Virus record (IMG/VR): IMGVR_UViG_2690316243_000015 | Coordinates: 1-9,278 of that record | Reading direction: 5' to 3' (one strand) | DNA: 9,278 bases | Origin: a virus | Taxonomy: Duplodnaviria; Heunggongvirae; Uroviricota; Caudoviricetes | In this document: in pieces, positions 1 through 9,278 of the stretch | Layout of the letters: each line of letters opens with the position of its first letter | Position numbering within the stretch: position 1 is the first letter of the stretch | Notes under the pieces: generated by a model | Told to the model about the DNA's origin: nothing | What the model saw: the letters and a program-made list of their open reading frames with translations, nothing else | Databases searched by the model: none | Made by a program: the position numbers and the translations under genes

Positions 1-351
1 TCACGGCGCAGAAGTGTACCAACCGAAACTTGTTAACCCGGCATCGCAGCGCTCACGATTAAGCACACGTGGCGGGTTTTCTCTGGTCATCAACTCAAGC
101 AAGGCATTGCCTCCCTGCGTCTCTAGGCGGTATTGCCTATCGGTAGTGGTAATGGCATCCGGCAATAACTTTATGGCGGCCTGGCTAAAGTCTCGCGGTG
201 CGCCGTAAAATTGCGCATCAACAATATGAACCACATCGCCGTTAATCGTTGTCCGATAACGGTCTGGCTGTATGGTAAAGCCCCCACAATGGATAGCAGA
301 TAGTGCCGGTGCCGAGGAGATCAGGCCGGCTGCCAGAATGTATGGCTTCAT
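1..351 (-). CDS. Putative exported protein, partial (C-terminus lies beyond the window start); N-terminal signal-peptide-like segment
   Basis: ORF-track ORF 1..351; N-terminus MKPYILAAGLISSAPALSAIHC has a basic n-region, hydrophobic core and ALSA-type cleavage context. Start ATG (349-351) overlaps the stop of the upstream peptidase gene as ATGA. No recognised family. Confidence 0.4.
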   Translation of the reverse strand: MKPYILAAGLISSAPALSAIHCGGFTIQPDRYRTTINGDVVHIVDAQFYGAPRDFSQAAIKLLPDAITTTDRQYRLETQGGNALLELMTRENPPRVLNRERCDAGLTSFGWYTSAP

Positions 352-989
352 TCTTCACCCACCAATTCATCCAGTTCAGCCAGCGTCATAGGCTTTGGTA
401 CAGGCTTGTCAATATCACCCATAATGCGCTGGAAGTTGCTGGCAGGCATATGGTTACGGTTCTCCAGTATTTTCGCCAGCGCGATAACATCCCACCATTT
501 CAGGGCAATCAGCGCCTCAGCACGGGAAAGGGATATTCTCTGTATATCAGCATCCTCCCCACCAGCCACCCGGTATACCTCTGATAAATCACGAACATTT
601 TTCATGTCTGCTTTCCCGGACGTTTCCATCAGTGCGTTAATATCATCCCCCGTATAGCGTGATTGCGCGACGATACCAGCCAGAGAGATAACCATAGCCC
701 GGCATACCTGGTCTATCAGACGTAACCTGGTGTCATCATTCGAGAGGGTGTAAGACTTAACCTCAGCCACATTCCGTGGATAGTTGGCGTGCCATACCGC
801 GACAGCTCCACATTCATCAACATCGCCGCTAAGGTAGGTTTTTGCCACTCGGTTATTACCCGATAACGCAATTTCTACCTCCTGTATGCCGAAAAACCAT
901 GCGGCTATCGCATGACCTGCTTCATGTATTGCAAGATGTCTGGGCCAGCGATAGCTGCCGAACTCAATAATGATGGGTTGCGTACTCAT
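348..989 (-). CDS. HExxH zinc-metallopeptidase-like protein (FtsH/M41-like peptidase domain without an ATPase module)
   Basis: Motif AIHEAGHAIAAW resembles the FtsH YHEAGHA zinc site; downstream SLAGIVAQSRYTGDDIN loosely resembles the FtsH protease-domain LGGRAAE..TGA..D region. Start placed at ATG 987-989 (MSTQP...) because of a GAGGGAAG Shine-Dalgarno ~6 nt upstream; the ORF-track ORF extends to 1067 but that would overlap the upstream gene. Confidence 0.55.
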   Translation of the reverse strand: MSTQPIIIEFGSYRWPRHLAIHEAGHAIAAWFFGIQEVEIALSGNNRVAKTYLSGDVDECGAVAVWHANYPRNVAEVKSYTLSNDDTRLRLIDQVCRAMVISLAGIVAQSRYTGDDINALMETSGKADMKNVRDLSEVYRVAGGEDADIQRISLSRAEALIALKWWDVIALAKILENRNHMPASNFQRIMGDIDKPVPKPMTLAELDELVGEE

Positions 990-999
990 ATCTTCCCTC

Positions 1000-1434
1000 T
1001 CAGAATGGCGTTTCATCGTCGAATGGTGGGCGTTGGTCGTATTCATCACGGGATGGCTGCTGCGCACGTCTCAGCGCGTCCGTTGCCTGTCCCCGCTGTC
1101 CTGCCTTCCCGCCGGGGCGTACCGTTCTGGCGCTGATCACACTGTCGGCTACTACCTGATACCCCTGCTGTGTACCGCCGTCCTGCCCTGTCCACTGGTT
1201 GAGTTGCATATTGCCTGCCACGCTCACAAGGTCGCCTTTCTGGTGCTTTGCCAGCGCATCGGCCTGCTTCCCAAAAGCAATAACGCCCAGCCAGAAGGTT
1301 GACTCTCCCGCCTCTGCCGCATTACAGGGGAGAGACACCGCCAGCCGCGCCATAGCCATGTTGTTACCGTTCGTTGTGGTGCGGGTCTGGGGATCTGCCA
1401 CCAGCCGCCCGTATGCTGAAATTTGTGCTGTCAT
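1000..1434 (-). CDS. Divergent single-stranded DNA-binding protein (SSB-like OB fold with acidic C-terminal tail)
   Basis: Aligns by eye to E. coli SSB: [15 protein letters not shown] vs [40 protein letters not shown] vs [35 protein letters not shown] vs RKWTDQSGQ; C-terminus PPFDDETPF vs DFDDDIPF. GGAGAG Shine-Dalgarno 9 nt upstream; ATGA overlap with the upstream gene. Confidence 0.7.
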   Translation of the reverse strand: [144 protein letters not shown]

Positions 1435-1688
1435 GCTGTCTGCTCTCCGGTTTTAACGTTGATGGTTGTCACCTGTTCCGCTTCGGCAATCTCCCGTTCT
1501 GTCAGCGTGGCAAAATTTGCCGCCGCCGTTGTCATGAATGCGCTTATCAGTTCGGGATGTGCTTTTGCGTATCCTTCTCCCGTGTTGCGGTCGATGATTT
1601 TTATCGCCAACCTCAGCCAGTGCTCTGTAAGGTCAATAGTGCGGTTATGTGGTTTCTTCTGATTATTAAGTTTTCCTGATGTGTGCAT
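1431..1688 (-). CDS. Small hypothetical protein (85 aa from MHTSGK...; the ORF could start at 1748)
   Basis: ORF-track ORF 1431..1748; internal ATG at 1686-1688 has GAGGGGG ~13 nt upstream and avoids running into the iteron region. Stop overlaps the SSB start (ATGA). No recognised family. Confidence 0.45.
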   Translation of the reverse strand: MHTSGKLNNQKKPHNRTIDLTEHWLRLAIKIIDRNTGEGYAKAHPELISAFMTTAAANFATLTEREIAEAEQVTTINVKTGEQTA

Positions 1689-1737
1689 TTTTGTTTTTAC
1701 CCCCTCGTTTAAAAAGTTTTGAGTTGTACCTCCCCCC

Positions 1738-1967
1738 CCTCTACCCATCTACCCGAATGCTCCTCAGGTCAGTAATGGCGCGGCTTTCAGCGGGTAGATA
1801 GCTTTTTGGGCTCCTCTACCTGCCGTCTACCCGGCTACCTGAAATTGATAAAATCAGGTAGATGAGGTAGAGAGCTTTTGAACCCCCTCTACCTGCCATC
1901 TACCTGATATATTCTACTGAATAATATATATTTATTTACTTAAGGTAGAGGGGGGAGAGGGCTTTTG
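1738..1967. repeat. Iteron-like repeat array plus AT-rich tract; putative replication origin for the adjacent primase/helicase
   Basis: At least seven direct copies of (T)CTACC (at 1741, 1748, 1815, 1826, 1835, 1888, 1899) and four inverted GGTAGA (1793, 1857, 1866, 1944). Two ~28-bp units, GGTAGATAGCTTTTTGGGCTCCTCTACC (1793-1820) and GGTAGAGAGCTTTTGAACCCCCTCTACC (1866-1893), each carry internal inverted ends. A near-pure AT tract lies at ~1905-1943. Located in the only sizeable intergenic gap, immediately 3' of the primase gene. Confidence 0.55.
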
Positions 1968-1974
1968 CCAAAAA

Positions 1975-3729
1975 CTATAAAAACGCGTCGCAATCGTCTG
2001 TTGTTATTGCGTTAGTCTGCGTTACCCCCTTAATTTTCCGCGTAATATATTCATGTCCGTAAACTTTCGCCGCTGGCTTCATAGCTTTGCTGAACTCAGC
2101 TACGTTCAGCGGCTTGTTCCTGCCGGCATACGCCATAAACGCCAGATAGACGCGGTAAAGGCTGTTTCTGGTCGTGTACCTGGAAGAGTCACCGCCGCCG
2201 CCCATCATCAGGCCGCGTGCTTCTTCCAGAAAGTTAAGGAACTGGCAAAATTCAATAACCGGATCCGTCTGTTGCTTTATTGCCAGTGCTTCATCACCGT
2301 CACGCTGTTCCAGTAGTAAAGCCCGTGCCTTTTCAGGGTCGGCAAAGTTCGCCAGCAAGCGGCGGATAATGACTGGGATTTCAGCCGCGATTTTTTCCGG
2401 TAGTTCTCTGTCTTTTTCGGCCTCACTGACGATATTGTCGAAACGGAAAATCACGCGACGACGTGCCACGCCTCCGGCCCGTTCGGTGAATATCATCGGG
2501 TTGTTATTGGTTGCCAGCACAACCGCCCTGATTACCGCTGTGAAACGCTTCTCATATTTCGGGTTAATTTCCACGGGGTCGCCGCCAGTGATTTTCTTGA
2601 TGCCCGTGCCTTCGCCTGTATATTTCGGCTGGTCTGCCAGGACAATAAGCCGACTCCCGACAACCTGCGCACGTCCACCAGCATCATCAAGCGATGTCAT
2701 TTCAGCGCTTACCGTGTTCTGTTTCCCTGCCAGAAGGCTGGCTATGTGCGTGAAAGTGCTCTTGCCGCTCCCGCCGTCTCCGGTGGCCTCAATAAACATC
2801 TGCCAGTCGTGGCGGTTCGCCATAATCATGTACAGCGCGGCGCATATGCGCATCATCTTGTGCGGGTCTTTTCCGGCTGCATGTTCAAGCCATTTGTGGA
2901 AGTTCGGCGCGTTGTCGCGGATGTTTTCCCCTGGTACTGGTGGCGTGTATTCAATGCCGTTGTGTGTGGTGAGCCAGTTCTCCGGCTGGTGCGGTGAAAA
3001 TTCCCCCGTTATCAGGTTAAGCACACCATTGGCAAACGGCAGCAAATCACCGGACGGCTCGCCCATCGGGTCAGCAATAACTTTTAACGCTTCAACGGCG
3101 TTATTAATTGCCCGCTTGCTGAATGTGGCCCCGTGTTCTGAATAAACCGCCACCATTTCGCGGCTCAGTTCCATTGTGCTGACCGGACACCATACCCCGC
3201 CGCGCCATACGTGAACGATTTCACTTTCAGGATGCACGCAAACGCCATCAAAGCGATCGGCAAGCAGCTGCGCGCGCTCACTGTCCGCCATCTGCGAAAG
3301 TTGCGCCTTTTGCGTTACCGGAAGCTCAATCACCAGACCATCAGAAAGATTCTGGCGCTCACGGGCCAGATATTCGCGCCAGTTCTGCACCTCCTGGCCG
3401 TGCATACCCTCAGGATAAAAATTTGCATCCTGTACGCCTGCCGCCGCCAGCTTCTGACCAATCGCCTTGATCATTACAGGCTCAAGATGTCCGGCTCTGT
3501 ATATGCGTGCTGATTTTCTGCCATCCGGCACAATTTGCAGATTATCTAGTTCGGATAGCTGCTGCTCTCCAAGCCACACAGGAGGCTCATTATCTCCGGC
3601 TGTACGCGCGTCATGTTCCTGCCACTGTTTCGCGTGTGCCCAGGCATCACTACCCGCAAAAATGATCACTTCGGTTTGAGCGTGTTTTATTCCGCGTGGC
3701 TGTTTTTTTACGTTCGGTGCCAGTTTCAT
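1975..3729 (-). CDS. P4 alpha-type replication protein (phage/plasmid primase, P4-family C-terminal domain with SF3-type helicase Walker A GDGGSGKST)
   Basis: 584-aa ORF; Walker A TGDGGSGKSTF; later VVLATNNNP resembles SF3 helicase motif C; overall resemblance to P4-family primase C-terminal region. AGGGG Shine-Dalgarno 8 nt upstream; ATGA overlap with the upstream gene. Confidence 0.8.
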   Translation of the reverse strand: MKLAPNVKKQPRGIKHAQTEVIIFAGSDAWAHAKQWQEHDARTAGDNEPPVWLGEQQLSELDNLQIVPDGRKSARIYRAGHLEPVMIKAIGQKLAAAGVQDANFYPEGMHGQEVQNWREYLARERQNLSDGLVIELPVTQKAQLSQMADSERAQLLADRFDGVCVHPESEIVHVWRGGVWCPVSTMELSREMVAVYSEHGATFSKRAINNAVEALKVIADPMGEPSGDLLPFANGVLNLITGEFSPHQPENWLTTHNGIEYTPPVPGENIRDNAPNFHKWLEHAAGKDPHKMMRICAALYMIMANRHDWQMFIEATGDGGSGKSTFTHIASLLAGKQNTVSAEMTSLDDAGGRAQVVGSRLIVLADQPKYTGEGTGIKKITGGDPVEINPKYEKRFTAVIRAVVLATNNNPMIFTERAGGVARRRVIFRFDNIVSEAEKDRELPEKIAAEIPVIIRRLLANFADPEKARALLLEQRDGDEALAIKQQTDPVIEFCQFLNFLEEARGLMMGGGGDSSRYTTRNSLYRVYLAFMAYAGRNKPLNVAEFSKAMKPAAKVYGHEYITRKIKGVTQTNAITTDDCDAFL

Positions 3730-4025
3730 TTTTTACCCCTGAATGCGTTAAGCATGTTTTTCATTTCCTGAATATTTGCCCGCGCCTTTTCCCTGCTGGT
3801 GGACTGTTTGCGTGGCGCGGCCTGTACCAGCGAAAAATCACGCCGGAACTGATAAACAGGCATCACGCAATCATAGTCGTAGCCTTCACGGCGGTAAGTG
3901 ATGCGCCGTTCTGCCACGCCTTTAATCGTTACCGTACCGCCGTAGTTATCCCGGAAAATATCTCCGTGTCTGATTTCAGGCCGAGCGGGGCCGCTGGCAG
4001 TAAAGCCAGAATTTTTCTTTTTCAT
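3726..4025 (-). CDS. Small hypothetical protein (99 aa), paralogue of the 60-aa protein at 5270-5452
   Basis: Shared motif GGTVTIKGVAERRITYRREGYDYDCVMPVYQFRRDF vs GALVTVESVSHNRVTFYRDGYQSPCVQPLARFMKEF. AGGAAAA Shine-Dalgarno; stop overlaps the primase start. Confidence 0.55.
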   Translation of the reverse strand: MKKKNSGFTASGPARPEIRHGDIFRDNYGGTVTIKGVAERRITYRREGYDYDCVMPVYQFRRDFSLVQAAPRKQSTSREKARANIQEMKNMLNAFRGKK

Positions 4026-4029
4026 GGTT

Positions 4030-4230
4030 TTATTTTCCTGTCAGCAGTTCCGGTTTTATTTCCGCACGAATACAGAGTTCAGAAAAAAATTCAGGAGAAC
4101 CAACAATCTCATTACTTTTCAGTCGGCATTGTGATTTCACTTTCCCTTTATCCAGGTAAACCAGTACGCGTCCTGTATAATCTGACGGCACATTCAGCAC
4201 TACAGGTAAGTGCGCTTCATGATGATTCAT
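4030..4230 (-). CDS. Small hypothetical protein (66 aa), paralogue of the adjacent 71-aa protein
   Basis: YTGRVLVYLDKGKVKSQCRLKSNEIVGSPEFFSELCIRA aligns with FTGQLLVNVDKGRVVCNYHLPDEAIVATRESLQELAERA. GGGGGTGAG Shine-Dalgarno directly upstream of the ATG. Confidence 0.5.
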   Translation of the reverse strand: MNHHEAHLPVVLNVPSDYTGRVLVYLDKGKVKSQCRLKSNEIVGSPEFFSELCIRAEIKPELLTGK

Positions 4231-4432
4231 GTCTCACCCCCTGAATATTCGCGTTAATCATTCCGGCACGTTCTGCGAGTTCCTGTAATGATTCCCTTGT
4301 TGCGACAATTGCTTCATCTGGCAGGTGGTAATTACATACCACGCGACCTTTATCCACATTGACCAGTAGCTGCCCGGTAAATTTCTCACGAAACTGAATG
4401 CGGTTAAGGTCGGTAAGTGACAGATTAATCAT
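4217..4432 (-). CDS. Small hypothetical protein (71 aa), paralogue of the adjacent 66-aa protein
   Basis: See the paralogue alignment above; GGAGGT Shine-Dalgarno 7 nt upstream; 8-nt overlap with the upstream 283-aa gene and 14-nt overlap with the downstream 66-aa gene. Confidence 0.5.
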   Translation of the reverse strand: MINLSLTDLNRIQFREKFTGQLLVNVDKGRVVCNYHLPDEAIVATRESLQELAERAGMINANIQGVRHESS

Positions 4433-5276
4433 GGCCCACCTCCTGACGAATACGGGCGGCGAATACCATCACGCAGCCATCAGGAGATTGCTGGCGGGCT
4501 TCCTGTTCGCTGGTGGCCACGATGTGAATCACGCGCGGTTGTGCTGTGCTCAGGGCGATAAAGCGCCAGATAAAGGCAGTTTGAGAATGTATAAGGGTAG
4601 GGGTAGTAGCCATGTTGGCAGCCTCCTTCAGATAGCAGGTTACGCTACCACCGGAAACGCCAATTTCGCTGGTGGTAGCCCAGACAGGGTTGGCGTAACC
4701 GGCTCTGAAGGATACCGGCGCTTCCGAAGAAGCCCCCGCCTGAGCCACCATTGATTGACAAAGGCGCTGGATTATACACCAACGCCCAAAAAATGGGTGA
4801 GTCAGACCTACGACATAAAAAAAGACGCTCGGCGCGTCATATGTCGCCTTCAGAATTTTCAGGACGCCAATCCTGGCCCCCGTTTTATGAGGTGCCTTAT
4901 AACCATAAACCGTGTTGCCGCATAACGGCAAGCTCTTTTTTATGGACTCCGAAAACTCACTATTGGAAGAACCAGAGGCACAGTACATCGCGCTCATTTC
5001 GTTAACGTTGCGCATGCGGACGAAGATTTTTGTGGAGTCACTACGCGAGCAGAACAGGTCATCTACGACCAGAAATTCTCTGGCGCAGCCGCTGACCTTC
5101 TCAACGCTAATATCATCGCCCGAGATTTCTGGCATGGTTAAGGCATCCGTTCCGACCACCAGCAAATGATAAACTTTGTTTGTATCTGCTGTATTAATGC
5201 CTGACTTTGCCGCCATATTGCTGGATTTTGGCGACATGCCAGCCAGTGAAAATATCTTCTTCTGGGCGGTTAGCAT
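4425..5276 (-). CDS. Hypothetical protein (283 aa), function unknown
   Basis: Long ORF with GGAGG Shine-Dalgarno 7 nt upstream of the ATG at 5274-5276; start overlaps the stop of the upstream small gene (ATGCTAA). No motif I can assign with confidence. Confidence 0.6.
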
Positions 5277-5452
5277 TTGTTAACCTCCGCGAACTCCTTC
5301 ATGAAACGTGCCAGCGGTTGCACGCATGGCGATTGATACCCGTCGCGATAAAACGTCACTCGGTTGTGAGACACGCTTTCGACAGTAACGAGTGCTCCGT
5401 GGGCATCTTTGTAGCGTTTTTGAGGTTGTGGTGTTCCTGTCGGCTTAAACAT
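5270..5452 (-). CDS. Small hypothetical protein (60 aa from MFKPTG...), paralogue of the 99-aa protein at 3726-4025
   Basis: ORF-track ORF extends to 5539, but the ATG at 5450-5452 has GGAGG 7 nt upstream and overlaps the AntA stop (ATGTTTAA), whereas the longer form would overlap AntA by ~95 nt. Shares the TFYRDGY..C..P..F motif with the 99-aa protein. Confidence 0.5.
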   Translation of the reverse strand: MFKPTGTPQPQKRYKDAHGALVTVESVSHNRVTFYRDGYQSPCVQPLARFMKEFAEVNKC

Positions 5453-6254
5453 GGACCGCCTCCAGACGCTTAGCGAGCCAGCGTTGCGACAGGCGGGTGA
5501 GTTCTCCTTTGCGCTGCTCATATTCCATGCCCATATCAATTAACGTGATATTGGTGCTTTCGAGATAGGCGAGGTGTTCAAGCTGTGCTGCGTTCATGCT
5601 GTCCCGTGGTTCGCCAGTAATGCCATTTGCCTGCGCCCACTGCTTCGCCGTCATGCCACCCAGCACGATACGGGCGATCATGTTGCTCTCGTTGCTGTAG
5701 TGGCGCTGCTGCGTCGTTTTGCCCATCTCGGCACGGGCCATATTCAGCGCATCGCACATTGGCTTAAAGTTGTTTGCGGCACTGAGACGGGCTTTTAGCT
5801 GGCGACGATAGCGGGCGGCGATTTCAGGCACGCTACGCTGTAATTCTTCCTCGCACTGGATGAAATAACGGCGGATAGCGCGGCCCTGCTCGTTGCGTTC
5901 AACCATTGCCACTTCTTTAGCCATATCCAGCGATAGCAGGTAATCATGCTCTATTTGCTGGCGAGTTTTTGCGCTCGCCCGTTTTGGCGTGCTCAAATTT
6001 TCAACACGGATAAAATCGGTTCCGGCAATAAAACCGTACTGGTCAATTCGGACTTTAATCCAGTTAGTAAAGTCGCGGCCCACCCCCAGCGCTTTATGCA
6101 ACGCCTTAGCGCTCACAATATTGGCTTCACGCCCGCCAATGCGTCCGGCAATAACGGGAACAATAGCGGCAAAGTCGTTGCCGTTAATTACTCCCGTGTT
6201 AACGTTGGGTTGCGGGGCGGCCCCCGAACTGAATCGGCTTTTTTCGATAGTCAT
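5445..6254 (-). CDS. AntA/AntB-family phage antirepressor-like protein
   Basis: SAKALHKALGVGRDFTNWIKVRIDQYGFIAGTDF and LSLDMAKEVAMVERNEQGRAIRRYFIQCEE match the conserved AntA-domain signature as I recall it. Start placed at ATG 6252-6254 (MTIEK...) with GGAG 8 nt upstream; the ORF-track start at 6314 would overlap the upstream gene. Confidence 0.6.
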   Translation of the reverse strand: MTIEKSRFSSGAAPQPNVNTGVINGNDFAAIVPVIAGRIGGREANIVSAKALHKALGVGRDFTNWIKVRIDQYGFIAGTDFIRVENLSTPKRASAKTRQQIEHDYLLSLDMAKEVAMVERNEQGRAIRRYFIQCEEELQRSVPEIAARYRRQLKARLSAANNFKPMCDALNMARAEMGKTTQQRHYSNESNMIARIVLGGMTAKQWAQANGITGEPRDSMNAAQLEHLAYLESTNITLIDMGMEYEQRKGELTRLSQRWLAKRLEAVHV

Positions 6255-6267
6255 ATTTTCGGCTCCG

Positions 6268-6699
6268 TTATGCGGCGGTGAGATTGTCCGGGTATAGATT
6301 GAGAATGTCGGCAATTTCAGGCTGAGAAAGTCCCTGATAGCCGCCAGCGTCGGCGTTATGGTTCACAAGCCGAATAACTTTTAGAACGTCACCGCGCCCG
6401 GTAAAGCGATAGCGTAAATGTGACCCTATCCCGTCGGGGTTCTTTTCGTCTATACGCTCAAGCTGAATATCAAGCCTGCGCTCTAACTCGCTGGCGTAGT
6501 TCCTTCCAGACGAAAGGCGGCAATAACGCAGAATGTCATTTTCTGTCCATCCCTCTATACCAGTACGCAGCATATAGACTCTGGCACGATGCTTTTTCGG
6601 TGTGCGCTTTGGTGCTTGAAGGGATTTTGTAAGGGGCGTAACATCAGATACGCGAATATCTGAATTAGCCGCCTGTAATGGGCGGTTTTTCTTTTCCAT
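6268..6699 (-). CDS. Hypothetical protein (143 aa), basic N-terminus, function unknown
   Basis: ORF with AAGGTGG Shine-Dalgarno; its ATG overlaps the AlpA stop by 1 nt (TGATG), indicating co-translation with alpA. No recognised family. Confidence 0.5.
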   Translation of the reverse strand: MEKKNRPLQAANSDIRVSDVTPLTKSLQAPKRTPKKHRARVYMLRTGIEGWTENDILRYCRLSSGRNYASELERRLDIQLERIDEKNPDGIGSHLRYRFTGRGDVLKVIRLVNHNADAGGYQGLSQPEIADILNLYPDNLTAA

Positions 6700-6902
6700 C
6701 AGGCCACCTTCCCGCGGCGTTCTGCCAGCCAGTTGTGAATCTCAACCGCATCAAACGCAGTTATTTTTTCTCCCAGCTTTACCGGACGTGGTAGTGAACC
6801 GTTTCTTACTTTACGGTCGATGGTGGATACACTAACGCCCAGCAATTCAGCCAGGCGGAAGCGTCTGATATAGCCTTTTGTAGGGATAGTGTCGATGTTC
6901 AT
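6699..6902 (-). CDS. alpA: AlpA/Vis-family transcriptional regulator / excision accessory protein (MerR-like HTH)
   Basis: 67 aa; IRRFRLAELLGVSVSTIDRKVRNGSLPRPVKLGEKITAFDAVEIHNWL fits the AlpA (CP4-57 regulatory protein) pattern of an HTH followed by P.P.KLG and a conserved W. Typical size and position next to a P4-type integrase. Confidence 0.8.
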   Translation of the reverse strand: MNIDTIPTKGYIRRFRLAELLGVSVSTIDRKVRNGSLPRPVKLGEKITAFDAVEIHNWLAERRGKVA

Positions 6903-6985
6903 GATTCCCGTAACCTCTTAGCGATAGTTGTTGCTTCGTTACGGGTATTTAATGGCGTGCACGCTCAAAAAGGAATGATCGTATT

Positions 6986-7028
6986 TTTTACTATCGTGAT
7001 AGTAAAATTTACTATCACCTTTTTTTCC
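6986..7028. promoter_or_regulatory. Perfect 23-bp palindrome GTGATAGTAAAATTTACTATCAC (6996-7018) with an extra TACTATC half-site (6989-6995), followed by a T7 run; operator-like site or terminator
   Basis: Direct reading: three TACTATC/GATAGTA half-sites centred ~10-11 bp apart; lies ~95-125 nt upstream of the alpA ATG and overlaps the stop codon of the 282-aa gene. Confidence 0.4.
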
Positions 7029-7863
7029 CTGCCGTGGTGCGTTCTTCCGGTGTTCTGTCTGCGTCGGCTATGAGTTTCTTCAGGTAATCTATGGATGGCT
7101 CATCATAGCCGCCCCCCAAAAGCGCCCAGTGGTTTATTGTGGCGTTCGCCCATGCTTCGTTGGTTTCCTTCCCGTTCTTCCCTTTACACTCTTCTGGGTA
7201 GTGCCGCTTCACATAAATCAACGCCAAGAGGCAAATTTCGCGCTTTTGCCTGTGGCGCTCTCTGTTTCCGTGCTCAACGTTTTTAACATCCTCATAAAGA
7301 GCTTGTAAGTTTATGCGAGTTTCGGGGCTGTATATGGGCTGGTTTTTGTCCATGCATTCGCCGATATATTCAACCCACGGCCTTGTTATGTACAAATCCT
7401 CTACGGATATTTCGTGGAAGGCATGTTTTGTATAATCGAGAAAAAAATAATAATTCGCACTTACGTCTAGTTCTCTTTTTCTGTGTGCGGGGCTGAATAT
7501 GCGTGCGGGAGTGTCAATAGAATCAAGCCCTGCGATGTCGAGTATATAGGAGGCGTTAACATGCCATAGCCCAAGCACATGGCAATCTATATGATTTACA
7601 ACGCCTGCCTTAAAGCTTTTTTCGTCCTCTACTTCAGTGATTATGTCGGCAAGTAATAAGCAGTCTTCTTTGACGTCTGGGAATAAAGAGCAATTGCGGT
7701 AAAGACTCGCGATGCTATGTAATGTGCCGTCGTAGCCGCAAAGGTACGCGCTCAAATATATAGATTCTGCCGCCGCCATAATCAAAAGATCATCAATATC
7801 TATTTCTAATAATTCGGCTGCTCTGTTAAGCCTGAAAAAAGGGGCGGGTGGTAATTTTTTCAT
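7015..7863 (-). CDS. Hypothetical protein (282 aa); AT-rich orphan gene between int and alpA
   Basis: Intact ORF with AAGGTG Shine-Dalgarno 7 nt upstream. Hand GC counts on three 60-nt lines inside it give ~35-43%, against ~60% for sampled lines in int and the primase. No recognised catalytic motif. Confidence 0.6.
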   Translation of the reverse strand: MKKLPPAPFFRLNRAAELLEIDIDDLLIMAAAESIYLSAYLCGYDGTLHSIASLYRNCSLFPDVKEDCLLLADIITEVEDEKSFKAGVVNHIDCHVLGLWHVNASYILDIAGLDSIDTPARIFSPAHRKRELDVSANYYFFLDYTKHAFHEISVEDLYITRPWVEYIGECMDKNQPIYSPETRINLQALYEDVKNVEHGNRERHRQKREICLLALIYVKRHYPEECKGKNGKETNEAWANATINHWALLGGGYDEPSIDYLKKLIADADRTPEERTTAGKKR

Positions 7864-7958
7864 TGCGTCACCTTTTACGCTGCGCCTTATTTTGTGATTG
7901 AGCCAGGCGGTAAGGCTTCCCGCTTTTCGCCCCGTCGAGCTAGGCTCAATCTATTCAG

Positions 7959-9278
7959 TTAGTTCGCCCTTCTGAGAGGCGTTACGTTGTAGTCTTTTCC
8001 GCTTTCCAGTGCCACCAGCAGATCAGCCCACTGTGCCAGTGCTGCTTTACGCTCATCAAAATACTGATGGCGGTTATAAATCCCCTCTACGCCCTTAATG
8101 CGATGATTGAGGCATCGTTCCGCCACAACAGGATCAACACCCAACGCTGCTAAATGAGTACGTGCGGTGCGTCGAAAGTCGTGAATCGTGAAATTAGGCA
8201 CATCCGGCATTTCGGCGCGAACCTTAGCCAGTGCTACGGGTAAAGTGCTTTCCTGAATATGTGGGATCATTCTGTTTTGCATCTTCCTGGCCGGAAGCAC
8301 CCATGCGCTATTACATGAAAAGGTGTGTAGCTCTCTCAACCATTCAACGGCTGGGGAAGGTAGAGGTATATCAATAGGGTCTCCGTTTTTGCTGCGTTCT
8401 TCCGGCAAATGCCATACCGCACCATCTAAATCAAACTCTTCCCATCGTGCGGCGCATAATTCCATTTTGCGGACGCATAACGCTAACAGTAATTTGAACG
8501 TGATTTCGTTCTGGCGACTGAATCCCTTAGCCGTGCGCATGGCTTTGAATAGCTGGATTAACTCATCGCGGGTTAACCAGCGGTCACGGGCAGCTTCTTT
8601 CCCTCCGGCGTCTGCCACCTCAAAGGCTGAACAGGGGTTAATCTCTAGCGCGTGCCGTTTGATTCCGTAGTCGAATATGCGGCGCGTCCATCTCAGCACG
8701 TCCGTTGCTATGGTCGGCGCTCCACGGTCAACAATACCTTTCAGCATGTCATCGATATGGCGCGGTTTCACGTCCTCTACCTTCATGCTGCCAATGCAGG
8801 GGTTTATATCTTTGTCGATACGGCGGCGGAGTATATCGGGGTGCTTCCAGCGCGGGAGGATCTGACGCTCAAAGTATTCAGCGGCAAGCTCTGAAACGCG
8901 CATAGCGTTCTTCTCTGCTTCCATCTTCGCCAGTGCTTCGGTTTTGCGCTTCTGCTTCTCTCCTGCAACGTCATAGCCCAGCGCAACGCGAGCCGATAGC
9001 TCTTTGGCTGTCTCTCTGGCCTTTGATAGTGATAGCTCGCTATACGAACCAATTAGCATGGCGCGGGACTTCCCTGCGAGTTTATAGCGGAATCTCCATG
9101 TGGGGGTTTTGTCGGCTTCACGGTAACGTAGGTATAAACCGTTACCGTCTGCCCGCCCCTCGAATCGCTCTCCGCTCTTAATCCATGCGCGGATCTGCAT
9201 GTCTGTTAGTTTTGGCATTTTGCGAATATCCAAACTTTGAATAGGGGGTGTACCCAAAGCAATGTACCCAAACCTCAT
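7959..9278 (-). CDS. int: Tyrosine site-specific integrase (P4-like); 5' end at or beyond the window edge
   Basis: C-terminal catalytic region with HDFRRTARTHL (HxxR) and terminal IYNRHQYFDER (candidate catalytic Tyr); N-terminal region typical of phage integrase arm-binding domains. The ORF reaches the window edge at 9278; an internal ATG at 9216-9218 (MPKLTDMQIRAW...) is a plausible true start but has no clear Shine-Dalgarno. Confidence 0.9.
   Translation of the reverse strand: MRFGYIALGTPPIQSLDIRKMPKLTDMQIRAWIKSGERFEGRADGNGLYLRYREADKTPTWRFRYKLAGKSRAMLIGSYSELSLSKARETAKELSARVALGYDVAGEKQKRKTEALAKMEAEKNAMRVSELAAEYFERQILPRWKHPDILRRRIDKDINPCIGSMKVEDVKPRHIDDMLKGIVDRGAPTIATDVLRWTRRIFDYGIKRHALEINPCSAFEVADAGGKEAARDRWLTRDELIQLFKAMRTAKGFSRQNEITFKLLLALCVRKMELCAARWEEFDLDGAVWHLPEERSKNGDPIDIPLPSPAVEWLRELHTFSCNSAWVLPARKMQNRMIPHIQESTLPVALAKVRAEMPDVPNFTIHDFRRTARTHLAALGVDPVVAERCLNHRIKGVEGIYNRHQYFDERKAALAQWADLLVALESGKDYNVTPLRRAN

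Follow-up and report, generated by a model that had tools for sequence, protein, structure and literature searches.

In PICIs, Primase, SSB and DUF5906 are grouped under replication (PMC10111431). The region after pri, together with the 5′ and 3′ ends of the island, forms hotspots of immune and accessory genes from which immune genes have been tested, Tai after pri among them (PMC11364771). Elsewhere on mobile elements, ArdC of plasmid R388 consists of an ssDNA-binding domain fused to a metalloprotease (PMC7213743). The locus described here combines an SSB gene with the gene of an HExxH protease and was compared with each of these systems, with the ImmA/ImmR pair and with the FtsH protease.

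The DNA that was analysed is a stretch of 9,278 nucleotides, referred to as the window. Its gene content, gene order and RNAs identify it as a Gram-negative PICI-type phage satellite. Pfam searches reveal Int (PF00589), AlpA (PF05930), AntA, Ash, DUF4222 and a D5_N/DUF5906 primase, and the C4, isrK and int-alpA RNAs were detected as well. PICIs are recognized by a tyrosine integrase, AlpA and a primase in conserved order within ~10–15 kb that is devoid of structural and lysis genes, and this is the composition found; the ORFs of the window include none for capsid, tail or lysis proteins. The relatives of the island in E. coli have the same architecture and are flanked by yicC and dinD, and of 5426 complete E. 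coli genomes, about half contain parts of this type of island.

The predicted replication initiator of the island is a primase-helicase of 584 residues (positions 1975–3729, minus strand) with Pfam matches to D5_N (E = 2.4e-15), DUF5906 (5.1e-10) and Pox_D5 (6.1e-5). Immediately downstream of its gene is an iteron field (1730–1967) composed of direct and inverted families of TCTACC/GGTAGA repeats. An AT-rich stretch, read off the sequence at about 1915–1940, lies inside the field, where replication of the island probably starts. Since the iterons directly follow the primase gene, the original placement of four further genes downstream of the origin stands.

These four genes are co-directional on the minus strand and encode a small protein of 85 residues (1431–1688), an SSB of 144 residues (1000–1434), a protein of 213 residues with an HEAGH motif (348–989) and a predicted Sec-exported small β protein of 116 residues (1–351). 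Their close coupling was confirmed on the sequence. The plus strand reads tcat at 1431–1434 and at 348–351, which corresponds to ATGA overlaps on the coding strand, and a spacer of 10 nt (990–999, minus strand) separates the SSB stop from the ATG of the HEAGH protein, with a Shine-Dalgarno site GAGGGA 5–6 nt upstream of that ATG. No terminator-like site was found in 1–2100, nor any strong promoter on the minus strand, which is compatible with co-transcription of the four genes. Pairwise dN/dS values of 0.08–0.40 against homologous loci indicate that the genes for the SSB, the HEAGH protein and the exported protein are truly coding and under purifying selection; for the small gene, the evidence is a match over the full length of the phrog_1231 profile (E = 9e-47). 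The operon had been thought to be truncated at the window edge, but the last gene is whole, with its stop codon at 1–3. The accompanying suggestion that more partners lie beyond position 1 was right in so far as relatives carry further genes there (98 aa, 61 aa, a pRiA4b ORF-3 family member and then dinD), although the 116-aa gene itself is uncut.

The small gene has an alternative upstream ATG at 1748. Its slot is variable, and unrelated proteins of 100 or 69 residues are found there in relatives. Megablast matches of the window break exactly at 1434, and about 1600 E. coli genomes match 1435–1800, which comprises the small gene and the origin region.

The SSB combines an OB fold with a short linker and an acidic tip. 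It scores 62.1 bits against Pfam PF00436 (cut-off 26, E = 5.6e-17), 57.1 bits against TIGR00621 (cut-off 53.95) and E = 6.7e-34 against phrog_44, and SSB structures in the PDB are also matched. According to BLASTP against the E. coli SSB, the two are 31% identical, and the equivalents of Trp-54, Phe-60 and Trp-88 are kept, whereas Trp-40 is not. The C terminus, PPFDDETPF, has an acidic tip of the D-D-D-I-P-F type. The protein had been called a divergent SSB; the SSB-like OB fold is real, but the divergence is moderate, and the profile matches identify a normal, bona fide member of PF00436. Its family and the order primase, iterons, SSB are those of the Gram-negative PICI replication module. 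It differs from that module in that this SSB lineage has no match in a cultured-phage collection at E = 1e-10 and in that it is optional among islands. The ssb DNA is matched in 119 complete E. coli genomes, and in some sister islands (L040) the gene is replaced. We assign the SSB to the replication backbone of the island. The original prediction was to be refuted by homology to routine replication accessory proteins of known satellites, and for the SSB such homology is what we found, in line with the filing of PICI SSBs under replication cited above. The SSB is best regarded as ordinary replication equipment, and reading it as a sensor is unwarranted.

For the HEAGH protein, the expectation of a standalone zinc peptidase was borne out and could be narrowed: the homology is specifically to the protease domain of FtsH (peptidase family M41), and the protein is predicted to be a soluble, free-standing zinc metallopeptidase. 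A RefSeq homologue has the same 213-aa start, which makes a longer ORF of 239 residues beginning with GTG unnecessary. The motif His-22–Glu-23–Ala–Gly–His-26 is unchanged across 26 diverse members of the family and aligns with HEAGHA of FtsH on the active-site helix. Asp-128 is likewise invariant and is situated opposite the AEND segment of FtsH (G-A-x-N-D), in a part of the alignment that is weak by itself; it would occupy the position of the third zinc ligand and is the putative ligand here. The protein has the fold of the M41 protease domain. Its score against Pfam M41 is 12.1 bits, under the gathering cut-off of 29.9, and PF01434 is matched by 9 of 26 relatives at E ≤ 0.01, the best at 1e-13. 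Unlike FtsH, the peptidase contains no AAA+ ATPase module (no AAA Pfam match over the 213 residues), no transmembrane segment (no hydrophobic stretch above the transmembrane threshold) and no periplasmic domain. It further differs in an insert of ~25 residues after the active-site helix (residues 41–62, low confidence) and in being encoded on a phage satellite.

The 116-aa protein starts with a signal peptide (MKPYILAAGLISSAPALSA / IHCGG), contains a conserved Cys-22/Cys-102 pair and is predicted to be exported via Sec. Its structure was modelled with modest confidence (pLDDT 64.6), and the model gave generic fold matches. There is weak similarity to phrog_3443, which comprises small exported proteins from phage tail modules.

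An exported protein usually follows the peptidase in related loci. The 116-aa partner, overlapping the peptidase gene by 4 nt, is found in E. coli, Buttiauxella and IMG/VR loci, and a peptidase-exported pair with 32% and 65% identity is situated between int and alpA in Salmonella, where no SSB accompanies it. In Dickeya, Pectobacterium and Serratia, the peptidase is followed by a probable lipoprotein of 356 residues; kinship of this lipoprotein with the 116-aa protein was rejected (hhalign probability 0.3%). Exceptions to the pairing are Klebsiella L008/L009 and L029, in which perC comes next, and the second peptidase lineage in two E. coli loci (L040 and L041), which has no exported partner.

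The M41-like family is tiny and nearly confined to PICI and cfPICI-like elements, in which at least three lineages recur. A scan of species-representative genomes found only 2 loci, and co-occurrence was therefore built from look-ups of individual contigs. Among 5426 complete E. coli genomes, about 80 carry any of the lineages, and the peptidase together with the exported protein is present in 28. No tblastn match to the peptidase was found among 50,697 phage records, and a phage origin was not supported by BFVD either, which returned only FtsH of giant viruses with non-significant E-values. Remote M41-like relatives occur in other surroundings: one adjoins DUF4238 and TIR genes, and others are fused to λ gpI-like tail assembly proteins, fusions that match cultured phages in the tail part only.

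The set had also been likened to a plasmid leading region, in which ssb would accompany anti-restriction or anti-SOS partners as establishment genes. Apart from the presence of ssb on a mobile element, every observation speaks against this. The peptidase has no tblastn match among 72,556 plasmids, the plasmid-type model NF010292 scores poorly on the SSB while general SSB models score best, no psiB or ardA homologue is nearby, and the element itself is an integrase/AlpA/primase satellite. This reading is effectively refuted.

The original prediction also offered a defence or anti-defence module in which ssDNA sensing or sequestration is tied to a protease. Taken as one system of the SSB, the peptidase and the exported protein, with ssDNA binding linked to proteolysis, this would be a functional analogue of ArdC. 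All 12 distinct loci of the window's peptidase lineage (lineage 1) that were examined have an SSB gene zero or one gene upstream of the peptidase, the gap being only 8–10 nt in the window and in the E. coli and Klebsiella loci, and ArdC offers a precedent for pairing an ssDNA binder with a metalloprotease on a mobile element. The two genes are nevertheless also found apart. The sister islands L014 and L015 carry ssb directly followed by perC, with no peptidase, and the ssb matches outnumber the peptidase-exported pair by 119 to 28 among complete E. coli genomes. In the other direction, lineages 2 and 3 of the peptidase occur without an SSB, and SSB-free loci with M41-like peptidases are known from Salmonella (L017–L019), E. 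coli (L027, L040 and L041) and IMG/VR (L031–L038). Even within lineage 1, an unrelated gene, encoding either 331 residues or a ProQ-like protein, splits the two genes in Dickeya and Pectobacterium. The identity of the SSB with ArdC was examined together with that of the peptidase and rejected: neither contains an ArdC-related Pfam domain, they are separate and inconsistently linked genes, the protease fold is M41-like, and the peptidase is not on plasmids. No PADLOC-DB v2 model was hit at E ≤ 1 by the four proteins or by four downstream neighbours. A single ssDNA-sensing protease system is therefore decidedly unlikely; since the SSB is zero or one gene away in all 12 loci, a functional link to the SSB may exist within lineage 1.

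The divergence of the genes points the same way. Compared with one relative (L020), the SSB is 92%, the peptidase 68% and the exported protein 93% identical, and with another (L002) the values are 76%, 93% and 83%. The GC content drops from 60% in ssb to 50% in the peptidase gene, with the jump at the junction. In L040, ssb has been replaced, and a remnant of 64 nt comprising its 3′ end and the spacer (window 1052–989, 87.5% identity) is left directly before perC, with an M41-like peptidase of lineage 2 in the former place of ssb. The 3′ end of ssb with its spacer serves as a recombination joint at which cassettes are exchanged. In L027, a peptidase of a second lineage (28% identical) adjoins a truncated copy of the window's lineage. 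The peptidase has undergone allelic replacement between conserved flanks, and the cargo lies after pri and before perC or terS. The discordant histories across the SSB/peptidase junction indicate that cassettes have been swapped here, in accessory hotspots already documented for PICIs. Judged from these comparisons, the four-gene stretch is a mosaic of an SSB replication helper and a rare, swappable peptidase/exported cargo.

The original expectation that the genes sit where accessory genes would be found, and that they serve neither packaging nor capsid redirection, agrees with these results. Like the Tai-type genes, the cargo lies after pri, is rare and swappable, and escapes defence models of the DefenseFinder/PADLOC type. 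It differs in consisting of two genes and in having a protease fold, and it is unrelated: a Tai identity for the M41-like family was rejected at an hhalign probability of 0.2% against TaiSalA, the one Tai member compared. A literature search for links of M41 or FtsH-like proteases to defence or to PICIs returned nothing relevant.

The near-confinement of the family to PICI-like elements fits a function in the satellite life cycle equally well as one in defence. Instead of conferring immunity, the peptidase might be a regulatory protease that acts as an ImmA-like switch by cutting a repressor or regulator, either the island's own or one of its helper phage, with the exported protein as unrelated cargo. 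The fixed place of the family between the replication and packaging modules is in keeping with this. In lineages 2 and 3, the peptidase is always preceded by a protein of 57–58 residues that resembles small DNA-binding proteins and overlaps it by 4 nt, a translational coupling to an HExxH protease that resembles ImmA/ImmR. As a general precedent, FtsH controls λ CII, CIII and Xis. The window's lineage, however, has the SSB in place of the small upstream partner, and the protease is M41-like and not M78 (COG2856). The peptidase is rare although island parts are common in E. coli, and it is therefore dispensable for the life cycle, and allelic replacement between conserved flanks is more typical of a specificity or conflict gene. 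We consider a life-cycle protease rather unlikely.

A benefit to the bacterial host was considered as well. Both cargo genes could be morons unconnected with phages, the exported protein acting as an envelope or virulence factor and the peptidase modulating proteostasis as an FtsH mimic or decoy. PerC and ProQ-like regulators are found in the same slot, and the resemblance of the exported protein to phrog_3443 would be consistent with such a role. Against it, neither the peptidase nor the 116-aa protein is similar to known virulence or envelope factors, the genes are rare, and no enrichment in pathotypes was seen. This makes a host-fitness role unlikely, more so than a regulatory one.

We favor, on balance, a mosaic of two units in a Gram-negative PICI, the second of which most likely takes part in phage conflict. 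The first unit is the phrog_1231 small protein and the SSB, extending the replication module of primase-helicase and iteron origin. In this unit, the SSB would coat ssDNA formed as the island replicates after induction. Acidic C termini of bacterial SSBs recruit replisome and repair partners, and by analogy the DDETPF tip may recruit such partners of the host. The second unit is the M41-like peptidase with the exported β protein, an exchangeable cassette at the ssb/perC joint in the hotspot after pri. The peptidase would act as a soluble zinc protease whose active site is of the FtsH type; lacking an unfoldase, it would cut only unstructured or delivered cytoplasmic substrates, while its exported partner, with which it may cooperate, would act in the periplasm or envelope. 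This cassette may interfere with competing or helper phages, with no part for ssDNA sensing. Of the defence or anti-defence role originally suggested for the operon, the coupling of ssDNA sensing to a protease is lost; what is retained is accessory cargo, for whose peptidase part a role in phage conflict is plausible, and the peptidase/exported pair as a whole is plausible conflict cargo.

A more specific proposal, which we put forward tentatively and hold to be less probable, is that the peptidase, by itself or together with the exported protein, represents a novel type of phage-conflict effector borne by satellites: an FtsH-type protease, devoid of an unfoldase, that cuts an unstructured phage protein, its alleles being swapped between islands to change specificity. 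One possible target is a factor of tail-tip assembly, at which the fusion of remote relatives to λ gpI-like proteins hints; another is a lysogeny regulator controlled by FtsH.

Tests of unannotated cargo from PICI hotspots have brought new immune genes to light again and again, and the peptidase/exported cargo is a fair candidate for a role in phage conflict. The peptidase stands out because its tiny, uncharacterized family keeps the FtsH-type active site intact, because at least three lineages of this family recur in PICI and cfPICI-like elements, and because it shows allelic replacement. Knowledge of its substrate would reveal how an M41 protease works without an AAA+ unfoldase, and would add either a new type of defence or a new control point between satellite and helper.

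Every long ORF of the window is on the minus strand, and its architecture is that of a Gram-negative phage-inducible chromosomal island (PICI), a type of phage satellite. In gene direction, a tyrosine integrase (PF00589, Arm-DNA-bind_3) comes first, followed by an AlpA regulator (PF05930); a 584-aa primase-helicase (D5_N/DUF5906/Pox_D5), a field of TCTACC/GGTAGA iterons (1730–1967, with an AT-rich stretch at ~1915–1940) and the four genes studied here come last. An AntA antirepressor, two DUF4222 proteins and an Ash-family protein are also encoded, and such accessory genes (Icd, Ash, AntA, PerC and ProQ) are listed in the PICI literature. Three Rfam matches above the gathering score, all on the minus strand, are immunity and regulatory RNAs of the P4/PICI type: C4 antisense RNA (4668–4755, 79.9 bits), isrK (4818–4895, 62.9 bits) and int-alpA (7884–7950, 60.6 bits). 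The C4 and isrK matches are contained in the Ash-family ORF (4425–5276). The closest E. coli relatives of the island are inserted between yicC and dinD, and none of the complete E. coli genomes contains more than 46% of the window at one place.

The four genes, all on the minus strand, encode a small protein of 85 aa (1431–1688), an SSB of 144 aa (1000–1434), a HEAGH peptidase of 213 aa (348–989) and an exported protein of 116 aa (1–351). The two ATGA overlaps can be read in the sequence, as can the 10-nt spacer and its ribosome-binding site, GAGGGA, in agreement with the original prediction. It had also described the operon as truncated by the window, but the last gene is complete, and its stop codon is the exact window end. 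Further partners beyond position 1 were suggested as a possibility as well; the row of the relatives does extend, and three small genes and a member of the pRiA4b ORF-3 family precede dinD there. No terminator-like site was found within 1–2100. The dN/dS against homologous loci (ssb, 0.08–0.22; peptidase, 0.15–0.40; exported protein, 0.17–0.22) indicates that these three are real genes, and the 213-aa peptidase start is the RefSeq start of a 99.5% identical E. coli homologue. The small gene product has a full-length match to phrog_1231 (E 9e-47). The slot between the origin and ssb is variable: the window carries the phrog_1231 protein there (1431–1748), and unrelated proteins of 100 or 69 aa fill it in relatives (L001 15431–15733, L020 5334–5543). 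Segment 1435–1800 is the sole match of the window in about 1500 E. coli genomes.

The SSB scores above the Pfam and TIGR00621 cut-offs, and matches phrog_44 (E 6.7e-34) and many solved SSB structures. In a BLASTP alignment it shares 31% identity with E. coli SSB and has apparent equivalents of three of the four stacking aromatics. Its C terminus, PPFDDETPF, is an acidic tip of the kind through which bacterial SSBs bring in their partners. Together with the published replication category of PICIs, in which Primase, SSB and DUF5906 genes, located together with the mapped origins, are grouped (PMC10111431), these features identify the SSB as routine island replication equipment. For the SSB, which that category already includes, this amounts to the routine replication role that would, by the original prediction's own terms, refute it. 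The protein would serve island replication, recruiting host factors via its C-terminal tip.

Alone, the HEAGH protein shows weak sub-threshold Pfam matches to M50B and M41, and it has no match in PDB, NCBIfam, PHROG or PADLOC. Its family is very small: 5.8 billion proteins yielded 23 clusters (90% identity), and a set of 1.84 billion yielded 60 representatives with E <= 0.001. When 26 diverse members were combined into a profile, it matched FtsH chains (E 6e-9) across both the helix bearing HEAGH and the helices near the C terminus, and 9 of the 26 matched Pfam Peptidase_M41. Residues H22, E23, H26 and D128 are invariant, and no AAA+ module, transmembrane segment or signal peptide was found. 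On these grounds the HEAGH protein is a free-standing FtsH-type zinc peptidase lacking an unfoldase, and probably active. The profile search bears out the original metallopeptidase call and places it in FtsH/M41; for a sister lineage, the PGAP annotation already reads "peptidase M41 family protein". The window peptidase shares the M41 fold and active-site motif with FtsH, but scores under the Pfam cut-off and has none of the other defining parts of FtsH. It may cut unstructured or delivered cytoplasmic targets.

The peptidase is absent from the phage and plasmid collections searched. Three remote metagenomic relatives (P0084, P0085 and P0089; 402–478 aa) carry an N-terminal lambda gpI-like tail assembly domain (phrog_32, phrog_31), and their matches to cultured phages are confined to the tail part. 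A distant M41-like protein of 195 aa, P0105, is encoded directly 3' of a DUF4238 gene and adjoins a CAP12-PCTIR TIR-domain gene (L012 5176–7639), a neighborhood that looks like a defence island.

The exported protein has a conserved signal peptide, predicted to be of the Sec type; its Cys102 is invariant and its Cys22 almost so. Its model, of modest confidence, has eight beta strands, and it resembles small barrels of a generic kind. The link to phrog_3443 is weak (E 0.015; hhalign probability 61%). On an IMG/VR contig (L028 61–4458), phage genes for a tape measure and a baseplate hub are joined to a truncated primase and the ssb-peptidase-exported row. Its baseplate-hub gene is directly followed by a full member of phrog_3443 (2617–2958; E 1e-47), an exported protein of 113 aa with weak similarity to that of the window.

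The original prediction suggested that the SSB, peptidase and exported protein could be one module, in which ssDNA sensing or sequestration is coupled to a protease. In the window's own lineage of peptidases (lineage 1; 62–99% identical), an SSB gene does lie zero or one gene upstream in every locus examined, but M41-like genes of Salmonella, L040 and L027 occur without one. In the Salmonella islands, a 186-aa M41-like gene (32% identical) overlaps a 114-aa exported homologue (65% identical) by 4 nt, and the pair sits between int and alpA. In E. coli L040 the slot after the origin holds a 57-aa protein and an M41-like gene of sister lineage 2 (28% identical), and in L027 lineage 2 adjoins a truncated copy of the window's peptidase gene and an intact exported gene. 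Conversely, the SSB occurs without the peptidase, with perC 11 nt after ssb (L014, L015) or another gene there (L016), and ssb DNA matches were found in 119 complete E. coli genomes versus 28 for the peptidase-exported pair. Identities to the window are discordant (L020: SSB 92%, peptidase 68%, exported 93%; L002: 76%, 93% and 83%), ssb has a GC content of 60% against 50% in the peptidase gene, and megablast matches end exactly at the small-gene/ssb boundary. These data argue for gene-sized cassettes swapped at gene boundaries and against one co-inherited system.

In L040, where ssb itself is replaced, 64 nt of its 3' end and spacer (7822–7882, matching window 1052–989) persist directly upstream of perC, which identifies the ssb end as a recombination joint. 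The ssb-peptidase junction also accepts insertions, as a ProQ/FinO-like gene lies there in Pectobacterium (L006 9490–9942) and a 331-aa HTH protein gene (phrog_6204) in Dickeya (L004 8962–9957). After the lineage-1 peptidase comes the 116-aa exported protein, perC, or a probable lipoprotein of 356 aa (LPLGAC lipobox) that is unrelated to the exported protein. Versions of these enterobacterial genes with 73–93% protein identity appear under the titles Chryseobacterium sp. 18061 (L002) and Pseudomonas graminis (P0008, P0031), likely through contamination or mislabelling.

This part of the island is, with high confidence, a mosaic of a replication unit and an exchangeable cargo unit. The former comprises primase, iterons, small protein and SSB; the latter, which is inserted at the ssb/perC joint, consists of the exported protein and the M41-like peptidase. 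The sites after pri, the primase gene, and next to int are documented PICI immune/accessory hotspots (PMC11364771). The presence of the cargo in both, its rarity, the replacement of peptidase alleles between conserved flanks, the relative beside DUF4238 and TIR genes and the gpI-like fusions tentatively suggest a role in satellite/phage conflict, a reading we hold at somewhat below even chances. Alternatively, the peptidase could have a regulatory function in the satellite cycle, consistent with the near restriction of the M41-like family to PICI-like elements and with the small putative DNA-binding partner of sister lineages 2 and 3, or the pair could be host-fitness cargo. The coupled SSB-protease system of the original prediction is unlikely, and a leading-region-like set very unlikely.

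Upstream of lineages 2 and 3 there is always a gene for a conserved protein of 57–58 aa (KPVLLSAEQMQAIRNIQERERQ...), overlapping by 4 nt, whose product may be a ribbon-helix-helix DNA binder; a conserved 183–187-aa protein often precedes them as well. This block (L040 6828–7672, L017 7268–8004, L041 6825–7732, L031 5678–6666) is found repeatedly, next to int as well as after pri. Among complete E. coli genomes, 53 carry lineage 2, E2348/69 being one of them, and in cfPICI-like elements on IMG/VR contigs it has the primase on one side and the terS and major-head genes on the other.

Membership in the Tai (tail assembly inhibition) genes of PICIs was ruled out by comparing the M41-like family profile with one Tai protein, and identity with ArdC by a Pfam domain search and comparison with published ArdC. 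The peptidase matches none of the PADLOC defence models, and no link of M41-like proteins to PICIs or to defence was found in the literature searched. The SSB and the element type are already known, and the peptidase is rated as uncharacterised cargo of known satellite hotspots. Plating assays have turned such hotspot cargo into new immune systems, and the peptidase is a concrete and cheap candidate for them.

What the first reader, a model, noticed from the sequence alone, without database searches (positions are those of the whole stretch)
348..989. Standalone FtsH-like HExxH domain without an ATPase module
The motif HEAGHA and the downstream region resemble the M41 protease domain of FtsH, but the protein is only ~213 aa and lacks AAA+ and transmembrane parts. 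A free-standing protease domain next to an SSB-like gene and an exported protein could be a regulatory protease (for example repressor or immunity-protein cleavage) or a defence or anti-defence effector. Alternatively it belongs to the ImmA/IrrE-type HExxH peptidases common in mobile elements; I cannot separate these by eye.
Basis: partly seen in the sequence, partly recalled or inferred. Interest (0 to 1): 0.5.

Follow-up and report, generated by a model that had tools for sequence, protein, structure and literature searches.

The report
Free-standing FtsH-type protease domain
A small gene on a P4-like integrated mobile island encodes only the zinc-protease half of the cell's FtsH machine, with no ATP motor and no membrane anchor; its fold and catalytic residues are intact, but what it cuts is unknown.

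Summary
Window 348-989 (minus strand) is a 213-aa ORF carrying HEAGHA.

On its own the sequence matches no curated family significantly. Three lines of evidence place it in the FtsH/M41 protease-domain superfamily:
- A profile of its wider family matches FtsH across the whole protease domain (E 1.2e-13 against PDB; hhalign 96% against E. coli FtsH).
- H22/E23/H26 and D128 align with FtsH's zinc site. E23, H26 and D128 are invariant in 57 relatives; H22 is kept in 56.

There is no AAA+ module and no membrane segment. The ImmA/IrrE (M78) alternative is rejected.

The gene directly follows the island's own SSB gene, downstream of the primase and a putative iteron origin. Relatives only 25-28% identical occupy a similar position after the replication genes in other islands and in phage contigs. 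It is optional: 26 of 5426 complete E. coli genomes carry it, whereas about half have at least partial similarity to the window.

Most likely it is an active, ATP-independent zinc peptidase made when the island replicates, acting on a host or helper-phage protein. The target is unknown. I rate it a new variant of a known kind, of moderate interest.

The parts
348..989 (-). CDS of the 213-aa free-standing M41 (FtsH-type) protease domain
912..926 (-). Codons of H22-E23-A24-G25-H26: the HExxH zinc-binding and catalytic motif
   Evidence: Lies in helix 17-32 of both models. Aligns with FtsH H414-E415-x-x-H418. E23 and H26 are invariant and H22 is kept in 56 of 57 relatives.
606..608 (-). Codon of D128, the predicted third zinc ligand
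   Evidence: Invariant in 57 of 57 relatives. Aligns with the Asp of FtsH TGA(S/E)ND, which is D492 in the 644-aa E. coli numbering. M41 is defined by HExxH plus a downstream Asp ligand (PMC5939537).
663..665 (-). Codon of Q109, which aligns with FtsH E476 in the LAGxxAE motif
   Evidence: In the 57-sequence family this position is E in 32 and Q in 22. Q is invariant in the window's own subfamily. G105 and A108 of the same motif are invariant.
994..999 (-). Shine-Dalgarno-like GAGGGA between the SSB stop codon and the ATG
   Evidence: Read directly from the sequence upstream of ATG989.
1000..1434 (-). Island-encoded SSB (144 aa, C-terminal DDETPF tail), the gene most consistently found upstream
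   Evidence: Pfam SSB E 5.6e-17 and TIGR00621 above its cut-off. In all 20 loci whose relative scores E <= 1e-50 against the A3 profile, an SSB gene lies 0-1.2 kb upstream.
1..351 (-). Downstream 116-aa ORF with a signal-peptide-like N-terminus. Its start overlaps the protease stop (ATGA). It is not a conserved partner.
   Evidence: ORF and overlap. This slot holds a 356-aa protein in Dickeya and Serratia and PerC in Klebsiella.
1431..1748 (-). Small ORF of unknown function (phrog_1231) in the same gene string
   Evidence: PHROG E 1.8e-46. Annotated as 100 aa in the E. coli relative.
1730..1960 (.). Iteron-rich, AT-centred intergenic region: the putative replication origin of the island
   Evidence: Multiple GGTAGA(G/T)G-type repeats in both orientations around an AT-rich core. 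The origin function is inferred, not shown.
1975..3729 (-). P4-family primase/helicase at the head of the replication gene string
   Evidence: Pfam D5_N, DUF5906 and Pox_D5.

Best explanation
Shown:
- The gene encodes a soluble 24-kDa protein that is a complete FtsH-type (MEROPS M41) protease domain and nothing else.
- HExxH sits in the first helix, followed by a small beta-sheet and a helical bundle that carries the third zinc ligand Asp128.
- These catalytic residues are conserved across relatives that are otherwise only 20-30% identical, and the gene is under purifying selection.
- It lies on an integrated P4-like island that has an integrase, AlpA, AntA, C4/isrK RNAs, an Icd-like ORF and a P4-family primase.
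- It is the gene directly after the island's SSB, on the same strand, with no predicted terminator between the primase and the window edge.
- It is optional. Sibling islands at the same chromosomal site go straight from SSB to PerC.

Inferred:
- It is an active zinc endopeptidase that works without ATP.
- With no unfoldase, it can only cut exposed, disordered or peptide-like segments, perhaps after self-assembling as FtsH protease domains do.
- It is made together with the replication genes when the island is derepressed.
- It cuts a host or helper-phage protein to the island's advantage.
- The substrate is not known.
For: Fold:
- Foldseek against PDB: 48 of the top 50 hits are FtsH, AFG3L2, YME1 or FtsHi protease domains.
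- The best match among viral predicted structures is a 214-aa 'Peptidase M41 domain-containing protein' from an uncultured phage.
- Model confidence is pLDDT 93.6 and pTM 0.89 with the 57-sequence alignment.

Sequence:
- The A2 family profile hits FtsH at E 1.2e-13 in two stretches that span the protease domain.
- The stricter A3 profile still reaches E 1.2e-5.
- hhalign of A2 against E. coli FtsH gives 96.3%, aligned to residues 407-598.
- 22 of 57 relatives hit Pfam Peptidase_M41, best E 1e-13.
- A UniRef entry for the cluster of the 69%-identical Dickeya relative is named 'Peptidase M41 domain-containing protein'.

Active site:
- E23, H26 and D128 are invariant; H22 is kept in 56 of 57.
- dN/dS is 0.20-0.40.

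No motor or anchor:
- The protein is 213 aa, has no AAA hit and no hydrophobic segment long enough for a membrane helix.

Context:
- The order primase, then SSB, then this gene recurs in E. coli, Klebsiella, Serratia and Dickeya, and with relatives only 28% identical in Salmonella.
- A relative sits next to the primase genes in a Pseudomonas island.
- Relatives sit between the primase and head genes in 28-53 kb viral contigs.
- No terminator is predicted on the minus strand between 1 and 1975.

Optional:
- 26 of 5426 E. coli genomes carry the gene, whereas 2741 match part of the window.
- Sibling islands lack it.

Self-assembly:
- Isolated FtsH protease domains can form hexamers (review PMC9020784).
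Against: - No enzymatic or genetic data exist for any free-standing M41 protein in the literature I could search.
- The single sequence is below Pfam's M41 threshold (12.3 against 29.9 bits). Family membership therefore rests on intermediate sequences and a predicted structure.
- The window's subfamily has Gln109 where FtsH has Glu476. From memory, this Glu (E479 in the older numbering) matters for FtsH activity, so catalysis may be weakened or tuned differently.
- One relative has QEAGH in place of HEAGH.
- In FtsH the protease sites are fed by the ATPase ring, so it is not established that an M41 domain alone cuts proteins efficiently. A recent NMR preprint found the isolated E. coli protease domain mainly monomeric.
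- Co-transcription with the replication genes is inferred only from gene spacing and a simple terminator scan.
Confidence: 0.6

Rival explanations
1. Non-catalytic FtsH mimic. The protein inserts into, caps or titrates the host FtsH protease ring or its partners. This would change turnover of FtsH substrates such as lambda CII-type regulators, LpxC or RpoH, without cutting anything itself.
For: It has the fold that forms the FtsH hexamer disc. The protease domain decides which FtsH protomers pair (review PMC9020784). Phage lysis-lysogeny control runs through FtsH (PMC1838920, listed). Q109 replaces an FtsH glutamate.
Against: A pure mimic has no need to keep the zinc site, yet E23, H26 and D128 are invariant and H22 is kept in 56 of 57 relatives at 20-30% overall identity. 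Identity to FtsH is only 13-21%, so conservation of the ring interface is doubtful. No interaction was tested.
Confidence: 0.12
2. Abortive-infection or defence effector that protects the island's host from unrelated phages. On this reading it is a constitutively carried protease toxin switched on by infection, not a tool of the island's own life cycle.
For: Patchy accessory distribution. Deep divergence at a conserved site: 28% identity next to an SSB that is 67-68% identical. From general knowledge, satellites often carry defence cargo at their distal end.
Against: No PADLOC model matches this protein or its three neighbours. No sensor or partner gene is conserved next to it. It follows the replication genes on the same strand, downstream of the C4-type immunity RNA. 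That position suggests it is repressed in the quiescent island.
Confidence: 0.13
3. ImmA/IrrE-type (M78) anti-repressor protease that cleaves an element-encoded repressor.
For: It has an HExxH motif and sits on a mobile element.
Confidence: 0.02
4. Core replication accessory factor that the island needs, for example to process the primase or load the SSB.
For: Constant placement after the primase, origin and SSB, whatever the primase type.
Against: Sibling islands at the same site have the primase and SSB but lack this gene. Only 26 of 5426 E. coli genomes carry it, whereas 2741 match part of the window. Some relatives have no SSB nearby.
Confidence: 0.05
5. Membrane-embedded site-2-type (M50) metalloprotease.
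Against: The match covers only about 26 residues around HExxH. No transmembrane segment. The fold match to M41 is three times stronger.
Confidence: 0.01

Closest known systems
Protease domain of FtsH, the ATP-dependent zinc metalloprotease (MEROPS M41, Pfam PF01434). Examples: E. coli FtsH residues ~407-598, PDB 2DI4, 2CE7, 2DHR, 7TDO.
   Different: No AAA+ ATPase, no transmembrane helices and no periplasmic domain. Only 13-21% identity. Gln replaces FtsH Glu476. The model has a four-stranded sheet after the motif helix (strands 38-42, 48-51, 55-58, 62-66). It is encoded on a mobile island, not as a housekeeping gene. It falls below Pfam's curated threshold as a single sequence.
Uncharacterised free-standing 'Peptidase M41 domain-containing' proteins of 160-260 aa in phage and metagenome data. 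Examples: UniProt A0A6J5RJ76 from an uncultured Caudovirales phage, and the Dickeya relative P0013.
   Same: Same domain-only architecture and size. Many carry precomputed PF01434 hits. They are found on (pro)phage or island DNA.
   Different: These are database names only; I found no experimental work on any of them. The window's Enterobacterales branch is more divergent (no Pfam hit) and is tied to the primase-SSB module.
FtsHi / Ycf2-associated inactive FtsH homologues of chloroplasts (PDB 8XKV, 8XQW, 8XKS)
   Different: [quoted passage not shown] The protein here keeps the zinc site and lacks the ATPase.
ImmA/IrrE (MEROPS M78) anti-repressor peptidases of mobile elements
   Same: HExxH zincin on a mobile element, of similar size.
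   Different: Different family and fold. No profile or structural match and no partner repressor gene.
PDB 5IQJ, a Vibrio cholerae protein of unknown function (131 aa)
   Different: Shorter. No detectable sequence-profile match (not listed at E <= 1). Whether it keeps a zinc site was not examined.

Membership tests
MEROPS M41 / Pfam Peptidase_M41 (FtsH protease domain) | HExxH zinc-binding and catalytic motif located in an alpha-helix | tested here: met
   HEAGH at residues 22-26, inside helix 17-32 of both AF2 models.
MEROPS M41 / Pfam Peptidase_M41 (FtsH protease domain) | Third zinc ligand is a downstream aspartate (definition cited from PMC5939537) | tested here: met
   D128 aligns with the Asp of FtsH TGAxND (E. 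coli D492) in both the HMMER and hhalign alignments. It is invariant in 57 of 57 relatives. Metal binding itself was not tested.
MEROPS M41 / Pfam Peptidase_M41 (FtsH protease domain) | M41 protease-domain fold | tested here: met
   [not shown]
MEROPS M41 / Pfam Peptidase_M41 (FtsH protease domain) | Single sequence scores above Pfam's curated gathering threshold | tested here: not met
   12.3 bits against a cut-off of 29.9, E 0.15, motif region only.
MEROPS M41 / Pfam Peptidase_M41 (FtsH protease domain) | Significant profile-level homology over the whole domain | tested here: met
   A2 profile against PDB FtsH, E 1.2e-13. A3 profile, E 1.2e-5. hhalign 96.3%, E 1.5e-9, 151 columns. 22 of 57 relatives hit PF01434. 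The narrow profile A1 alone was not significant.
FtsH holoenzyme (ATP-dependent AAA+ protease) | N-terminal AAA+ ATPase module fused to the protease domain | tested here: not met
   The protein is 213 aa and the protease domain begins at about residue 15. No AAA hit. Upstream is an SSB gene in another reading unit.
FtsH holoenzyme (ATP-dependent AAA+ protease) | Two N-terminal transmembrane helices (membrane anchor) | tested here: not met
   Maximum 19-residue hydropathy 1.49, so no candidate segment.
FtsH holoenzyme (ATP-dependent AAA+ protease) | Hexameric protease disc | not testable with these tools
   Only monomer prediction was available. Published results on isolated domains differ: hexamers in the review, mainly monomers in the preprint.
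FtsH holoenzyme (ATP-dependent AAA+ protease) | Zinc-dependent proteolysis | not testable with these tools
   Needs biochemistry.
MEROPS M78 (ImmA/IrrE) | Match to the Peptidase_M78 profile | tested here: not met
   No hit at E <= 1. None of 57 relatives hits at E <= 0.01.
MEROPS M78 (ImmA/IrrE) | ImmA/IrrE fold | tested here: not met
   [not shown]
MEROPS M78 (ImmA/IrrE) | Adjacent cognate HTH repressor gene | tested here: not met
   The neighbours are an SSB and a putative exported protein. The nearest HTH gene (AlpA-like, 6699-6902) is more than 5 kb away.
MEROPS M50 (site-2 protease) | Multi-pass membrane protein with HExxH in a transmembrane helix | tested here: not met
   No transmembrane segment. 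The M50B match is 26 residues at E 0.01.
Known anti-phage defence systems (PADLOC-DB v2) | Match to any defence-protein model | tested here: not met
   No hit for the protein or its three neighbours at E <= 1.
P4-like / PICI-like integrative satellite island (genomic context) | Integrase, AlpA-type regulator, P4-family primase and C4/CI-type immunity RNA | tested here: met
   Integrase ORF and AlpA-like HTH. Primase with D5_N and Pox_D5. C4, isrK and int-alpA RNAs above Rfam gathering scores. Integrated between yicC and dinD in E. coli. Listed as an 11.7-kb viral contig in IMG/VR.
P4-like / PICI-like integrative satellite island (genomic context) | Capsid-redirection or packaging genes (sid/psu/delta or rpp/terS), and helper-dependent mobilisation | not tested
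   I did not screen all island ORFs for these. Mobilisation needs experiments.

The most novel reading that the evidence does not exclude
Free-standing M41 domains are a previously unstudied class of ATP-independent proteases carried by phages and phage satellites. They work with the element's own replication module. For example, they could cut the disordered linker or tail of the host or helper-phage SSB, or another replication or immunity hub protein, so that the element's SSB and primase take over the replication fork. Alternatively they could dock on host FtsH to retarget it.
Probability: 0.1. Interest if true: 0.8.

Novelty: new variant of a known kind. Interest (0 to 1): 0.45.

Why it matters
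In the sources I read, M41 peptidases are described as the proteolytic chamber of an ATP-driven, membrane-bound machine (PMC9020784, PMC5939537). Here the chamber subunit is found alone, with its zinc site intact. It is spread through phage satellites and phages and is repeatedly placed next to their replication genes.

If it is active, it shows that this fold can work without its motor. It would also add a new kind of protease to the tools mobile elements use against hosts or helper phages.

The work is practical. There is a small soluble protein to purify, clear catalytic mutants to make (E23Q, D128A), and natural islands with and without the gene at the same E. coli locus for comparison.

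If it proves inactive, or only trims peptides, it is a minor accessory gene.

Tried and rejected
Searches that found nothing significant:
- Single-sequence searches of Pfam, PHROGs, NCBIfam, PADLOC and PDB sequences.
- The narrow family profile A1 (20 sequences, 62-98% identical) against PDB. By hhalign against E. coli FtsH it aligned only the 17-residue motif region, probability 24%. The wider alignments A2 and A3 were needed.
- tblastn against 50,697 deposited phage genomes and 72,556 plasmids.
- PHROGs for a phage-borne relative.
- Five full-text literature searches for free-standing M41 or FtsH-like proteins in phages, satellites or defence. The only phage report is a jumbo-phage protein described as an FtsH homologue, of unknown function (PMC6892783).

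Resources that were unavailable:
- The afdb50 fold library was not on the machine.
- The Bieniossek 2006 FtsH structure paper was not held. The zinc-ligand definition is therefore cited from PMC5939537, and the role of FtsH Glu479 is from memory only.
- The model coordinates could not be opened in the scripting tool, so zinc-site geometry was not measured.
- No multimer prediction was available.

Readings considered and rejected:
- ImmA/IrrE (M78) and M50 site-2 protease.
- The longer GTG1067 start.
- The exported neighbour as an obligate partner; it varies between islands.
- An essential replication role; most sibling islands examined lack the gene.

Full report
**1. The observation**

Window 348-989 holds a minus-strand ORF of 213 codons that begins MSTQPIIIEFGSYRWPRHLAIHEAGHAIAAWFFG.
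- The ATG at 989 is preceded by GAGGG with a 5-nt spacer, directly after the stop codon of the upstream SSB gene.
- The ORF's TGA overlaps the ATG of the next ORF (ATGA).
- A longer GTG start at 1067 would overlap the SSB gene, and no homologue uses it.
- HExxH occurs only twice in the six-frame translation of the window. That is near chance expectation, so the motif alone proves nothing.
- The protein is acidic (pI 5.2), 23.7 kDa, and has no hydrophobic segment long enough for a membrane helix.
- dN/dS against four relatives is 0.20-0.40, as expected for a working protein-coding gene.

**2. What the protein is**

Searched alone, the sequence matches nothing significantly.
- Pfam gives Peptidase_M50B at E 0.01 and Peptidase_M41 at E 0.15, both confined to the motif.
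- PHROGs, NCBIfam, PADLOC and PDB sequences give nothing.

The close family is small. It has 23 protein clusters, nearly all from Enterobacterales, nearly all named 'hypothetical'. A UniRef entry for the cluster of the 69%-identical Dickeya relative is named 'Peptidase M41 domain-containing protein'. A profile of this narrow family (A1) still did not reach FtsH.

An exhaustive profile search of 1.84 billion representative proteins found 63 relatives, mostly 160-280 aa. Two wider alignments came from these hits.
- A2 holds 57 sequences. Its profile hits FtsH structures at E 1.2e-13, in two stretches that together span the protease domain.
- A3 holds only relatives found at E < 1e-10. Its profile still reaches FtsH at E 1.2e-5.
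- hhalign of A2 against authentic E. coli FtsH, fetched from MG1655, gives 96.3% probability and E 1.5e-9 over 151 columns, aligned to FtsH residues 407-598.
- 22 of the 57 relatives hit Pfam Peptidase_M41 individually, best E 1e-13.
- A profile search of the 5.8-billion-protein collection found 335 relatives. Many are 160-260 aa with precomputed PF01434 hits. Only a few carry AAA domains.

**3. Structure**

- AlphaFold2 with the narrow alignment gave pLDDT 79.8. With the 57-sequence alignment it gave pLDDT 93.6 and pTM 0.89.
- The order of elements is: helix 17-32 carrying HEAGH, a four-stranded sheet (38-66), then a helical bundle.
- Foldseek against PDB: 48 of the top 50 hits are FtsH, AFG3L2, YME1 or FtsHi chains.
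- In the viral structure library the best match is a 214-aa 'Peptidase M41 domain-containing protein' from an uncultured phage.

**4. Active site**

The alignments place the residues as follows.

| This protein | E. coli FtsH (644-aa numbering) | Role in FtsH |
|---|---|---|
| H22, E23, H26 | H414, E415, H418 | HExxH motif |
| D128 | D492, in TGASND | third zinc ligand |
| Q109 | E476, in LAGxxAE | see below |

- M41 is defined by HExxH plus a downstream Asp ligand (PMC5939537).
- Across the 57 relatives, E23, H26, G105, A108, D128 and A172 are invariant. H22 is kept in 56 of 57; the exception is one Pectobacterium protein with QEAGH.
- One difference: Q109 aligns with FtsH E476. The wider family has E in 32 members and Q in 22 at this position.
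- From memory only, this Glu (E479 in the older numbering) affects FtsH activity. The substitution could therefore modulate catalysis.

**5. Genomic setting**

The window is most of an integrated island. On the minus strand the order is:
- integrase (7959-9278) and int-alpA RNA (7884-7950);
- a 282-aa ORF and an AlpA-like HTH (6699-6902);
- a 143-aa ORF, AntA/AntB (5445-6314) and a DUF4222 ORF;
- isrK and C4 antisense RNAs (4818-4895 and 4668-4755), inside an ORF annotated elsewhere as Icd-like;
- small ORFs and a P4-family primase (1975-3729);
- an iteron-rich, AT-centred intergenic region (1730-1960);
- a phrog_1231 ORF, the SSB (1000-1434), the M41-like gene, and a 116-aa ORF with a signal-peptide-like N-terminus.

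In E. coli 39EVA a closely related island, whose copy of this gene is near-identical, lies between yicC and dinD. IMG/VR lists an 11.7-kb copy as a viral contig. No terminator-like site is predicted on the minus strand between 1 and 1975. I therefore infer that the gene is transcribed with the replication genes, downstream of a P1/P4-type RNA immunity region.

**6. Conservation of context**

- The order primase, then SSB, then M41-like recurs in Klebsiella, Serratia and Dickeya. In Dickeya one extra gene lies between SSB and the M41-like gene. The downstream gene differs in each: PerC, a 356-aa protein, or the exported ORF.
- Salmonella islands have relatives only 28% identical in the same slot, next to an SSB that is 67-68% identical to the window's.
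- The primase differs in type: D5_N/P4 here, Zn-ribbon/Toprim/DUF927 in the others.
- In a Pseudomonas mendocina island a relative sits immediately upstream of the primase genes, with no SSB.
- In 28-53 kb viral contigs, relatives at 24-27% identity lie between a primase and head genes (major head protein, neck protein), again without an SSB.
- More distant relatives in Acidobacteriota and other lineages show no such neighbours.

**7. The gene is optional**

- Only 26 of 5426 complete E. coli genomes carry it full-length, always on the chromosome. 2741 genomes match part of the window.
- Sibling islands at the same yicC/dinD site go directly from SSB to PerC.
- Klebsiella has SSB, then the M41-like gene, then PerC. 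The gene therefore looks like an insertable accessory.

**8. Mechanism**

Shown: a soluble, domain-only M41 protein with a conserved zinc site, carried as an accessory gene at the end of the replication gene string of a P4-like island.

Inferred, in order of decreasing support:
- (a) It binds zinc and hydrolyses peptide bonds.
- (b) Without an unfoldase it can only act on exposed, disordered or short segments.
- (c) It may self-assemble. Isolated FtsH protease domains have been reported to form hexamers (PMC9020784), but a recent preprint finds the E. coli domain mainly monomeric.
- (d) It is produced when the island is derepressed and replicating.
- (e) Its target is a host or helper-phage protein.

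The patchy distribution, and the deep divergence beside a well-conserved SSB, suit a conflict-type accessory gene better than a core function. The substrate is unknown.

**9. Rivals**

- *Non-catalytic FtsH mimic.* This is attractive because the protease domain governs FtsH ring assembly and FtsH controls lambda CII (PMC1838920, listed). However, an invariant zinc site at 20-30% overall identity argues for catalysis.
- *Defence effector.* This cannot be excluded, but there is no PADLOC match and no conserved partner gene.
- *ImmA/IrrE and M50.* Both are rejected.
- *Essential replication role.* This is contradicted by the sibling islands that lack the gene.

**10. Novelty and verdict**

Free-standing M41-domain proteins are already named as such by automated annotation. 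I found no experimental study of any of them. The only phage case in the literature I could search is a jumbo-phage FtsH homologue of unknown function.

I rate it a new variant of a known kind, with interest 0.45. Confidence is high for what the protein is and low for what it does.

Noticed in passing
window 4668-4755 (-), 4818-4895 (-), 7884-7950 (-): Three Rfam matches above gathering score: C4 antisense RNA (79.9 bits), isrK (62.9 bits) and int-alpA RNA (60.6 bits). C4 and isrK lie inside the 283-aa ORF 4425-5276, which related genomes annotate as 'Icd-like protein'. That long ORF call may therefore be partly spurious. The island probably uses P1/P4-type RNA immunity.
   Followed up: partly
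window 1730-1960: The intergenic region between the primase and the phrog_1231/SSB genes holds multiple GGTAGA(G/T)G-type repeats in both orientations around an AT-rich core (about 1905-1940). It looks like an iteron-type replication origin.
   Followed up: partly
window 1000-1434 compared with L005, L007, L002, L010, L013: The island SSB stays 67-76% identical across islands, and four of the five keep a DDxxPF-type C-terminal tail. The adjacent M41-like protein is either about 70% or only about 28% identical, and the primase is of a different type. This indicates module shuffling around a stable SSB.
   Followed up: partly
L018 (CACSKA010000004.1): A 93%-identical copy of the gene, with an SSB, an AlpA homologue and a primase, sits in an assembly labelled Chryseobacterium sp. 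18061. It is probably contamination or a mislabelled assembly and not a true Bacteroidota host. A 73%-identical copy is also reported from Pseudomonas graminis.
   Followed up: no
P0016 (Pectobacterium brasiliense relative): This relative has QEAGH instead of HEAGH at the zinc motif, the only exception among 57 aligned relatives. It may be an inactive variant or a sequencing error.
   Followed up: no
[not shown]
   Followed up: no
window 1-351 (-): A 116-aa ORF with a signal-peptide-like N-terminus (MKPYILAAGLISSAPALSA...) and two cysteines. Its start overlaps the protease stop codon. It matches no family apart from a weak PHROG hit at E 0.015. It is present in the E. coli islands but replaced by other genes elsewhere.
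   Followed up: partly
L034 and L035 (E. coli STB20-1 and PCN061, yicC/dinD site): Sibling islands carry a PerC-family regulator directly after the SSB gene. They share distal genes with the 39EVA island that carries the M41-like gene: a pRiA4b ORF-3 family protein and small hypothetical ORFs before dinD. The post-SSB position is therefore a variable cargo slot.
   Followed up: partly

Follow-up and report, generated by a model that had tools for sequence, protein, structure and literature searches.

An EcCIMP1-type phage satellite with a putative packaging signal resembling the pac site of P22-like phages

The 9,278-nucleotide stretch of viral DNA analysed here (the window) makes up three quarters of a 12,368-bp island that is an EcCIMP1-type satellite, integrative and classed as a 'Type C' PICI. 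Antisense to its operon, the island carries a piece of the small-terminase gene (terS) of a P22-like phage, captured from that gene and beginning at the pac site. The region 5011-5128 is a putative packaging signal, which points to P22-like (Lederbergvirus) phages as the probable helpers. We lean towards the explanation that the island is mobilised by pac-site mimicry, with headful packaging of island multimers by such a helper. The original prediction had left the mobilisation mechanism open; it is less so than claimed, since a captured P22-type pac site suggests how packaging could proceed.

Extent, gene order and class of the island

The host chromosome is of the Escherichia/Shigella type. 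Comparison with the empty yicC-dinD site of K-12 gave the length of the island and revealed imperfect direct repeats of 19-21 bp at its ends. The att core lies 131-151 nt past position 9278, just outside the window as had been expected, and the insertion target is the 3' end of yicC rather than the tRNA or ssrA gene anticipated. In the other direction the island extends 2.96 kb further past position 1, a part that holds four ORFs. It is therefore a discrete 12.4-kb island with both att repeats, and not part of a complete prophage or a chromosomal region without such repeats.

All credible ORFs lie on the minus strand, and neighbouring genes overlap by 1-14 nt at eight junctions, in agreement with the single-strand, translationally coupled architecture originally described. 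The order is int, a 282-aa accessory gene, alpA, a 143-aa ORF, antA, a DUF4222 gene and the ash/Icd region, followed by two phrog_340 ORFs, a second DUF4222 gene, the primase/helicase, the iteron region and genes for proteins of 105 aa, SSB, 213 aa and 116 aa (Table 1). The predicted succession of int, cargo, alpA, regulators, primase, ori and accessory genes is thus recovered, but not the count of 17 genes: our annotation has 15 protein genes, 16 when the 'ash' ORF and the Icd-like ORF nested in it are treated as two, and three Rfam RNA genes (int-alpA, isrK and C4). The RNA genes and the plus-strand terS fragment were absent from the original prediction.

Table 1. Annotated features of the window, in order of position
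Feature	Position	Strand	Remarks
116-aa protein	1..351	-	Signal-peptide-like N-terminus
213-aa protein	348..989	-	HEAGH (HExxH) metalloprotease-type motif; no family (Pfam, PHROGs, NCBIfam, PADLOC) or PDB match; AF2 pLDDT 36
Single-strand DNA-binding protein	1000..1434	-	Pfam SSB, E = 5.6e-17; PHROG match
105-aa protein	1431..1748	-	phrog_1231
Putative origin	1740..1949	.	GGTAGA iterons in both orientations (10 of the window's 13 copies; 2.4 expected for whole window); AT-rich stretch about 1905-1940; 21-24 nt element within 1770-1793 common to lambdoid phage origins
Replication protein	1975..3729	-	Pfam D5_N, DUF5906 (SF3 helicase-type), C-terminal Pox_D5; PHROG DNA primase match, E = 5.5e-170; relatives annotated as P4-family primase
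Second DUF4222 protein, 99 aa	3726..4025	-	Overlaps primase start by 4 nt
Small paralogous ORF, 66 aa	4030..4230	-	phrog_340; overlaps of this pair, 8 and 14 nt
Small paralogous ORF, 71 aa	4217..4432	-	phrog_340
Icd-like protein, 62 aa	4425..4613	-	NCBIfam NF033153, 72.6 bits (cut-off 25); PHROG matches; strong SD, AAGGAGG
Long 'ash family' ORF, 283 aa	4425..5276	-	Pfam Phage_ASH, residues 124-230 (nt 4587-4907); SD GGAGG; 7-nt overlap with DUF4222
C4-type antisense RNA (P1 c4 / P4 cI class)	4668..4755	-	Rfam RF01695, 79.9 bits (gathering 45)
isrK-like small RNA	4818..4895	-	Rfam RF01394, 62.9 bits (gathering 50)
P22-type small-terminase gene fragment	5011..5128	+	terS nt ~264-374; antisense to island operon
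pac-like 22-mer GAAGATTTTTGTGGAGTCACTA	5022..5043	+	Positionally homologous to P22 pac site
DUF4222 protein, 60 aa	5270..5452	-	Overlaps antA by 8 nt
AntA/AntB-family antirepressor, 269 aa as called	5445..6254	-	Pfam AntA, E = 3e-24; PHROG anti-repressor Ant, E = 1e-42
143-aa protein	6268..6699	-	Start overlaps alpA stop by 1 nt; kept in EcCIMP1-type islands
AlpA-family regulator/excisionase	6699..6902	-	Pfam Phage_AlpA, E = 2.2e-8
Accessory protein, 282 aa, between int and alpA	7015..7863	-	No match in Pfam, PHROGs, NCBIfam, PADLOC or PDB; AF2 single-sequence model unusable (pLDDT 45)
int-alpA RNA motif	7884..7950	-	Rfam RF02996, 60.6 bits (gathering 35.8); directly after int stop codon; also in relatives L001, L004, L016
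Tyrosine integrase, 439 aa as called	7959..9278	-	Pfam Arm-DNA-bind_3, Phage_int_M, Phage_integrase; true start likely Met21, at 9218; GGTACA-type repeats over and upstream of annotated start; protein identical in 1001 blocks of the collection

EcCIMP1 is the PICI of E. coli MP1 and is mobilised by phage vB_EcoP_Kapi1 (PMC11773190). The earlier reading of the element as PICI-like rather than classical P4 is reasonable because, over 1.3 kb, its regulatory core shows 87.5% identity to that of EcCIMP1. Co-oriented int and alpA, the primase/helicase and the lack of sid/delta/psu also favour it. It is qualified by the presence of only three of the five SatelliteFinder PICI core components, which defines 'Type C' (PMC10085698), and of a C4/Icd module. 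Since a P1-immI/P4-type module of C4 antisense RNA and Icd precedes the primase, the element is a hybrid of PICI and P4-like features, and the class that had been left open can be given provisionally as an EcCIMP1-type 'Type C' PICI with a P4-like module.

This module overlaps the ash ORF, whose N-terminal third looks coding, whose middle third corresponds to the isrK and C4 RNA genes and whose last 62 codons are the Icd-like ORF. isrK has its own conserved promoter region (about 4896-4960), in a block identical in relatives, and an intrinsic terminator at 4824-4838. Rfam placed the C4 target motif c4-a1b1 over isrK of the relative L004, whose ash/RNA region differs from that of the window; the motif was absent from the Rfam scan of the window itself. 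Among six relatives the C4 RNA shows compensatory double changes in 11 of its 28 pairs, with one cell broken, and its loop, UCCUUCAG, is complementary to the icd SD region at 4624-4631.

A P22-type terS fragment with a pac-like site

The fragment shares 91.5% identity over 118 nt with terS of many P22-like phages (megablast) and 93.5% over 107 nt with P22 itself (blastn), where the match overlies the annotated feature 'packaging recognition by terminase (pac) site' (BK000583, positions 4-25). Its left boundary coincides with the pac 22-mer. The window 22-mer agrees with P22 pac at 17 of 22 positions and with a rare pac allele, GAAGGTTTTTGTGGAGTCACTA, at 21 of 22. This allele is carried by L021, L026 and L027 in full-length 162-aa terS genes with terL following, and it is identical to the 22-mer in the satellite copies of EcCIMP1 and E. 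coli ET729; in ET729, PGAP labels the corresponding piece as an incomplete pseudogene of a 'DNA-packaging protein'. The window 22-mer, the only match to the 12-bp pac consensus within the window and one position off the published P22 pseudo-pac pattern (PMC10996546), therefore appears to be a natural pac allele. The original statement that the window lacks a gene resembling a small terminase subunit holds at the protein level, but not for the DNA, given this plus-strand piece of 107-118 nt.

The fragment is widespread and seems to be maintained. Of 5,426 complete E. coli genomes, 484 contain a 381-bp module covered to 80% or more, and the islands that bear the fragment use three or more different integrases and att sites, namely yicC, tRNA-Thr and a third site, in L009, that adjoins xanthine-dehydrogenase-type genes and a LysM/M23 peptidase gene. 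All copies stem from one acquisition. In the viral collection, each of the 13 loci picked by the neighbouring isrK promoter contains the fragment, and nucleotide diversity among them is 0.029 within the 22-mer and about 0.05 on either side. A mechanical cause, and not selection, could keep the 22-mer constant, since it lies at the edge of the shared homology, beyond the reach of gene-conversion tracts. The 85 nt downstream of it come in several haplotypes, each matching its own phage terS allele (84/85, 82/85 and 79-80/85). These haplotypes, and variation that follows the terS frame, point to repeated encounters with P22-like phages.

Mobilisation and alternative readings

Searches of Pfam, PHROGs, NCBIfam, PADLOC and PDB sequences found no head, capsid-size, Psu/Sid/Delta, Rpp or terminase proteins in the window, as predicted for sid/delta/psu-like genes. 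Nor were these classes found in the remaining 3 kb of the island past position 1, with its four ORFs, where packaging or capsid-redirection genes might have been sought. No P2-type cos was found within three mismatches of the query sequence, and the whole 12.4-kb island yielded no other packaging function. This lack of a packaging protein counts in favour of pac mimicry.

Under this model, infection by or induction of a P22-like (Lederbergvirus) phage would activate the island through the AlpA route, and the island would excise and replicate from its own origin. The helper TerS/TerL would bind the island's pac copy, cut nearby and fill full-sized P22-type capsids headful with about 3.5 tandem island copies, proceeding towards increasing window coordinates, i.e. 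toward int. Packaging begun before excision would run into yicC-rph-pyrE in a manner resembling lateral transduction. After injection, the terminally redundant multimer would resolve and Int would return a monomer to yicC.

Packaging-signal mimicry is an established satellite strategy, known from P4, SaPIbov5, EfCIV583 and PLE (PMC11417361). Excision and transduction of EcCIMP1 have been seen experimentally with a P22-like phage present, and its authors did not identify the packaging mechanism (PMC11773190); this transfer is a further point in favour of pac mimicry in our island. Counted against it are the 5/22 differences of the 22-mer from P22 together with the pseudo-pac miss, and the rarity of the matching phage allele, which occurs in 3 of about 120 P22-type terS loci (IMG/VR sample) and in a single genome among 258 from E. 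coli that have full-length P22-type terS, in which no satellite copy is seen. Kapi1, the only demonstrated EcCIMP1 helper, with a very low transfer frequency (PMC11773190), also counts against it through its unrelated 142-aa TerS, which has no DNA match to the fragment. The rarity of the allele and the low-rate transfer by Kapi1 with its unrelated TerS fit a reading that we consider unlikely but worth weighing, in which the fragment is a neutral recombination scar absorbed by the ash ORF and the island is moved by another signal or protein or by low-frequency generalised transduction. Such a scar would also agree with the absence of the fragment from E. coli 39EVA and similar relatives and with an ash ORF that is uninterrupted in all 15 relatives, its third-codon-position excess being confined to the N-terminal parts flanking the fragment; part of the fragment's conservation could stem from this ORF because the fragment sits within it. 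However, it is the terS frame and not the ash frame whose third codon positions vary within the fragment, so the ash protein does not constrain it. The left edge at the pac 22-mer, the agreement at 21-22 of 22 positions with a natural pac allele and the failure to find any further packaging function also speak against a scar.

It is less probable still that the fragment acts as RNA, minus-strand read-through being antisense to codons ~88-125 of helper terS mRNA, by which helper late gene expression would be interfered with or sensed. The operon has no terminator between DUF4222 and the isrK terminator, the surroundings are rich in regulatory RNAs (isrK, C4) and the downstream 85 nt are still 93-99% identical to current phage alleles; the antisense placement itself is uninformative because all copies come from one acquisition. 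Such a role would not explain why homology starts at the pac site, no segment-specific promoter or stable structure is predicted, and the island would itself need the helper terminase in order to be packaged. We give little credence to a pac copy serving mainly as a decoy, with the many sites of the replicating island diverting terminase from the phage genome, which would protect the host population rather than serve transfer. Satellites commonly interfere with helper packaging (PMC11417361), EcCIMP1 is reported to have an effect on superinfection by its helper (PMC11773190), and the island's replication machinery would amplify the site, yet searches found neither a capsid-size gene nor a terminase-blocking one that could make the interference effective. 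The two roles are difficult to tell apart, since a terminase that cuts at a decoy packages that DNA too. It is very doubtful that the island is an immobile remnant in decay, with a fossil gene order: L005-L007 are truncated copies with the same integrase, interrupted by IS elements, and the element is incomplete by SatelliteFinder, but its ORFs are all intact with coupled starts, both att repeats are present, a 1.16-kb regulatory block is 100% identical in L009, an island with a different integrase, and excision and transfer are on record for EcCIMP1, of the same family (PMC11773190).

Comparison with known satellites

EcCIMP1 shares with the island the order int, alpA, an ORF like that of 143 aa, AntA, DUF4222, ash/isrK/C4, Icd and primase, with 87.5% identity over 4595-5924 and 79% over 6058-6709. 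Both lack terminase and capsid-size genes, have a PRiA4_ORF3 gene at the far end and carry the terS/pac fragment at the same place, although the EcCIMP1 paper does not describe it (PMC11773190). EcCIMP1 has another integrase, targets tRNA-Thr near proA and encodes a 919-aa TOPRIM/DUF927 primase, whereas that of the island is a 584-aa protein of the D5_N/DUF5906 type. Its 20 kb include P22-type ejection-protein genes and PerC, in place of which the island has SSB and the HExxH protein. PICIs of the EcCICFT073 type resemble the island in co-oriented int and alpA and in a primase-replicase followed by the origin (PMC6092414, PMC6739421). They enter helper capsids with no large terminase of their own, as the island presumably does, but use cos sites, an Rpp that re-targets the helper TerS, capsid morphogenesis genes and lambda-like cos helpers; the island has no Rpp or cos and instead carries the pac fragment of a headful-packaging P22-like phage.

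P4 copies the packaging signal of its helper and encodes no terminase. As in the island, an AlpA/Vis-type regulator lies upstream of a C4/cI-class antisense RNA and then the replication operon, but the island has no sid, delta or psu, its int adjoins alpA, and its helper is predicted to be a P22-like podovirus where that of P4 is a P2-like myovirus. SaPIbov5 (cos), EfCIV583 and the Vibrio PLE (pac) are unrelated elements of unrelated hosts in which a short copy of the helper packaging site leads the helper TerS/TerL to package the satellite (PMC11417361). PLE has 14 identical bp only, plus packaging proteins of its own (PMC11417361), whereas in the island the terS coding piece is recognisable over 107-118 nt and matches pac at 21-22 of 22 positions, and searches turned up no accessory packaging protein. 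Finally, the immI region of P1/P7 (c4, icd, ant) and the isrK locus of Salmonella Gifsy-1 parallel the island in that the C4 loop pairs with the ribosome-binding site of an Icd-like ORF, an isrK-type RNA lies upstream and an AntA/AntB antirepressor belongs to the same operon. In the island, unlike P1/P7 immI, the antirepressor lies upstream and not downstream of c4-icd, and downstream control falls on the replication genes of the island.

A P22-type terS fragment carrying a pac allele

Positions 5011-5128 (+) of the window, antisense to the island operon, are 91.5% identical to the small-terminase gene (terS) of many P22-like phages. Apart from a short match in the C4 region, this is the only near-identical DNA found among 50,697 phage records, and it calls for a correction of the original prediction that nothing terminase-like was present. 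Against P22 itself, the identity is 93.5% over 107 nt (5022-5128) and extends over the annotated pac site (BK000583, positions 4-25). The fragment (107-118 nt) is no gene and lacks a start codon, and for its homologue in E. coli ET729 the PGAP annotation is an incomplete DNA-packaging-protein pseudogene.

The 22-mer of the window, GAAGATTTTTGTGGAGTCACTA (5022-5043), differs from the P22 sequence, GAAGATTTATCTGAAGTCGTTA, at five positions. IMG/VR was scanned for P22-type terS with a pattern conserved downstream of pac, which gave about 120 loci. Four variants of pac occur among them: the P22 type (58 loci), GAAGGTTTTTCTGACGTCACAT (56 loci), GAAGGCTTTTCTGACATCACCA, a minor form of the GAAGGTTTTTCTGACGTCACAT type (3 loci), and a rare allele, GAAGGTTTTTGTGGAGTCACTA (3 loci). 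At all three rare-allele loci a full-length terS of 162 aa is followed by terL. The rare allele is identical to the copies in EcCIMP1-type and ET729-type islands and is one base removed from that of the window. Because an allele of full-length terS matches the island copies in this way, the 22-mer is, as far as sequence can tell, a genuine phage pac allele and not a degenerate P22 site. The island thus carries what a signal-mimicking satellite would carry, a copy of a natural P22-type allele (21/22) at the position homologous to P22 pac. Within terS, nt 201-300 (aa 68-100), which contain pac, are only about 64% identical between the three main alleles (loci L002, L013, L014 and L021), whereas identity is 88-99% outside this segment and 98% downstream of it; the segment looks like a co-varying TerS/pac specificity cassette.

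The 381-bp module around the fragment (4900-5280) is present at a coverage of at least 80% in 484 of 5,426 complete E. coli genomes (about 9%), and the annotation over these copies always reads ash family protein and DUF4222. Islands with different integrases and targets contain the fragment, namely at yicC (window), at tRNA-Thr (ET729, EcCIMP1) and at a third site in the relative L009, where the surrounding 1,161 bp match the window at 100% identity. It was also found in 13 of 13 viral-collection loci picked by the adjacent isrK promoter, independently of pac. Among 15 distinct sequences (13 viral-collection loci, the relative L016 and the window), nucleotide diversity came to 0.029 for the 22-mer and about 0.05 for the flanks, and to 0.104 for the 85 nt that follow downstream. 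The last value is high because the haplotypes each match a different phage allele: agreement is 84/85 between the window and a P22-type allele, 82/85 between L016-type copies and the second allele, and 79-80/85 between EcCIMP1-type copies and the rare allele. The variable sites of the fragment fall at third codon positions when read in the terS frame, which is not so in the ash frame. Our reading of this pattern is that the fragment was captured once and has since undergone gene conversion repeatedly, with co-resident P22-like phages as donors; this would imply recurrent physical contact between the islands and such phages. Selection may have kept the 22-mer constant, or its constancy may simply follow from where it lies, at the margin of the shared homology.

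Satellite copies were also recovered on 29 gut metagenome contigs, none of them circular or obviously virion-derived. A general slot for a packaging-signal cassette is unsupported, as no phage match was obtained for the corresponding slot in E. coli 39EVA, a relative without pac, and Kapi1, the helper phage of EcCIMP1, was rejected as donor of the fragment, having no terS similarity to EcCIMP1 or the window.

Boundaries and gene layout of the island

The window is the exact reverse complement of positions 4452-13729 of L008, the whole-island locus (GCA_001258795.1), and the island ends were set by alignment with the empty yicC-dinD site of K-12. One att repeat, CAGATTCAGAATATCGAGTAA (21 bp), consists of the last 21 nt of yicC and lies 131-151 nt beyond position 9278, just where an attachment site had been anticipated; the other, the direct repeat CAGATTCAATATTGAGTAA (19 bp), lies 2.94-2.96 kb beyond position 1. 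The suggested tRNA target was not borne out: the target is the yicC 3' end, and no tRNA was found in the window or the 21.7-kb locus. The two situations that would have undone the original prediction, a complete prophage or a chromosomal region lacking att repeats, were both checked, and what was found is a discrete island of 12,368 bp flanked by att repeats.

Near both ends, about 80-130 nt inside the att cores, we observed repeats of GTGTACACAARGGTGTACC and GGGTACA (window 9218-9278; L008 4431-4456 and 16588-16613), which are candidate integrase sites of the arm type. The annotated start of int overlaps with them, and the true start is probably Met21, at position 9218. In three loci with an identical integrase (L005, L006 and L007), an IS (HTH_Tnp_1/rve) truncates the island after antA and fimbrial usher genes come next, so decayed versions of the island are also present at the yicC site. 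The 3 kb beyond position 1 contain four ORFs, one of them PRiA4_ORF3, and none matches a head or packaging gene. In the E. coli ET729 island at tRNA-Thr (L015, 4605-5497), a Panacea-domain protein adjoins PRiA4_ORF3, and this far-end pair may be toxin-antitoxin or defence cargo.

All credible ORFs of the window lie on the minus strand. Overlaps of 1-14 nt occur at eight ORF junctions, and a Shine-Dalgarno sequence precedes most starts; the layout can therefore be called translationally coupled and confined to one strand, as had been described. That account of the architecture was essentially right; its gene count needs correction, and three RNA genes, all on the minus strand, had been overlooked.

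Protein-coding and RNA genes of the window
Feature	Coordinates	Strand	Evidence or remark
Tyrosine integrase, arm-binding domain	7959-9278	-	Pfam integrase domains
int-alpA RNA	7884-7950	-	Rfam, above gathering score
282-aa protein	7015-7863	-	No detectable family
AlpA	6699-6902	-	Pfam Phage_AlpA; same strand as int
143-aa ORF	6268-6699	-	
AntA/AntB antirepressor	5445-6254	-	
DUF4222 protein, 60 aa	5270-5452	-	
Long ash family ORF	4425-5276	-	Pfam Phage_ASH, residues 124-230
isrK	4818-4895	-	Rfam, above gathering score
C4 antisense RNA (RF01695)	4668-4755	-	Rfam, 79.9 bits (gathering 45)
Icd-like ORF, 62 aa	4425-4613	-	NF033153, 72.6 bits; AAGGAGG ribosome-binding site
Two small phrog_340 paralogues	4217-4432 and 4030-4230	-	
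Second DUF4222 protein	3726-4025	-	
Replication protein, 584 aa	1975-3729	-	D5_N, DUF5906 and Pox_D5 domains

Relatives of the replication protein are annotated as phage/plasmid primase, P4 family. Its gene is followed on the 3' side by a gap of 226 nt and then by a 105-aa ORF, SSB, a 213-aa ORF and a 116-aa ORF. The gap holds 10 of the window's 13 GGTAGA hexamers (1740-1949, in both orientations; 2.4 are expected in the whole window) together with an AT-rich stretch, which fits the iteron origin that had been supposed beside the replication gene. About 90 lambdoid phage records share with this putative origin an element of 21-24 nt (1770-1793), at 95.8-100% identity and exactly in a handful. 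The element lies inside the O gene in all records listed and in the middle of the origin iteron array in Kapi1; the phages sharing it include Kapi1, JEP4, Sf6, HK75 and Stx2a phages, and part of the island origin may be borrowed from a helper-type origin.

A zinc-metalloprotease motif of the HExxH kind, HEAGH, similar to the active site of FtsH/M41, occurs in the 213-aa protein downstream of SSB (348-989), which matches no family. Single-sequence AlphaFold models of this protein and of the 282-aa protein had pLDDT values of 36 and 45, respectively. A PADLOC search returned no defence system.

RNA genes and the ash reading frame

In the E. coli relatives, isrK and C4 recur as a pair; the weak ash matches in Klebsiella and Pectobacterium (L017, L018) have neither. 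The C4 RNA belongs to RF01695 by its score, by its covarying structure (compensatory double changes in 11 of 28 pairs among six relatives, with one broken cell only) and by its loop, UCCUUCAG, which is exactly complementary over 8 nt to CUGAAGGA at 4624-4631, overlapping the ribosome-binding site of the Icd-like ORF downstream. The same logic of loop and ribosome-binding site pairing operates in the P1 immI region and in P4 cI immunity. Here the C4/Icd control module stands ahead of an operon whose last gene is the replication gene.

No part of the region is more diverse than the C4 RNA (pi 0.23; window 4668-4755 with L001, L004, L016 and EcCIMP1). Compensatory changes accompany the variation in its 17-pair outer helix and 5-pair first hairpin; the 6-pair stem bearing the loop hardly varies. 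The target-recognition loops differ between relatives (AUCCUUCAGA, GUCUAUACAG, UUCCUUUGUG and UUCCUUGUAC), which suggests several immunity specificities among otherwise similar islands.

The Phage_ASH match of the long ORF corresponds to nt 4587-4907, exactly the isrK and C4 stretch, where RNA covariation is seen and a third-codon-position excess is absent. The Phage_ASH family and the ash family protein annotations may thus largely be models of translated RNA genes. Despite having no coding signature there, the ash ORF (283-296 codons) is open through isrK and C4 in 15 of 15 diverged copies; it has its own Shine-Dalgarno sequence, is coupled to DUF4222, and is broken in EcCIMP1. Conceivably, ribosomes arriving from the upstream operon translate across the isrK terminator and the C4 target and in this way override C4 repression, turning on the replication genes. 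When one genome per species was considered, relatives of the ash ORF were found at 3 loci only.

Packaging and relation to known satellites

Headful packaging from the pac copy by a P22-like helper is, in our judgement, the most likely mechanism, with a somewhat better than even chance of being correct. A P22-like phage with a compatible TerS would activate the island through AlpA, and the island would excise and replicate from its own origin; the helper terminase would then start at the pac copy, and headful packaging would follow. Since the island has no capsid-size gene, full-size capsids are expected and, given the 41.7-kb P22 genome, each would hold about 3.5 island units. P22 packages in the direction of terS transcription. 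Packaging would run toward int and, from an unexcised island, on into yicC-rph-pyrE.

The location of the fragment within a conserved ORF counts against this reading, and a neutral scar inside the ash ORF is an alternative that we consider unlikely. The rarity of the matching phage allele, present in 1 of 258 E. coli genomes with a P22-type terS prophage and 3 of the approximately 120 IMG/VR loci, is a further weakness. One E. coli prophage with the matching allele is that of strain MB1159 (NZ_CP174273, at about 1.58 Mb). The fragment could instead yield an antisense RNA against the helper terS mRNA, to which we give a distinctly small chance, or act as a terminase decoy, which seems less probable still; that the island is an immobile remnant is very hard to credit. 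Returning to packaging from the captured pac site, we further speculate, with little confidence, that the hypervariable 100-nt terS cassette of P22-like phages, pac included, is diversified by gene-poor satellites, held by about 9% of complete E. coli genomes, that parasitize these phages solely via a captured pac allele. Such parasitism would explain why the satellite-matched allele is so rare among prophages and, if it is real, the 22-mer would directly tell the helper range.

The captured pac site gives a directly testable helper prediction. More than 6,000 Type C PICI-like elements have been excluded from satellite catalogues for having no packaging genes (PMC10085698). If a terS piece of about 110 nt is sufficient, such islands would be genuine satellites with a helper predictable from DNA alone, and the poor transfer of EcCIMP1 by Kapi1 would be a matter of the wrong TerS, so that a better helper could be named. 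Moreover, about 9% of complete E. coli genomes would hold a headful start site for P22-like phages, and the packaging of neighbouring chromosomal genes could be included.

The PICI core set of SatelliteFinder comprises integrase, regulator, primase-replicase, capsid morphogenesis and small terminase (PMC10085698). The island has an integrase, an AlpA regulator co-oriented with int, and a primase-replicase with an adjacent iteron cluster. At the sequence level, no ORF of the 12.4-kb island matched a head or capsid family (Pfam, PHROGs, NCBIfam); of the small terminase there is only the terS fragment, and a PDB sequence search with the six unknown ORFs gave nothing credible (no Rpp, Sid, Psu or Cpm). 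The score is thus three of five components, or Type C, and the direct repeats at the yicC 3' end agree with the biological definition of a PICI. The helper-dependent excision and transfer that this definition also asks for are known from experiments on the relative EcCIMP1 alone, there at low frequency (PMC11773190). Of the P4-like features, the alpha primase/helicase and AlpA are present, and psu, delta and sid were found in none of the island ORFs (Pfam, PHROGs, NCBIfam). For the Ash/epsilon component, what was observed is the Phage_ASH match to the long ORF, on nucleotides that make up the isrK and C4 genes. A P2-type cos was not matched within 3 mismatches in the whole of L008, which is a weak test. 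On these grounds, the earlier label of PICI-like is a fair one.

The closest known system is EcCIMP1, whose regulatory core shares 87.5% identity with that of the present island across 1.3 kb. It has the same terS fragment (L153, 16950-17060), with an identity of 93.7% to the rare phage allele across 111 nt. This 20-kb E. coli island is excised when the P22-like phage Kapi1 is present, with a very low frequency of transduction; it was published as a Type C PICI whose packaging mechanism the authors did not identify, together with the remark that few EcCIMP1 strains carry Kapi1 (PMC11773190). Kapi1 TerS is unrelated (142 aa; L154, 18704-19132), with no DNA match to the fragment, which would explain both the low transfer and the scarcity of Kapi1 in these strains; Kapi1 may be able to induce EcCIMP1 yet package it poorly, and some other phage may be its better helper. 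EcCICFT073, in contrast, has a cos-plus-Rpp mechanism (PMC6092414, PMC6739421) with no counterpart in this island. Packaging-signal mimicry is established for P4, SaPIbov5, EfCIV583 and PLE (PMC11417361). Our literature search, which is not proof of absence, found no P22-type pac fragment in E. coli PICIs and no signal mimicry in enterobacterial PICIs or P22-like helpers. The island is an additional member of the EcCIMP1 family, and its captured P22-type pac site sets it apart among Gram-negative PICIs in packaging.

Follow-up and report, generated by a model that had tools for sequence, protein, structure and literature searches.

A question raised by the stretch of DNA analysed here (9,278 nt, positions 1 to 9,278 of the IMG/VR virus record IMGVR_UViG_2690316243_000015; hereafter, the window) is whether a small gene in it encodes a genuine SSB, a protein that binds single-stranded DNA, and, if it does, what use a mobile element would make of an SSB of its own. 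The gene is a single ATG-to-stop frame at 1000..1434 on the minus strand, which encodes a protein of 144 aa plus the stop codon and gives it the C-terminus PPFDDETPF. An initial annotation, made from the letters alone, had taken the product for a compact SSB homologue that keeps the signature residues of the OB fold and ends in an SSB-type acidic tip, with which it could compete with or mimic host SSB, or support the element's own primase/helicase. We have examined these points using family models, structure models, and the comparison of related loci.

Identity of the SSB gene

The minus-strand frame carries good signals for translation: a Shine-Dalgarno sequence, GGAGAG, is located at 1443..1448 on the same strand, 8 nt before the ATG, and the ATG overlaps the TGA stop of the ORF upstream as ATGA, both being read directly from the sequence. 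Two plus-strand ORFs (970-1302 and 1199-1456) overlap the gene; both the family matches and the conservation favour the minus-strand frame. Alignment to SSB families, which had been proposed as a check on the initial annotation, was performed, and the protein passed the thresholds of both bacterial SSB families, namely Pfam PF00436 (SSB; E=5.6e-17 and 62.1 bits against a cutoff of 26, over residues 4-99) and TIGR00621 (ssb; 57.1 bits, the cutoff being 53.95), and matched phrog_44, "single strand DNA binding protein", with E=6.7e-34. A search of PDB sequences matched 28 distinct SSB sequences, the best being 7r4w (4e-11), with E. coli 1eqq at 5e-07. The product of 1000-1434 is a genuine compact SSB and not the translation of a chance ORF, and in every respect that could be computed it agrees with the SSB family, except at the positions equivalent to W40 and H55 of E. 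coli SSB.

Two other assignments of the gene were tried and rejected. It is not a duplicated host ssb, judging from the identity of 31% and a PRK09010 score of 37.4 bits against a cutoff of 260, and it is not an F-type plasmid SSB, for which PRK13732 gave 25.6 bits against a cutoff of 265 and only 25 plasmid matches were found.

OB fold and linker

An AlphaFold2 (AF2) monomer model was built on a 74-sequence alignment. Its pLDDT values were 94-98 over residues 1-100 and 58-70 past residue 100, and the model, Foldseek, and alignments together assign the OB-fold ssDNA-binding domain to residues 1-101 (1132..1434, minus strand). The modelled strands at residues 3-11, 16-19, 25-36, 44-54, 69-82, and 88-101 and the helix at 55-62 follow one another in the order of the SSB OB fold. 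When the model was compared with PDB structures, the best 50 Foldseek matches were all bacterial SSBs, with target TM-scores of 0.66-0.84, and they include S. aureus SsbA/SsbB, B. subtilis SsbA and SsbB, and the SSBs of P. aeruginosa and E. coli (1eqq).

For the comparison with E. coli SSB (177 aa without Met), the list of its stacking and tetramer residues was taken from PMC2964679. The OB domain is 31% identical to this protein by BLASTP. In the multiple alignment, the base-stacking residues W54, F60, and W88 of E. coli correspond to W48, F54, and W81 of the window SSB, whereas base-stacking W40 is replaced by C37, within an L23 loop that is 3 residues shorter, and H55, which serves tetramerisation, is replaced by L49. 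The statement that the OB-fold signature residues are kept is thus correct for three aromatics and incorrect for the W40-type aromatic and the His55 tetramer residue, both of which are missing. Within the subfamily, W48 is found in 69 of 74 sequences and F54 in all 74, the position of W81 is aromatic in 72 of 73, and position 37 is variable. The loss of His55 is not disqualifying, because in the Thermotoga SSBs, for which the description "smallest known bacterial SSBs" has been used, His55, Gln76, and Gln110 are all missing and tetramers are formed even so (PMC2964679). The window SSB is probably a homotetramer.

After the OB domain, a short charged linker was delimited at residues 102-135 (1030..1131, minus strand) on the basis of pLDDT, column entropy, and composition. 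It is 34 residues long, whereas the E. coli linker (113-168) has 56, and this difference accounts for 22 of the 33-34 residues that are missing relative to E. coli SSB, in good agreement with the earlier view that the protein is shorter mainly through its linker; the remaining deficit comes from the N-terminus (4 residues), the L23 loop (3 residues), and 1 further residue. The linker is net basic (8 K/R and 4 D/E), contains no PxxP, and has a Gly+Gln+Pro content of 32%, against 66% in E. coli. It opens with the basic segment SARTVRPGG, of which SARTVRP is conserved within the subfamily, and AF2 weakly predicts a short helix at residues 117-124 in this region, where pLDDT is 58-70. Because the charged linker is unlike the Gly/Gln/Pro-rich linker of E. 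coli, cooperativity and oligomeric behaviour cannot be assumed.

The C-terminal tip and its conservation

The SSB-Ct-type acidic tip PPFDDETPF occupies residues 136-144 (1003..1029, minus strand) and was assigned from sequence and family conservation. When it is placed beside the E. coli tip, MDFDDDIPF, it is seen to keep both Asp residues, the Pro in the penultimate position, and the Phe at the end, and position -3 has Thr in place of the usual Ile/Leu/Val (Ile in E. coli). The kept residues include those whose change in E. coli SSB, at the penultimate Pro or the terminal Phe (ssb-113, deltaF), weakens the binding of partners (PMC10164576).

We searched 1.84 billion 50%-identity representatives exhaustively with HMMER; 7647 relatives had E<=1e-3, and 379 of these had E<=1e-10. 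An acidic stretch with a hydrophobic last residue was present at the C-terminus in 64 of the top 101 full-length-like representatives, and many of the others resemble frameshifted or truncated predictions. In the 74-sequence alignment, D140 is retained in 67/74, P143 in 52/71, and F144 in 68/74, but these counts are partly circular because the alignment was picked for tip-bearing members, and the unselected 64/101 is the fairer figure. The C-termini of the 120 closest homologues are variants of one theme, DDDIPF among them. The consensus F-D-D-[ED]-[ILV]-P-F is maintained at 35-50% identity, and the family also contains variants such as ...YDDDF, without the Pro, and ...DDSIPL, without the Phe. 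In the tip-selected alignment of 74 sequences, whose members go down to 31% identity, the mean column entropy is 3.17 bits in the linker (occupancy about 70%), against 1.86 in the tip and 1.92 in the OB domain. An end of the form [F/Y]-D-D-x-x-P-F thus persists to about 35-40% identity, the hypervariable linker notwithstanding, and on this pattern of sequence conservation the tip is not a coincidental similarity and is under selection. The family models, the OB-fold model, and the family-wide conservation of the tip agree, and they support the earlier reading that a mobile element here encodes a compact homologue of SSB whose C-terminus is an acidic tip of the SSB type.

Island architecture and putative origin

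All genes of the window lie on the minus strand, and we describe them here from the high-numbered end. A tyrosine integrase with Arm-DNA-bind_3, Phage_int_M, and Phage_integrase domains (7959..9278) is followed by an RNA match, the int-alpA RNA (7884-7950), a 282-aa protein, an AlpA-family regulator (6699..6902; PF05930, E=2.2e-08), a 143-aa protein, AntA (5445-6314), and a DUF4222-like small protein. Then come an Ash-family protein (4425-5276), which contains a C4 antisense RNA (4668-4755) and isrK (4818-4895), two PHROG-340 proteins, and a DUF4222 protein (3726-4025). The primase-helicase at 1975..3729 (584 aa) is of the P4 family, with D5_N, DUF5906, and Pox_D5 domains in Pfam; it matches phrog_864, DNA primase, with E=5.5e-170, and scores 105.6 bits with TIGR01613, just below the cutoff of 108.7.

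A putative origin of replication without strand assignment was found at 1740..1949, in the 226-nt gap after the primase-helicase and the start of a small ORF. It consists of 10 RGGTAGA heptamers in both orientations flanking an AT-rich stretch at about 1905-1942. In the whole window there are 13 such heptamers against 1.08 expected, and none of 200 shuffles reached 13. Published ori regions of Gram-negative phage-inducible chromosomal islands (PICIs; GN-PICIs for the Gram-negative ones) lie downstream of pri in a similar layout (PMC6092414; PMC10111431). The small ORF (1431..1748, minus strand) belongs to PHROG 1231, encodes 105 aa from its first ATG or 85 aa from the ATG at 1688, and is translationally coupled to the SSB gene. 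Beyond the SSB gene lie a protein with an HEAGH motif, discussed below, and, according to the ORF list, a 116-aa protein with a hydrophobic, signal-peptide-like start.

The window is a GN-PICI/P4-related satellite of enteric bacteria. Its int, alpA, and pri genes are co-oriented on the minus strand, as in the definition of PICIs (PMC10111431), and an iteron/AT-rich putative ori follows pri (PMC6092414). PICIs are small (about 10-18 kb), sit at a chromosomal att site, and are without a full set of phage genes; the related DY612 island of E. coli, which has the SSB module in common with the window and measures about 12 kb, fits this description, the window itself comprising 9.3 kb only. As P4-type features we found an alpha-like primase, C4/CI RNA, isrK, and Icd/Ash. 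The P4 genes sid, delta, and psu were found neither among the window ORFs nor in the complete DY612 island, and the 9.3-kb window contains no packaging or capsid gene.

Related loci and distribution

The module 1-1434 recurs in E. coli DY612 with 99.5% identity, as part of the aforementioned island, which is located between yicC and dinD and has a different primase of 814 aa in front. What the islands of Enterobacter asburiae and E. sichuanensis share with the window is the SSB gene alone (999-1434, at 98.6-98.9% identity); a Zn-ribbon-Toprim-DUF927 primase-helicase is found upstream, and their flanks are unrelated to the window, save for two stretches, both short and about 77-80% identical, in other parts of the islands. 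Salmonella islands have DUF927 and then SSB, and Klebsiella islands have Toprim-DUF927 and then SSB. E. coli O157:H7 has a PICI-type island that forms capsids; it carries a major capsid gene, a head decoration gene, and terS, and shows the order RepA-family helicase, small ORF, and SSB.

When the large ORFs upstream of SSB were collected from species-representative genomes, 19 of 22 had primase-helicase domains, and in nearly every intact locus a helicase of one of four types precedes SSB at a distance of no more than about 2.1 kb. SSBs with at least 99% identity occur behind D5-type, Toprim+D5 hybrid, and Toprim-DUF927 helicases, and between the D5-type of the window and the Zn-ribbon-Toprim-DUF927 type (loci L010/L011) there is no detectable similarity. 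Across the locus table, no correlation was seen between tip variant and helicase type. The genes after SSB vary, including ProQ, Gp49/HTH, RES, PerC, late genes, or the HEAGH protein. A conserved partner ORF upstream was also considered and rejected, the small ORFs between ori and SSB being mutually unrelated.

The protein search gave 857 clusters, from Escherichia, Citrobacter, Klebsiella, Salmonella, Enterobacter, Raoultella, Pluralibacter, and others. Relatives were present in 1765 of 5426 complete E. coli genomes, with at most 6 per genome, and almost all were chromosomal; those sampled from E. coli are annotated "single-stranded DNA-binding protein", and E. coli 19-5 carries one whose nucleotide sequence is 100% identical. 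Several relatives are truncated or tip-less (loci L027, L035, and L036, and a 114-aa second copy in Salmonella). Among 72,556 plasmid records we found 25 matches only, several of which look like excised islands. One related island exists as an episome, recorded as a 22.9-kb circular "plasmid" of K. pneumoniae; in this record 213-4559 is repeated at 18417-22763, which suggests a true circle of about 18 kb. This circular relative is the only indirect hint that the island may be induced, packaged, and transferred with the aid of a helper phage. In a tblastn search of 50,697 phage records, no match reached 60% identity, the best being about 35% and nearly all staphylococcal, so that a recent capture of the gene from a helper phage was rejected.

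Proposed role of the island SSB

It is probable, in our judgement, that the protein is a functional bacterial-type SSB of the GN-PICI replication zone, that is, an accessory replisome SSB that coats island ssDNA and whose tip probably recruits host partners. Concerning its ssDNA binding and tetrameric state, the partners of its tip, and the timing and benefit of its action, we infer the following course of events. After induction, the island primase-helicase would open the iteron/AT-rich origin located about 300 bp upstream of the SSB gene. The island SSB, encoded co-directionally and in translational coupling with the small ORF, would then coat the exposed ssDNA via its OB fold (W48, F54, and W81), and its host-type tip, D-D-x-x-P-F, would dock the host proteins that read such tips, foremost chi of the Pol III clamp loader, by which priming would pass to host elongation. 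At the switch from priming to elongation, the SSB tip is contested by DnaG and chi (PMC3632105). A host-type tip would have been kept because the island is without its own polymerase. The SSB would be no essential initiator but an auxiliary supply, of use when the replication of helper phage and satellite calls for more SSB; for EcCICFT073, the pri-ori segment alone drives plasmid replication (PMC6092414), and the island SSB is therefore probably auxiliary and dispensable for basic replication. Judging from the Thr at -3 and the family variants YDDDF and DDSIPL, the tip is not strictly host-like, and its partners may differ accordingly from those of host SSB. In the literature searched, we found no experiment on any PICI SSB.

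The alternatives differ mainly in what the tip is thought to contact. The earlier proposal that the SSB supports the element's own primase/helicase is right as to position, since the gene is downstream of both the primase/helicase and the putative ori, and it can be sharpened to a cognate adaptor, which would contact the primase-helicase of the island through its tip and the basic segment after the OB fold, much as the tails of phage SSBs bind replication proteins of their own phage. The adjacency to a primase/helicase gene in nearly every intact locus and the conserved SARTVRP segment are in line with this, but practically the same SSB (at least 99% identity) stands behind mutually dissimilar helicases, there being four types in all, including the RepA family, and the tip consensus is the general bacterial SSB-Ct motif. 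The pairing of one SSB with unrelated helicases argues against a cognate contact and favours a generic, host-directed tip over a co-evolved one, and we regard the adaptor as unlikely, the foremost of the alternatives though it is. Somewhat behind it we place the possibility that the satellite SSB titrates the partners of host SSB or displaces the SSB of host or helper, to the harm of helper replication or host repair. Satellites commonly interfere with their helpers (PMC6092414), the tip is host-like, and the subfamily is island-specific, as the phage records lack a close relative; however, there is no sign of toxicity, one in three complete E. coli genomes has relatives, in up to 6 copies each, and the gene is placed in the replication zone, outside the variable zone of cargo and interference genes. 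A broader speculation, to which we give a small chance, below that of such competition, is that these proteins form a satellite-specific, short-linker SSB clade that is swapped as a gene-sized cassette among four unrelated helicase types, and that its diversifying, host-mimicking tips (...DDETPF, ...YDDDF, ...DDSIPL, and ...DDDIPF) tune which SSB partners of host or helper are captured, diverting the Pol III/repair hub from the helper phage or evading SSB-sensing defences; as a separate part of it, the adjacent FtsH-type protease domain may work with the SSB.

Two further explanations are less probable again. The SSB could act as an immune decoy or trigger by modulating defence systems that sense phage SSBs, and it is true that the cargo beside it is often defence- or toxin-like (e.g., RES and Gp49/HTH) and that the title of a preprint reports phage SSB-like proteins controlling a defence system (10.64898/2026.04.29.721553). 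This seems quite improbable to us, however: PADLOC models matched neither the SSB nor the upstream ORF nor the two downstream genes, and the neighbours change while the link to the primase stays constant. The least probable is a decaying remnant without function, which the aforementioned truncated or tip-less relatives might suggest; the window gene is an intact ORF with a good Shine-Dalgarno sequence and translational coupling, and its OB residues and tip are conserved over hundreds of clusters.

Comparison with known systems

The accessory replisome SSB preferred here finds its nearest counterpart in published GN-PICIs, whose "Replication" zone was described in 2023 as including Primase, SSB, and DUF5906, with the SSB placed together with the primase and a mapped ori (PMC10111431). 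The window follows the same plan, with int, AlpA, a Bro-type zone (AntA/Ash, C4/isrK), primase, ori, SSB, and variable late or cargo genes in the same order; it shows no essential difference, its particular features being a short D5-type primase without Zn-ribbon/Toprim and an M41-like protease domain that replaces the late genes. The window SSB corresponds to the SSB family already recorded in GN-PICIs and is real but ordinary, being already annotated in RefSeq.

In comparison with E. coli SSB (1EQQ/1EYG), the OB fold, three of four stacking aromatics, a disordered linker, and a tip with D-D, Pro, and Phe are shared, whereas the window SSB has Cys for W40, Leu for H55, an L23 loop shorter by 3 residues, and Thr for the Ile of the tip. 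The SSBs of Thermotoga maritima and T. neapolitana (141-142 aa) reach a similar compactness through a short C-terminal region and keep the terminal acidic motif (PMC2964679), but they are chromosomal housekeeping proteins of thermophiles with a C-terminal domain that is about 40% acidic, whereas the linker of the window SSB is net basic. SSBs of 120-150 aa are numerous in databases. Conjugative-plasmid SSBs of the F Ssf type are likewise mobile-element SSBs with a host-type tip, and F SSB is able to substitute for E. coli ssb mutants; F-type plasmid SSBs, however, sit in the leading region, whereas the window SSB sits behind primase-helicase and ori. Phage SSBs that act together with replication or recombination proteins of their own phage, such as that of HK620 with Sak4 (PMC5928155), are likewise mobile-element SSBs beside the element's own DNA-metabolism genes. 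Unlike phages with such SSBs, the island has no recombinase partner, and the best phage matches of its SSB, which are staphylococcal, are about 35% identical.

If the proposed mechanism is true, satellites bring their own SSB and borrow the host polymerase via its tip, which is tidy but expected, and the SSB itself raises no new question. In this island family it can be used as a landmark, because it closes the replication zone (primase, ori, and SSB) and opens the variable cargo, where defence, toxin, and interference genes are found.

Neighbouring FtsH-type protease domain

The gene immediately after SSB (348..989, minus strand) encodes a 213-aa protein with the HEAGH motif, which comparison of its AF2 fold assigns as a stand-alone FtsH-type (M41-like) metalloprotease domain. 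Sequence searches including Pfam, PHROG, and PADLOC gave no family match, and a PDB sequence search gave nothing usable. The AF2 model has a pTM of 0.81, and nearly all of its best 50 Foldseek matches are protease chains of FtsH/AFG3L2/YME1, although with weak E-values (best 7e-4) and a query TM of about 0.5. An obligatory SSB-protease pair, viewed from the SSB side, was rejected, since the protease follows SSB in only 3 of 36 loci. The HEAGH protein itself has 23 homologue clusters only, and every context examined was an island of this kind with an SSB 0-1 genes upstream. If the modelled fold is correct, the presence of an M41-like protease domain on its own in a phage satellite would be less expected in the window than that of the SSB.

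Mosaic behavior of the SSB gene

In comparison with related loci, the SSB gene behaves as a gene-sized mosaic cassette. Two Enterobacter species (E. asburiae and E. sichuanensis, loci L010/L011) share window 999-1434 at 98.6-98.9% identity, with the borders of homology being the borders of the gene, and homology to the island of E. coli DY612 breaks off precisely at the start codon of the SSB (1434). The Salmonella islands L002-L005 contain, besides the first SSB, another SSB-like ORF (114 aa, about 13117-13461), which is located downstream of it at a distance of 3 kb and shows 55% identity to the OB domain of the query; this ORF has no acidic tip and terminates in GTQEATAQA.

Region upstream of the SSB gene

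A putative origin of replication was located at 1740-1949, directly after the primase gene, where an AT-rich stretch is bordered by RGGTAGA heptamers, ten in all and in both orientations; this layout agrees with that published for PICI origins. The whole window contains 13 such heptamers against 1.08 expected. Between this region and the SSB gene lies the PHROG-1231 ORF (1431-1748, minus strand), which is translationally coupled to SSB via ATGA. Because its first ATG falls within the iteron region, this ORF may in reality begin with the ATG at 1688. In other islands the slot is occupied by unrelated small ORFs.

Genes downstream of the SSB gene

The 213-aa protein encoded at 348-989 (minus strand), whose HEAGH motif is invariant, had no match in Pfam, NCBIfam, PHROG, PADLOC or PDB sequences. 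Its AF2 model (pTM 0.81) matched almost solely the protease domains of FtsH, AFG3L2 and YME1, with weak E-values, and these structural matches suggest that the protein is a stand-alone M41-like protease domain that lacks the AAA+ module. Homologues form only 23 clusters, and in all contexts examined the gene was found in int-AlpA-primase islands, where it follows an SSB at a distance of 0-1 genes, the hosts being Escherichia, Klebsiella, Dickeya and Buttiauxella, together with a contig labelled Chryseobacterium. A 116-aa protein (1-351, minus strand) with a hydrophobic, signal-peptide-like N-terminus (MKPYILAAGLISSAPALSA...) gave no family match; it accompanies the HEAGH protein in three of the compared loci (L001, L015 and L019).

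RNA elements and an episomal form

Three P4-type immunity RNA elements, all on the minus strand, were assigned by Rfam with scores above gathering: C4 antisense RNA (4668-4755, 79.9 bits) and isrK (4818-4895, 62.9 bits), both inside the Ash-family gene, and int-alpA RNA (7884-7950, 60.6 bits), which is positioned just downstream of the integrase gene and ahead of a 282-aa ORF.

The K. pneumoniae 'plasmid' NZ_CP033626.1 (L008), a circular record of 22.9 kb, is an episomal form of an int-HTH-AntA-Icd-primase-SSB island. Because the assembly repeats 213-4559 at 18417-22763, the circle probably has an actual size of about 18 kb. One gene of this record bears the annotation 'tape measure protein'.

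Follow-up and report, generated by a model that had tools for sequence, protein, structure and literature searches.

The iteron-bearing spacer 3' of the initiator gene as replication origin of an EcCICFT073-type PICI

The DNA analyzed here (hereafter the window) is a stretch of 9,278 nucleotides from a virus record of the class Caudoviricetes (IMG/VR record IMGVR_UViG_2690316243_000015, positions 1 to 9,278). All of its long ORFs lie on the - strand, and in the coding direction the gene order is int, alpA, DUF4222, the gene of a 584-aa initiator, a spacer, an 85-aa ORF and SSB. The integrase gene (7959-9278) is situated at one end and the AlpA gene (PF05930) at 6699-6902, while AntA, Ash and DUF4222 proteins are also encoded. 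No structural genes were found in the 13.7-kb locus L007, which stops short of the island's far end, the window itself covering 9.3 kb. The spacer between the initiator gene and the start of the next gene at 1688 measures 286 bp (1689-1974) and contains an array of short repeats next to an A+T-rich tract (Table 1). With all genes on the - strand, the coding direction puts the array on the 3' side of the initiator gene, which agrees with the position assigned to it in a preliminary description of this DNA. The gene that follows the spacer can also be called at 105 aa (1431-1748), but this longer version probably extends the conserved 85-aa ORF too far. This call depends on an 8-nt form of the G/C homopolymer in 1730-1748; the run has 7 nt in the related loci L008 and L010, and the shorter form breaks the extension.

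Table 1. Features of the spacer and of the neighboring genes (window coordinates).
Feature	Positions	Strand	Details
SSB, island-encoded	1000-1434	-	Pfam SSB, E = 5.6e-17; syntenic in EcCICFT073
85-aa ORF, first gene after the origin	1431-1688	-	annotation of relatives likewise gives 85 aa
Leader and ribosome-binding site (GAGGGGG) of the 85-aa ORF	1689-1729	-	near-invariant in alignments
Distal iteron pair, TCTACC at 1740 and 1748	1740-1753	+	C run at 1730-1739 ahead of it on the + strand
G+C-rich conserved block CGCTGAAAGCCGCGCCATTACTG, non-iteron	1770-1792	-	column identity 0.96
Second iteron unit	1793-1839	.	one - copy at 1793-1798; three + copies at 1815, 1826 and 1834 (GCTACC)
Short second A+T-rich spacer TGAAATTGATAAAATCA, separating iteron groups	1840-1856	.	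sequence and composition profile
Palindromic iteron unit	1857-1904	.	TCTACC on + at 1888 and 1899, on - at 1857-1862 and 1866-1871; spacer with AAAAGC
AT-rich tract, predicted DNA-unwinding element	1905-1943	.	least stable 40-mer; flanking iterons in opposed orientation
Initiator-proximal iteron pair	1944-1958	-	reads CTCTCCC CCTCTACC; perfect copy 1944-1949, degenerate TCTCCC 1953-1958
Initiator gene 'Pri-Rep', 584 aa	1975-3729	-	D5_N, SF3-helicase P-loop (DUF5906), C-terminal Pox_D5/P4-alpha-type origin-binding domain at aa 487-576 (Pfam)

Structural searches supported the domain assignment of the initiator. Residues 226-432 match the PriRep helicase of SaPI5 (PDB 7OLA, E = 2.5e-13), and residues 488-576 match the origin-binding domain of P4 alpha (PDB 1KA8, E = 1.2e-5, 33% identity). 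Neither of the primase domains, Zn-ribbon and Toprim, was detected by Pfam in the 584-aa protein, while both are present in a 797-aa Xenorhabdus homologue; the 583-aa KppS-Ant protein likewise lacks them. The N-terminal 150 residues of the initiator (window 3280-3729) gave no match in Pfam or NCBIfam. The gene had been introduced as a primase/helicase; the helicase and origin-binding domains are present. Given the lack of a recognizable primase domain, "primase" is to be taken as a name and the host primase may be needed. The missing domain also counts as a point against the explanation that we prefer below.

Comparison of the island with known satellites identified it as an E. coli/Shigella PICI of the EcCICFT073 group that carries its replication origin in the spacer. 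It is not a P4-like satellite. PICIs of this lineage are ~12-15 kb in size and have neither lysis nor tail genes of phages. EcCICFT073 is the model Gram-negative PICI, and its helper-phage-dependent induction, excision and packaging have been demonstrated (Fillol-Salom et al., 2018, ISME J, PMC6092414). In CFT073 the island is found between roxA and phoQ and comprises int, alpA, DUF4222, a 584-aa primase-family protein, a spacer, an 85-aa ORF, SSB, PerC and capsid. Its Pri-Rep is 94% identical to the initiator of the window, and its spacer (288 bp compared to 286 bp) aligns end to end with ours, including the TCTACC/GGTAGA iterons, the AT tract, the G+C-rich block and the leader. The two islands differ in the integrase, the att site and the cargo, since the window represents a yicC-side type with no capsid genes within 13.7 kb. 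Moreover, the spacer of the window is ~79-88% identical to its E. coli relatives, and it has an extra iteron at 1888-1893 as well as a mutated proximal iteron. Several assemblies of the E. coli/Shigella type encode exactly this initiator, and E. coli and Shigella very commonly have proteins with 95-96% identity to it. Among 5426 complete E. coli genomes, megablast with the spacer gave matches in 499; these relatives are chromosomal every time and sit in islands with terS and capsid genes. A search of genome contigs with a single protein as the query returned 2 loci. Placing the island in the EcCICFT073 group with its origin marked should be of help for annotation and for satellite-finding pipelines.

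Within the spacer, CTACC occurs seven times on the + strand (1741, 1749, 1816, 1827, 1835, 1889, and 1900) and four times on the - strand (1793, 1857, 1866, and 1944), which confirms the earlier count of at least seven direct CTACC and four inverted GGTAGA copies. Ten of these 11 repeats have the hexamer form TCTACC and one reads GCTACC (1834), with an extended consensus of CCnTCTACCYG; outside the spacer there are three TCTACC/GGTAGA hexamers in the whole window. A degenerate twelfth copy, TCTCCC, is located between the AT tract and the stop codon of the initiator, and the distance from this stop codon to the first repeat is 17 nt. Both this copy (1953-1958) and the conserved block at 1770-1792 had been overlooked in the preliminary description. 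The start-to-start distances of the repeats (8, 45, 22, 11, 8, 23, 9, 22, 11, 45, and 9) form a near-symmetric series, in which one of the two 45-bp gaps corresponds to the AT tract and the other to the G+C-rich conserved block. The two units of 28 bp with complementary ends that were noted before are indeed present, namely GGTAGATAGCTTTTTGGGCTCCTCTACC at 1793-1820 and GGTAGAGAGCTTTTGAACCCCCTCTACC at 1866-1893, and they extend to 39-nt direct repeats with 82% identity. In addition, an inverted repeat of 17 nt (94% complementary) brackets the array, pairing the side of the distal pair with 1944-1960.

The stretch 1905-1943, described earlier as near-pure AT, contains 34 A+T among its 39 positions (87%). 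Of the 9239 40-mers of the window, 1904-1943 forms the duplex of lowest stability (nearest-neighbor dG -37.5 compared to a mean of -56.0 kcal/mol; z = 4.7). The repeats are unevenly distributed on the two sides of this tract, with 2 copies on one and 10 on the other, a lopsidedness that counts against an origin model. The clustering itself is far from random: the 11 CTACC/GGTAG cores fall within 208 bp (1741-1948), compared to 14 across the remaining ~9.07 kb of the window (Poisson P ~8e-14, with the window's own background as the rate), and in 1000 dinucleotide-preserving shuffles no 210-bp stretch contained more than 4 CTACC copies.

Origins of this kind have been published. In Gram-negative PICIs the origin was reported to follow the replication gene (pri-rep) directly on its 3' side, an AT-rich tract there being flanked by iterons (Fillol-Salom et al., 2018). 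A ts plasmid with rep and ori of EcCICFT073 formed colonies at 44 C, while a rep mutant formed none; deletion of ori resulted in significantly fewer colonies at 44 C, i.e., in a reduction rather than abolition. On the plasmid tested, rep was driven by an arabinose promoter (PMC6092414). We mapped the supplementary primers of that study on CFT073 and found that the pri-delta-ori insert ends 4 nt past the stop codon of Pri-Rep, while the pri-ori insert ends ~20 nt inside the 85-aa ORF. The "ori" tested is therefore exactly the spacer orthologous to window positions ~1668-1971. The origin for an alpha-type initiator that had been proposed for the window thus has a positional and sequence orthologue whose deletion was examined on a conditional plasmid, and the experiment suggested for it, namely whether the fragment supports initiator-dependent replication, has in effect been done on a system with a 94% identical initiator.

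Other functions could be considered for such a cluster. A packaging (cos/pac) or recombination site might come to mind because satellites possess cos/pac sites and because the single-stranded DNA of the region has a strong fold (z = -6.1), although neither point is specific. However, a strong single-strand fold is what inverted iterons produce, no Rfam family matches in the spacer, and the strain list of EcCICFT073 (supplement of PMC6092414) includes separate delta-cos.1 and delta-cos.2 mutants beside the pri-ori and pri-delta-ori constructs. A chance or low-complexity cluster is ruled out by the shuffles and the Poisson probability. This whole group of explanations is scarcely credible. Since the repeat cluster and the AT tract are far beyond chance, and given the synteny with EcCICFT073 and the tested orthologue, we are highly confident that the island, a PICI of the EcCICFT073 type, uses the spacer 1689-1974 as its only vegetative replication origin. 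The identification as an origin is correct and the type of origin is already known, being of a published kind with a tested orthologue; in the literature searched we found no study of this origin beyond that of Fillol-Salom et al. (2018).

The conservation of the repeats was assessed in the 330 nt 3' of the initiator stop codon, which were taken from 90 loci and yielded 68 distinct sequences with a median pairwise identity of 0.71. All 68 carry 7-13 CTACC/GGTAG cores at the same place and in the same orientation, while the intervening sequence drifts (column identity of 0.90 for the cores compared to 0.77 for the remainder). The position of the array immediately 3' of the initiator gene is shared by these 68 close relatives and by 22 more distant ones. 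Conservation of the repeat consensus in related islands had been named as a check on the proposed origin, and their absence from syntenic relatives as an observation that would speak against it; all of the relatives compared keep them. At 9 of the 12 sites the exact core is kept in at least 61 of the 68 relatives. The distal pair (1740 and 1748) is kept in 66, as are sites 1793, 1816, and 1827, while sites 1857 and 1866 are kept in at least 61. Site 1900 is found in 55 relatives when a 1-nt alignment offset is permitted, site 1889 in 37 (it is missing from the EcCICFT073/Nissle subtype) and site 1835 in 27. A perfect CTACC at 1953-1958 is present in 65 of the 68 relatives, indicating that the A-to-C change observed here is a derived point mutation. 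The TCTCCC variant recurs in the independent assemblies L007, L008, and L010, which carry the identical initiator. With one of its two initiator-proximal copies mutated, the island's allele of the origin could be weakened.

The array is situated directly upstream of the next gene, whose 40-nt leader (1689-1729) is strongly conserved, and plasmid initiators such as P1 RepA autoregulate via iterons that overlap the repA promoter, according to its annotation. The repeats might thus be mainly operators, through which the initiator or another island protein controls transcription into the 85-aa ORF, SSB and the cargo, a role that would be compatible with that of an origin. As the main function of the repeats we regard it as improbable. 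A scan of 1400-2200 revealed no sigma-70-like promoter on the coding strand, and the promoter of the SSB operon that had been expected in this region was consequently not recovered. No terminator-like site follows the initiator stop codon in the spacer. The counts from the scan equal those of shuffles, and the genes of these islands are unidirectional, with AlpA activating from upstream. Given the lack of a terminator and the one-way transcription under AlpA, read-through suffices and a promoter in the spacer is not required. Furthermore, deletion of the orthologous spacer affects replication of a plasmid whose rep is under an arabinose promoter.

P4 offers another point of comparison, as its alpha protein has a C-terminal origin-binding domain homologous to that of the initiator and its crr element lies immediately 3' of alpha, where short (type-1) repeats of either orientation surround an A-rich tract. 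By analogy, the array could be a crr-like auxiliary cis element with initiation taking place elsewhere, as in P4. This appears very improbable, because a second TCTACC cluster is absent from the window, L007, L008 and the complete EcCICFT073, each of these islands having one cluster, and because the pri-ori fragment of EcCICFT073 alone sustains a conditional plasmid (PMC6092414). A second cluster of CTACC at 4596-4678 was considered and discarded, as it consists of the stem of a C4-type antisense RNA and coding sequence, with no TCTACC hexamers. In P4, by contrast, there are two separated cis elements, with ori 4.5 kb from crr. The P4 repeats are of the TGTTCACC type, as confirmed in the P4 record, and no TGTTCA is present in the spacer of the window. 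In addition, a terminator lies between alpha and crr in P4, while none was seen in the window, and the 777-aa alpha is expected to contain the Zn-ribbon and Toprim domains that the 584-aa protein lacks. Judged by sequence comparison, its mode of operation corresponds to that of SaPI/PICI origins and not to that of the bipartite origin of P4.

The array is also accompanied by a link between initiator and repeat type, which together with the cross-replicon block discussed below constitutes the residual interest beyond the known origin. In the distant homologues examined, each initiator gene has an iteron array within 330 nt 3' of its stop codon, and the type of repeat follows the C-terminal domain. 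Loci of the TCTACC class (10-12 copies) encode C-terminal 100 aa that are 54-100% identical to those of the window's initiator and 28-34% identical to P4 alpha, whereas in the TGTTCA(CC) class (7-9 copies) the same region is 38-50% identical to P4 alpha. A GTATACA class (6-7 copies) is represented by two loci, L299 and L301. When the C-terminal ~25 aa of these two proteins are compared to those of L296, a neighbor of the ATGAACAC class, the main difference is KERKTRGVV compared to KERRARGMV or KERKNRGMV. The wing segment, which reads TRKIKGVTQ in the initiator of the window, is thus a candidate determinant of iteron specificity. An origin specificity distinct from that of P4 had been claimed for the window, and the claim is correct, because the repeat type tracks the C-terminal domain, with relatives whose domain is closer to P4 alpha carrying TGTTCACC-type repeats at the same place, and because there is a single cluster and not a bipartite arrangement. 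The non-P4 specificity is supported and already known. The comparative table of initiator C-terminal domains and iteron types (TCTACC, TGTTCACC, and GTATACA) is a by-product that may be of use.

Similarities to the origins of SaPIs are more extensive (PMC9371898). These are also located immediately 3' of rep and contain 6-12 penta- or hexanucleotide iterons, compared to 11 exact and 1 degenerate in the window, and they have an AT-rich center with at least two oppositely oriented iterons per side. In the window, the AT tract is flanked on one side by the copies at 1888 and 1899 and on the other, in opposed orientation, by the perfect copy at 1944-1949 and the 1-mismatch copy at 1953-1958, where 65 of the 68 relatives have two perfect ones. 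SaPI Rep recognizes its iterons through a winged-helix C-terminal domain and shares a homologous helicase core with the initiator (PDB 7OLA). The SaPI origins differ in their iteron sequences, and the layout of the window is asymmetric and belongs to a Gram-negative host and lineage. Binding and melting have been demonstrated for SaPI Rep and are predicted for the family of the window.

Based on these similarities, a course of initiation can be outlined. Following induction by a helper phage, the island would express the 584-aa initiator, and its C-terminal winged-helix domain would bind the TCTACC iterons, as suggested by the homology to P4 alpha and SaPI Rep and by the comparative data. SF3 helicase hexamers would assemble on the opposed iteron pairs around the 39-bp AT tract, melt the tract and load themselves as a double hexamer, a step predicted from homology, the comparative data and duplex thermodynamics. 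The strands would be coated by the island's own SSB, and priming would be carried out either by the N-terminal 150 aa of the initiator or by the host primase.

Across the 68 sequences, conservation within the origin is highest in the G+C-rich block, which is not an iteron. When it was compared to a phage collection by blastn, the same 23-24 nt turned up in lambdoid and P22-like phages, within the genes of replication protein O and at the place of their origins. In Sf6 the block is part of the annotated rep_origin, between 3 + 3 GTTGGACA repeats, and shows 1 change from the PICI form, while in JEP4 and many prophages it lies between CATGTGCGG repeats, the JEP4 copy being identical to the PICI form. 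In contig L144 it adjoins CTACACATAT repeats and an A-rich tract, and in L289 it occurs with TGTTCAC iterons. In oriR of P1-like phage-plasmids such as SJ46, a close variant, GCTGTAAGCCGCGCCATTTCTGG, separates the GATC repeats from the iterons; this variant aligns with the G+C-rich core of P1/P7 oriR, GTTGCAGGCCGCGCCACGTCTGG. The block was also found in a Klebsiella plasmid-borne PICI remnant and near the RepB gene of a Moraxella plasmid, and it is diverged in some TCTACC-class origins (L283-L286). The common pattern, beside iteron arrays, is G-YTG-nnn-GCCGCGCCA-nnn-CTGG. As in the PICIs, the block stands next to iteron arrays at the center of the O-gene origins of lambdoid phages (Sf6, JEP4, HK75, and the Stx2a-phage) and in the G+C-rich core next to the iterons of P1/P7 oriR. 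However, the lambda O-type initiator and its iterons are unrelated to those of the PICIs, and the block is inside a coding region there. RepA and the iterons of the P1 family are equally unrelated, and the DnaA boxes and GATC repeats of that family are absent from the PICI origin.

It could be argued that phages keep the block merely for the encoded SNGAA(F/L)S. This was rejected, as the O proteins of Sf6 and JEP4 are 23% identical, yet 22 of 23 nt are the same; since the block is moreover non-coding in PICIs, its conservation is at the DNA level. The notion that the block always resides within an iteron array was also abandoned, because in the IMG/VR contigs L131 and L184 it lies near lysis and terminase genes with no obvious repeats beside it. 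Inspection by eye in and around the block gave no convincing match to a DnaA box, IHF, Fis, a LexA box, sigma-54 or boxA. A LexA-box-like TACTG-N10-CAGTA beside the block of EcCICFT073 (TACTGGCATGGTGGCCAGTA, L092 11205-11235) is missing in the window and in Nissle and is therefore probably coincidental.

Tentatively, the block may be a portable, sequence-specific origin element that is shared by unrelated initiators, i.e., Pri-Rep with TCTACC or TGTTCAC, lambdoid O with at least three iteron types, RepA of the P1 family and possibly the Moraxella RepB, and that is read by a common host factor, delimits opening or positions priming. Its possible roles would include binding of a host factor, limiting how far the strands open, or, in view of the invariant CTGG, signaling where priming occurs. 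In the literature searched, no paper was found to contain the block sequence. A review, in the part that cites the P1 origin study of Brendler et al. (1991), mentions G+C-rich flanks of the A+T-rich stretches of the origin and leaves their role unclear. That the P1 core stretch is homologous to phage and satellite origins seems to have escaped notice so far. If functional, the block would represent a cis-element common to enterobacterial origins that are otherwise unrelated, and it would offer a starting point for explaining the G+C-rich core of P1 oriR.

Some further observations concern the gene content of the island and its relatives. The identical initiator and origin are found with different integrases and att sites, either beside yicC or beside a LysM/M23 peptidase gene (L007 compared to L008/L010). 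The cargo after the 85-aa ORF differs as well, with a 144-aa SSB and unknown ORFs in the former and a 115-aa SSB, ProQ and PerC in the latter. Judging from these comparisons, the replication module seems to behave as an exchangeable cassette. On the - strand of the window, Rfam matches above the gathering score were obtained for C4 antisense RNA (4668-4755, 79.9 bits), the Hfq-binding RNA isrK (4818-4895, 62.9 bits) and int-alpA RNA (7884-7950, 60.6 bits), the first two of which fall within the 283-aa 'Ash' ORF (4425-5276). In combination with AntA and with Icd-like genes that are annotated in related islands, these RNAs recall the immI module (c4-icd-ant) of P1. Finally, a 239-aa ORF at 348-1067 (- strand) has no family match and contains the motif HEAGHA (LAIHEAGHAIAAW), a HExxH signature of zinc metalloproteases, and it is possibly an accessory or defence gene.

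What the first reader, a model, noticed from the sequence alone, without database searches (positions are those of the whole stretch)
7015..7863. AT-rich orphan gene wedged between the integrase and alpA: candidate cargo or defence gene
The 282-aa ORF is compositionally distinct: ~35-43% GC in hand-counted 60-nt lines, against ~60% in int and the primase. It sits in the int-proximal slot, co-oriented with int and alpA, with its own strong Shine-Dalgarno. From what I recall of the literature on P4-like satellites and PICI-like islands, int-proximal slots are hotspots for variable anti-phage cargo, but I am not certain of the exact slot. The protein has no motif I can assign. The N-terminal ~30 aa (FFRLNRAAELLEIDIDDLL) could be a short helix-turn-helix-like segment, and the C-terminal 70 aa are highly charged. 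A single-gene system of unknown mechanism, for example abortive infection, is plausible.
Basis: partly seen in the sequence, partly recalled or inferred. Interest (0 to 1): 0.75.

Follow-up and report, generated by a model that had tools for sequence, protein, structure and literature searches.

The report
Swappable satellite gene behind int-alpA RNA
The 282-residue gene between the integrase and alpA is real and belongs to a large, unstudied protein family that sits in an exchangeable one-gene slot of phage-satellite islands, behind a conserved structured RNA leader; it is probably optional cargo, but whether it defends against phages is untested.

Summary
The ORF (7015-7863, minus strand, 282 aa) is real and its coordinates are exact. 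The composition claim is overstated: GC is 45.3%, against 51.7% for int and 53.3% for the primase, not 35-43% against 60%.

It is not an orphan. It belongs to an uncharacterised superfamily of 138 clusters at 50% identity, spread across Gammaproteobacteria. Members lie almost always between a tyrosine integrase and alpA.

The slot is exchangeable. Among E. coli islands sharing the alpA-PM1773 module (644 genomes), it holds this family in three forms (38, 77 and 34 genomes), two unrelated proteins (13 and 112), or nothing (281). Window and E. coli 042 share a 99%-identical AlpA, but the slot protein is only 56% identical.

The left junction sits exactly at the ATG. The conserved flank is the Rfam int-alpA RNA motif (7884-7950) plus a hairpin carrying the Shine-Dalgarno.

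The predicted fold is an AlpA/MerR/Xis-like winged helix with an acidic "recognition" helix, a variable middle, and a basic winged-helix-like C-terminal domain. No enzymatic domain was found, and there is no Pfam, PHROG, NCBIfam, PADLOC or PDB match.

Best reading: dispensable, binding-type satellite cargo, probably for phage or mobile-element interference. Defence is plausible but unproven. A helper-sensing regulatory role is not excluded.

The parts
7015..7863 (-). ORF282 ('X'), 282 aa, the slot gene
   Evidence: ORF list. Homologues lie in the same slot in E. coli 042, Enterobacter and Leclercia. The superfamily has 138 clusters.
7714..7863 (-). Residues 1-50: N-terminal winged-helix domain (strand, two helices, beta-hairpin wing), AlpA/MerR/Xis-like fold with an acidic second helix
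7429..7713 (-). Residues 51-145: variable, poorly modelled middle region, with only G98 and W100 conserved
   Evidence: Highest dN of the gene (0.65, against 0.12-0.26 elsewhere) between window and 042. pLDDT is below 50 over residues 51-89. Length and sequence vary in the alignments.
7039..7281 (-). Residues 195-275: conserved basic helical C-terminal domain, winged-helix-like; motif H.N.ER.A..RE..L.AA.Y....P.EC......WA
7884..7950 (-). int-alpA RNA motif (Rfam RF02996), which fills the int-X spacer; the conserved 5' flank of the slot
   Evidence: cmscan gives 60.6 bits against a gathering score of 35.8. The MFE fold reproduces the three-stem structure, z -2.6. The same motif lies directly upstream of the slot gene in 8 other loci, including Oceanimonas, where a toxin-antitoxin pair separates it from int.
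7864..7883 (-). Short leader hairpin GCGU-AAAAGGUG-ACGC carrying the Shine-Dalgarno in its loop, ending at the ATG; the left exchange junction
   Evidence: The sequence is identical in window, 042 and ECONIH1 up to the ATG and diverges immediately after it. Equivalent SD-in-loop hairpins with different stems occur in IMG/VR loci.
6996..7018 (-). Perfect palindrome GTGATAGTAAA-T-TTTACTATCAC overlapping the stop codon, followed by a third GATAGTAAA half-site
   Evidence: Read directly from the sequence. The scan flags it as terminator-like only for the opposite strand. RNA fold. This stretch diverges together with X, whereas the alpA-proximal part of the spacer is conserved.
7959..9218 (-). P4-type tyrosine integrase (419 aa by homology; the ORF extends to 9278), left boundary of the slot
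   Evidence: Pfam Arm-DNA-bind_3, Phage_int_M and Phage_integrase. It is 93% identical to the 042 integrase. The insertion site is yicC.
6699..6902 (-). alpA (67 aa), right boundary of the slot
   Evidence: Pfam Phage_AlpA, E 2e-8. It is 99% identical to 042 AlpA, dS 0.06.

Best explanation
ORF282 is optional, horizontally exchanged cargo of an int-alpA phage-satellite island (PICI-like, EcCIMP1-related, inserted at yicC). It is neither a core life-cycle gene nor a spurious ORF.

Shown: it occupies a one-gene expression site. The site's left border is a conserved structured leader, made of the int-alpA RNA motif plus an SD-in-loop hairpin, that ends exactly at the start codon. Its right border lies in the spacer before alpA.

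Inferred: no sigma-70-like promoter is detectable, and in other taxa the gene abuts or overlaps int. It is therefore probably transcribed with int in the quiescent island, with translation set by the leader.

Predicted from models: the protein has an N-terminal AlpA/MerR/Xis-like winged helix whose 'recognition' helix is acidic, so it is more likely a protein-contact module than a DNA reader. This is followed by a fast-evolving middle region and a basic winged-helix-like C-terminal domain. There is no catalytic domain.

Inferred mechanism: it acts by binding, not by enzymatic killing. The variable middle would recognise a phage or rival-element component. The C-terminal domain would hold nucleic acid. 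The result would be interference with an incoming or helper phage, or with a competing mobile element, to the benefit of the host and the island.
For: Variable slot. The alpA+PM1773 module is in 644 of 5426 E. coli genomes. Slot states are: this type 38, ECONIH1-type 77, elppa10-type 34, PK6-type 13, an unrelated 216-aa protein 112, and an empty 427-bp spacer 281.

Cassette exchange. Window versus 042 gives AlpA 99% identical with dS 0.06, int 93% with dS 0.75, and X 56% with dS 1.56. The leader is identical up to the ATG in islands with different slot genes.

Dispensability. EcCIMP1, a functional PICI, has only a small ORF here (PMC11773190).

Autonomous value. Intact orphan copies lie next to a tRNA gene, without int or alpA, in three Klebsiella species, with dN/dS 0.08.

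Rapid diversification. There are 138 clusters at 50% identity with conserved ends and a variable middle.

Fold..

Literature. PICIs carry immune systems at their 5' and 3' ends (PMC11364771).

Transcription. No sigma-70-like promoter lies in 6700-8100. X starts 4-10 bp after int, or overlaps it, in Enterobacter, Leclercia, Atlantibacter and a Vibrionaceae MAG.
Against: There is no similarity to any known defence protein, for this protein, for 131 relatives or for the alternative slot occupants.

All occupants are single proteins of 216-321 aa with unknown function. A general defence hotspot would be expected to hold varied, multi-gene and partly known systems. The uniform size hints instead at analogous, island-linked roles.

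The family is almost confined to this slot: 12 of 15 genome loci and 10 of 10 IMG/VR loci. It is absent from 50,697 phage genomes.

The two winged-helix-like domains also fit a regulator.

No phenotype data exist.
Confidence: 0.4

Rival explanations
1. X is a regulatory or helper-sensing component of the island, a functional analogue of the SaPI Stl repressor. It would be made in the quiescent state and hold alpA expression (or AlpA itself) in check through its winged-helix domains. It would be released when its variable middle region binds a specific helper-phage protein. Different slot proteins (X variants, DUF6387, PK6-type) would then tune islands to different helpers.
For: X always lies immediately upstream of alpA. 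This holds even where a RES/Xre toxin-antitoxin pair is inserted between int and the leader, as in Oceanimonas.

All slot occupants are single proteins of similar size. Four of the five yicC types share the N-terminal domain.

X has two winged-helix-like domains and no enzyme domain. The N-terminal domain aligns in register with AlpA.

Palindromic half-sites lie in the part of the X-alpA spacer that co-varies with X.

No repressor, and no helper inducer of alpA, is known for Gram-negative PICIs (PMC6092414).
Against: 281 E. coli genomes carry the island with an empty slot. EcCIMP1 of that type is helper-inducible and transferable.

Near-identical alpA genes and alpA-proximal leaders accompany unrelated slot proteins.

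The Klebsiella orphan copies are conserved without alpA.

All these islands already carry a C4/isrK antisense-RNA immunity module.

X is co-directional with alpA, not divergent as Stl is. The putative recognition helix is acidic.
Confidence: 0.22
2. X is an integrase accessory or recombination-directionality factor. Its Xis-like N-terminal domain would bend att DNA or contact Int.
For: The N-terminal fold resembles Pukovnik Xis and the GIsul2 AlpA-family excisionase. The gene abuts or overlaps int in several taxa.
Against: It is about three times longer than typical excisionases. Closely related yicC integrases (93% identical between window and 042; other types not measured) occur with unrelated slot proteins, and tRNA-Thr-site islands have an empty slot. 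The same X family rides with different integrases and att sites: yicC, mipA, tRNA and tmRNA. The Klebsiella orphan copies have no int. The helix expected to read DNA is acidic.
Confidence: 0.07
3. X serves another host- or island-directed accessory role unrelated to phages. Examples are a transcription factor acting on host genes (as EcCIMP1's PerC-like protein does), an anti-defence factor, or a packaging-site binding protein of small-terminase type.
Against: Nothing specific points to these roles. In these islands the packaging genes lie after the primase. Extreme diversification is more typical of conflict genes.
Confidence: 0.2

Closest known systems
Accessory or immune genes at the 5' (int-proximal) end of Gram-negative PICIs (Fillol-Salom et al. 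2022, as cited in PMC11364771)
   Same: The position lies between int and the alpA regulator. Content varies among related islands. Single genes of unknown family are carried by a satellite.
   Different: No phage-resistance phenotype is known for this family. There is no match to PADLOC models. Here the slot always holds exactly one gene of 216-321 aa behind a conserved RNA leader, which has not been described for PICI hotspots in the papers I could read.
EcCIMP1, E. coli PICI mobilised by phage Kapi1 (PMC11773190)
   Same: The regulatory backbone is the same: int, alpA, an antirepressor and a primase. The 042-type relatives also carry DUF2824 and DNA-transfer-like genes.
   Different: EcCIMP1 inserts at tRNA-Thr (proA). 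Between int and alpA it has only a small ORF (EcCIMP1_002), with no X. The 427-bp-spacer island of this type examined (L028) has no int-alpA RNA at Rfam's gathering score.
SaPI Stl / Gram-positive PICI Rpr master repressors (PMC6092414)
   Same: The genes are int-proximal, about 250-300 aa, and extremely divergent between islands. They combine an N-terminal HTH-type domain with variable remainders.
   Different: Stl is divergently transcribed from the operon it represses and is present in every island. X is co-directional with alpA and is missing from many islands. DNA binding by X is unproven.
int-alpA RNA motif, Rfam RF02996 (Weinberg et al. 2017 candidate RNA; function unknown, from memory and the Rfam label)
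   Same: The window copy scores 60.6 bits over the full model and lies just after int.
   Different: In these loci the motif is not followed by alpA. It is followed, at a fixed distance of about 20 nt, by a variable protein gene. In Oceanimonas it follows a toxin gene, not int. It therefore behaves as the leader of the slot gene.
BstA-type single-protein prophage defence (Owen et al. 2021; from memory, not tested here)
   Same: About 300 aa, with an N-terminal DNA-binding-type domain, no enzymatic domain, and carriage on a temperate element next to its regulatory region.
   Different: BstA has a KilA-N domain and there is no sequence relation. PADLOC gives no hit to X.

Membership tests
Known anti-phage defence proteins (PADLOC-DB 2.0) | Significant HMM match to a defence-system protein | tested here: not met
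   The only hit is PDC-M48B at E 0.016. Among 131 relatives there are only scattered hits, with best E-values of 5e-4 to 7e-3, to candidate models. The alternative slot proteins also give nothing. DefenseFinder models (the FS_ systems) could not be run.
PICI 5'-end accessory cargo | Located between int and the island regulator (alpA), co-oriented | tested here: met
PICI 5'-end accessory cargo | Content of the position varies among closely related islands | tested here: met
   There are six slot states in E. coli. dS is 1.56 for X against 0.06 for alpA.
PICI 5'-end accessory cargo | Dispensable for induction and transfer of the island | tested here: inconclusive
   Related functional islands lack it. 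No deletion of X itself has been made.
PICI 5'-end accessory cargo | Confers phage resistance or another host phenotype | not testable with these tools
   This needs cloning and phage challenge.
HTH_17 / MerR / Xis-type winged helix (N-terminal domain) | Strand, helix, helix, beta-hairpin topology similar to solved members | tested here: met
HTH_17 / MerR / Xis-type winged helix (N-terminal domain) | Match to the Pfam HTH_17, Phage_AlpA or MerR models | tested here: not met
   The window protein has no Pfam hit at E<=10. One of 131 relatives hits HTH_17 at E 0.005. hhalign against AlpA gives probability 18%.
HTH_17 / MerR / Xis-type winged helix (N-terminal domain) | Basic or polar DNA-reading residues on the second helix | tested here: not met
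   The family consensus for helix 2 is C-E-V-E-D-L-L-H-W, and the window has EIDIDDLLIM.
SaPI Stl-like master repressor | Present in all islands of the family and divergently transcribed from the regulated operon | tested here: not met
   The slot is empty in 281 genomes. X is co-directional with alpA.
SaPI Stl-like master repressor | Binds operator DNA and is released by a helper-phage protein | not testable with these tools
   Palindromes exist downstream of X, but binding is untested.
Excisionase / recombination directionality factor | Small (about 55-120 aa) protein whose type follows the integrase type | tested here: not met
   X is 282 aa. Closely related yicC integrases occur with unrelated slot genes. 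The same X family occurs with different integrases and att sites. Orphan copies have no int.
int-alpA RNA (RF02996), for the leader | Covariance-model score above Rfam's gathering threshold over the full model | tested here: met
   The score is 60.6 bits against 35.8, over model positions 1-71.
P4-like satellite hotspot cargo (Rousset et al. 2022) | P4 core genes (psu, delta, sid) with the hotspot between psu/cos and int | tested here: inconclusive
   No Psu, Sid or Delta domains were found among the window's proteins, but the window ends before the packaging end of the island. P4-like traits are present: C4-type RNA, Icd/Ash, a Vis-like AlpA and a D5-type primase. The slot here lies on the alpA side of int, unlike P4 (from memory).

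The most novel reading that the evidence does not exclude
The int-alpA RNA motif and the gene behind it form a dedicated, exchangeable module of Gram-negative int-alpA satellites. The unrelated single proteins that occupy it (this winged-helix family, DUF6387, the PK6 type and others) would be functional analogues of SaPI Stl. They would be helper-phage sensors that gate alpA induction. This would supply the regulator and specificity determinant that has been missing for Gram-negative PICIs since 2018, and would give an orphan Rfam RNA its first function as the translational leader of that sensor.
Probability: 0.15. Interest if true: 0.8.

Novelty: new member of a known kind. Interest (0 to 1): 0.55.

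Why it matters
Phage satellites are a major reservoir of anti-phage and inter-element conflict genes, and how Gram-negative PICIs sense their helpers is still unknown. This gene marks a large protein superfamily with no annotation anywhere. The family is nearly confined to one exchangeable position of int-alpA islands across Gammaproteobacteria.

The work also shows that an orphan Rfam motif (int-alpA RNA) is the conserved leader of that position. This defines a simple search handle (int, then the RNA motif, then one variable gene, then alpA) for collecting many untested satellite cargo families. It also sets up a direct experiment, defence versus helper sensing, on a gene found in Shigella boydii and in enteroaggregative E. 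coli 042.

Tried and rejected
Searches that found nothing:
- Pfam, PHROGs, NCBIfam and PADLOC scans of the protein gave nothing usable.
- Pfam and PADLOC scans of 131 relatives, and a profile search of PDB sequences, gave nothing.
- Foldseek against viral structures (BFVD) gave no match at E<=0.001.
- Four RefSeq accessions of slot proteins appear in no paper held.
- tblastn against 50,697 phage genomes gave no match.

Resources that were unavailable:
- The afdb50 library was not available.
- The alignment of all 131 relatives was too diverse for the search for related loci, so a 16-member subset was used.
- The Fillol-Salom 2022 Cell paper and the Weinberg 2017 supplements were not held. The tested PICI genes and the original description of the RNA motif could therefore not be compared.

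Ideas considered and dropped:
- Spurious ORF. Rejected on conservation and on dN/dS.
- The palindrome at the stop codon as a terminator of X. Rejected because the T-run is on the other strand.
- The operator-like half-sites as a conserved X-binding site. Not supported, because Enterobacter and Leclercia islands with the same C-terminal domain lack them.
- The PK6-type and 216-aa slot proteins as hidden members of the family. The PK6 type shares only the N-terminal domain, at hhalign E 1.4e-4. The 216-aa protein shares nothing.

Full report
**The observation**

The window has an ORF at 7015-7863 on the minus strand encoding 282 aa. It lies between a P4-type tyrosine integrase (7959-9278) and a 67-aa AlpA homologue (6699-6902), and all three are co-oriented.

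The whole window is one satellite-like island. The gene order is int, ORF282, alpA, a PM1773-family protein, an AntA antirepressor, DUF4222, an Ash/Icd region, a D5-type primase-helicase and SSB.

The composition claim is overstated. The gene has 45.3% GC, and its 60-nt lines range from 38% to 55%. That compares with 51.7% for int, 53.3% for the primase and 51.0% for the window.

A Shine-Dalgarno (AAGGTG) does precede the ATG. No sigma-70-like promoter is found anywhere in 6700-8100.

**Not an orphan**

E. coli 042 and 37 other complete E. coli genomes carry a 281-aa homologue (56% identity) at the same position of an island inserted next to yicC.

The exact window protein occurs in Shigella boydii Sb227 and in many sequencing runs, also at yicC.

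Enterobacter hormaechei and Leclercia have 312-aa relatives (33-37% identity) starting 4-10 bp after int. In Leclercia this is at a different insertion site.

A profile search of 1.84 billion representative proteins finds 138 clusters at 50% identity. Nearly all are 240-400 aa (most 260-350), apart from a few shorter fragments.

Shared features of the family:
- An N-terminal motif: [LI]PP[LF]EYC.[LI].RAA.LL.C[ED].[ED]D[LI][LI]HW.
- A G-[LF]-W and a D-L-[WFY]-I-[TS]-R motif in the middle.
- In most members, a C-terminal motif: H.N.ER.A..RE..L.AA.Y....P.EC......WA.

None of the members has a significant Pfam, PADLOC or PDB-sequence match. Those with names in public records are all called hypothetical.

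**Where the family lives**

A scan of one genome per species returned 15 loci. They come from Zobellella, Oceanimonas, Aeromonas, Tolumonas, Rheinheimera, Arsukibacterium, Gilliamella, a Vibrionaceae MAG, Atlantibacter, Klebsiella and a Rhodocyclales MAG.

In 12 of the 15, the gene lies downstream of a tyrosine integrase on the same strand and directly upstream of an AlpA homologue. In 11 it directly follows int.

In Oceanimonas an Xre/RES toxin-antitoxin pair sits between int and the gene. The gene still abuts alpA.

The three exceptions are intact copies in Klebsiella spallanzanii, K. grimontii and K. michiganensis. Each lies next to a tRNA gene, with no int or alpA. They keep the N-terminal and middle regions but have a different C-terminus. 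K. spallanzanii versus K. grimontii gives dN/dS = 0.08.

There is no homologue in 50,697 phage genomes. Two of the three weak plasmid hits are 22-kb Klebsiella pneumoniae records; the one examined (22.9 kb) is a circular copy of such an island, with a 317-aa family member after int.

**The slot is exchangeable**

In 5426 complete E. coli genomes, DNA related to the window's alpA+PM1773 module occurs in 644. The space between int and alpA holds one of the following:

| Slot content | Genomes |
|---|---|
| Window/042 type | 38 |
| 321-aa relative sharing the C-terminal half and N-terminus (ECONIH1 type) | 77 |
| 307-aa relative sharing the N-terminal 180 residues (elppa10 type) | 34 |
| 293-aa protein of another, widespread family sharing at most the N-terminal domain (PK6 type) | 13 |
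| Unrelated 216-aa protein | 112 |
| No annotated gene, only a 427-bp spacer (tRNA-Thr islands of the EcCIMP1 type) | 281 |

EcCIMP1 is an experimentally functional PICI whose only ORF at this place is small (PMC11773190).

Divergence between window and 042 differs sharply across the three genes:

| Gene | Amino-acid identity | dS |
|---|---|---|
| AlpA | 99% | 0.06 |
| Int | 93% | 0.75 |
| Slot protein | 56% | 1.56 |

Within the slot protein, dN is highest in residues 46-145. The gene has therefore been replaced by recombination inside an otherwise recent common backbone.

**A conserved RNA leader marks the left border**

Rfam's int-alpA RNA motif (RF02996) matches window 7884-7950 on the minus strand at 60.6 bits, against a gathering score of 35.8. 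It fills the spacer between int and the ORF. The minimum-energy fold reproduces its closing stem and two hairpins.

The motif lies directly upstream of the slot gene in several other islands:
- The E. coli islands 042, ECONIH1, elppa10 and PK6.
- Tolumonas and the Rhodocyclales MAG.
- Oceanimonas, where it follows the toxin gene rather than int.

It is absent where the slot is empty, where the 216-aa gene overlaps int, and where the family member abuts int.

The sequence from the int stop through the motif to the ATG is identical in window, 042 and ECONIH1. It diverges from the first codon onward.

I also searched IMG/VR with the motif's conserved core. Of about 27 genuine loci, two are cut off before the slot gene. 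Each of the other 25 has one ORF of 227-313 aa starting about 20 nt after the motif. These ORFs are a family member (10 loci), DUF6387 proteins (12 loci) and three singletons.

A short hairpin presenting the Shine-Dalgarno in its loop precedes the start codon in all of them, with different stem sequences.

So the 'own strong SD' belongs to a shared leader. The motif named for lying between int and alpA is, in these loci, the leader of a variable gene.

**What the protein looks like**

AlphaFold models from shallow alignments (8-9 sequences) have mean pLDDT 65-66. They are confident for residues 1-45, 150-178 and 205-270.

The helix that reads DNA in those proteins is acidic throughout the family: consensus CEVEDLLHW, window EIDIDDLLIM. 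I therefore regard DNA binding by this domain as doubtful and a protein-contact role as more likely. This is inference.

No catalytic domain or motif is recognisable.

**Interpretation**

Shown:
- The gene is real and is under purifying selection.
- It is optional among close relatives and is exchanged as a cassette.
- It belongs to a large unannotated family tied to the int-alpA position.
- It sits behind a conserved structured leader.

Inferred:
- It is co-transcribed with int in the quiescent island. There is no promoter, and it is coupled to int in other taxa.
- It acts by binding rather than by catalysis.

The reading I favour (confidence 0.4) is satellite cargo that interferes with phages or rival elements. 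Four points support it:
- Published evidence that PICIs carry immune genes at their int-proximal end (PMC11364771).
- The gene's dispensability.
- Its diversification.
- The conserved orphan copies in Klebsiella.

Several points argue against a simple 'defence hotspot':
- Every occupant is one protein of 216-321 aa.
- None is a known defence gene.
- The family hardly occurs anywhere else.

These features fit a second reading (0.22). In it, the slot proteins are interchangeable helper-sensing regulators of alpA, analogous to SaPI Stl. This would address the open question of how Gram-negative PICIs are kept silent and induced (PMC6092414). Against it are the empty slots in functional islands, the unchanged alpA-proximal leader beside unrelated slot genes, the alpA-less orphans, and the C4/isrK RNA immunity module present in all these islands.

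An excisionase-type role is unlikely (0.07). Other accessory roles remain open (0.2).

**Comparison with known systems and novelty**

The gene fits the known kind 'accessory gene at the 5' end of a PICI-like satellite', but it matches no known defence, regulatory or excision family. I file it as a new member of a known kind.

Two things appear to be new:
- The extent and positional fidelity of the family.
- The link between the slot and the int-alpA RNA motif.

The variable-slot and cargo ideas hold. 'AT-rich orphan' does not hold. 'Defence' remains a hypothesis that needs the experiments listed.

Noticed in passing
window 4668-4755 (-) and 4818-4895 (-): Rfam C4 antisense RNA (79.9 bits) and isrK (62.9 bits) lie inside the long 'Ash family' ORF 4425-5276. 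This is a P1/P7/P4-type antisense-RNA immunity module (c4 with its targets, then icd/ant). It is present in all related islands examined, some with the c4-a1b1 target motif. The 283-aa ORF call is probably too long at its 5' end.
   Followed up: partly
window 6907-6945 (-): A conserved hairpin, CCCGUAAC-N23-GUUACGGG, lies immediately before the alpA start, with the alpA Shine-Dalgarno just before its 3' arm. It is kept in 042, ECONIH1, elppa10, Enterobacter and Leclercia. In the PK6 island it shows a compensatory change (CUUGUAAC/GUUACGAG). It is a possible translational control element of alpA.
   Followed up: partly
window 6975-7018 (-): A perfect 11-bp-arm palindrome, GTGATAGTAAA-T-TTTACTATCAC, overlaps the ORF282 stop codon. 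It is followed by further GATAGTAAA-like half-sites spaced about two helical turns apart. Imperfect versions occur in 042, but not in islands with other slot genes. Function unknown (operator or RNA hairpin).
   Followed up: partly
L013 5655-6772 (Oceanimonas baumannii): An Xre-like antitoxin plus RES-domain toxin pair is inserted between the integrase and the int-alpA RNA leader. This is a second cargo site next to int, with the leader and slot gene left intact.
   Followed up: partly
L016-L018 (Klebsiella spallanzanii, grimontii, michiganensis), about 6950-7830: Intact orphan family members (253-287 aa) lie next to a tRNA gene, with no integrase, alpA or other island genes. They are under strong purifying selection (dN/dS 0.08). 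They look like a retained remnant of a lost island.
   Followed up: partly
L065 (Klebsiella pneumoniae 'plasmid unnamed1', CP033626, 22,859 bp circular): This record is annotated as a non-mobilizable plasmid, but its gene order is int, a 317-aa family member, alpA, PM1773-like, AntA, DUF4222 and Icd. It is most likely an excised circular satellite captured in the assembly.
   Followed up: no
L035, L059 and ten other IMG/VR loci, ORF starting about 63 nt after the motif core: DUF6387 proteins (268-301 aa; Pfam E 1e-27 to 1e-29) are the commonest alternative occupant of the slot behind the int-alpA RNA leader. This gives that domain of unknown function a defined genomic niche.
   Followed up: partly
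window 1975-3729 versus L001 1868-4624, L031 15102-17861: The same int-X-alpA-PM1773-AntA front end is joined to different replication modules: a D5_N/DUF5906 helicase-primase in the window, and a Zn-ribbon/TOPRIM/DUF927 primase in 042 and in another carrier of the identical X allele. In Shigella boydii Sb227 the island is cut by IS elements after antA. The backbone is mosaic.
   Followed up: no
window 9219-9278 (-): The integrase ORF as listed (439 aa) starts 20 codons upstream of the start used in annotated homologues (419 aa, MPKLTDMQ...). The longer N-terminus is probably not translated.
   Followed up: no

Follow-up and report, generated by a model that had tools for sequence, protein, structure and literature searches.

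The window analyzed here, a stretch of 9,278 nucleotides of viral DNA, carries all of its genes on the minus strand. Read in that direction, they begin with the gene for a P4-type tyrosine integrase (int, 7959..9278), recognized by its Arm-DNA-bind_3, Phage_int_M, and Phage_integrase matches. It is followed by a 7-nt spacer, an inverted repeat, an ORF of 282 aa (7015..7863), a gene for an AlpA-family HTH protein (6699..6902; Phage_AlpA, 2e-8), and then the AntA, Ash, DUF4222, and D5-type primase genes. The stop codon of int (TAA, 7961-7959) and the ATG of the 282-aa ORF (7863-7861) lie on either side of the repeat; the function of this ORF is unassigned, and it is referred to below as the cargo ORF. 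As listed, the int ORF is 439 aa long, and its start coincides with the end of the window (9219-9278); orthologous integrases in RefSeq are annotated as 419 aa (1260 nt), and the true start is probably about 20 codons downstream of the listed one.

A sequence-only reading of this region had called attention to a 9-bp inverted repeat 3′ of int. The repeat is there as described: its arms, GATTGAGCC (7896-7904) and GGCTCAATC (7943-7951), are complementary at 9 of 9 positions and lie 38 nt apart. By itself it is unremarkable, as inverted repeats of 9 nt or more within 60 nt occur 13 times in the window. About 2 repeats of that size are expected by chance (an estimate from 9278 positions x about 48 spacings x 4^-9), and an expectation of zero, computed for the exact arm sequence, is the wrong null for a bare repeat. 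The calculation of folding energy that had been proposed as a check gives −32.4 kcal/mol for the minus strand, a fold only modestly better than those of shuffled sequences (z = −2.5). The evidence that the repeat is real lies in its match to an Rfam covariance model and in the compensatory variation that the stem shows among relatives. The case for its function comes from the comparison with relatives, not from the size of the repeat or the energy of the fold.

The Rfam scan matches the minus strand from 7950 to 7884 to RF02996, the int-alpA RNA, with a score of 60.6 bits (E = 6e-11; gathering cut-off, 35.8 bits), and the match spans positions 1-71 of the 71 in the model. The two arms of the repeat form helix P1 of this RNA, a three-way junction of about 70 nt that belongs to a catalogued family; the window holds no new kind of element. 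In the RF02996 alignment, P1 (5′ arm 7951-7943, 3′ arm 7904-7896, minus strand) closes the junction, and the presumed 38-nt spacer of the repeat is made up of two hairpins and the segments that join them. P2, GCUC-GACG-GGGC (7929..7940), is flanked by UA (7942-7941) and GAAAA (7928-7924); P3, GCGG-GAAGCCUUA-CCGC (7907..7923), is followed by the junction dinucleotide CU (7906-7905). The suggestion of a stem-loop in the transcript was right insofar as there is structure at the RNA level on the int/cargo strand, between int and cargo, and wrong in its shape, which is a three-way junction rather than one long stem-loop. All of the junction nucleotides of the family (C-UAG, CGAAAA, and CU-G) are present. 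So is the genomic setting, for the copy in the window lies between int and alpA on the same strand, with the 282-aa ORF separating the RNA from alpA, an order that most relatives share. The purine box that the model places a few nucleotides 3′ of P1 (...uaAgGG) reads UAAGGC here (7889-7884).

The int-alpA family comes from the survey of Weinberg et al. published in 2017 (PMC5737381). The main text of that paper does not discuss the motif, and a drawing of the pseudoknot considered below may already be found in its supplement. In the portions of the literature consulted, no description of a function was found, and elsewhere the motif is merely listed; its Rfam type label is 'Gene; sRNA', with function unassigned. 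With respect to the same three-way junction, the same invariant junction nucleotides, and the int/alpA location, the window copy does not differ structurally from the RF02996 entry. The account developed here departs from that entry in arguing that the RNA is a cis-acting leader, about 25 nt longer than the Rfam model by inclusion of a fourth hairpin (P4), the Shine-Dalgarno sequence (SD), and the start codon, and part of a portable gene block. The gene directly downstream is a variable ORF, not alpA.

A first search pattern, comprising the conserved core with P3 fixed, retrieved 99 genomic stretches, mostly from Beta- and Gammaproteobacteria, together with 51 viral contigs. The sequence-only reading had made its case depend on conservation of the repeat in relatives, and conservation is what is seen: in 44 diverse relatives P1 is 100% paired, with compensatory changes at 8 of its 9 pairs. 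The covariation score of P1 is 0.625 against 0.144 in shuffles, none of 500 of which reaches 0.625, and controls with slid partners score at most 0.10. An apparent invariance of P3, with anti-SD-like loops, in this first set proved to be an artifact of the pattern that fixed P3 and was corrected by searches that leave P3 free. The latter patterns fix only CTAG-P2-CGAAAA and yielded 239 unique instances among the matches listed; because many of these sequences, which were filtered on P1, are related, the counts given for them are not numbers of independent events. Many of the contigs found in this way are 30-110 kb in length and so represent whole phages. Phage copies were found only with the patterns that leave P3 free, and a search of phage GenBank entries with the intergenic region of the window gave no match.

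The other stems vary in the same compensatory way, and covariation extends over P1, P2, and P3 in several hundred relatives. In 179 unique instances picked by P1 alone, among the matches listed, pairs 1-4 of P3 are 98-99% paired, with exchange among GC, CG, AU, and UA, and pair 2 of P2 is 99% paired, with the same four types. The segment J3/1 is CU in 235 of the 239 instances among the matches listed. Across the family, P1 includes 58 G·U pairs and 782 Watson–Crick pairs, and the G·U pairs imply that the structure belongs to the sense strand, as RNA or as sense-strand nucleic acid. When phage loci were sampled, 13 of 16 scored above the cut-off of Rfam's own RF02996 model. The MAFFT alignment (A2) is sound for P1-P3 and out of register in the loop and tail, and for this reason covariation between the loop and the boxes was tested in Python by a permutation that compares a sequence's own loop with the loops of others.

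The P3 loop contains the segment GCCUUA (7911..7916), which has two alternative partners downstream, and the loop covaries with both. The nearer partner, box 1 (UAAGGC, 7884..7889), is the putative pseudoknot partner and will also be called the decoy. It is a perfect 6-nt complement of the P3 loop and begins 6 nt after P1, within the range of 5-8 nt seen across the family. The intervening spacer, ACAAAA (7895-7890), contains no G, and spacers in the family contain 3% G. Among the 239 unique instances in the matches listed, the P3 loop is perfectly complementary to 5 nt or more of the 18 nt that follow its own P1 in 76%, against 2.8% for loops that share no 4-mer; the test takes the best complement in a window, and the null was treated identically. 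The 113 instances in which P3 is not GCGG, among the matches listed, give 77% versus 2.5% for unrelated loops.

A second complement of at least 5 nt, box 2, is found in the next 25 nt in 61-65% of instances versus 8-10% for unrelated loops (among the matches listed). The spacing from box 1 to box 2 is 11-14 nt, and that from the end of box 2 to the start codon is 5-9 nt (mode 7), which puts box 2 at the position of the SD. The complementarity of loop and box 2 is more than the constraint imposed by an SD, because 28 of the 38 loop segments that are not SD-like (e.g., CGTAGA, TCGTC, and CATATTCA), out of 84 distinct complementary segments, are also matched at box 2, typically as the complement plus GAGG. 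The duplexes that the loop can form with box 1 and with box 2 are nearly equal in calculated short-duplex energy (−7.4 and −7.2 kcal/mol). In the window copy, the loop can form 6 pairs with box 1, and four Watson–Crick pairs and one G·U pair with box 2. Since the pairing with box 1 exceeds that with box 2, the open state of the model proposed below may predominate in this copy.

In the window, the SD and box 2 (AAGGU, 7874-7870) occupy the loop of the P4 hairpin, GCGU-AAAAGGUG-ACGC (7865..7880), and the minimum-energy fold of the leader leaves the SD exposed there. P4 has a stem of 5 bp or longer in 83% of the sequences; in shuffles the figure is 40%. Its stems represent 60 distinct sequences. 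The start codon follows P1 by 32 nt. Among the matches listed, an ORF start, called heuristically, follows P1 in 230 of 239 instances, mostly at 27-36 nt. These features suggest that the motif is longer than the Rfam model and includes the boxes that pair with the loop, P4, the SD, and the start codon.

Some copies appear to carry a promoter of their own. A TATAAT-like hexamer, with 5 or 6 of 6 positions matching, ends 4-7 nt before P1 in 62 of the 239 copies among the matches listed, 57 of them viral, where the background of such hexamers is 0-2 per position elsewhere; 36 of the 62 (again among the matches listed) also have the extended TGn motif. From the placement of the hexamer, transcription in promoter-bearing cassettes should start at P1, and the RNA would be a 5′-terminal leader. 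For the window copy, no promoter-like or terminator-like site was found on the minus strand, and the RNA is presumably transcribed together with int. There is no GC-rich hairpin with a U-tract directly behind it, as in an intrinsic terminator (the tail after P1 reads ACAAAAUAAGG), and the copy lacks the combination of promoter and terminator of its own that marks a trans-acting sRNA. The proposal that the repeat attenuates read-through from int into the cargo gene is unlikely on the same ground, for there is neither a U-tract nor a terminator-like site, and the anatomy downstream (the decoy, an SD held in a hairpin loop, and the spacing of P1 and start codon) points instead to control of translation.

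The genes around the RNA follow a few recurrent plans. In the first set of relatives, the ORF just before the RNA is usually an integrase whose stop codon lies about 5-9 nt before P1; over the family as a whole, the commonest distance of the upstream stop from P1 is 6-8 nt. Many betaproteobacterial loci have a pair of same-strand ORFs, each of about 100-115 aa, between the integrase and the RNA, the one nearer the RNA stopping 6-13 nt short of P1; no further copy of the RNA was found in the 650-1000 nt that separate it from int in these loci. Most gammaproteobacterial loci have an alpA-like ORF 650-1160 nt after the RNA, one gene beyond. The genes directly behind the RNA encode 112 distinct proteins that fall into 63 BLAST clusters, with almost no matches to Pfam or to defence systems. 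Among 5426 complete genomes of E. coli, 203 contain the exact 92-nt leader or close variants of it, always as a single, chromosomal, unannotated copy in the same architecture next to yicC; the leader of E. coli 042 is 100% identical to that of the window. No int-alpA RNA was detected at E <= 0.1 in CP4-57 of E. coli K-12 (intA-yfjH-alpA), the prophage from which alpA was originally described; there yfjH, between intA and alpA, lies on the opposite strand.

Alignment of the junction among related elements that carry other cargo, another check that had been put forward, places breakpoints at 7971/7978 and at 7859. Homology with strain M160133 extends through int and the leader to 7859, in codon 2 of the cargo ORF, and resumes at 6945, so that the same leader precedes a different ORF. 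In the siblings EC28 and PA45B, which occupy the same yicC site, homology stops at 7971/7978, within the last int codons, and resumes near 6943/6889; neither has the RNA or the cargo ORF of the window. In these two loci (3090-3175 in both), one has an 18-nt spacer and a plain SD, and in the other the int stop codon overlaps the next start codon, an overlap that reads as translational coupling. As delimited by the blastn breakpoints, the block that varies among sibling E. coli satellites (6946..7970, minus strand) extends from the last int codons through the RNA leader and the cargo ORF to the 3′ flank of that ORF. The sibling satellites indicate that the slot between int and alpA has been filled in at least three different ways, and, since they work without the RNA, that the RNA is dispensable for the int-alpA architecture. 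The repeat had also been viewed as a possible recombination scar at the boundary of the cargo insertion. A scar is not the right description of an element that is conserved, covarying, and functional; there is nonetheless a boundary nearby, as an edge of the variable block lies about 20 nt upstream of the repeat (7971/7978) in the comparison with siblings, with the RNA inside the block.

The same mobility is seen in phages. In Salmonella phage Seszw_1, an insert of 1044 nt separates the portal gene from the head-morphogenesis gene. It is made up of the RNA and a 300-aa ORF with repeats of the DUF723/T5orf172 type, brings replacement C-terminal codons for the portal gene and a new SD for the head gene, and is entirely absent from the relatives SB28 and ViII-E1. 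The leader is the same in Salmonella phage Skate, where it stands on a diverged allele whose protein is 42% identical. The 46-kb genome of Seszw_1 has two copies of the RNA motif (7362 and 12639) and an annotated HNH endonuclease just upstream of the portal gene, and in Klebsiella phages ZC2 and ZCKP8 an HNH endonuclease is annotated right after the portal gene; the portal region is thus a hotspot for selfish ORFs. Among the matches listed, 105 phage ORFs behind the RNA were scanned and gave matches to T5orf172 (15), DUF723 (14), MUG113 (13), DUF4379 (11), HNH_3 (9), NUMOD3 (5), AP2 (4), and Endonuclease_7 (3), counts that overlap because some domains co-occur in one protein. Antirepressor modules also occur. 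Domains characteristic of homing endonucleases and other selfish genes are overrepresented in the phage ORFs behind the RNA. Upstream of the RNA, the phages have arbitrary genes, including those for portal, capsid, tail, terminase, NrdD, and SSB proteins, among others; only 4 of 75 among the matches listed are integrases. The satellite and phage comparisons together suggest that the RNA and the ORF downstream of it behave as a single portable block.

We are inclined, with some reserve, to view the int-alpA RNA as a cis-acting leader that gates translation of the 282-aa ORF within a portable block of leader and ORF. Pairing of the P3 loop (GCCUUA) with box 1 (UAAGGC) would form a pseudoknot and leave the SD free in the loop of P4. 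Pairing with box 2 (AAGGU), in the SD region, would instead block the binding of ribosomes. The invariant junction (C-UAG / CGAAAA / CU-G) would set or sense which of the pairings forms. Translation of any ORF fused to the leader could be gated in this way, on int read-through in the case of the window or on a transcript of its own in many phages. In this two-state model, which is built on sequence covariation and short-duplex energies, the alternation of the pairings in vivo, the direction of the effect or default state, and the trigger are all proposals. A regulatory role is plausible because repression by RNA structure is established for the homing-endonuclease genes of T-even phages, those of T4 being regulated by structures that sequester the ribosome-binding site (RBS) (PMC2988022).

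The main rival explanation dispenses with switching. The three-way junction and the pseudoknot of loop and box 1 would form a fixed leader that shields the 5′ end, or the processed 5′ end, of the cargo mRNA from RNase E and exonucleases and insulates the RBS of P4 from upstream sequence. Any ORF placed behind such a leader would be reliably expressed, and the likeness of box 2 to box 1 would have some other cause. The exposure of the SD in the P4 loop of the minimum-energy fold fits this explanation and speaks against the gate, unrelated ORFs are indeed served by one leader, and P1 begins at the predicted +1 in the 62 promoter-bearing copies among the matches listed. Stem-loops that stabilize transcripts begin at the 5′ end, and P1 at +1 can be likened to them. 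There is a precedent for processing as well, since RNase E cleavage beside the seg genes of T4 is documented (PMC2988022). A static fold, however, has no need for two duplexes of about equal energy or for a box 2 that tracks the loop in 28 of 38 cores that are not SD-like, and for these reasons we consider it rather unlikely. A role of the repeat in RNA stability or in RNA processing, the latter also raised by the sequence-only reading, is still a serious rival. It is also conceivable, though improbable in our estimation, that the RNA is a true sensor: the junction core would bind a host or phage molecule, as a riboswitch or a factor-binding element does, and so flip the P3 loop between the decoy and the SD. 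If that were the case, selfish cassettes in phages and int-proximal cargo in satellites would be translated only in a particular state of infection. No inducer is known for the helper-dependent induction of Gram-negative satellites of the PICI type (PMC6092414), and a sensor beside alpA might help to supply the missing link.

Other explanations seem to us very improbable. The position of the motif 7 nt after the int stop codon, the stability of P1, and a spacer after P1 that is rich in U and C in many relatives (4 or more U among 8 nt in 60%) would suit a stem-loop in the 3′ untranslated region of int that terminates or attenuates transcription into the cargo, or that retro-regulates int. In phage lambda, sib is a long RNase III hairpin and terminator that acts on int mRNA, and like sib/tI the int-alpA RNA is structured RNA immediately 3′ of an integrase gene. 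Its closing stem, however, is of 9 bp, shorter than a sib-type RNase III site requires; there is no U-tract, the tail after P1 in the window beginning ACAAAA, and no other terminator-like site; and a branched junction is atypical of intrinsic terminators. The motif is also found far from any integrase, downstream of genes such as those for portal, capsid, and tail proteins, as well as at predicted 5′ ends of transcripts, with the ORF start at a fixed distance of 27-36 nt after P1, and we give termination or retro-regulation very little weight. We hold just as little belief in a trans-acting small RNA, the role implied by the Rfam classification and consistent with the promoter that a quarter of the copies possess (among the matches listed). 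No terminator follows the motif, the window copy is without a promoter-like site, and the spacing to an ORF start noted above for 230 of 239 copies among the matches listed is not expected of such an RNA. Moreover, the partners of the only variable loop lie in cis and covary with it. An element acting as DNA, whether a site of recombination or insertion (an attC-like folded strand or a homing target) or a scar at a cassette boundary, would account for the position at the edge of the variable block and for the company of homing-endonuclease-like genes. The survey of Weinberg et al. notes that its method also detects single-stranded DNA structures such as attC (PMC5737381). Against such an element stand the single copy per cassette, present on the 5′ side only and in strict orientation to the ORF; the complementarity of loop and SD, the fixed distance to the start codon, and the placement of the −10 hexamer at P1, which are features of gene expression; and breakpoints that are scattered (7971/7978 and 7859) rather than gathered at one crossover point. 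It too strikes us as very doubtful.

Several known classes of element were considered and rejected. An integron site of the attC type is contradicted by the single copy per element, by an integrase that is of the P4 type with an arm-binding domain rather than IntI, and by the tie of the junction to the SD and start codon. GGA is not conserved in the boxes, as CsrA binding would require; a hammerhead-like ribozyme would need a CUGAUGA core, which is absent; and no consistent start codon was found for an upstream leader peptide.

In its general plan the int-alpA RNA resembles the translational pseudoknot riboswitches SAM-II and preQ1-II, in which a conserved core is combined with variable, covarying stems and with a pseudoknot from loop to 3′ tail that is linked to access to the SD. 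The core, stems, and pseudoknot are arranged alike, but the gene context of the int-alpA RNA suggests no ligand, and its pseudoknot partner would be a decoy copy rather than the SD itself. Only the architecture, with its invariant junction, covarying stems, and two alternative pairings, is suggestive of a riboswitch class. The hairpins at the RBS of T-even homing-endonuclease genes (I-TevI, I-TevII, I-TevIII, segB, and mobE of Aeh1; PMC2988022) are alike in being RNA structures just upstream of a selfish ORF in a polycistronic message, in having a promoter at the edge of the structure, and in their presumed limiting or timing of translation. Those hairpins are simple, local, and lineage specific, with the SD buried in a stem (PMC2988022), whereas the int-alpA RNA is one conserved three-way junction found across Beta- and Gammaproteobacteria and phages. 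Its SD is located in a hairpin loop, that of P4 in the window, rather than paired in a local stem, and is proposed to be occluded by a distant loop that has a decoy partner. By this analogy, the resemblance to the T4 structures is one of function and not of family membership.

The family-level model, which combines a leader, a loop with dual pairing, a promoter at P1, and mobility as a block, is new with respect to the published accounts examined, including the main text of the original survey. It envisions one conserved leader common to hundreds of unrelated ORFs, often homing-endonuclease-like, in phages and satellites. If confirmed, it would represent a widespread modular device for translational control of mobile genes and would provide a handle on how satellites express the variable slot that separates int from alpA.

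The cargo protein itself has no match in Pfam, PHROG, or PADLOC; an N-terminal HTH had been suspected and is undetected by Pfam even at E = 10; and its homologs form only 6 clusters, all hypothetical. The AlphaFold model is of low confidence (mean pLDDT 59.9), and a Foldseek search of the PDB with it returned nothing at E <= 0.001. The protein and its homologs share a conserved N-terminal segment of about 45 aa, predicted as strand-helix-helix with pLDDT 75-87, and a conserved helical C-terminal segment of about 90 aa (EHGN...R...RE...NEAWANATI.HW), separated by a middle that is variable and poorly predicted. Several unrelated cargo proteins behind the int-alpA RNA have a similar-looking N terminus (e.g., FSYCRLSRGASFLGVEPSDLINL) that has no family match. 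Overlapping the cargo stop codon, and close to the right-hand limit of the variable block, is a perfect palindrome of 11 nt (6996-7006 / 7008-7018), contained in an imperfect inverted repeat of 29 nt (6967-7026); it is possible that this repeat serves as a terminator or as a protein-binding site.

Elsewhere in the window, full-length Rfam matches to C4 antisense RNA (4755..4668, minus strand; 79.9 bits) and to isrK (4895..4818, minus strand; 62.9 bits) identify the element as a P4-like satellite or cryptic prophage. Both lie inside the listed 283-aa 'Ash' ORF (4425..5276), and the real Ash/Icd-type gene probably starts downstream of C4 and isrK, giving an immunity region of the P1/P4 type. Immediately past the D5-type primase gene, on its 3′ side, positions 1747-1954 contain perfect inverted repeats of 9-12 nt built on a GGTAGA/TCTACC unit (1747/1791, 1853/1897, and 1883/1943). 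This cluster, which also accounts for a weak Rfam match to 'MIR2617' (1884-1961), looks like a replication origin of the iteron type.
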